A stretch of DNA of 18,736 bases from a virus (lineage: Duplodnaviria; Heunggongvirae; Uroviricota; Caudoviricetes). The notes below the pieces were generated by a model. The model was not told the origin of the DNA and did no database searches. It saw only the letters and a list, made by a program, of their open reading frames with translations. Positions 1-18,736 of this stretch are shown here, in pieces (positions within the stretch are counted from its first letter, which is position 1; each line of letters begins with the position of its first letter). The position numbers were made by a program, and so were the translations under genes. The stretch lies in the IMG/VR virus record IMGVR_UViG_2609459839_000006; one strand, given 5' to 3'.

Positions 1-1284
1 TTACAGACTTCTGGAAGGTTGCGCAGCTCTTACAACACGCGGTTGATCTTCCGCAGCGTCTTCCAGCGCACTTAAATCACGGTCTTTCACCTCTGGCATT
101 TTCAGCGCAGAGATTAAACCAATCACTGAATATGCCATGATCATAATGGCGATCGGATACCAGGATTCCGTCATGGTGCAGAAAATACCCGCCAGGATAG
201 GACCAAAACCGGAAGCGATAAGACCACCAATTTCTTTAGAAATAGCCATCCGGGTAAAGCGGTTTTTACAGCCGAACATTTCTGCCATGGTAATGTTTTC
301 CAGAGCAAATAATCCCAGCACCGCACAGTTATGAATCACAATCAGTGCAACCATAATGGTGCTCGGGGCATAGCTTTTATCTACAATGATAGAAAGCATT
401 GGCCATGCCAGCACAATCGCGGAGGTATTCATAATAATATACGGGATCCGGCGACCAATTTTATCGGATAACCAACCAAGGAACGGAATGGTCATAAAGC
501 CGAGAATCGAACTGATCATCAATGCATCTGTTGGAATTGCTTTGTTAAACAATAACGTCTGCACTAAATAGCCTGCAAGGAAAGTCTGAATTAACCCGGA
601 GTTACCCGCCTGACCAAAACGCAGCCCTGTTGCCAGCCAGAAGGATTTGCTCTGGAACATGCTACCAGCAGGTGCAGGTTTTGCTGTCGGTTGGTTACTG
701 TCGTTAACCTTCTCAAAGACCGGGCTTTCTTTCAGATTCATACGCAACCAGATAGCAAAGACCATCACGACAACGCTCGCCAGGAACGGTATACGCCATC
801 CCCACGCCAGCAGTTCCTCTTTACTGAGAATGAAGAACATAAAGGCCCAGATTGCCGTTGCGCTCAAGGTTCCGCAGTTAGTTCCCATAGCCACAAATGA
901 GGAGATAATTCCGCGCTTACCTTTTGGCGCATATTCCGCCAGCATCGTACCGGCACCGGAAATTTCCGCACCTGCACCCAACCCCTGAATAATACGCAAC
1001 GTCACCAGCAAGATGGGTGCAAAAACACCAATCTGTGCATAGGTCGGTAACACACCAATTAAGGTGGTACAGATCCCCATCATGGTGATGGTAATAAAGA
1101 GCACTTTTTTACGCCCTATTCTGTCGCCCATTTTGCCGAAAATAAATGCTCCGACAATACGCGCCACATAACCTGCACCGTAGGTTCCCATTGCCAGAAT
1201 TAACGCCATTGCCGTTGATGATTCAGGAAAAAATATTTCATGAAACACTAACACTGCGCCGAGCGAATATAACTGGAAATCCAT
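1..1284 (-). CDS. ydfJ: MHS-family MFS transporter, 5'-truncated (probable pseudogene; about 30 N-terminal residues missing)
   Basis: 427-aa minus-strand ORF, ATG at 1282-1284; MFS loop motif GKMGDRIGRKK; ORF starts at the position of the conserved D-W/F-Y-D-F motif that in ShiA/KgtP/ProP-type homologs is preceded by roughly 25-35 residues. Confidence 0.85.
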   Translation of the reverse strand: MDFQLYSLGAVLVFHEIFFPESSTAMALILAMGTYGAGYVARIVGAFIFGKMGDRIGRKKVLFITITMMGICTTLIGVLPTYAQIGVFAPILLVTLRIIQGLGAGAEISGAGTMLAEYAPKGKRGIISSFVAMGTNCGTLSATAIWAFMFFILSKEELLAWGWRIPFLASVVVMVFAIWLRMNLKESPVFEKVNDSNQPTAKPAPAGSMFQSKSFWLATGLRFGQAGNSGLIQTFLAGYLVQTLLFNKAIPTDALMISSILGFMTIPFLGWLSDKIGRRIPYIIMNTSAIVLAWPMLSIIVDKSYAPSTIMVALIVIHNCAVLGLFALENITMAEMFGCKNRFTRMAISKEIGGLIASGFGPILAGIFCTMTESWYPIAIMIMAYSVIGLISALKMPEVKDRDLSALEDAAEDQPRVVRAAQPSRSL

Positions 1285-1888
1285 AATTCACAGGTGTTTT
1301 TTCCCATCCTGTGGTTTCCTTGGCGTTTTCTAGGTTTTTTCAGATAGTTGCATTTTTTTAAAAAGCATCCTAAGTTCGATCTCAGTGTCTATCTGGGGCC
1401 TATTTCTGTCCCATATATGCCCCAAAAAAACTCCCCAACAGATAAGTAGTTTTTTCATGGATTTATGCGTAAAATCAAGAACGGCTGGAAATCATTCAAT
1501 ACTCACACTATCGAAAAATTTACCAGCCAATCGCAGCACGTTCTTGCATAAGGTGTGTCTGCGGTTTTTCAACTATTCAGATACATCACTCCCATCACAT
1601 TCATTCCTCCGCATCAAAGGCATATAGGCTATATCACCTTGATATTTTTCTTTTTCAGATAAAAACTGTTATCTATGTATACTTTTAAACCCAATCCGTG
1701 TAGAGTCTCTACATAAGATAGTTTGCAGTTGCCGCTTCAGCTTGCGCCATAAACCGCCTGATTTTTGCTGCCACCTGTTAGCATTCCTGTATACCTGAAA
1801 CGACAATGTTTATCTACGAACTTTAAGAACACCCAAGATAAAAATTGTCAACTATATCATATATAACACATTACTAATTCGAGGCTAT

Positions 1889-2002
1889 ATGAACAGCATA
1901 CTGATAATCACATCTCTCCTTATCATATTCAGCATTTTTAGTCATGCCCTAATAAAATTAGGGATTGGCATATCCAATAACCCAGACAAAACCGATGTAT
2001 AA
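1889..2002 (+). CDS. candidate 37-aa hydrophobic small protein (unverified)
   Basis: ATG 1889-1891 preceded by GAGG at 1881-1884; translation [37 protein letters not shown], stop TAA 2000-2002; several rare ATA/CTA codons and AT-rich context, so may be chance. Confidence 0.25.
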
Positions 2003-2070
2003 GTCAACATATCCTGAATCAGACATACAATATCGCAATGAAAATCAATAATATTTTAAGGAATATCTTC

Positions 2071-2304
2071 ATGAAATCAAAAGACACCCTAAAGTGGTTC
2101 CCTGCGCAGCTTCCTGAAGTAAGAATTATCCTAGGGGATGCTGTAGTGGAAGTAGCAAAACAGGGAAGACCTATCAATACCAGAACATTGCTTGATTACA
2201 TTGAAGGAAACATAAAGAAAAAATCATTGCTGGATAACAAAGAATTATTACAAACAGCGATATCAGTTCTTAAAGACAACCAAAATTTAAATGGTAAAAT
2301 GTAA
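2071..2304 (+). CDS. ydfK: small prophage protein YdfK (cold-shock-associated)
   Basis: ORF track 2038-2304; internal ATG at 2071 (MKSKDTLKWFPAQL...) has AAGGA at 2058-2062 and gives the 77-aa protein I recall as YdfK. Confidence 0.8.
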   Translation: MKSKDTLKWFPAQLPEVRIILGDAVVEVAKQGRPINTRTLLDYIEGNIKKKSLLDNKELLQTAISVLKDNQNLNGKM

Positions 2305-2620
2305 TATAATAAACTTACTTTTTTATCATTTTTCCACTTTAACAACATTTTGCTCCACTTTTCCACGACCAAACAACTTGAAATCTGGTTAAAATAACAC
2401 GCAACACTATTCTTCTTCCTTGAGTCCGCCCGGAACTCGAAAAACAAACCGAGTTAAAGCCATTTTTCACAAAATCGATTTTGGGTCTCACCAAAATTAC
2501 GGGGTTGCATACGCATTCGTTTATTTTCGAACGTGTACATACAAATATGCACAAAAATAATCATAATTATTTTCTGAGATGCATTATGATATGAACACCA
2601 ATTTCGTATAGAGTCTCACT

Positions 2621-3211
2621 ATGTCTCAAATTTTTGCTTACTGTCGGATATCAACGCTGGATCAGACCACCGAAAATCAACGCCGGGAAATCGAAAGTGC
2701 AGGTTTTAAAATCAAACCTCAGCAAATAATCGAAGAACACATTAGCGGCTCAGCAGCAACCAGTGAGCGTCCTGGTTTTAACCGGTTGCTTGCTCGCCTG
2801 AAATGTGGTGATCAATTGATTGTGACAAAACTGGATCGCCTTGGTTGTAATGCAATGGATATCAGGAAAACAGTGGAACAACTGACCGAAACAGGTATCA
2901 GAGTGCATTGCTTAGCATTGGGGGGCATTGACCTGACCAGTCCAACAGGAAAAATGATGATGCAAGTAATTTCAGCAGTCGCTGAATTTGAACGAGACCT
3001 TTTACTTGAACGCACTCATTCCGGGATAGTAAGAGCCCGCGGCGCAGGGAAACGTTTTGGTCGACCACCTGTGTTAAATGAAGAACAGAAACAGGCGGTA
3101 TTCGAACGAATTAAGTCAGGTGTAAGTATAAGTGCCATTGCCCGGGAATTCAAAACCTCGCGGCAAACCATTTTAAGAGCCAAAGCAAAACTTCAGACAC
3201 CTGACATATAA
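2621..3211 (+). CDS. pinQ: serine recombinase, Gin/Hin/Pin-family DNA invertase
   Basis: 196-aa ORF; N-terminal resolvase catalytic domain (..YCRISTLDQ.., ..[10 protein letters not shown]..) and C-terminal HTH; ATG at 2621, TAA at 3209-3211. Confidence 0.95.
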
Positions 3212-3308
3212 AAAATAATCTCGGTGTGAGATGCTTTACGTCTTCCAAGCCCCCTTCCTTGCCGTAAATGGAAAGATACATCTAATTATAGAATTTATAT
3301 GTTTTACC

Positions 3309-3884
3309 CTACGGCAGTGCTGGCCATTCAATATCCTGTGCAGTTGACGTATCAACACGGTTCAGCAATACCCGATACTTTTTCCATGCTTCCAGCAACG
3401 AGATTTCTTCCTCCGTTGCAATTTCCAGATCTGCAGCATCCTGAAGCGGCGCAATATGCTCACTGGCTACCTGCATCAGGTTGTTTTTTGTTTCTTCCGC
3501 CTCCCGGATCCGGAACAGTTTTTCTGCTTCCGTATCCTTCACCCAGGCTGTGCCGTTCCACTTCTGAAACTCCCCTTCCGGCGATAACCAGGTAACATTT
3601 TCCGGTAACGGACCGAGTTCAGAAATAAATAACGCGTCGCCGGAAGCCACGTCATAAACCGTTTTACCCCGATGATCTTCAACGAGATGCCACGATGACT
3701 CATCACTGTTGAAAACAGCCACGAAGCCAGCCGGAATATCTGGCGGTGCAATATCGGTACTGTTTGCTGGCAGACCTGTATGAGGCGGAATATATGCATC
3801 ACCTTCACCAATAAATTCATTAGTTCCGGCCAGCAGATTATAAATTTTTATGGTCCGTGGTTGTTCACTCATTCTGAATGCCAT
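3309..3884 (-). CDS. tfaQ: tail fibre assembly protein
   Basis: 191-aa [20 protein letters not shown]...; recognised Tfa family; ATG at 3882-3884 overlaps stfQ stop (TAATG). Confidence 0.9.
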
Positions 3885-4786
3885 TATGCAAGCCTCACAA
3901 TATAGTTAAATGCGATGTTTTTGACGGTGTTTTCCGCGTTACCAGCAGCGTTAACGGTGATGGTGTGTCCATGTGAACCAATCGCAACGGAGTGCGTATG
4001 AGCACCAATACCGACAGTATGTGCATGCGCGCCTGCGCTTGCAGCAGTGCCGGACAGCGAGTGGGTATGAGCACCATCTGATGATGTCTTCCCTGCATTA
4101 CGAGTCTGGCCACTACCGCTTGTTGTGCTCATAATCCCCGCGCTTAGATTTGAAATCGCGGTATAACCATTAGGGAAAATGCTCGTGTTCGTGCCACCAA
4201 ATGCACCGGAACTCTTGTGTTGGTGCGCACCGGCACTATTTGCGGTCCCGCTAATACTATGGGTATGCGCCCCGGTGTTATTCGTGGATTTGGTTCCGTA
4301 ATCAAACGACGATGTGGTTTTCGTCCCCAAATCCGTACTGGATGCGCTGGCGCTGTGGGTGTGCGATTTAATGCCGTCCTGTTCCTGAGATAATACGGCC
4401 CGACCACTGGCGGGCTTGCCCTTAATCGTCCAGCCACGCATATCAGGGATCACGCCTGACGGATAAGCAACTGCAAGTTTCGGGTATGCAGATTTGTCAA
4501 AAGTCTGCCCCTGCATCAGGGCATAACCAGACGGAACGGTATCTGATGGCCACGGGATTGGTGCACCGACTGGATAAAACTCTGCAGGAGGATGAGCCGA
4601 GGTGTAAAGCTGCGCCCACGGCGACCAGTTTGCGTCGGTCGTATCCCGTCGTGAACGAATAAATGCCGGAGCATGAGCACCGCTTGTACCACTCCAGCCG
4701 ATGAGTAACTCACCTTCGCCAACGGCTGTCATCCCTTTCAGGTGAATGATATTTCCATACGCTGTTGGATATCCGTTGTTATACAC
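3884..4786 (-). CDS. stfQ: side tail fibre protein, C-terminal remnant
   Basis: 300-aa ORF rich in Gly/Ser/Thr/His repeats (GAHTHS.., SAGAHAH..) typical of tail-fibre distal domains; ORF-track start is GTG at 4784-4786, but the same frame is open upstream to about 4867, across the deletion junction near 4838. Confidence 0.8.
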
Positions 4787-4836
4787 CTCGTATAACTCAA
4801 GACCTGCTGCCCCCTGCGTATTGTCTGTCAGCGCGG

Positions 4837-5082
4837 TTAACCGACACGGGCAGACTTCACCACATTCACCTCACGGATGTAGTCGCTGCCCATCGCATTC
4901 ATGATGGCCCGCTGAAAGGGCAGTGTTTCCCAGCGCCCTTCCTGGTATGCGGATTCTTTCGGGAGATAGTAATTGGCATCCGCCCATTCAACGGCGGTCT
5001 GTGGCTCCGGCCTGAACAGTGAGCGAAGCCCGGCGCGGACAAAATGCCGCAGCCTGTTAACCTGACTGCTCGATATATTCAC
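4837..5082 (-). pseudogene. terminase large subunit (lambda A-like), N-terminal 81-codon fragment
   Basis: [81 protein letters not shown] matches the N-terminus of lambda gpA as I recall it; GTG start at 5080-5082 overlaps nohA 3' end as in lambda; homology stops at codon 81. Confidence 0.85.
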
Positions 5083-5602
5083 TCAGCAACCCCGGTATCA
5101 GTTCATCCAGCGCGGCTGCTTTGTTCATGGCTTTGATGATATCCCGTTTCAGGAAATCAACATGTCGGTTTTCCAGTTCCGGAAAACGCCGCTGCACCGA
5201 CAGGGGGATCCCGTCGAGAATACTGGCAATTTCACCTGCGATCCGCGACAACACGAAAGTACAGAATGCGGTTTCCACCACTTCAGCGGAGTCTCTGGCA
5301 TTCTTCAGTTCCTGTGCGTCGGCCTGCGCACGCGTAAGTCGATGGCGTTCGTACTCAATAGTCCCTGGCTGGAGATCTGCCTCGCTGGCCTGCCGCAGTT
5401 CTTCAACCTCCCGGCGCAGCTTTTCGTTCTCAATTTCAGCATCCCTTTCGGCATACCATTTTATGACGGCGGCAGAGTCATAAAGCACCTCATTACCCTT
5501 GCCACCGCCTCGCAGAACGGGCATTCCCTGTTCCTGCCAGTTCTGAATGGTACGGATACTCGCACCGAAAATGTCAGCCAGCTGCTTTTTGTTGACTTCC
5601 AT
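5057..5602 (-). CDS. nohA: terminase small subunit, lambda Nu1 homolog
   Basis: 181-aa ORF MEVNKKQLADIFGASIRTIQNWQEQGMPVLRGGGKGNEVLYDSAAVIKWYAERD... is near-identical to lambda Nu1 as recalled; ATG at 5600-5602. Confidence 0.95.
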   Translation of the reverse strand: MEVNKKQLADIFGASIRTIQNWQEQGMPVLRGGGKGNEVLYDSAAVIKWYAERDAEIENEKLRREVEELRQASEADLQPGTIEYERHRLTRAQADAQELKNARDSAEVVETAFCTFVLSRIAGEIASILDGIPLSVQRRFPELENRHVDFLKRDIIKAMNKAAALDELIPGLLSEYIEQSG

Positions 5603-5830
5603 TGTTCATTCCACGGCCAAAAACAGAGAAAGGAAACGACAGAGGCCCAAAAGCTCGTTTTCAGCACCTGTCGTTTCCTTTCTTTTTAGGGGGTATTTTA
5701 AATAAAAACATTAAGTTACGACGAAGAAGAACGGAAACGCCTTAAACCGGAAAATTTTCATAAATAGCGAAAACCCGCGAGGTCGCCGCCCCGTAACCTG
5801 TCGGATCACCGGAAAGGACCCGTAAAGTGA
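5603..5830 (-). other. lambda-type cos site (cosB-cosN-cosQ); cosN 12-nt cohesive-end sequence at 5780-5791
   Basis: Reverse complement of 5780-5791 is GGGCGGCGACCT; flanks read GATCCGACAGGTTACG / CGCGGGTTTTCGCTATTTATGAAAATTTTCCGG, matching the lambda termini as recalled. Confidence 0.85.
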
Positions 5831-5990
5831 TAATGATTATCATCTACATATCACAACGTGCGTGGAGGCCATCAAACCACGTCAAATAATCAATTATGAC
5901 GCAGGTATCGTATTAATTGATCTGCATCAACTTAACGTAAAAACAACTTCAGACAATACAAATCAGCGACACTGAATACGGGGCAACCTC

Positions 5991-6224
5991 ATGTCAACGA
6001 AGAACAGAACCCGCAGAACAACAACCCGCAACATCCGCTTTCCTAACCAAATGATTGAACAAATTAACATCGCTCTTGAGCAAAAAGGGTCCGGGAATTT
6101 CTCAGCCTGGGTCATTGAAGCCTGCCGCCGGAGACTGTGCTCAGAAAAAAGAGTTTCTTCTGAAGCAAACAAAGAAAAGAGTGACATTACTGAATTGCTC
6201 AGAAAACAGGTCAGACCAGATTGA
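5991..6224 (+). CDS. ynfO: small basic protein, possible ribbon-helix-helix DNA-binding fold
   Basis: 77-aa ORF MSTKNRTRRTTTRNIRFPNQMIEQINIALEQKGSGNFSAWVIEACRRRL...; ATG at 5991; fold assignment is inference from the sequence pattern. Confidence 0.6.
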   Translation: MSTKNRTRRTTTRNIRFPNQMIEQINIALEQKGSGNFSAWVIEACRRRLCSEKRVSSEANKEKSDITELLRKQVRPD

Positions 6225-6281
6225 AGCAATTTAGATAATCGTGCAGACTACGCCCCCTCATATCACATGGAAGGTTTATCT

Positions 6282-6692
6282 ATGGATCAGGTAGTCATTT
6301 TTAAACAAATATTTGATAAAGTTCGAAACGATTTAAACTATCAATGGTTTTATTCTGAGCTAAAACGTCACAATGTCTCACATTACATTTACTATTTAGC
6401 CACAGAGAATGTTCATATTGTATTAAAAAATGATAATACAGTGTTATTAAAGGGCCTAAAAAACATTGTGTCTGTCAAATTTTCAAAGGATAGGCATCTT
6501 ATAGAAACGACCTCTAATAAGCTGAAATCCAGAGAGATCACATTTCAGGAATACAGAAGAAACCTTGCTAAAGCAGGAGTTTTTCGGTGGGTTACAAATA
6601 TCCACGAACAAAAAAGATATTACTATACCTTTGATAATTCATTACTATTTACTGAAAGCATCCAGAAAACTACACAGATCTTACCACGCTAA
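6282..6692 (+). CDS. ydfO: DUF1398-family prophage protein
   Basis: ORF track 6267-6692; internal ATG at 6282 (MDQVVIF...) has GGAAGG at 6269-6274; TAA at 6690-6692. Confidence 0.75.
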
Positions 6693-6843
6693 ACCATAAC
6701 GTCCGGCTTCTCTCACTCCTGAGCCGGACTGCATTGGTTTAATAAAAACCATCAACAATTGTGATTTAGATATTCGGAACCATTCAAATATAACAAAACC
6801 CCGTAAAAACGAGGTTTATGGATAAATTTTATTATTGAATACA

Positions 6844-7017
6844 TCAGATTAAATTAATCTTGACATCATAGCTTTCAAGACCCGTCATTTTTTCCCGTGC
6901 GGTAAACTGAATACTGGTAACTTCTTTCCCGGTCTTTTTCTTAAGTTCAATAATTTTTTTTGTTATATATTCAGAAATATCTGCTTCTGCTTTTGTTTTT
7001 AAGTTTTCAATATTCAT
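6844..7017 (-). CDS. gnsB: GnsA/GnsB-family small protein
   Basis: Not in ORF track (under 60 aa); hand translation of minus strand gives MNIENLKTKAEADISEYITKKIIELKKKTGKEVTSIQFTAREKMTGLESYDVKINLI (57 aa); AGAGGA upstream of the ATG at 7015-7017. Confidence 0.8.
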   Translation of the reverse strand: MNIENLKTKAEADISEYITKKIIELKKKTGKEVTSIQFTAREKMTGLESYDVKINLI

Positions 7018-7188
7018 CATTTCCTCTTTTAGTCTGTTATGACTTTCCAGTTACACAGTAAGTCGATTATATGGTGCAAACGTGTAAAAGATAAGATGAA
7101 ACATCGCAATAATCAACATACGATAGTCTAAATTTTACACAAACAGACAAAGAGAATTTTCCTGAATTATCAATGCAATAGCATCAAA

Positions 7189-7344
7189 TCAACTCAAGAG
7201 CCTTATTGCTGCTTCCAGAATTTCTTCTGAAGTAACATGTCGATCCGCGGCTACATAAATGACTTTATGATCTCCGGTCAGAGATGGAAACCCTGCGGCC
7301 ATTACAGTAAGGTGTGTTTTTTCGCCATTTGGATATTCACGCAT
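7189..7344 (-). CDS. ynfN: small prophage protein YnfN (cold-shock-associated)
   Basis: ORF track 7189-7380 starts at GTG; internal ATG at 7342-7344 gives the 51-aa MREYPNGEKTHLTVMAAGFPSLTGDHKVIYVAADRHVTSEEILEAAIRLLS that I recall as YnfN; start choice uncertain. Confidence 0.6.
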   Translation of the reverse strand: MREYPNGEKTHLTVMAAGFPSLTGDHKVIYVAADRHVTSEEILEAAIRLLS

Positions 7345-7460
7345 GATGGTGTTAACTCCAGTCATCGCTGGCACTACCACTGCTGGTTCAGAGTTAAAAA
7401 AACTATGATTTTTTTCATGATGTTACCGTAGTATGTGAGTATCCATCGAATAGACACCAA

Positions 7461-7484
7461 GCAAAAAAGCTCCCGAAGGAGCCT
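7461..7484 (-). terminator. intrinsic terminator downstream of cspI
   Basis: GCTCC-CGAA-GGAGC hairpin at 7469-7482, followed on the minus strand by a T-run (plus-strand A-run 7463-7468). Confidence 0.5.
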
Positions 7485-7689
7485 TCATTTTCACTTTTTT
7501 AAATCCAACGACAGACGGCTGGCATTTAAGTATTGTGAAATATTATCAAATGTAATCATCATTGATTTACAAAAGATACATTTTGCCCCGAAAGGATTCA
7601 TGTCAGAAACATCAAAAGATGATGTTCTATACTGGGAACCATGACAACACGGGCATCTAAAGTGAATATGGTTTGTAATATTGTCTACC

Positions 7690-7902
7690 TCAAAGCGCCA
7701 CTACATGAACAGCGGCAGGACCTTTAGGTCCGTTCTCAATACCAAATTCAACTTCCTGATTCTCAGTTAATGTTTTGAAATCGTTGCTCTGAATTGCTGA
7801 GAAATGGACAAACACATCTTTGCTGCCATCTTTCGGCGTGATGAAACCAAAACCTTTTTCAGGGTTAAACCATTTCACTAAACCAGTCATTTTGTTAGAC
7901 AT
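7690..7902 (-). CDS. cspI: cold shock protein, CspA family
   Basis: 70-aa [70 protein letters not shown] with RNP1/RNP2 motifs; ATG at 7900-7902. Confidence 0.95.
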
Positions 7903-8264
7903 AATTATTACCTTTTGAAGAAATTAGCCCTTGGGCAGAATGGTCCGAAAAAAAATATCAGAGAGAAAAACCAACAAGGAAATCTCAAGAGGTACAAATA
8001 ATAAAATTATAACAATGACTGCTTCAGATAAATTTGTAACAAACCAGAACACCATTAACGCATGATTAACCACCCATAGCAAGGATTACTTTTGTAAAGA
8101 AAAACACAGCAATGAAAGAATAGCTTTATTTATTAATAAAACGTGTCATTCTGATTAAGACCTTTTATCTTACCCTTAAGATTTCAGGAATTTTGGCTCA
8201 TGGAAGAGTCCTTTTTATTTAAATTTTACATTCCGCGATGTAAATGTTCCGATTTAATATTACC

Positions 8265-9288
<1,024 letters not shown>

Positions 9289-9292
<4 letters not shown>

Positions 9293-9600
9293 AGATATTT
9301 ATGATGAGGACGCTCGTGCTTATTGGCAGGATTTTCAATCTTAAAGGAGTACTGATGCTGCAGATAAGACTCAACTTTTTCTGACAATTTTTCTGCTACT
9401 TCCAGGAAGACTTGCCGGACGCTCCTTCTGGCTGCTGCCTCATAAAACTCCAGCGCAGCTCCTTCAACACGGTCCATGTCGACATCCAGGTCAAAAATTT
9501 CACCGTCAAAGCGTTCTTTGTCCTGTAAGGCTACAGTTACCGTAACTTTATTCTCAAAATTACGGACTCCTTTCACAACCAGTTCATAGTCTTGAGTCAT
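9289..9600 (-). CDS. ydfR: hypothetical protein within lysis cassette
   Basis: 103-aa ORF MTQDYELVVKGVRNFENK...; ATG at 9598-9600 with strong SD (GAGGAGAG); sits between holin and endolysin. Confidence 0.75.
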
Positions 9601-9604
9601 TGGA

Positions 9605-9820
9605 TTACTCTCCTCTCGCAGCCTTACGCCTGTCTTCTTTAATCTTGAAATAAAGATTTGTCAGATACGTCAGCAGGCCAAAAACCAGGCTACCCAGCAC
9701 ACCGATTGCAGCCCACTGTGACGGAGTTACTTTATCGAGTAACTGCAATGCCCAGAAACCAGCATTACCCGCCGATGTGCCATAGGCAACACCTGTTGTT
9801 AACTTATCCATTGATTTCAT
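9605..9820 (-). CDS. essQ: pinholin, phage 21 S-like, with dual-start motif
   Basis: ORF track 9605-9895; Met at 9818-9820 gives 71-aa [28 protein letters not shown]...[12 protein letters not shown], resembling S21 pinholin as recalled; second Met at codon 4. Confidence 0.85.
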
Positions 9821-10039
9821 ATCCTCACCCCGATGTACACGGATGGTGCAATATGTTTGAAAAGATCGGAGTCTACGGGGTAGTTTTGACAGCACACGTT
9901 GTTCTCAACGGCGCTAAAAAAACATACACATTAAAAATGTGGGTAATTATTTTGAAAGAAAGTCATATATAAAATAATAATACGAGAAATGTTTTCATAT
10001 TTAGTGTACTGTATACGGCCATTTATACAGGAAAAGCCT

Positions 10040-10210
10040 ATGTCAGAACGTAAAAACTCAAAATCACGCCGTAATTATCTCGTTAAATGTTCCTGCCCAA
10101 ACTGCACCCAAGAGTCAGAACACAGTTTTTCAAGAGTACAAAAAGGTGCCCTTTTGATCTGCCCTCATTGCAACAAAGTATTCCAGACAAATCTTAAAGC
10201 TGTAGCCTGA
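10040..10210 (+). CDS. ynfU: small zinc-ribbon protein
   Basis: ORF track 9989-10210; internal ATG at 10040 (MSERKNSKSRRNYLVKCSCPNCTQESEHSFSRVQKGALLICPHCNKVFQTNLKAVA, 56 aa) has AGGAAAA upstream; two CxxC pairs; gene name from memory, uncertain. Confidence 0.5.
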   Translation: MSERKNSKSRRNYLVKCSCPNCTQESEHSFSRVQKGALLICPHCNKVFQTNLKAVA

Positions 10211-10268
10211 TTGATTTTATTAGTAACAAGTATTTTTTATATTTTAATAATATATTTAAAGCAGATAA

Positions 10269-10293
10269 TAAAAAAACCGCCTGAGCGGGTTTG
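10269..10293 (-). terminator. intrinsic terminator downstream of cspB
   Basis: Minus strand reads AAACCCGC-TCAG-GCGG followed by TTTTTTT. Confidence 0.6.
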
Positions 10294-10573
10294 AGATTGT
10301 GGTGCTTTTTGTGGGAGTCATCCACTTACGCACTTTGTTTTGCCATGCCAGCAGTTAGCTTCTGCTGTAAAACTATTCATGCAGCAAACCTGCACTTCAC
10401 CACAATGGTTAGCATACTTTTCCTGATTAAGATTTTGCCAAATATGCTAGCCATTGTTTCATGTATTGGACCTCCTTACTTTTTATTAAAGAGATCCAAT
10501 ATTCACTACTCTGTCCGTATCTCTACTCAGGCATCAGCCTTCTTCGTTATCGTATACAGACGAGCGATGAATT

Positions 10574-10789
10574 TTAATCAGTAATGATGACATTTGCTGC
10601 TGCAGGACCTTTAGCACCACTCTCTATAGAGAAGGTAACCTTTTGACCTTCAAATAAGGTTCGATAATTATCATTCTGAATCGCAGAAAAATGCACAAAC
10701 ACATCTTTACTACCATCAACAGGAGAAATAAAGCCGAAACCTTTATCAGCGTTAAACCATTTTACTAAACCAGTCATTTTATTTGACAT
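10574..10789 (-). CDS. cspB: cold shock protein, CspA family
   Basis: 71-aa [71 protein letters not shown]; ATG at 10787-10789. Confidence 0.95.
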
Positions 10790-11089
10790 TCTACATTCCT
10801 TAACTTGAGCCTTTCGGCATAAATGGTTTGCATAACAGAAACGACTTCGTACTTAATTGGAGAGACTCAAAGAAGGAATAAGTGAATAACACCTGAAATG
10901 AGAACTGCTTTAGTAAACTACTTCGTATATCGTCTGTTCTTCAAACCGACGCAATCATTAACGCATAGTTGAACATATGAAGCAATGTTTATTTTAGACA
11001 TCCAGCCATCTTCAACCCCATCAAAAAACTATAGCTTTCTTCAGGAACGTGTGTATAGTGCGCCAAGTTATCAGTATTAAGGAATTTTT

Positions 11090-11302
11090 TTGTCCCGTAA
11101 AATGACAGGAATTGTCAAAACCTTTGACGGCAAAAGCGGCAAGGGTCTTATCACCCCATCCGATGGTCGTATCGATGTCCAGCTTCATGTTTCAGCGCTC
11201 AATCTCCGCGATGCAGAAGAAATTACCACCGGATTACGCGTGGAATTTTGCCGGATAAATGGTCTGCGTGGCCCTTCAGCTGCCAATGTTTACCTTTCAT
11301 GA
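11090..11302 (+). CDS. cspF: cold shock protein homolog, CspF/CspH type
   Basis: 70-aa [70 protein letters not shown]; ORF-track start is TTG at 11090 (AAGGA at 11079-11083); alternative ATG at 11102. Confidence 0.85.
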
Positions 11303-11594
11303 GCTATATTAAAGCTTTAATTTCAGGCCCCATCGGATCACACATGGAGAGTTTTTATGAATAACCCCGTCTGTCTTGATGACTGGTTGATTGGCTTTAA
11401 AAGCTTATGCTGTACTTTGGCCGTAATAGCTCTGCTAATAATATAATAAGCAGACTCATTGTGTTTAGGGACATTGTACTGGAAGAAAACATTTTAAACA
11501 TCAGGCAAATAACCAAGTCACCAGCTAAATAATAAGTTAACAGACATGAGTCCCGGGATGAGATTCAACATTACCATTGCCCCATTTAAAGCAC

Positions 11595-11618
11595 AAAACC
11601 CGCTCATCAGCGGGTTTT
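11595..11618. terminator. strong hairpin, candidate tR'-like late terminator and/or cspF terminator
   Basis: Perfect 10-bp stem AAAACCCGCT / AGCGGGTTTT with 4-nt loop CATC; T-rich sequence follows on the plus strand. Confidence 0.5.
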
Positions 11619-11724
11619 CTACTTTTTCTTAACGTCGGGTATACAAAGCCCATCGTTGAAAAAATTTTATCCATATTTTTTTGAAAAATGCAAACATCAT
11701 GTCGCCATCTTCAGCAAAAATCAT

Positions 11725-12477
11725 TTATCTCGTCACCTTCCTCAATTGCGCTTCCGCGTATGCTTCTTCCTGCCAGCACTTTGTTACCAGTTTACCAATG
11801 ACGTCCGCATACCCCTTATACCACTGATAATCGGTCAGGTCTGGTACCAGCTTCTGGACATGACGTCGTGCCAGCGTGGTCGGTAAACGACTAAACCGGT
11901 TTCCATTACAACGCCCACAAATCTTATATACCGGTACGCCATGAAACCGGGTTCTTTTTTCATCCAGAACAATCCCTTTACCCTTACACCCTCTGCACGC
12001 TGTGCTGGCTTCGCCCTTACCATGGCAATGCTGACATAGTTCCTTCACCCATTCTTCCTTGATTACAGATTCCCCGCGTCTGTAGTGTTTCACCACTTCG
12101 CGCAATACATTATAAAATCCCGTACCTGAACAATGCTCACAGCGAGCCTTACTTGCCGCAGACCTGGAGTAATCAGCAAAGGCAAAACTCACGAGGTAAG
12201 GAATAATCTGTAACCGGATTTCTTCACTCAATTTGTTCAATGTCGGGTTATCCAGTGCCATCGCGTAATTTAGCAGGCCTTCAATCGCAAACTGAGGGTC
12301 CTGAACACCAACTTTTGCCAGAAATAAGGCCAACCCAAGTGGTGCTTTCGACTGCACCATCCCCTGCGCTGCCATTACATCCGTAATTGTTAAACAACCG
12401 GTGCCTGTCGCTGGAGCGTCATCGCTCAATTTTGGAGATTTTGGGGAGTAATATTTTGGTAAGGCTTCAAGGTTCAT
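11725..12477 (-). CDS. quuQ: late-gene antiterminator Q-like protein
   Basis: ORF track 11725-12507 starts at TTG; ATG at 12475-12477 has GGAGAA upstream and gives about 250 aa; Cys-rich CxxC clusters (CEHCSGTG, CQHCHGKG, CRGCKGKG, CGRCNG) typical of Q antiterminators. Confidence 0.85.
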   Translation of the reverse strand: MNLEALPKYYSPKSPKLSDDAPATGTGCLTITDVMAAQGMVQSKAPLGLALFLAKVGVQDPQFAIEGLLNYAMALDNPTLNKLSEEIRLQIIPYLVSFAFADYSRSAASKARCEHCSGTGFYNVLREVVKHYRRGESVIKEEWVKELCQHCHGKGEASTACRGCKGKGIVLDEKRTRFHGVPVYKICGRCNGNRFSRLPTTLARRHVQKLVPDLTDYQWYKGYADVIGKLVTKCWQEEAYAEAQLRKVTR

Positions 12478-12490
12478 GCTCGTTCTCCAC

Positions 12491-13402
12491 TTACGCCAGT
12501 ACGCCAATTGCCAGCGCGCGATCGATAAAACGAAATATCAGCTCCAGTTGGGAGCCATACTTATCTTCAAATGCCACTGTATCCGTATGCAGCTCGTTGT
12601 GATGCTTTCTGCACAAAGGCAACACAAAGAGATCATGTGCTTTTGTTCCCATTCCGCCCTGCCCGTGACCAATCAGATGATGCGGATCGTCGGCTGGCAT
12701 ACCGCAGCAAGCACACGGCTGTGTCTTAACCCAACGTGTGTATTTCTCCTTAACCCAGCGGCGACGTTTAGGCAGCTTCATGAAAGATTCCGGAGACTCT
12801 GGATCAACGGTGATGCTTACCACCGTCTTTTCCTGTGGTGATTTTTGTTGCTGGTGGGCGTAAGGCAACGGTGCAAGATTTTTTGTGCGTTGTTTCAATA
12901 TGCTGGTGGCGGTCTGCTCTCCCGGTACGATGTCGCTTTCGCGGTACACCGAGCAGATTTTTTCCGCTGGTAATCCCAGCGAACGACGCGATACAGCCTC
13001 AGGTAGTGCATCCACCACCTGATTGCAGACCGCCCACCAGGATAATTCAGCCAAAGATAATTCCCGCTCCTGCGTACCGCTTATTGCGTGACGGATGACG
13101 TCAATCACCCATGCTGTCAGATTTTGTTGAGCAAGCAGCTCCAGTGATTCCGATGTCTGGTCACGCAGTTGGTTGTCGCAGTGCCAGCACAACACCATTG
13201 CGCCGGTACCATAGTCGAGACTGAGAGCTTTCTTAACCTCGAACCCGCGCCTGCGGTAAGAATGAATCAGCCATTCGGCCTGTTCTGCAGTGCATGGAGG
13301 GTGCTGGAACCATTCAGACTTGAATGCGTGAGAATACCGCCCGTGCGTGCAGGCAAGAACGGGCGAATTATCAGAATTGTAATATTTTGCGTTGCGTGCC
13401 AT
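12491..13402 (-). CDS. ydfU: DUF968-like protein with C-terminal Cys/His-rich HNH-like motif
   Basis: 303-aa ORF; ATG at 13400-13402 with GGAGAA upstream; C-terminal CACCGMPADDPHHLIGHGQGG...LCRKHHNELH. Confidence 0.8.
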   Translation of the reverse strand: MARNAKYYNSDNSPVLACTHGRYSHAFKSEWFQHPPCTAEQAEWLIHSYRRRGFEVKKALSLDYGTGAMVLCWHCDNQLRDQTSESLELLAQQNLTAWVIDVIRHAISGTQERELSLAELSWWAVCNQVVDALPEAVSRRSLGLPAEKICSVYRESDIVPGEQTATSILKQRTKNLAPLPYAHQQQKSPQEKTVVSITVDPESPESFMKLPKRRRWVKEKYTRWVKTQPCACCGMPADDPHHLIGHGQGGMGTKAHDLFVLPLCRKHHNELHTDTVAFEDKYGSQLELIFRFIDRALAIGVLA

Positions 13403-13468
13403 CGGTTTTCTCCGGTGGCACGGTGTTACTCAGCGGGAGTTCAGCCCCGCGCAAGATTGTAGATGAGT

Positions 13469-13720
13469 TTATTCTCCTGAAAAAGCAGAAAAGCCAGCTT
13501 TTATTCCGATCTCTTTCAATGCCTGTAATGAAGTGACAAACTCACCTTCGCGCAAGATAAATCCGTCCGTGACCCGAGCATCCACAAAATTAATTAACGC
13601 AGCCCCATTCTTTCGCAAACACATAATGCGGTAATGACTAACAAGATTTCCATTTTCAACGCACACAGCATAGAGGCCATCTTCACAAAAAATTTTACGC
13701 AGTTCTTCGATGTTCATCAT
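13469..13720 (-). CDS. rem: hypothetical prophage protein Rem
   Basis: 83-aa MMNIEELRKIFCEDGLYAVCVENGNLVSHYRIM...; tandem ATG ATG at 13715-13720 with GGAAGGA upstream. Confidence 0.75.
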   Translation of the reverse strand: MMNIEELRKIFCEDGLYAVCVENGNLVSHYRIMCLRKNGAALINFVDARVTDGFILREGEFVTSLQALKEIGIKAGFSAFSGE

Positions 13721-13850
13721 CAGAATCCTTCCGGATAATTAGCTCTCCCCTTTAAGGGACCATCCCTCTTATCCCTGCGCGCTACTTAAGTATTTTTGAT
13801 TCTATTCCGGCACCGTCCAGAACTTCAAACGCGTTGAAAATAAAAACAAA

Positions 13851-13868
13851 AACCCGCCGAAGCGGGTT
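13851..13868 (-). terminator. intrinsic terminator of the relB-relE-hokD operon
   Basis: Minus strand reads AACCCGC-TTCG-GCGGGTT followed by TTTTGTTTTTATTTT. Confidence 0.7.
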
Positions 13869-13936
13869 AAGTGCGGGTGCGTTGAGGATGCCTGCCACAT
13901 CAGAGGTGGCGAGGGATTTCTCCCCCGCCGGGTCTC

Positions 13937-14092
13937 TTACTCCTCAGGTTCGTAAGCTGTGAAGACAGCGACCTCCGTCTGGCCGGTTCGGATTCGTACC
14001 TCGCAGAGGTCTTTCCTCGTTACCAGTGCCGTCACTATGACGGTTAAACAGATGACGATCAGGGCGATTAACATCGCCTTTTGCTGCTTCAT
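13937..14092 (-). CDS. hokD: Hok-family small membrane toxin (RelF)
   Basis: Not in ORF track; hand translation gives MKQQKAMLIALIVICLTVIVTALVTRKDLCEVRIRTGQTEVAVFTAYEPEE (51 aa); ATG at 14090-14092. Confidence 0.85.
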   Translation of the reverse strand: MKQQKAMLIALIVICLTVIVTALVTRKDLCEVRIRTGQTEVAVFTAYEPEE

Positions 14093-14163
14093 AGCCTGCT
14101 TCTCCTGTCAACGCAAAGCAGAAGTGTCACCTTCGGTGCGAAACAGAGATGTCATGCTTTGGT

Positions 14164-14451
14164 TCAGAGAATGCGTTTGACCGCCTCGCTATATACTTCC
14201 GAGCGTTCTCTTTTCCCAACAGAAATCACGAAAACGACAACTTTCTCGTCTATAACCTGGTATACAAGGCGATAGCCTGAAGACCGGAGCTTAATCTTGT
14301 AACAATCAGGCATACCACGGAGCTTGTTTGCTTCAATCCGGGGTGACTCAAGTACTTCAACCAGCTTCTTTTTCAACTGTTCACGTACCGTCGAGCCCAG
14401 CTTTCGCCATTCCTTTAGTGCCCGCTCGTCAAAATCCAGAAAATACGCCAT
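14164..14451 (-). CDS. relE: RelE mRNA interferase toxin
   Basis: 95-aa MAYFLDFDERALKEWRKLGSTVREQLKKKL...; start overlaps relB stop (ATGA). Confidence 0.95.
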   Translation of the reverse strand: MAYFLDFDERALKEWRKLGSTVREQLKKKLVEVLESPRIEANKLRGMPDCYKIKLRSSGYRLVYQVIDEKVVVFVISVGKRERSEVYSEAVKRIL

Positions 14452-14690
14452 CAGAGTTCATCCAGCGTCACACGTACTGGCTTAGGATTACGAAGCCGTT
14501 CTTTCACTATCTCCACAAGTTCAGCATCTTCATCACTCAGGAGTGTCTGTTTGAACGGCAAGCGTTCATTGTCAGCGATATACTCGAGCATGAGACGAAG
14601 CGCTTCAGAAGGAGTTACACCCATTTTTTCAAGCGCGGCGTAAGAACGCGCTTTAAGTTCATCGTCAATACGCAGGTTAATGCTACCCAT
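14451..14690 (-). CDS. relB: RelB antitoxin
   Basis: 79-aa MGSINLRIDDELKARSYAALEKMGVTPSEALRLMLEYIADNERLPFKQTLL...; ATG at 14688-14690 with AGAGGTG upstream. Confidence 0.95.
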   Translation of the reverse strand: MGSINLRIDDELKARSYAALEKMGVTPSEALRLMLEYIADNERLPFKQTLLSDEDAELVEIVKERLRNPKPVRVTLDEL

Positions 14691-14694
14691 GTCT

Positions 14695-14730
14695 TACACC
14701 TCTTGTAATTACAAATGTCATTACAAGTAT
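14695..14730 (-). promoter_or_regulatory. relO operator / relBE promoter region
   Basis: Repeated TTGTAAT/ATTACAA hexads immediately upstream of relB: TTGTAATTACAA at 14703-14714 and TGTCATTACAAG nearby. Confidence 0.7.
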
Positions 14731-15020
14731 CGCACTACAACATGCTTAGGGCAAGTCACGAAGGAAGTCAGAAAGTAGTCGTAAGAACGGTGATCACTGT
14801 CCGCTTTGTGCCAGGAGCAGCCATTGCTAAGTCCATCCTGTATTGTGCAGGTCAGCTCGTTTTTAAAGAGTCCGGCCATCATCTTACTGGTACAGACACC
14901 ATATACTTTGTGACGGTCAGGCTACATATGCACAACTCAACTTATTCATCTATTTTTTGCTTTAGCATGTCAGTGTTGCTTTCTCGTCGGCGGGTGAGCG
15001 GTGACCTGACCTGTCGATAA
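14715..15020 (+). CDS. doubtful 101-aa ORF divergent from relB (possibly the annotated ydfV)
   Basis: ATG at 14715 lies inside the relO operator; no obvious SD; composition not convincingly coding. Confidence 0.2.
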   Translation: MSLQVSHYNMLRASHEGSQKVVVRTVITVRFVPGAAIAKSILYCAGQLVFKESGHHLTGTDTIYFVTVRLHMHNSTYSSIFCFSMSVLLSRRRVSGDLTCR

Positions 15021-15172
15021 AGGAACGTAACACGTTTTATGCAACACCCGCATGCGGCAGAAAATTATTGCCGAACGTTTACCCCTGTCAACAAGCTTTA
15101 CTTTCTGAGGCGCGCCAGCCCGCGAGGAAAACAATCTGAACATCAAACAATTAATGACACAAGAAATACGAT

Positions 15173-15199
15173 TAAAGATTTTTTTGTGCATGCCGATAG
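15173..15199 (+). promoter_or_regulatory. sigma-28 (FliA) class promoter of flxA
   Basis: TAAAGATT (15173-15180), 11-nt spacer, GCCGATAG (15192-15199), against consensus TAAAGTTT-N11-GCCGATAA; AGGAG at 15212-15216. Confidence 0.75.
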
Positions 15200-15222
15200 T
15201 GCTTTTTTAAAAGGAGAAATCT

Positions 15223-15555
15223 ATGTCTGTCACAATTCAGGGAAATACCTCAACCGTTATTTCAAACAACTCCGCCCCGGAAGGAACATCAGAAATAGCC
15301 AAAATCACAAGACAAATTCAGGTGCTGACTGAAAAGCTTGGGAAAATCTCATCGGAAGAGGGGATGACGACACAGCAGAAAAAAGAAATGGCTGCATTGG
15401 TACAGAAGCAAATTGAAAGCCTCTGGGCTCAACTGGAGCAGTTGTTAAGGCAGCAGGCAGAGAAAAAGAATGAAGACGCGACAGTTCAGCCTGATAAAAA
15501 AGAAGAGAAAAAAGACGATACAAATACCGCTGGCACCATTGATATTTACGTCTAA
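15223..15555 (+). CDS. flxA: FliA-regulated protein FlxA
   Basis: 110-aa MSVTIQGNTSTVISNNSAPEGTSEIAKITRQIQVLTEKLGKISSEEG...; ATG at 15223. Confidence 0.9.
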   Translation: MSVTIQGNTSTVISNNSAPEGTSEIAKITRQIQVLTEKLGKISSEEGMTTQQKKEMAALVQKQIESLWAQLEQLLRQQAEKKNEDATVQPDKKEEKKDDTNTAGTIDIYV

Positions 15556-15569
15556 GTGACAGCCGTATT

Positions 15570-15596
15570 GTGGCCCTCATCGGGCCACTTTTCGCC
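15570..15596 (+). terminator. intrinsic terminator of flxA
   Basis: GTGGCCC-TCATC-GGGCCAC followed by TTTTCG. Confidence 0.65.
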
Positions 15597-15991
15597 ATCA
15601 GCCTTTTCTTTAAAGACATATTATCTTTGTATCATTTCTGATAGTTAACATTACAAGATATAAGTAATGGACGCACTCCCAATTAGTCTATTTAAATCGC
15701 CACGAGTTTAACTGACAACCCATGATCAATTATGAATTGCAACTATTTCTGTAGTCACTTTTGTGGGGACAGTCCACAAAACTGCCAACTTCCGCTTCTT
15801 GCTCTTAGCGGACATTAGCATAGGCTATTTACCATAACGCCTCATTACGCGCACCGCCCAGACTGACTCAGCGCGTTTCTGGCATATCCCCGGTAAAACA
15901 AGTAACAAACCACCCGAAAATGAACACCAGAAACGCGACTTAAGAATCTACCCTATGAATGGATATGCACTCAACCGAATCGATCTTGGTT

Positions 15992-16810
15992 TCAATCTTT
16001 TTTATCGGGATCAGGCTTCTTTTTAGGTAACTTCGGGGGCTTAACTTGCTGATGACTTTGCGTTCGGCGCGTAAGCCAGGGATGGTCAGCTTTAGGTTTA
16101 ACATAGTATTTTGAGCGTAAATCAATACGGGCATTATCCACTCGTTCATGGACACTCTTTTCATCATCCAGTGGTATAGGCTCCGGGCCATCAACATACT
16201 TTTCCCAGCCCAGCGCTTTCCCGTCATACAGAACGTTAATTTCACCGTCAAAGTTCTCGCATACAGTAACAACCGAATGCCTAAGTCGATATCCCCGGCC
16301 CTCACTGCGTACCTGAAACGCACTGCTTTTGTACTGGAAAGTGAGATTTTTAGACAGAACGCGCTTCGCCTGTAGGCTGAAGATATAACCCAGTTCCTCT
16401 TCAGAATGGTGCACATCAAGATGAGCATTATCAGTAGTACGAGGCGACGTAGCGAACCGGTTGTTATAGGCTTCAATAAAGGTCGGCAACCATGCATTTG
16501 CTGTTTCAATATCACTGATATTCTGAAGCCGCATTTCTTTGACCAGCCTGTCCTGTAGTGTCTGATTGGCGCGCTCTACCCGCCCTTTTGCCTGCGGGCT
16601 GTTGGCATGGATTGGCTCGATGCCCAGTGTCTTTATCGCACGAGTGAACTGGGTCAGCTCACCTTCCCGCTCTGGGTTATTTACCCTGAATATACTGTGT
16701 CTATCAGAGTAGAGAGCGAGCGGTACGCCATGATCATTAAGGTAACCCCGGAGGGTTTCCATGTAAGCCCGGGTTGCCACAGCACATATCAAGAATGGTT
16801 GCCGGTGCAC
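15992..16810 (-). pseudogene. DDE (rve/integrase-core) transposase catalytic fragment, OrfB-like, interrupted
   Basis: 272-aa ORF with ..LALYSDRHS.. and ..SPQAKGRVERANQTLQD..; GTG at 16808-16810 is immediately preceded by in-frame TGA (16811-16813); same frame is open upstream to about 17089; possibly the K-12 intK remnant (from memory). Confidence 0.6.
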
Positions 16811-16977
16811 TCACTGCGCCACGTCCTGAAAATTACCCTGATAGAAAGCCAGTATGCGCTGCATAACTTCGCTCTTCCGGCACTCGCGACAGATTATGTT
16901 TAGGCGACTGTCGTAGCGACGTATTTCTCCGTCAGGTGATGACCAGATAAGGTCCGGATCAACCACAGCAGGTTTCT

Positions 16978-17331
16978 TCACCTTTGCCCTCGAGAGTTTT
17001 TTGCGGGCGTTTTGCCAGTCCTTACGCGCCTGTTCAGAGGGGAATAACCCGTAGCCTCCATAATTGCAGGCACTAGCGCCGTGAACTTTTCACGCTTATC
17101 CCTGGTGTCGATAGCCTTCCAGCGTTCAAATATCTTCACTCGATTAACGCCAAGCGCTCGCTGATCAATCGCGCCACCTTCATATGTGACACGCTGAACA
17201 TCGATGTTCGGGCGCTCTTTCAAAGCCCAGAATGCTTCAGTGATTAATATCGTCGCCTGCTCCTGTGTCATTCCTGGTCGACATATCCAGGCATCCAGAG
17301 CCTCACGAGCCTGTTCAGGAGTGATTTTCAT
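16978..17331 (-). CDS. OrfA-like upstream ORF of the IS-like element (117 aa)
   Basis: ATG at 17329-17331, overlaps dicC 3' end by 17 nt; ends TGA 16978-16980, 18 nt after heptamer A_AAA_AAC (minus strand, 16996-17002). Confidence 0.4.
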   Translation of the reverse strand: MKITPEQAREALDAWICRPGMTQEQATILITEAFWALKERPNIDVQRVTYEGGAIDQRALGVNRVKIFERWKAIDTRDKREKFTALVPAIMEATGYSPLNRRVRTGKTPAKNSRGQR

Positions 17332-17545
17332 TGTTCAACCGCCCCGCCCGCTTCGTCTTACGATATTCATCATAAACTTTGGGATCATACTGAAGCTCCC
17401 CGCCAGATGCCTCCTGTAGACGCATCGCGCGACCTTCGGGAACTAAATCCCCTTTCCAGCTATAAAGCGAAGCCAAACGAATACCTGCTGCTTGTGCAAG
17501 TTTTGTTTTTGAACCGAAATACAAAAGAGCGTCAGTTTTAAGCAT
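17315..17545 (-). CDS. dicC: Cro-like repressor DicC
   Basis: 76-aa MLKTDALLYFGSKTKLAQAAGIRLASLYSWKGDLVPEGRAMRLQEASGG...; ATG at 17543-17545. Confidence 0.9.
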   Translation of the reverse strand: MLKTDALLYFGSKTKLAQAAGIRLASLYSWKGDLVPEGRAMRLQEASGGELQYDPKVYDEYRKTKRAGRLNNENHS

Positions 17546-17559
17546 TTAAAACACCTTTA

Positions 17560-17579
17560 TTGTTAGTCATAACTAACAA
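17560..17579. promoter_or_regulatory. operator palindrome between divergent dicC and dicA
   Basis: TTGTTAGT-CATA-ACTAACAA, perfect 8-bp inverted arms. Confidence 0.7.
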
Positions 17580-17628
17580 GATAGATGTTAACAAAAACAT
17601 AGTCAATACGATTTAGCATTAGCTAACT

Positions 17629-18036
17629 ATGGAAACAAAAAATTTAACTATCGGCGAACGCATCAGGTATCGTCGGAAAAACCTCAAACACACCCAAAGG
17701 TCTCTTGCTAAAGCCCTGAAAATCTCCCATGTGTCTGTATCACAATGGGAACGGGGTGATAGTGAACCTACAGGGAAGAACCTTTTTGCCCTCAGCAAAG
17801 TATTGCAATGCTCACCAACATGGATTCTATTTGGCGATGAAGACAAGCAACCAACACCACCTGTTGAGAAGCCAGTTGCCTTATCCCCCAAAGAACTAGA
17901 GCTCCTTGAGCTGTTTAATGCACTGCCAGAATCAGAACAGGATACCCAGCTCGCCGAAATGCGAGCTCGAGTAAAAAACTTCAATAAACTCTTTGAAGAA
18001 TTACTAAAAGCCCGTCAGCGGACAAATAAAAGATAA
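17629..18036 (+). CDS. dicA: HTH-XRE repressor DicA (CI/C2-like)
   Basis: 135-aa METKNLTIGERIRYRRKNLKHTQRSLAKALKISHVSVSQWERGDSEPTGKNLFALSKVLQCSPTWILFG...; ATG at 17629. Confidence 0.95.
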   Translation: METKNLTIGERIRYRRKNLKHTQRSLAKALKISHVSVSQWERGDSEPTGKNLFALSKVLQCSPTWILFGDEDKQPTPPVEKPVALSPKELELLELFNALPESEQDTQLAEMRARVKNFNKLFEELLKARQRTNKR

Positions 18037-18096
18037 CATCATCAATGAGTTATCTTTTACCACATCAATTATGTTAGCTATAGCATACAAAATCAC

Positions 18097-18125
18097 TTGA
18101 CCGATATGTTAGTCATGGCTAATCT
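18097..18125 (+). promoter_or_regulatory. candidate sigma-70 promoter of the ydfABC (dicB) operon with overlapping operator-like site
   Basis: TTGACC (18097-18102), 17-nt spacer, TAATCT (18120-18125); spacer contains TGTTAGTCAT, identical to one arm of the 17560-17579 palindrome; related TGTTAGCTA at 18072-18080. Confidence 0.5.
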
Positions 18126-18202
18126 TGTTTGCATCAACACACCGCACGGTGTTCTCAGCAAACAGTTCCGCTACCCCAGCGTTAAGGGGAAATGAGGTCA
18201 GC

Positions 18203-18358
18203 ATGGATACTATCGATCTTGGCAACAACGAATCTCTGGTGTACGGCGTGTTTCCAAACCAGGACGGCACGTTCACCGCAATGACGTATACCAAAAGCAA
18301 AACGTTTAAAACCGAAAATGGTGCCCGTCGCTGGCTGGAAAGAAACTCAGGTGAGTGA
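18203..18358 (+). CDS. ydfA: small prophage protein YdfA
   Basis: ORF track 18125-18358; internal ATG at 18203 (MDTIDLGNNESLVYGVFPNQDGTFTAMTYTKSKTFKTENGARRWLERNSGE, 51 aa) with GAGGT at 18194-18198. Confidence 0.85.
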   Translation: MDTIDLGNNESLVYGVFPNQDGTFTAMTYTKSKTFKTENGARRWLERNSGE

Positions 18359-18359
18359 T

Positions 18360-18488
18360 ATGGATTTCGACACAATCATGGAAAAGGCTTACGAAGAATA
18401 CTTCGAAGGCCTTGCCGAAGGCGAAGAAGCTCTCAGCTTCAGTGAGTTTAAACAGGCGCTTTCCAGTTCGGCAAAATCTAACGGCTGA
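18360..18488 (+). CDS. ydfB: small acidic prophage protein YdfB
   Basis: Not in ORF track; ATG at 18360 gives MDFDTIMEKAYEEYFEGLAEGEEALSFSEFKQALSSSAKSNG (42 aa); TGA at 18486-18488. Confidence 0.8.
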   Translation: MDFDTIMEKAYEEYFEGLAEGEEALSFSEFKQALSSSAKSNG

Positions 18489-18517
18489 TAAGCGAAACAG
18501 CACCGCGAGGAATCAGT

Positions 18518-18736
18518 ATGCAGAAACGAGAACCCGTCATCATCGCGCCAGACTATACCGATGATGAACTTTATGAGTGGATGCGCCAGAAAATTAATGC
18601 AGCGCAGGATCTGAAATGGGCTAATGAAGCCAGGGCTAAGCAGGCTGAAAATCTGTCCGCTCTGGAGCAGGATATCACCAATCTGGAAAAAGCAGCGGCA
18701 TTAAGCATTGCCAGAATGATTACATACCCGCGTTAG
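18518..18736 (+). CDS. ydfC: prophage protein YdfC
   Basis: 72-aa MQKREPVIIAPDYTDDELYEWMRQKINAAQDLKWANEARAKQAENLSALEQDITNLEKAAALSIARMITYPR; GAGG at 18507-18510; TAG at 18734-18736 ends the window. Confidence 0.85.
   Translation: MQKREPVIIAPDYTDDELYEWMRQKINAAQDLKWANEARAKQAENLSALEQDITNLEKAAALSIARMITYPR

Follow-up and report, generated by a model that had tools for sequence, protein, structure and literature searches.

The ynfO and ydfO genes of a Qin-type lambdoid prophage of Escherichia coli: a conserved gene beside cos and an AT-rich, probable moron cassette

Among the described systems, the Arc and Mnt proteins of phage P22—members of the family PF03869 with the ribbon-helix-helix (RHH) fold—resemble YnfO in being small basic phage proteins, and YnfO retains their strand motif N-x-R-x-P as well as the glycine terminating helix A. 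In Arc, the residues N11 and R13 contact bases in the Arc–operator complex. The gene ynfO is also, like P22 mnt, transcribed against the late operon, and the Stx phages possess ant about 1 kb from their ynfO-like gene, whereas both lambda and Qin are without ant. YnfO differs from Arc and Mnt in that it has no significant match to their family (hhalign P 0.04), no operator has been found for it and its DNA binding is predicted. The second gene, ydfO, is best compared with the lambda morons bor and lom, since it shares the slot of bor and its orientation antisense to the late operon, is AT-rich and variably present, and has a lambda homologue that is dispensable for lytic growth; Bor is, however, a lipoprotein with a serum-resistance phenotype, whereas YdfO is without a signal peptide. 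The arrangements in lambda and in the prophage DLP12 differ from that in Qin by having the ynfO-like and ydfO-like genes split by lambdap79 and ybcW, respectively, and the related E. coli gene ycgX differs from ydfO by having no DUF3950 neighbour. Finally, type II toxin-antitoxin systems of the RelBE type, one of which is found elsewhere in Qin, likewise have a gene for a small RHH-like protein upstream of that for a second small protein, but ynfO and ydfO show neither the obligate co-occurrence, nor the tight coupling, nor the family matches of such systems, and the indicators of toxicity point the other way.

The window, i.e. the whole stretch of 18,736 nucleotides that was analysed (IMG/VR record IMGVR_UViG_2609459839_000006), is an E. 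coli prophage of the lambdoid Qin type, whose late operon runs along the minus strand. Two same-strand genes antisense to this operon had been predicted from the sequence; both open reading frames are indeed present on the plus strand, and RefSeq annotates them under the same names, ynfO and ydfO. Their further minus-strand neighbours are ynfN, cspI and rzpQ. The two genes and their closest surroundings are the following:

5057-5602, minus strand: Nu1/nohA, a gene of the surrounding late operon
5991-6224, plus strand: ynfO, 77 amino acids, PF13132 (DUF3950)
6269-6274, plus strand: Shine-Dalgarno sequence GGAAGG of ydfO, read from the sequence, 7 nt before the ATG at 6282 and present also in lambda
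6282-6692, plus strand: ydfO, 136 amino acids, DUF1398, PDB entry 2HH8, an AT-rich cargo gene
6796..6817, minus strand: weak terminator-like hairpin between the convergent ydfO and gnsB, from a consensus scan; its action on the plus strand is putative
6844-7020, minus strand: gnsB, a gene of the surrounding late operon

The YnfO protein contains 17 K/R versus 9 D/E residues (a net charge of about +8) and matches both PF13132 (DUF3950; E 2.7e-21, 75.6 bits, cut-off 25) and the NCBIfam family YlcI_YnfO_N (NF041551; 36.6 bits, cut-off 30). The assignment of YdfO to DUF1398 was confirmed by a match to PF07166 above the curated cut-off (E 1.7e-46, 157.5 bits, cut-off 22) and by the identity of 140 of 141 residues with the NMR structure 2HH8 (2hh8_A). 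The alternative 141-residue reading of ydfO, from position 6267, is without a Shine-Dalgarno sequence. The spacer between the two genes measures 57 nt rather than the 58 bp of the original prediction, which was right in giving ydfO a Shine-Dalgarno sequence of its own. An Rfam scan of positions 5700-6800 returned no RNA family.

Both genes are already annotated, their arrangement is that of an ordinary moron, and the analysis reveals no new kind of system. On balance, ynfO and ydfO appear to be neighbouring accessory units, each evolving independently of the other, rather than a dedicated two-component module. According to this reading, ynfO would be a conserved small, probably DNA-binding gene beside the cos site of many lambdoid phages, lambda included, with the C-terminal tail of its product being whatever the local mosaic junction supplies, while ydfO would be an optional moron cassette, the relatives of which stand solitary on the chromosomes of Enterobacteriaceae. 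Expression in the lysogen would probably be under the control of the host: the rightward transcription of ynfO would proceed via FNR and Fur sites and read through into ydfO, which would additionally be subject to a PdhR-type site of its own. Readings beyond this one and the four rivals weighed below are, even taken together, very unlikely. The E. coli 'y-ome' includes both genes, and lambda has homologues of each, so that any function found for them would close a gap in two genomes that have been studied very thoroughly.

Concerning ynfO, many lambdoid phages carry a member of its family between their lysis and packaging genes, oriented against the late operon. The gene consists of a conserved part, given here, and a lineage-specific tail of codons 51-77:

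5991-6140 (codons 1-50), plus strand: conserved DUF3950 domain of ynfO, probably Arc/Mnt-like RHH

Residues 1-49 are invariant or nearly so across variants carrying six unrelated tails. When codons 1-50 were compared with those of a diverged copy (L084), 16 of the codon changes were synonymous and 4 non-synonymous; third positions account for 18 of the 24 nucleotide differences. The shadow frame on the opposite strand, an open reading frame at 5963-6229, shares the wobble positions of ynfO; it has, however, 10 of 43 residues changed in comparison with 4 of 50 in ynfO and was rejected as a real gene. Because it is the antisense frame that changes more amino acids, the selection acts on the frame of ynfO, and the first 50 residues of YnfO are under purifying selection. 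In the Stx phages, the DNA similarity to ynfO begins exactly at the ATG. A match from the Pasteurella phage Pmp7 labelled as 'transcriptional repressor' was discarded, being on the strand opposite to that gene.

The N-terminal domain of YnfO is about 98% identical to its copies from lambda and DLP12. The lambda homologue, with 64 codons (48109-48303), is situated within the last 400 bp of the genome, where the reference record NC_001416 shows no feature; the record thus misses a conserved open reading frame under purifying selection. The order in lambda after the spacer is the ynfO-like gene, lambdap79 on the opposite strand (ybcW in DLP12), the ydfO-like lambdap78 and bor, the latter on the strand of the ynfO homologue. 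The original prediction had contrasted the Qin pair with the bor gene said to occupy the same slot in lambda; bor is present there, but the contrast is incomplete because the slot also holds both homologues. The similar pair ylcI/ybcV, which the original prediction mentioned for another K-12 remnant, is real as well and belongs to DLP12, although its members are separated by about 650 bp that include the opposite-strand ybcW.

The region between the late operon and ynfO carries the packaging site and several candidate regulatory sites:

5780..5791, minus strand: cosN GGGCGGCGACCT, a single exact match with 0.01 expected by chance
5815..5821, minus strand: cosQ-like heptamer GGGTCCT, read from the sequence and the same in lambda
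5829..5847, no strand assigned: Fur box differing from the 19-bp consensus at 3 positions (0.02 expected by chance)
5917..5930, no strand assigned: perfect FNR box TTGATctgcATCAA, a single exact match with 0.02 expected by chance
5952..5957, plus strand: candidate -10 hexamer GACAAT, inferred from the sequence

The position of cosN places the start of ynfO 200 bp from the packaging site, and the 199 bp from cosN to the ynfO ATG (5792-5990) are 100% identical to the right end of lambda. The heptamer at 5815..5821 presumably corresponds to cosQ of lambda. The Fur box precedes the ATG of ynfO by 153 bp and that of nohA by 236 bp; gel-shift experiments and a selection in vivo documented Fur binding at this site, which was attributed to nohA (position -233; PMC2189734). 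The FNR box, TTGAT-N4-ATCAA, is the only perfect copy in the window; its centre precedes the ATG of ynfO by 67.5 bp, and its distance to the ynfO-like gene is constant in 109 lambda-type loci. FNR binding was recorded here as a ChIP-chip peak 'nohA/ydfO' together with EMSA (PMC1802558) as well as by ChIP-seq (PMC3688515). The published lacZ fusion covered the nohA direction only, in which its expression was weak and hardly affected by FNR (PMC1802558).

The hexamer GACAAT would give a transcription start near position 5965 and thus the FNR box at -41.5, i.e. the class II geometry. No sigma-70 promoter that includes a -35 hexamer was detected in the consensus scan. The FNR and Fur boxes may drive or modulate the rightward transcription of ynfO, with read-through into ydfO, and the sites long listed under nohA/nohB seem better candidates for the control of the divergent ynfO/ylcI. 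Modest hints in support of a ynfO promoter come from the transcription of ylcI in K-12 as part of the ybcW-ylcI excludon, from the increased expression of ybcV under microaerobiosis and from the induction of ydfO by ionic liquid.

With regard to the fold, the AlphaFold2 model of the YnfO monomer consists of a basic coil (residues 1-18) and two helices (19-32 and 34-73), with a pLDDT of 68 rising to 82-84 over residues 21-50; it contains no strand, an element that in an RHH protein can form only in the dimer. The top Foldseek matches in the PDB are RHH proteins—ParD2 (the best one, E 2.7), a TCP domain and Reg576—although each with an E-value above 1; the search of BFVD yielded nothing significant save the protein's own Stx-phage homologue. 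Similarly, a Pfam search at E up to 10 returned DUF3950 only and no RHH family, and a profile search of PDB sequences with YnfO gave no match. On the other hand, a gapless alignment matches YnfO 14-33 (NIRFPNQMIEQINIALEQKG) with Arc 11-30 (NLRWPREVLDLVRKVAEENG) and, in the same register, with Mnt 8-27, the Arc and Mnt sequences having been verified against the PDB entries. The hhalign P-value of this comparison is 0.042, and the shuffling test of the gapless score gave p 0.0016 for Arc and 0.014 for Mnt, values to be read with the fact that the comparison was picked post hoc. Residues N14 and R16 of YnfO fall at the positions of Arc N11 and R13, and G33 at that of G30; in the YnfO family the stretches T12-R13-N14-I15-R16-F17-P18 and G33-S34-G35-N36-F37-S38 are invariant or nearly so. 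These stretches provide the alternation of polar (DNA-facing) and hydrophobic residues typical of an RHH strand and the glycine-containing turn between the helices. The strand-then-helix pattern previously read in YnfO is therefore supported by the Arc/Mnt register and the modelled helices, but not by any significant RHH match. Based on these features, the RHH fold of the N-terminal domain is considered likely, and an RHH dimer of the Arc/Mnt type that binds DNA would be the most likely form of it.

It is, nevertheless, conceivable—even if unlikely—that the N-terminal domain is not a transcription factor and has instead a phage role tied to its position, for example at cos or the terminase genes, or binds a host protein. 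The gene always adjoins the packaging genes despite unrelated terminases (Nu1/A versus HNH-TerS-TerL), the domain is nearly invariant although no common operator DNA is seen nearby, and the RHH statistics are weak. Short repeats do occur near ynfO, but no 10-mer outside the coding N-terminal domain is common to the lambda-type and Stx-type loci. Against such a role stands the orientation of ynfO, since a gene opposed to the late transcript is not well positioned to be expressed at the time of packaging; moreover, the cos sites and terminases differ between the phage types whereas the protein does not, and the Arc/Mnt register fits, both base-contacting residues included.

A bolder view, regarded here as rather improbable, is that the YnfO-like proteins, that of the unannotated lambda gene included, are an unrecognised Arc/Mnt-type repressor of most lambdoid phages, expressed in lysogens from an FNR-activated and Fur-modulated promoter beside cos and acting on a common target. 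That the target would be common is suggested by the near invariance of the domain across phages with unrelated neighbours; it could belong to the host, or it could be a conserved site on the phage, for instance a promoter from which the terminase or ant genes are read. If true, a repressor of this kind would couple the behaviour of the prophage to oxygen and iron.

Turning back to the two juxtaposed units, the co-occurrence of the genes was evaluated from a sample of 153 phage records, from 67 species-level loci and from BLAST counts. The YnfO N-terminal domain is encoded in 153 phage records and YdfO in 43, so that about a quarter of the ynfO-carrying phages possess ydfO. The phages of the Stx/HK97 type have the ynfO-like gene between Rz and HNH-terS-terL without ydfO, and in the phage 2G7b the ynfO-like gene is followed directly by bor, again without ydfO. 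Seen from the other side, with one genome taken per species, the YdfO homologues of at least 75% identity all have ynfO upstream, whereas for none of the roughly 30 homologues of 32-49% identity was a DUF3950 gene within 2.5 kb or a small upstream partner gene found. These distant DUF1398 homologues stand alone among chromosomal genes, the solitary representatives including ycgX of E. coli and genes from Citrobacter, Klebsiella, Kluyvera, Raoultella, Pseudocitrobacter and Salmonella diarizonae. Among 5426 complete E. coli genomes, DNA of the ynfO N-terminal domain is present in 4184, in up to 12 copies, and ydfO-like DNA in 5376; one O157 strain has seven places with the former and one with the latter. 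The co-occurrence expected of a pair thus fails in both directions, there being lone ynfO-like genes as well as lone DUF1398 genes. It should be noted that in the lambdoid phages bearing ydfO it is always downstream of ynfO and on the same strand, which leaves some room for a functional link limited to phages; the apparent linkage in the lambda-type phages is positional, with ynfO constant by cos and ydfO as one of several alternative inserts downstream.

The gene ydfO represents an AT-rich moron cassette composed of an upstream palindrome, a leader, the Shine-Dalgarno sequence and the open reading frame. Its GC content is 28-35%, compared with about 44% in ynfO and 50-57% in Nu1, its presence is variable and its orientation independent of that of the flanking operon. 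The 5' edge of the cassette is marked as follows:

6205..6221, no strand assigned: AACAGGTCAGACCAGAT with the palindrome GGTCAGACC (6209-6217), the 5' edge of the ydfO cassette, overlapping the last ynfO codons

The homology between Qin and lambda ends near codon 54 of ynfO and resumes exactly at GGTCAGACC, about 70 nt before the ydfO ATG, the same boundary being present in the region upstream of lambdap78. This element is intergenic in lambda, whereas in Qin it provides the five codons at the end of ynfO together with the stop. Since it is the upstream DNA of the ydfO cassette that supplies it, the end of the Qin YnfO tail is a product of the junction and not of co-evolution with YdfO. The palindrome element corresponds to the PdhR site from SELEX listed for 'ynfO > ydfO', and in DLP12 a PdhR site is located upstream of ybcV, the mRNA of which is ten-fold lower in a pdhR mutant (PMC7660256). 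At the protein level, YdfO shares 79% identity with lambdap78/YbcV and 44-46% with YcgX. In the DUF1398 family alignment, the conserved positions are L27, T41, G99, Y35, N43, A96, W103 and Y114, and neither an invariant charged residue nor an enzymatic motif was seen; YdfO was, moreover, made on its own for the NMR structure. It is presumably not toxic, a binding or structural role being more probable for it than that of a toxin. The CRISPRi of lambdap78 left plating unchanged (EOP about 1.9), the gene being dispensable (PMC10695390). As for the score of ydfO as 'essential only by TraDIS', it could be explained by an insertion bias of the H-NS type in AT-rich DNA or by the mapping of reads from multiple copies. 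An oxidative-stress benefit ascribed to YdfO was set aside, as the cited source names YfdO instead, apparently a confusion of names.

The original prediction had proposed for the pair a toxin-antitoxin, exclusion or defence module, a proposal undermined by the lack of co-occurrence and of any PADLOC match; this interpretation of the pair can be dropped without experiments. Taken separately, anti-phage defence or superinfection exclusion, in which YdfO, with or without YnfO, would block incoming phages in the lysogen, would suit the location of the genes in a slot for morons, which faces against the late operon and adjoins bor and further genes of lysogenic conversion, as well as the variable presence of ydfO among related phages. 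It is, nevertheless, quite improbable: PADLOC-DB 2.0, searched at E up to 1, gave no defence model fitting either YnfO or YdfO, ycgX and similar DUF1398 homologues belong to the near-core gene set of the chromosome and not to prophages (as the 5376 of 5426 E. coli genomes mentioned above illustrate), YdfO has no enzymatic motif and the literature search retrieved no reported phenotype.

That both open reading frames are decaying, functionless remnants in a cryptic prophage is highly improbable, too. Qin is defective, and many of the database variants are truncated or frameshifted; but codons 1-50 of ynfO are under purifying selection, functional phages, lambda and PhiR42_1 among them, carry both genes in intact form, and ydfO responds strongly to stress, with a 12- to 116-fold induction by ionic liquid.

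The type II toxin-antitoxin explanation, with YnfO as the RHH antitoxin that represses the operon and neutralises a YdfO toxin by its tail, can draw on the small basic RHH-like protein encoded 57 nt upstream of a larger same-strand gene and on the tail differing between the Qin and lambda arrangements, but is scarcely credible given that most ynfO-like genes are without ydfO, that the distant DUF1398 genes are solitary and have no upstream partner, that the lambda and DLP12 genes are some 650 bp apart around an opposite-strand gene, that neither YnfO nor YdfO matched any toxin or antitoxin family in Pfam, NCBIfam or PADLOC, that the YdfO family has no invariant catalytic residue, that YdfO was expressed alone for NMR and that the end of the Qin tail, coming from DNA upstream of the ydfO cassette, reflects a junction instead of co-evolution.

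It may be added that in most Qin-type loci ydfO continues the reading frame of ynfO, interrupted by a single TGA, and that a natural in-frame fusion of the two, caused by a TGA-to-TGG change, exists (P0122). Both a programmed read-through of TGA and a Rosetta-stone fusion were rejected, since spacers of 56, 58 and 59 nt are found in other variants and most of the members inspected from the P0122 cluster are unfused.

The genes ynfO and ydfO lie in one reading frame, a single TGA being the sole stop between them (window 6222-6281), and its change to TGG gives rise to an in-frame fusion protein of 233 aa (cluster P0122), found on 6 contigs. The shared frame is not kept in variants with spacers of 56, 58 or 59 nt. 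Two further features overlap ynfO:

Window 6205-6221: palindrome GGTCAGACC, exactly at the 5' boundary of the ydfO cassette, which is shared with lambda; it overlaps the end of ynfO.
Window 5963-6229, minus strand: antisense ORF of 88 codons, sharing wobble positions with ynfO.

The palindrome has been reported as a PdhR SELEX site (PMC7660256). Concerning the antisense ORF, it is open across the conserved domain in all variants but is a shadow ORF, since it evolves faster than ynfO. The tblastn search with the YnfO N-domain gave a weak match at 40% identity (E 2e-5) in the Pasteurella phage Pmp7 (L089:3001-3159), running antisense to a gene annotated as "transcriptional repressor"; this match is probably due to chance.

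Two regulatory sites are located near cos, both listed in the literature under nohA/nohB:

Window 5829-5847: Fur site.
Window 5917-5930: FNR site.

It should be pointed out here that cos separates both of them from nohA and that the divergent ynfO is much nearer. The published reporter tests of this region cover the nohA orientation only (PMC1802558).

The YnfO homologue of phage lambda is conserved and situated near the end of the genome:

L001:200-394 (lambda 48109-48303), complement: YnfO homologue, 64 codons, within 400 bp of the genome end.

The lambda reference record (NC_001416) has no feature annotated over it; in newer records the protein is named either hypothetical or as belonging to the YlcI/YnfO family.

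With regard to ydfO, the DUF1398 protein is labelled "head protein" by phrog_413 and in the RefSeq record of lambda, "putative envelope protein" being also present in databases. Both labels are without visible basis; the gene (lambdap78 in lambda) is antisense to the late operon and its product has no signal peptide. In lambda, lambdap78 was found dispensable by CRISPRi (PMC10695390). Overexpression of YdfO has been said to increase resistance to oxidative stress (PMC4077768, citing PMC3105296), but the cited source reports YfdK, YfdO and YfdS of CPS-53 and never names ydfO, so that the claim probably reflects a mix-up of the names YdfO and YfdO and the proposed benefit was set aside. The listing of ydfO among the E. 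coli K-12 genes "essential only by TraDIS" (PMC5821084) contrasts with its place in a dispensable prophage, and might stem from biased insertion in AT-rich DNA or from reads mapped to paralogues.

In the Stx phages YYZ-2008 and BP-4795, a lone ynfO-like gene lies about 1 kb from an antirepressor gene, an arrangement recalling the mnt/arc/ant immI region of P22:

L157:3712-4281 and L159:3712-4281: ant, between R and Rz.

Rfam matches in the window include leaders of the cspA thermoregulator type, which precede cspI and a second csp gene, as well as an IS009 RNA element in the neighbourhood of the tail-fibre genes:

Window 7663-8048, 10558-10950 and 3343-3541, all minus strand: cspA-type leaders and IS009 RNA element.

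In the E. coli strain 7/2 (NZ_CP023820.1), an IS1 insertion divides the otherwise identical region into two pieces. Finally, contigs of ~3.5 kb identical to the lambda right end (L095-L129 from the YdfO genome scan, plus many 3.5 kb ENA contigs) occur in dozens of assemblies from unrelated taxa, with matches, for example, in Kitasatospora, Brevibacillus, Pedobacter, Cohnella, Shewanella and among "Staphylococcus aureus" proteins; these contigs look like contamination by a sequencing-control amplicon.

Follow-up and report, generated by a model that had tools for sequence, protein, structure and literature searches.

The ORF that carries the label ydfU in the stretch of Escherichia coli DNA analysed here (the window, 18,736 nt, derived from the cryptic lambdoid prophage Qin) is very probably a natural, rare chimeric allele of ydfU that has kept its HNH domain and lost its N-terminal domain, i.e. 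a decaying remnant rather than a new nuclease architecture. The ORF is located at 12491–13402 (−) and encodes 303 aa, as a first-pass annotation of the window had claimed. However, the label 'ydfU' hid a 418-bp deletion chimera, and this correction is the main outcome of our analysis. Of the three Cys/His features responsible for its unusual look, two are by-products of the fusion. The result has little weight for nuclease biology, as the HNH nature of YdfU had been recognised already.

In strains MG1655 and 30088, canonical YdfU is a protein of 349 aa, and a separate 92-codon gene (WP_012304870.1; phrog_1212, function unknown) is positioned 1 nt upstream of ydfU, with rem further upstream. 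Alignment of the window to a K-12-type locus (L001) returned two blocks, window 11001–13213 and 13211–15000, between which the window lacks 418 bp of the reference. The deletion junction at 13211–13213 consists of an ATA microhomology, corresponding to the Tyr64 codon common to both parents. Since the parental frames are offset by 1 nt and 418 equals 3×139+1, the deletion is in frame, and the ORF list together with the alignment resolves the ORF into codons 1–64 of the upstream gene, codons 111–349 of ydfU and a stop codon. Residues 1–64 (13211–13402, −) are 100 % identical to residues 1–64 of the 92-aa product (P0031), while residues 65–303 (12494–13210, −) correspond to residues 111–349 of YdfU from K-12 Qin (P76162; PF06147; PHROG 96), from which they differ by a single L-to-Q substitution at residue 163 (window 12915); the junction peptide of the chimera reads …ALSLDYGTGAMVLCWHCDNQLR…. 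We propose that a microhomology-mediated deletion of 418 bp fused codon 64 of the 92-codon gene to codon 111 of ydfU.

In the PHROG search, the canonical protein matches phrog_96 from end to end (profile 1–334) and the 92-aa protein matches phrog_1212 from end to end; the window protein covers only positions 107–334 of the phrog_96 profile, and its residues 27–66 are matched by phrog_1212. The full-length PHROG 96 architecture, in which an N-terminal domain of ~190 aa bears a C93, H/C101, C118, C/H121 site, is not found in the window protein, as YdfU residues 1–110, including C93 and H101, are deleted from this allele. The ORF had previously been read as an intact YdfU of 303 aa, with CTHGRY (residues 18–23), CWHCDNQ (residues 72–78) and a C-terminal motif all forming parts of one Cys/His-rich nuclease. 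The three strings do share one open reading frame and the C-terminal motif is a real HNH motif, but we give this reading practically no credence: the K-12 form is 349 aa long and the window lacks 418 bp relative to both MG1655 and strain 30088, residues 1–64 are identical to the product of a separate gene, the canonical form is found on at least 1000 contigs vs 18 for the chimera, C18 is not conserved and lies outside the phrog_1212 core, and CWHC is without its partners C93 and H101. The idea that the 349-aa form is itself an annotation artefact is contradicted by its full-length phrog_96 coverage and by 173 phage records.

Such an artefact might instead be sought in the window, with the 418-bp gap arising from assembly or sequencing and the real genome possessing two normal genes. 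None of the 5,426 complete RefSeq E. coli genomes contains the junction-centred 40-mer, and every carrier that we found is a draft or metagenome assembly, both of which are in keeping with this explanation. In approximately 1,280 records of those complete genomes, both flanks occur at ≥99 % identity but as two pieces separated by 418 bp. Against an artefact, the same junction recurs in independent assemblies of different samples (NCBI, ENA and Logan), on carrier contigs of up to 466 kb and with varying structures around it, and the deleted sequence is unique, with a microhomology of 3 nt, and offers no repeat prone to collapse. The exact 303-aa protein is deposited in the public protein collection that gave the contig counts above (GCI46344.1), and it is listed in 36 index blocks and occurs on at least 24 draft or metagenome contigs (24 read) in the three sets of assemblies. 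Window 6491–18736 is 100 % identical to one draft E. coli contig (GCA_000601295.1, JHDO01000084.1). All six draft or metagenome loci that were fetched (L003–L008) contain the junction 40-mer, and their surroundings differ: in the flank of L006, Q has been fused to a DUF1327 gene by another deletion, in L008 other genes replace flxA and ydfV, and L004 is without an intact ISNCY transposase. An artefact is thus very hard to credit; because the exact protein and junction recur across public assemblies with differing surroundings, we regard the chimeric allele, on these comparisons, as natural, rare and inherited, and not as an assembly error.

The N-terminal Cys/His pairs reported for the ORF are present as strings, but they do not constitute one YdfU feature, given that CTHGRY comes from the upstream gene. 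CTHGRY sits inside the foreign 64 residues, outside the phrog_1212 core (the profile begins at residue 27), and its C18 is replaced by Ser in a 77 %-identical homologue; judged by its sequence, CTHGRY is not a metal motif. The second string, C72-W-H-C75 (13178–13189, −), is by conservation and alignment (A1) the surviving half of a four-ligand Cys/His site (canonical C93, H/C101, C118, C/H121). An exhaustive search with the canonical protein (E≤1e-3) returned 2,822 cluster representatives, some of them full-length relatives sharing 28–58 % identity, and conservation was counted over 151 representatives clustered at 50 % identity (numbering canonical/window where two numbers are given). In this set C93 is conserved in 79/81 and C118 in 83/84, position 101 is H in 54 and C in 25 of 83, and position 121 is C in 47 and H in 36 of 84. 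The site (canonical 93–121) falls outside the Pfam DUF968 match (canonical 160–346) and all other Pfam matches found, and its conservation across the full-length family appears to be mildly new.

We modelled both proteins using AF2. The canonical model (27-sequence alignment, mean pLDDT 84.4) has an N-domain spanning residues 1 to ~190, a disordered linker (226–243) and a C-domain with pLDDT >90. C93 and H101 precede a β-hairpin (105–110, 113–118), with C118 and C121 at the hairpin end and the start of a helix (119–125), a predicted layout compatible with a treble-clef-type zinc site. Residues 1–70 of the chimera are modelled with pLDDT 31–51, vs 78–94 for the equivalent part of the canonical model. 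With C93, H101 and residues 1–110 lost and residues 1–70 predicted at such low confidence, the N-domain of the window allele is most probably non-functional. This N-terminal domain, which is presumably involved in targeting a substrate or partner, would have been destroyed in the chimera, and the product would be an HNH module left on its own behind foreign N-terminal residues that fold poorly, in line with a decaying remnant.

The C-terminal part of the protein fared differently, and the annotation of its Cys/His motif as HNH-like was borne out. The motif string CACCGMPADDPHHLIGHGQGGMGTKAHDLFVLPLCRKHHNELH occupies residues 230–272 (12587–12715, −) and was assigned from conservation counts and alignment to Ref and YbcO; it does not end the protein, as had been stated, since 31 residues come after it. 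Pfam DUF968 (PF06147) matches residues 114–300 (12503–13063, −) over its full profile (1–171/171) far beyond chance (E 1.1e-76; 257.1 bits vs a cut-off of 27.8), thereby answering positively the HMM comparison that had been suggested for this family. The corresponding comparison with HNH families gave a divided result, with HNHc_6 just detected (27.0 bits vs a threshold of 26.6) and no generic HNH family match, while that with NinG/Rap was negative, NinG not appearing in the Pfam search of the window protein at E≤1. RecA_dep_nuc (Ref, PF16786) scored below its gathering threshold (18.6 bits vs 26.9), and NCBIfam has no YdfU model.

Structure prediction also supported the expected fold. In the chimera model, residues 205–303 have pLDDT 89–98 and form the same β-β-α arrangement (β1 239–242, β2 260–263, α 265–273) as the canonical model (β 285–288, β 306–309, α 311–319). 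Foldseek returned nothing significant, although its four top matches were all HNH proteins. A single-sequence search of the PDB gave only chance-level RNase matches, and the profile search gave a match to YbcO at E 0.34. Alignment of the family profile to Ref using hhalign (probability 77 %, E 2e-5) superimposed C-x2-C, HH and LPLCRxHH. The protein thus has the β-β-α core fold of His-Me finger proteins, a catalytic His at the end of β1 (H241/H242, aligned with the HH of Ref) and, by sequence conservation, a helix metal-ligand His and a zinc knuckle (CxxC plus CxxH/C). Consistent with the prediction that the motif would be conserved in homologues, its positions are kept in 77–99 % of the representatives clustered at 50 % identity: C276/230 in 78/82, C279/233 in 66/84, H287/241 in 79/87, H288/242 in 81/87, K300/254 in 84/90, D303/257 in 88/89, C310/264 in 74/86, H314/268 in 77/84 and H318/272 in 76/82. 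Position 313/267 is H in 46 and C in 21 of 85 and is a likely zinc ligand because H and C alternate there, as they do at zinc ligands. The window allele is therefore shown to keep a complete DUF968-type His-Me finger domain (HNH, β-β-α-metal) at residues ~205–303 (12494–12790, −).

Based on the alignment, C230, C233, C264 and H267 would hold a structural zinc, and the active site would comprise H241/H242 at the end of β1, D257 nearby and H268/H272 on the helix, with H242 as the putative general base and H268/H272 as the putative metal ligands. Alternatively, the HNH-like domain might bind zinc or DNA without any catalytic role, as is probably the case in PdcB-type relatives; full-length relatives such as P1 PdcB are maintained despite being without the HH pair and the helix histidines, and the literature reports no activity for the family. 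We consider this unlikely, seeing that the window protein and ~90 % of the representatives keep every His-Me signature residue and that Ref, its closest relative in structure, has nuclease activity. No biochemical data and no nuclease activity have been reported in the literature for any DUF968/YdfU-family protein, and the 2024 y-ome survey still places ydfU among uncharacterised genes; this uncharacterised y-gene has the RecA-dependent nuclease Ref as its nearest structural relative.

In intact phages (mEp460, SfV and Stx2 phages), a full protein of 330–350 aa appears to be encoded between RusA/KilA-N and Q. Among 176 phage records with a homologue, 173 encode at least 80 % of the full-length protein, and the full-length carriers include mEp460, SfV (orf45), Stx2 phages and Klebsiella, Yersinia and Vibrio phages. 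The gene order is RusA, KilA-N, the YdfU homologue and Q in mEp460, and a rem-like gene, the 92-aa gene, DUF968, RusA and a DUF1133 family gene in E. coli strain 148. From its position and its relatives, the intact 330–350-aa protein is most likely a metal-dependent DNA nuclease for phage recombination or replication.

Prophages in decay present a different picture. Public protein sets hold many other, independent deletion or frameshift chimeras involving ydfU (P0046, P0050, P0112, P0117, P0167, P0187, P0215, P0231 and P0232). In P0046 a frameshift has fused the 92-aa protein to the whole of YdfU, in P0050 and P0117 the C-terminal part of YdfU follows an N-terminus from YdaT or IstB, and P0112 is a YdfU-RusA chimera. 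In other chimeras, the YdfU N-domain is joined to tail-fibre, J, capsid or portal fragments; we rejected these apparent fusions as clues to function, as they are products of deletion in degrading prophages. Breakpoints frequently fall in ydfU when lambdoid prophages decay, and the window allele is one more case.

It might nevertheless be argued that the chimera is a functional, selected variant, in which the HNH nuclease has been freed of a regulatory or targeting N-domain and has become, for example, domesticated or toxic. The fusion is in frame with all catalytic and zinc residues (roles assigned by alignment) intact, the allele has been retained in contigs despite later divergence of their flanks, and in Ref a partial N-terminal truncation enhances targeted cleavage (PMC4330346). 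On the other hand, an in-frame outcome has a one-in-three chance, the carriers may represent one clone-like lineage, and the numerous further ydfU chimeras produced by deletion (with parts of tail, capsid, portal, IstB or YdaT genes) are plainly decay products; moreover, residues 1–70 are predicted with low confidence, and PADLOC returned no defence-system match for the chimera, canonical YdfU, the 92-aa protein or Rem. Selection for a liberated nuclease is accordingly judged quite improbable. The same low standing applies to a broader proposal, namely that the YdfU family consists of two-zinc-site nin-region nucleases whose N-domain C-x7-H/C ... C-x2-C/H site gates or targets the HNH domain, and that the chimera is a separation-of-function allele, untargeted, possibly deregulated and kept in an E. 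coli lineage.

Around the chimera, the transcription order in the window is relB, relE, hokD, rem, the 303-codon ORF, ydfT, cspF/cspB and lysis genes, nearly all of them on the minus strand; K-12 rem, ydfT and dicC were placed in the window by exact match. Directly downstream of the chimera, ydfT (quuQ; 11725–12477, −), starting 13 nt past the stop codon of the 303-codon ORF, encodes a Q-type antitermination protein (Pfam Antiterm, E 4e-54) and is identical to K-12 ydfT. The ORF is therefore directly upstream of a Q antiterminator in a nin-type region, as had been noted, and the homologue in the functional phage mEp460 has the same placement. Downstream of ydfT, the window has one extra T within an intergenic T-run (window 11676) relative to the K-12-type locus. 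Matches at the Rfam gathering threshold (3343–3541, 7663–8048 and 10558–10950, −) comprise an IS009 RNA and two 5′ leaders of the cspA thermoregulator type that precede prophage cold-shock genes.

rem (13469–13720, −; 83 aa) lies just upstream of the ORF, as previously described, and its DNA is an exact match to K-12 rem. The gene belongs to phrog_340, and the same gene in L003–L008 is assigned to PF27490 (Rem). It had been listed as having no assigned function; however, Rem has been shown by experiment to be an antirepressor of DicA, its expression raising dicBp-lacZ 165-fold and causing DicB/DicF-dependent filamentation (Ragunathan et al. 2023, PMC10448788). A PSI-BLAST search starting from the Gifsy-type antirepressors GfoA/FsoA had led to Rem (PMC10448788), the antirepressor that relieves dicBF of repression by DicA. 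dicC is present at 17315–17545 (−, exact K-12 match), and a 135-codon repressor ORF occupies the dicA position (17629–18036, +), its nucleotides not being identical to K-12 dicA; the window thus also encodes the target repressor of Rem, at a distance of ~4 kb from rem. Directly after hokD comes a strong hairpin resembling a terminator (AACCCGCTTCGGCGGGTT followed by a T-run; 13851–13868, −), and a promoter-like site (13799–13828, −) precedes rem. Together these suggest that rem, the chimera and ydfT may form their own transcription unit, with the site counts of the promoter/terminator scan being no higher than those of shuffled controls.

A 97-aa ORF on the opposite strand (13169–13462, +) matches phrog_2734 (E 3e-28). 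When two homologous loci were compared in the minus-strand frame, 27/49 differences fell at codon position 3, and 18 codons differed synonymously vs 21 non-synonymously; read in the antisense frame, the same two loci gave 6 and 33, respectively, and the second locus had two stops. We therefore rejected the (+) ORF as a gene and regard it as a shadow ORF, and the phrog_2734 family and the annotated antisense CDS in phage PhiR42_1 are probably mis-annotations.

With respect to known systems, the HNH nature of YdfU is already known from Pfam, from PHROG (where PHROG 96 is labelled 'HNH endonuclease') and from the 2017 His-Me classification, in which Jablonska et al. (2017, PMC5714182) assigned YdfU of the Qin prophage (NP_416078) and YbcO (3g27) to His-Me finger group 7 (DUF968+DUF1364). 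The same study remarked on the RusA and Q neighbours and hypothesised a role in recombination or repair like that of NinG and Ref, and an HNH zinc-finger motif of DUF968 had been described earlier (Curtis et al. 2014, PMC4118853). The nuclease motif reading of the first-pass annotation was hence correct but already published; what is mildly new is the chimeric allele, along with the second conserved Cys/His site in full-length family members.

We infer that the closest solved relatives of the HNH domain are P1 Ref and DLP12 YbcO. Ref (PDB 3PLW; PF16786), a RecA-dependent HNH endonuclease, has the closest fold to the YdfU domain, but its core helix has a long finger-loop insertion (PMC5714182) for which no counterpart was identified in YdfU, whose helix histidines H267/H268/H272 are contiguous, and its N-terminus is disordered and basic whereas YdfU has a folded N-domain. 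YbcO of DLP12 (PDB 3G27; DUF1364) is a 96-aa stand-alone domain with weak profile similarity to YdfU (E 0.34). λ NinG/Rap (PF05766), a branch-specific HNH endonuclease encoded in the λ nin region, resembles YdfU in lying upstream of Q and in being a His-Me finger protein with a CxxC knuckle, but there is no Pfam match between the two and hhalign aligned only 18 columns at a probability of 7 %. We rejected a relationship at the profile level (hhalign probability 7.3 %); by this comparison NinG/Rap is a positional analogue of YdfU, not a family member. A λ Orf-like N-domain has been proposed for Gram-positive DUF968/HNHc_6 proteins (PMC4118853), and a λ Orf/NinB-like N-domain was likewise rejected for YdfU (hhalign probability 0.06 %). 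Phage P1 carries both Ref and a YdfU-like protein, PdcB (pdcB, L009 2405–3448; annotated as 'unknown protein function'), a full-length YdfU homologue (26 % identity over 91 %) without the HH pair and helix histidines, so that PdcB is probably a catalytically dead member. K-12 YdfU itself shares with the chimera the locus between rem and ydfT as well as the DUF968 domain; the chimera differs from it in being without residues 1–110, and with them C93 and H101, and in having 64 foreign N-terminal residues instead.

Follow-up and report, generated by a model that had tools for sequence, protein, structure and literature searches.

Insertion sequences (IS) of the IS1202 family carry a single transposase ORF of 400-500 aa in one reading frame, and are further characterized by a DDE triad, a glutamine at E+7 and 5'-TGT/ACA-3' ends (bioRxiv 10.1101/2022.12.17.520857; PMC10132070). 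One described member, ISEsa1, is 1609 bp long and encodes 439 aa (bioRxiv 10.1101/2022.12.17.520857; PMC10132070), and its target duplication was reported as undetectable (PMC10132070). The second described system of relevance here is the phage regulator YdaT, which has been identified by experiment as the equivalent of CII (PMC9986795). In the YdaT protein of CP-933P, a C-terminal tetramerisation helix is required for DNA binding, and the isolated domain of residues 1-96 is a monomer that does not bind operator DNA (PMC9986795).

The window, meaning the whole stretch of DNA that was analysed (18,736 nucleotides), is a Qin prophage sequence: flxA, dicC and dicA are present, and it matches annotated Qin loci. 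An earlier reading of positions 15992-17331, made from the letters alone (the sequence-only reading), had proposed an IS-like element in which OrfA and OrfB are connected by a programmed -1 frameshift and which is disabled by an in-frame TGA. The geometry behind this proposal is real, and all of its coordinates are correct in the sequence. On the minus strand, a 117-aa ORF occupies 16978-17331 and its start overlaps the 3' end of dicC. The heptamer AAAAAAC at 16996-17002, on the same strand, reads gcA AAA AAC in the frame of this ORF, in register as claimed, and the ORF ends 18 nt past it when the stop codon is counted. The -1 frame is open from 17089 to the TGA at 16811-16813, and a 272-aa ORF then runs from a GTG at 16810 to 15992, containing the catalytic motifs LALYSDRHS and SPQAKGRVERANQTLQD. 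Nevertheless, we are highly confident that the minus strand of 15992-17331 consists of four unrelated gene fragments, put side by side by two deletions in the Qin prophage. The features are as follows, in the direction of transcription of dicC.

17315-17545, minus strand: dicC, Cro-like regulator, intact, 76-aa ORF; annotated as dicC (WP_000920568.1) in loci L001, L003 and L004.
17052-17331, minus strand: YdaT-family CII-like regulator, 5' fragment, codons 1-93 of 173; 100% identity to the intact protein, the K-12 counterpart being the pseudogene ydfX.
17052-17056, no strand: deletion junction 1, microhomology GGCTA; from three-way comparison of the window, ydaT and DUF977 and from the blastn block limits.
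16978-17051, minus strand: nonsense tail of the 117-aa ORF, 24 codons plus stop; DUF977 DNA in the wrong frame, the other frame being 100% DUF977.
16811-17056, minus strand: DUF977/Ren-like gene, 3' fragment, codons 60-140 plus the native TGA at 16811-16813 (the -1 frame); from identity to WP_001151262.1.
16996-17002, minus strand: heptamer AAAAAAC, corresponding to Lys78-Lys79 (AAA AAA C) of DUF977; phase 0 in intact genes.
16775-16814, minus strand: class I SAM-dependent DNA methyltransferase, first 13 codons (VSAPATILDMCCG); N-terminus of CE10 WP_001310834.1.
16775-16776, no strand: deletion junction 2, microhomology CA; from three-way comparison and block limits.
15992-16776, minus strand: ISEsa1-like IS1202-family (ISNCY) DDE transposase, 3' fragment, codons 178-437 plus stop; 100% identity to the ORF in locus L007.
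15783-15991, minus strand: non-coding IS sequence 3' of the transposase, ending at the approximate right end of the element; from the homology limit against a copy in another context.

The origin of this arrangement can be followed in fuller loci with the intact order, which were found in strain 0-4 (L001), WP2-S18-ESBL-08 (L004) and CE10 (L005). On the strand of dicC, these loci carry dicC, a 173-aa 'toxin YdaT family protein', a 321-aa hypothetical protein, a 140-aa DUF977 protein and a SAM methyltransferase, followed by small pseudogenes, a transposase annotated as ISNCY or as 'IS1202-like element ISEsa1 family', ydfW and flxA. By PHROG the 321-aa protein of the fuller loci is named a replication initiator O-like protein (E 1e-91), and the gene order as a whole is that of a classical lambdoid cro-cII-O-ren region. 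The initiator lies exactly where the sequence-only reading had expected lambdoid replication genes, and this part of that reading holds. When compared with L004 and L005 by blastn, the window falls into three collinear blocks of 99.6-100% identity, the first reaching 17052, the second extending from 17056 to 16772 and the third starting at 16776. These identities and breakpoints are direct observations, as are the single-ORF intact homologs of the transposase described below.

The ancestral order, which other E. coli have kept, is dicC, the ydaT-family gene, the O-like initiator, DUF977, the DNA methyltransferase, small genes, a sok/hok locus carrying the IS, and flxA. Deletion 1 (17056-17052) joined codon 93 of ydaT to codon 60 of DUF977, out of frame; about 1405 bp are lost there, comprising the 3' half of the YdaT gene, the entire O-like replication gene and DUF977 codons 1-59. 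Deletion 2 (16776/16775) fused methyltransferase codon 13 to transposase codon 177/178. Its loss is about 2.5 kb relative to CE10 and takes in what follows of the methyltransferase gene, a DUF7167 pseudogene, a hypothetical gene and the sok/hok leader, and also the left end of the IS with transposase codons 1-177. Because both junctions show microhomology, the deletions were probably microhomology-associated.

Loci with deletion 1 only were also found (L006, L007, L010, L012 and L013), in which the deletion is followed by the methyltransferase gene and then by a transposase ORF of the full 437 aa, and locus L011 has a 331-aa transposase fragment. Such intermediates bear on the question of whether the arrangement could be a misassembly of repeated prophage and IS sequences. 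In favor of a misassembly, none of the 5426 complete RefSeq E. coli genomes has the collinear structure of the window. However, an exact-protein lookup in draft and read assemblies located further carriers: the arrangement is 100% identical over 3.1 kb in three independent NCBI drafts (GCA_000601295.1, GCA_000601315.1 and GCA_001912105.1), and it is also present in two Logan read assemblies with 100% identity across both junctions. Since three draft assemblies are identical, we regard the arrangement as real and give misassembly next to no probability.

For the fragments themselves, profile searches assign the three reading frames to three unrelated families, namely YdaT/CII-like, DUF977/Ren-like and IS1202-family transposase. 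The sequence-only reading had noted that its OrfA did not look like a typical IS3 OrfA, and rightly so, as the 117-aa ORF is a fragment of a CII-like phage regulator with a tail. Over residues 1-93 of both, this ORF and the intact 173-aa YdaT-family protein are 100% identical, and they diverge completely afterwards; at the DNA level, the identity to L004 and L001 stops at 17052 (blastn). PHROG 163, 'CII-like transcriptional activator', matches the stump with E 2e-23 over profile positions 10-90 of 168 and the intact 173-aa protein with E 5.5e-40, and Pfam PF06254 (YdaT_toxin) matches the 117-aa ORF with 22.0 bits at a cutoff of 21. The stump therefore shows both marks of YdaT-family membership, the profile match and the place directly after a cro-like gene. 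With the cut after residue 93 of 173, the C-terminal tetramerisation half would be gone, by analogy with CP-933P YdaT. The domain argument is made by analogy because a PDB sequence search with the intact YdaT-family protein gave no match, the solved YdaT structures included. The stop of the 117-aa ORF overlaps a GTG (GGTGA, 16978-16981) which opens a 56-aa ORF at 16811-16981 in the DUF977 frame. Some gene callers report it as a DUF977 protein (L015), the likeliest explanation being an artefact of gene calling on the truncated DUF977 gene.

Could the fusion ORF be functional, either as a stump with the POU domain of a YdaT/CII-like protein acting in a regulatory or dominant-negative way, or as a chimera of YdaT-N and DUF977-C made by slippage? 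The 117-aa ORF is exactly conserved in many assemblies (40 collection blocks), but this is expected anyway from clonal inheritance, as the strains are near-identical and the flanks 100% identical. As in the intact gene, the ATG of the ORF overlaps with the 3' end of dicC. Judged by analogy with residues 1-96 of CP-933P YdaT (PMC9986795), the stump has the entire N-terminal domain, yet it is this isolated domain that is monomeric and does not bind the operator (PMC9986795). Moreover, K-12 carries another tail on the same stump, which RefSeq calls a pseudogene, and no stimulatory structure follows the heptamer. We therefore consider a functional fusion ORF very improbable. There is an equally slim chance for the more specific ideas that the stump is a dicC-coupled POU-like protein interfering with the CII-like regulators of co-resident lambdoid prophages, that slippage yields a chimera of YdaT-N and Ren-like-C, or that GGAGGCTA is a deletion hotspot; the last idea arises because the window and K-12 alleles break within the same few nucleotides. 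Under the preferred reading, that of unrelated fragments joined by deletion, the fragments would have lost their functions.

The -1 frame, which the sequence-only reading took for the beginning of OrfB, belongs to the second fragment. From 17056 on, it is 100% identical to residues 60-140 of WP_001151262.1 and has the same stop position. Pfam DUF977 matches it over profile positions 59-134 of 134 (E 1.4e-15), with the TGA at the profile end. An intact DUF977 relative spans positions 1-134, so the match here is a partial one to a piece without a start codon in context. This piece is 99.6% identical, as a single piece, to the DUF977 loci of E. coli W, IAI1, 042 and CE10, and the intact gene matches PHROG 142, 'Ren-like exclusion protein' (E 1.6e-47). 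The stop codon sits identically in the intact gene; the TGA at 16811-16813 is DUF977's own stop and not a disabling mutation, contrary to what had been claimed. Nor does the frame run into the catalytic region, as everything upstream of the TGA is the DUF977 3' end and transposase homology starts only at 16776.

The heptamer has an equally ordinary origin. In all four intact DUF977 genes examined it is found at gene nucleotide 232 in phase 0, where it is read as the plain codons AAA AAA C. It appears as A AAA AAC in register with the 117-aa ORF only because the fusion of ydaT to DUF977 by deletion 1 is out by one frame, and any A-rich Lys-Lys pair appears in register one third of the time. In the 18.7-kb window, AAAAAAC occurs 13 times compared to 8.1 +/- 2.8 expected, and a count of 13 is attained in 15 of 200 shuffles. 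Folding of the 96 nt downstream of the heptamer, when compared with shuffled sequence, gave no significant structure (z = -0.74). The heptamer at 16996-17002 is no recoding signal.

The third fragment is short. The translation of 16814-16775 equals the N-terminus of the 118-aa CE10 methyltransferase WP_001310834.1 (PHROG 954, DNA methyltransferase), and the GTG start of this gene overlaps with the stop of DUF977. Read in another frame, the same methyltransferase 5' end makes up codons 1-11 of the 272-aa ORF.

The fourth fragment agrees with the claim of a decayed rve/DDE transposase remnant, which was borne out at 15992-16776. Residues 13-272 of the 272-aa ORF are 100% identical to residues 178-437 of the 437-aa transposase ORF in L007. 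NCBIfam ISNCY_2 (NF033594) matches the fragment with E 5e-66 and 223 bits over profile positions 171-365 of 368, a score under the cutoff of 250 bits only through truncation, as the full-length relative in L007 (100% identical) scores 456 bits. Profiles of IS481, IS21 and IS3 match the 272-aa ORF far more weakly. The suggested resemblance of the core to IS481 and IS21 thus stands insofar as such matches exist, but ISNCY_2 is the stronger match, and the IS3 profile NF033516 gives 14.2 bits against a cutoff of 160. In the 437-aa numbering, the catalytic residues are D140, D201 and E244, plus Q251. The fragment keeps D201, E244 and Q251 (LYSDRHS, GRVERANQTLQ) and is without D140 and the HTH domains; the glutamine seven residues after the glutamate, as in the IS1202 family, is therefore present here as E244/Q251, and D140 is seen only in intact relatives. 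RefSeq labels the relatives as 'IS1202-like element ISEsa1 family transposase, incomplete'.

The intact homologs show how such a gene is organized. In L007 the full-length relative at 6541-7854 is one ORF with no internal stop, with N-terminal HTH_28, HTH_29 and HTH_32 plus rve_3, and plasmid copies are annotated as 446-aa ISEsa1-family transposases. Intact homologs are thus a single unshifted ORF of 437-446 aa, and the combination of one ORF and an N-terminal HTH part expected of the IS1202 family is found in the relatives, the HTH part being the one missing from the window. No in-phase slippery site was found at any frame junction of the intact transposase gene, the only A-run being in the last four codons. 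The window fragment is the C-terminal 60% of a protein normally made from one ORF. With neither the HTH domain for DNA binding nor the first Asp of the catalytic triad, and with the left end of the IS gone, we infer that it would be unable to transpose.

With respect to the IS ends, the homology to L019, an Enterobacter plasmid with a different context, stops at L007 8059, which equals window 15787. The right end is therefore placed at about 15783-15787, to within a few nucleotides, from one independent-context copy. In L007 the left end begins with TGTTAACACC at position 6467, i.e. with 5'-TGT. The left-end sequence of the relatives is absent from the entire window with up to 3 mismatches allowed. 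The terminal inverted repeats and target-site duplications predicted around 15600-15990 and 17330-17560 were not found in 15600-17600; we account for the missing inverted repeat by the deletion of the left end. A search for the right inverted repeat, by aligning the left end with the reverse complement of the right end and by the 1609-bp length, gave nothing convincing.

In the fuller Qin relatives, a full-length Rfam match to the sok/hok leader (RF01794, 104 bits; L007 6296-6467, a region missing from the window) ends exactly at the IS start, and therefore the ISEsa1-like element sits at the start of a hok gene. On plasmids, the hok remnant is named 'DUF5431 family protein' by PGAP. A hok coding remnant downstream of the IS (15726-15821) was considered and rejected, as it had no Pfam support even at E <= 10 and no Rfam match. 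An Rfam search of the region gave no match either.

Taking the fragments together, we return to the frameshifted IS3/IS1-type element, with the 117-aa ORF as OrfA, the rve core as OrfB, slippage at A AAA AAC and later inactivation by the TGA. The heptamer in register, the overlapping -1 frame and the downstream rve core are all real, and the core has weak IS3 and IS481 profile matches. Against these, the supposed OrfA is a piece of a CII-like phage regulator, the overlap frame belongs to DUF977 and ends at the stop of that gene, and the core belongs to the IS1202 family with its single ORF (bioRxiv 10.1101/2022.12.17.520857). In addition, the IS3 profile match is far under its cutoff, the heptamer frequency is at chance level with no structure downstream, and the flanking inverted repeats are missing. 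The sequence-only reading had itself named three outcomes that would speak against it: ORFs hitting unrelated families, a heptamer not conserved in intact homologs, and homologs encoding one unshifted frame. All three were found: the profile search assigned the ORFs to the unrelated families given above, the heptamer is not conserved in the transposase gene and is made of plain codons in the DUF977 genes, and the intact transposase is one unshifted ORF. We regard the frameshifted element as extremely improbable. Almost certainly, there is no recoding at 15992-17331, and the region is inert debris of the early-gene region of a cryptic lambdoid prophage, Qin, with no programmed frameshift; no observation was made that speaks against this reading.

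Some further observations were made in the window and in related plasmids. The same ISEsa1-like element exists on IncF and IncI plasmids, as found in pEnt261 of Enterobacter asburiae (L017) and pSA20064858.1 of Salmonella (L018). Beside the plasmid IS, both flxA and ydfV are annotated in L018 and only ydfV in L017, and an identity of about 98% to the query continues past the IS to the query end. The annotations of flxA and ydfV next to the IS and the identity extending past it suggest that plasmids acquired a segment of Qin-type prophage DNA along with the IS. Between dicA and dicC, an 18-nt inverted repeat with 83% complementarity and a 4-nt spacer is found at 17550-17589, and this repeat is probably an operator of the DicA/DicC switch. 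Rfam also reports RNA features elsewhere in the window, as listed below; cspI and cspB are prophage cold-shock genes.

3343-3541, minus strand (first listed of the set 3343-3541, 7663-8048 and 10558-10950): IS009 sRNA, Rfam, 221 bits, above the gathering score.
7663-8048 and 10558-10950, minus strand: two cspA-type thermoregulator leaders upstream of cspI and cspB, Rfam, above the gathering scores.

Prophage decay at this locus is already known, as RefSeq annotates the pieces as ydfX, DUF977 family protein, 'ISNCY family transposase, incomplete' and ydfW, and no new biology is implied. What the analysis provides is a base-accurate origin of two K-12 pseudogenes, ydfX from the CII-like regulator and ydfW from the ISEsa1-like IS1202-family transposase, and a reconstruction of the ancestral Qin early region, which would have consisted of cro, cII-like, O-like, Ren-like and methyltransferase genes and a sok/hok locus interrupted by the IS. 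It also gives a caution, since deletions in cryptic prophages can mimic the OrfA/OrfB layout with a slippery heptamer by joining unrelated gene fragments.

When compared to the Qin prophage of K-12, where ydfX and ydfW lie between dicC and flxA, the window represents the same locus with flanks of 99.9-100% identity. The K-12 ydfX, annotated 'missing C-terminus', is the YdaT-family stump seen here, with its cut at practically the same nucleotide, and ydfW corresponds to the final 49 codons of the transposase ORF shared with the window (15992-16141). The difference is that K-12 is without window 17050-16177, so that the DUF977 fragment and the methyltransferase stub are both missing there and the transposase is reduced to 61 codons. 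Its stump is joined straight to window 16176, which places a different tail on the same stump. The K-12-type junction, window 17051 to 16176, reads GGAGGCTAC followed directly by CACTGG (L003 3525-3575; window 16174-16184), and its left breakpoint is within 1-3 nt of the YdaT/DUF977 junction GGCTA of the window. As GGAGGCTA(T) in ydaT is similar to GGAGCCTATAC inside the IS, microhomology between the two may explain the repeated use of this breakpoint. The K-12 allele either descended from a deletion-1 ancestor or broke there independently.

Among the known mobile elements, ISEsa1 and the IS1202 family (formerly the ISNCY IS1202 group) share with the fragment the NF033594 match, the second Asp, the Glu and the Gln at E+7, whereas the window copy is a dead 3' fragment with no left end, no HTH and no D140. 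The likeness to the OrfA/OrfB elements of IS3 and IS1 is one of superficial geometry only, in that an upstream ORF has an A-rich heptamer close to its end and an rve-type core lies downstream. It differs in that the upstream ORF and the overlap frame are phage genes with a native stop before the core, and in that the transposase family concerned is without frameshifting and no conserved slippery site or stimulatory structure exists here. A further related system is the lambdoid cro-cII-O-P-ren module of the Rac/CP-933P ydaS-ydaT type (PMC9986795), to which the ancestral dicC, YdaT, O-like and DUF977 genes correspond; relative to this module, the window has lost all of the O-like gene, together with the C-terminal half of the cII-like one and the 5' portion of the Ren-like one.

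Follow-up and report, generated by a model that had tools for sequence, protein, structure and literature searches.

The window, by which we mean the whole 18,736-nt stretch of DNA analysed here, carries towards its right-hand end two divergent repressor genes followed by the start of an operon, with an antirepressor gene at lower coordinates. The genes are as follows:

13469-13720, minus strand: rem, antirepressor gene with an 83-aa product, mapping to K-12 rem (function from PMC10448788)
17315-17545, minus strand: dicC, Cro-like second repressor (Pfam P22_Cro, E = 1.7e-11; PDB 1rzs, P22 Cro, E = 6.8e-6)
17629-18036, plus strand: dicA, repressor (Pfam HTH_3, E = 1.3e-16; PDB 1adr/2r1j over residues 7-71, E about 1e-19)
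18203-18358, plus strand: ydfA, among the first genes of the dicBF operon (DUF1391 match, E = 1.7e-28)
18360-18488, plus strand: ydfB, among the first genes of the dicBF operon
18518-18736, plus strand: ydfC, among the first genes of the dicBF operon

Positions 17300-18736 were 100% identical to E. coli ATCC 8739 and 99.9% identical to K-12 MG1655, where the matching genes are annotated as dicC, dicA, ydfA, ydfB and ydfC. Across 17051-18736 the sole difference from K-12 was at 17796, within the dicA coding sequence, and one DicA protein accession is common to K-12 and ATCC 8739. Judged by this identity, the locus is the dic locus of Qin (Kim), a defective or cryptic lambdoid prophage of E. coli; the Oc operator 20-mer, the dicBp fragment and the genes are those of K-12, and nothing substantive differs. 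Because this is the K-12 dic locus itself, the switch was already known and its recognition amounts to a rediscovery of the published Qin dic system; the logic was published as early as 1988 and the key site was validated in 2012, so that no new biology arises from the switch as such. As had been supposed in the preliminary description, dicB lies beyond the window (in K-12 it begins 568 bp past ydfC). An 874-bp segment upstream of dicC (16177-17050) is present in the window and absent from K-12, and in a search with the whole window none of the complete E. coli genomes matched all 18.7 kb collinearly, the closest ones aligning in 5-6 pieces.

The genes dicC and dicA are divergent and have an 83-bp spacer in common, as in lambdoid regions of the P22 immC type, and the open reading frame after dicC belongs to the YdaT family (Pfam). 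DicA is a protein of 135 aa with a P22 C2-like HTH N-terminal domain (match to the P22 C2 N-terminal domain, E = 8e-20, in addition to Pfam Phage_CI_repr) and a short C-terminal domain. Pfam gave no Peptidase_S24 match in these 135 aa, and thus no sign of RecA-stimulated self-cleavage; an Ala-Gly site and mitomycin C induction are reported to be absent as well (PMC10448788). An intact rem at 13469-13720 places an antirepressor gene in the same prophage as this repressor without an S24 domain, the arrangement of a non-cleavable repressor under antirepressor control. Rem has been described as the antirepressor relieving DicA repression of dicBp, and spontaneous induction of dicBp as dependent on neither Rem nor RecA (PMC10448788). 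Both the P22_Cro and the 1rzs matches identify DicC as a Cro homologue, and no family match informative for an N-type antiterminator was obtained in Pfam for ydfA, ydfB or ydfC.

Regulation at the locus has been studied experimentally. Yun et al. 2012 (PMC3441716) cloned as Oc the exact 20-mer found here between dicC and dicA, and observed DicA binding in vivo and DicA-dependent repression; a single A-to-C change in Oc abolished DicA binding and its effect, and a mobility shift of the promoter fragment was seen with crude DicA-containing extracts. Oc overlaps the -10 element of the dicC promoter, and DicA on Oc activates dicA, while two further operators predicted from the sequence, Om and Oa, were not bound by DicA; a tenfold reduction in DicA raised dicC 700-fold and dicB 3,700-fold (PMC3441716). 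According to Ragunathan et al. 2023 (PMC10448788), which refers to Bejar 1988, operators resembling those of lambda PR/PL are present in both spacers. The same study reported that dicBp rose 22-fold without dicA and 165-fold with Rem, and described DicA/DicC as a bistable switch; as of 2023, DicA was only 'predicted' to bind operators overlapping dicBp (PMC10448788). A DicC ChIP-seq preprint (PMC11430063) placed the strongest DicC binding at this locus, with sites flanking dicA and a motif that is palindromic, TT(A/C/T)G...C(G/A/T)AA. A report of DicA physically bound at the dicBp sites was not found in the accessible literature, and the gSELEX and genetic-interaction papers that mention DicA hold no site-level data.

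Comparative analyses were based on 74 loci of the Qin type, reduced to 53 distinct haplotypes of the dicC-to-ydfA region, on three non-Qin repressor types (BL21/KE58, JNE132847 and one with an unrelated 214-aa repressor), and on relatives in Citrobacter (73% DicA identity) and Serratia (64%).

The dicC-dicA spacer contains the following features:

17560-17579, no strand: Oc, proven DicA operator, spanning the -10 end and the transcription start of the dicC promoter, its sequence matching exactly the DicA-binding insert of pHL1105
17578-17606, minus strand: dicC promoter from the promoter scan, TTGACT (17606..17601), 17-nt spacer, TATCTT (17583..17578)
17610-17629, no strand: Oa-like site, core TTAGCATTAGCTAA at 17613-17626, a TTAG-N6-CTAA match abutting the dicA start codon

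The perfect operator palindrome previously proposed between dicC and dicA was found as described: TTGTTAGTCATAACTAACAA at 17560-17579 is a perfect 8-4-8 palindrome, occurs once in the window and had no match at up to three mismatches in any shuffled sequence. The published 5'RACE start of dicC fits the TATCTT -10 (PMC3441716). Within the 53 Qin-type haplotypes, Oc positions 2-7 and 14-19 were invariant apart from singletons. The Oa-like site was nearly invariant in the same set, is kept in the Citrobacter and Serratia relatives, and recurs in the BL21 and JNE types with a class switch at positions 8/13. Since DicA reportedly failed to bind Oa in spite of its perfect TTAG-N6-CTAA core, this core alone must be insufficient and the YYATRR centre must matter; conversely, failure of DicA to bind Oa (centre CATTAG) would be explained if a YYATRR centre belongs to DicA recognition. 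Oa (17610-17629) may instead be a DicC site. Om, read as ATGTT-N6-AACAT at 17585-17600, was rejected as an operator: its spacing differs, it is not kept in the BL21 or JNE types, and DicA did not bind it (PMC3441716). The constrained sites at the divergent promoters (OR) are thus Oc and Oa only, rather than three adjacent cooperative operators.

Beyond dicA, the 166-bp spacer that separates it from ydfA holds the following:

18027-18059, plus strand: terminator-like hairpin at the end of dicA, 11-bp perfect inverted repeat (-11.8 kcal/mol, z = -5.07)
18071-18090, no strand: candidate distal dicBp operator, ATGTTAGCTATAGCATACAA, just 5' of the -35, 11/16 arm matches
18097-18125, plus strand: candidate dicBp core promoter, TTGACC, 17-nt spacer, TAATCT
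18106-18125, no strand: candidate proximal dicBp operator, ATGTTAGTCATGGCTAATCT, occupying the spacer and extending over the -10, 11/16 arm matches
18131-18133, plus strand: probable dicBp start, 6-8 nt past the -10, in a conserved GCATCAA motif
18139-18189, plus strand: ydfA leader, hairpin ACACCGCACGGTGT (18139-18152) and overlapping 4-bp helices 18169-72/18178-81 and 18174-77/18186-89

The Oc arm TGTTAGTCAT does recur exactly in this spacer, one base to the left of the 18108-18117 first given for it; at its corrected position, 18107-18116, it sits, as claimed, inside the 17-nt promoter spacer (18103-18119), between TTGACC (18097-18102) and TAATCT (18120-18125). The variant arm TGTTAGCTA is likewise present at 18072-18080. 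Over 16 nt the proximal site is 88% identical to Oc. The right arms of both dicBp sites are degenerate in the K-12 allele (5/8 and 4/8 matches).

Chance similarity in AT-rich intergenic DNA could produce such repeats, and the 7-mer TGTTAGY taken alone was not significantly enriched in the window (7 matches vs 4.2 expected; 23/200 shuffles reached as many). The longer motifs behaved differently from this 7-mer. With up to one mismatch allowed, the 10-mer arm gave 6 matches in the whole window vs 1.28 expected, a count attained in 0/200 shuffles. The TTAG-N6-CTAA core occurred three times vs 0.31 expected, always within the dicC-dicA and dicA-ydfA spacers, and 0/200 shuffles gave three. When all 18,717 20-mers of the window were scored by their matches at the 16 arm positions, only four other than Oc reached at least 11/16, two of which (18071 and 18106) lay in the 166-bp dicA-ydfA spacer, a clustering with a calculated P of about 4e-4. 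This enrichment, together with the constraint and co-variation described below and the experimental literature, refutes the chance reading, to which we attach practically no probability. The 20-mer at 18125-18144 (10/16 arm matches) was considered as a third dicBp operator and dismissed, since polymorphism affects positions 3, 4 and 7 of its 'arms'; dicBp has two constrained sites in the 53 Qin-type haplotypes, not three.

A further exact copy of the arm was observed at 13634-13643 on the minus strand, inside rem, where the 11-nt Oc half-site TTGTTAGTCAT occupies 13634-13644. It was rejected as an operator, being a half-site only: the other half matches at 3-4/10 positions.

The candidate promoter TTGACC-17-TAATCT was not listed by the promoter scan, its -10 being weak (3/6 matches) and its overall score of 8/12 below threshold; the scan listed only the minus-strand dicC promoter (TTGACT-17-TATCTT, 17606..17578). 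The operon could conceivably be driven by another element in the dicA-ydfA spacer, of which TTACCA-16-TATAGC at 18057-18084 was noticed by eye, or by read-through from dicA, with the operator-like repeats merely incidental. We consider this very improbable. When the primers of PMC10448788 were mapped onto the window, the 113-bp out-of-locus dicBp-lacZ fragment corresponded to 18037-18149 and the in-locus fusion arm to 18094-18134; since these promoter-active fragments intersect there, the DicA-repressed promoter must lie within 18037-18134, an interval that holds TTGACC-17-TAATCT and both operator-like sites. TTGACC was invariant in the 53 Qin-type haplotypes, and the layout of -35, operator and -10 recurs in every immunity type, being shared by the BL21, JNE, Ecol_542, Citrobacter and Serratia loci. 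The strong hairpin at 18027-18059 stands between dicA and the spacer and would shield dicBp from dicA read-through; its stem is longer, via paired changes, in variants of 93% identity. TTACCA-16-TATAGC itself was rejected as a promoter, as 18060-18063 are polymorphic, TATAGC lacks the final T and the scan did not list it.

For TTGACC-17-TAATCT we infer a transcription start at about 18131-18133, within the GCATCAA motif. A mapped dicBp start site was not found in the accessible literature, and back-calculation from the published RNase III site '813/814' and the 190-nt DicF gives 18127-18133 if that numbering begins at +1. Downstream of it, the helices of the ydfA leader are conserved, with 94.6% of cells paired and three double changes, a modest degree of covariation support; an Rfam search of 17300-18736 returned chance-level matches only (E above 2), leaving the leader without a family.

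Both dicBp sites show the same pattern of constraint as Oc. In the 53 Qin-type haplotypes the arms of the proximal site were invariant apart from singletons, and the TGTTAG arm of the distal site had one singleton change; the site centres and the adjoining outside positions (17558, 18070 and 18103) do vary. The Citrobacter and Serratia relatives keep an Oc-type palindrome, an Oa-type site and both downstream sites, the latter 36 bp apart, with a TTGCCA or TTGCAA -35 exactly 6 nt 5' of the proximal-site TTAG. In every type, and in these two relatives, the distal site lies 35-36 bp upstream of the proximal one. As this is no whole number of helical turns, lambda-like cooperative binding is not implied.

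Many E. coli genomes have the ydfA/ydfC/dicB module in common and carry a different repressor. The BL21/KE58 type, with a repressor 56% identical to DicA, has TTGTTAGACTTTTCTAACAT at OR, TTGTTAGATCAATCTAACAA at the distal position and ATGTTAGGTTATTCTAAATT at the proximal position of the second early promoter beyond the repressor gene (OL), the distal one being the best palindrome of that locus (26 bp, perfect). In the JNE132847 type (repressor 61% identical to DicA) the outer arm is CCTTAG, and the outer arm (TGTTAG vs CCTTAG) follows repressor helix 2. Position 8 is a pyrimidine and position 13 a purine at all three sites (OR, OL-distal and OL-proximal) of the Qin type, whereas the BL21 and JNE types (50 and 43 haplotypes) have a purine at 8 and a pyrimidine at 13, again at all three. 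This 8/13 class follows repressor helix 3, SHVSV vs AHVTI, in 8/8 lineages: ISHVSVSQWE is found in the repressors of Qin, Citrobacter and Serratia, and VAHVTISQWE in those of the five R/Y lineages. On this co-variation, the pairing of operator positions 8/13 with helix 3 is likely to constitute a specificity code. The type with the unrelated 214-aa repressor uses another palindrome, ATCTAA...TTAGAT, which flanks its gene and is also present within a TTGACT-17-TAGATT promoter of its own. Homology to the window resumes at GCATCAA in the DicA-like types and at 18165 in the unrelated 214-aa type, and because it resumes only there, promoter and operators must travel with the repressor as one cassette. 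In each case a single operator family is found at the divergent promoters and at OL, and co-variation at all three sites is what one would expect to see were Oc and both dicBp sites bound by one and the same protein.

It could be argued that only the proximal site (18106-18125) works as a DicA operator, and that the distal one (18071-18090) is a DicC-specific site or a decaying relic. The distal right arm, GCATACAA, is imperfect in K-12, predicted operators without DicA binding have a precedent in Om and Oa (Yun et al. 2012, PMC3441716), and the DicC ChIP-seq peak downstream of dicA fits either dicBp site (PMC11430063). Against this, the near-invariant left arm of the distal site is accompanied by a centre that obeys the YYATRR, transitions-only rule of Oc; in the variants of 93% identity the site comes near the consensus (ATGTTAGTCATGACAAACAA); its BL21 counterpart is, as noted, perfect; and its 8/13 class switches together with repressor helix 3. 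We therefore regard a non-DicA role for the distal site as improbable, if somewhat less so than a promoter elsewhere in the spacer.

The explanation that best accounts for the locus, and in which our confidence is high, is the Qin immunity switch with DicA acting at Oc and at two dicBp sites, DicC opposing it and Rem relieving it. In this explanation DicA, in the form of a symmetric oligomer, binds sites of 18-20 bp that read TGTTAG-YYATRR-CTAACA. On Oc it would cover the -10 end and the start of the dicC promoter, turning dicC off and activating its own weak promoter, effects that the literature has demonstrated. Dimers of DicA on 18071-18090, abutting the -35, and on 18106-18125, in the spacer and over the -10, would bracket or occupy dicBp, so that RNA polymerase would be excluded and ydfABC-dicF-dicB kept silent; that DicA represses dicBp, and where this promoter lies, the literature has demonstrated, and the direct occupancy of both dicBp sites we infer from sequence, conservation and co-variation. 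DicC, located by published ChIP-seq on both sides of dicA, represses dicA, which makes the switch bistable. With a DicA that has no self-cleavage domain, the switch is flipped by Rem, by DicA instability or spontaneously. The preliminary description had likened the locus to lambda, with one repressor controlling, in the manner of OR and OL, both the divergent switch and the dicB operon. The published model, the site constraint and the co-variation all speak for that control; a full copy of lambda it is not, given that Om and Oa do not bind DicA, that dicBp has two sites and that DicA has no RecA-cleavable domain.

By homology of DicA and DicC, the locus belongs to the P22 immC type. DicA residues 7-71 resemble the C2 DNA-binding domain and DicC resembles P22 Cro, the genes are divergent, and palindromic operators, conserved in their arms and variable in the central block, stand at the divergent and the leftward early promoters. 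Unlike C2, which has 216 aa (PMC10448788), DicA has 135 aa and no S24 domain; the Qin half-site is TGTTAGY, there is one established DicA-binding site at OR and there are two sites, not three, at OL, and an N-type antiterminator is unrecognisable downstream in Qin from the family matches of ydfA, ydfB and ydfC.

Lambda offers the parallel of one repressor governing a divergent switch and a distant early promoter, and of an immunity cassette that ends at a mosaic boundary between promoter and leader. In lambda the distance from OR to OL is 2.4 kb, compared with about 0.5 kb in Qin. CI and DicA have no sequence homology beyond the HTH class, and Qin has neither a tripartite cooperative operator nor RecA cleavage. 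As in lambda, repressor bound to the cro-proximal operator shuts off the cro-like gene and stimulates expression of its own (PMC3441716), and a Cro analogue gives bistability (PMC10448788). The racR/ydaS-ydaT region of Rac, another cryptic E. coli prophage, similarly sets a CI-like repressor opposite a Cro-like gene that has a YdaT-family gene after it (PMC11879457), but differs in its repressor and operator sequences and has no dicB-type division-inhibitor operon under a second promoter. Inactivation of a repressor without a cleavage domain by the prophage-encoded antirepressor Rem recalls the Gifsy-type systems, from which Qin differs in that spontaneous induction of dicBp is independent of Rem and RecA (PMC10448788).

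The Qin switch is a textbook-style domesticated prophage circuit, deciding the expression of DicB and DicF and with it a block of cell division and altered phage susceptibility and metabolism. To this, sequence comparison makes modest additions: base-level comparative support for two dicBp operators, a likely specificity code and recurrent change of the operator centres.

Concerning the last of these, centre positions 8, 9, 12 and 13 of all three sites were polymorphic in the Qin type in 12/12 cases, by transitions only. The centres accumulated 5.75 parsimony steps per site vs 0.44-1.54 at third-codon positions (about 4 to 13 times more), and, while making up 1.1% of sites, they accounted for 10/23 differences (43%) between haplotype pairs differing at no more than two sites, the pairs being non-independent. 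The pattern is weaker in the BL21 type and almost absent in the JNE type. A tentative reading, which we would not rate as the likelier outcome, is that the centres are hotspots of recurrent change held to a pyrimidine-left/purine-right class, through which natural Qin alleles may retune affinity by indirect readout of the 434/P22 type, with the 8/13 class and helix 3 setting heteroimmunity. Alternatively, mutation alone could account for the hotspot, e.g. templated mutation in a quasi-palindrome, acting under a weak class constraint. Recurrent, transition-only change of operator centres may in itself be new.

Natural variants were also seen in which ydfABC is deleted, with or without dicF and dicB, the deletion beginning at or just past the promoter.

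The dicA start codon is adjoined by a site resembling Oa, listed here with its core:
17610-17629 (core 17613-17626), Oa-like site TTAGCATTAGCTAA

Almost no variation was seen at this site among the Qin haplotypes, and it is also retained in Citrobacter and Serratia, while its class at positions 8 and 13 changes with immunity type. Binding of DicA at Oa has been reported to be absent (PMC3441716). By analogy with lambda, we suggest that the Oa-like site is a candidate high-affinity site for DicC, the Cro-like repressor, and would be the counterpart of OR3.

In each of the three DicA operators, the centre was a hotspot of recurrent change:
17567-17572, centre of the Oc operator
18078-18083, centre of the distal dicBp operator
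18113-18118, centre of the proximal dicBp operator

Positions 8, 9, 12 and 13 were polymorphic in each of the three among the Qin haplotypes, with transitions only, and the dyad AT was invariant in the same set. Operator-centre positions required 5.75 parsimony steps per site, versus 0.44-1.54 for third-codon positions, and accounted for 43% of differences among near-identical haplotypes (those separated by two sites or fewer; the pairs are not independent). In BL21-type loci this variability was less marked, and JNE-type loci had next to none.

An exact 11-nt half-site of Oc was also located inside rem (13469-13720), the gene for the DicA antirepressor:
13634-13644, minus strand, Oc half-site TTGTTAGTCAT

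It lies approximately 77 nt into the rem coding sequence, the opposite half of the site is non-palindromic, and the estimated chance expectation for such an exact half-site is roughly 0.01-0.04 in the window.

The dicB-operon promoter, dicBp, is flanked by two potential RNA structures:
18027-18059, terminator-like hairpin spanning the dicA stop codon
18139-18189, ydfA leader, with conserved hairpin ACACCGCACGGTGT and two overlapping 4-bp helices

The dicA-end hairpin has a perfect 11-bp stem (-11.8 kcal/mol, z = -5.07), which in variants of 93% identity is longer through paired changes and is then followed by TTTTT. The two leader helices (18169-18172 with 18178-18181, and 18174-18177 with 18186-18189) are arranged in pseudoknot order just 5' of the ydfA ribosome-binding site. 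For the leader, 94.6% of cells were paired, with three double changes. The leader had no match to an Rfam family. Homology shared with the unrelated immunity type starts within it, at 18165.

Natural deletion variants had junctions in the same region (window coordinates):
18124, junction in loci L020 and L023
18173, junction in locus L019
18185, junction in locus L021

In L020 and L023, DNA 76 bp upstream of dicF was joined to the dicBp -10 element, a fusion through which ydfABC is lost and TAATCT becomes TAATCC. L021 was without ydfABC and dicF, and L019 without ydfABC, dicF, dicB and ydfD.

One segment of the window is missing in K-12:
16177-17050, 874-bp segment

Here the window is non-collinear with both K-12 and ATCC 8739. 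The segment is made up of an ISNCY-family transposase fragment and DNA lengthening the YdaT-family ORF after dicC, which thereby reaches 117 aa; a whole-window search found no complete genome matching the entire window as a single piece.

Finally, a DicA of 99% identity, flanked by DNA of the E. coli type, is encoded on a contig of 2.5 kb that carries a Collinsella MAG label (L004, JAIIUG010000151.1); this most likely represents E. coli contamination of the bin.
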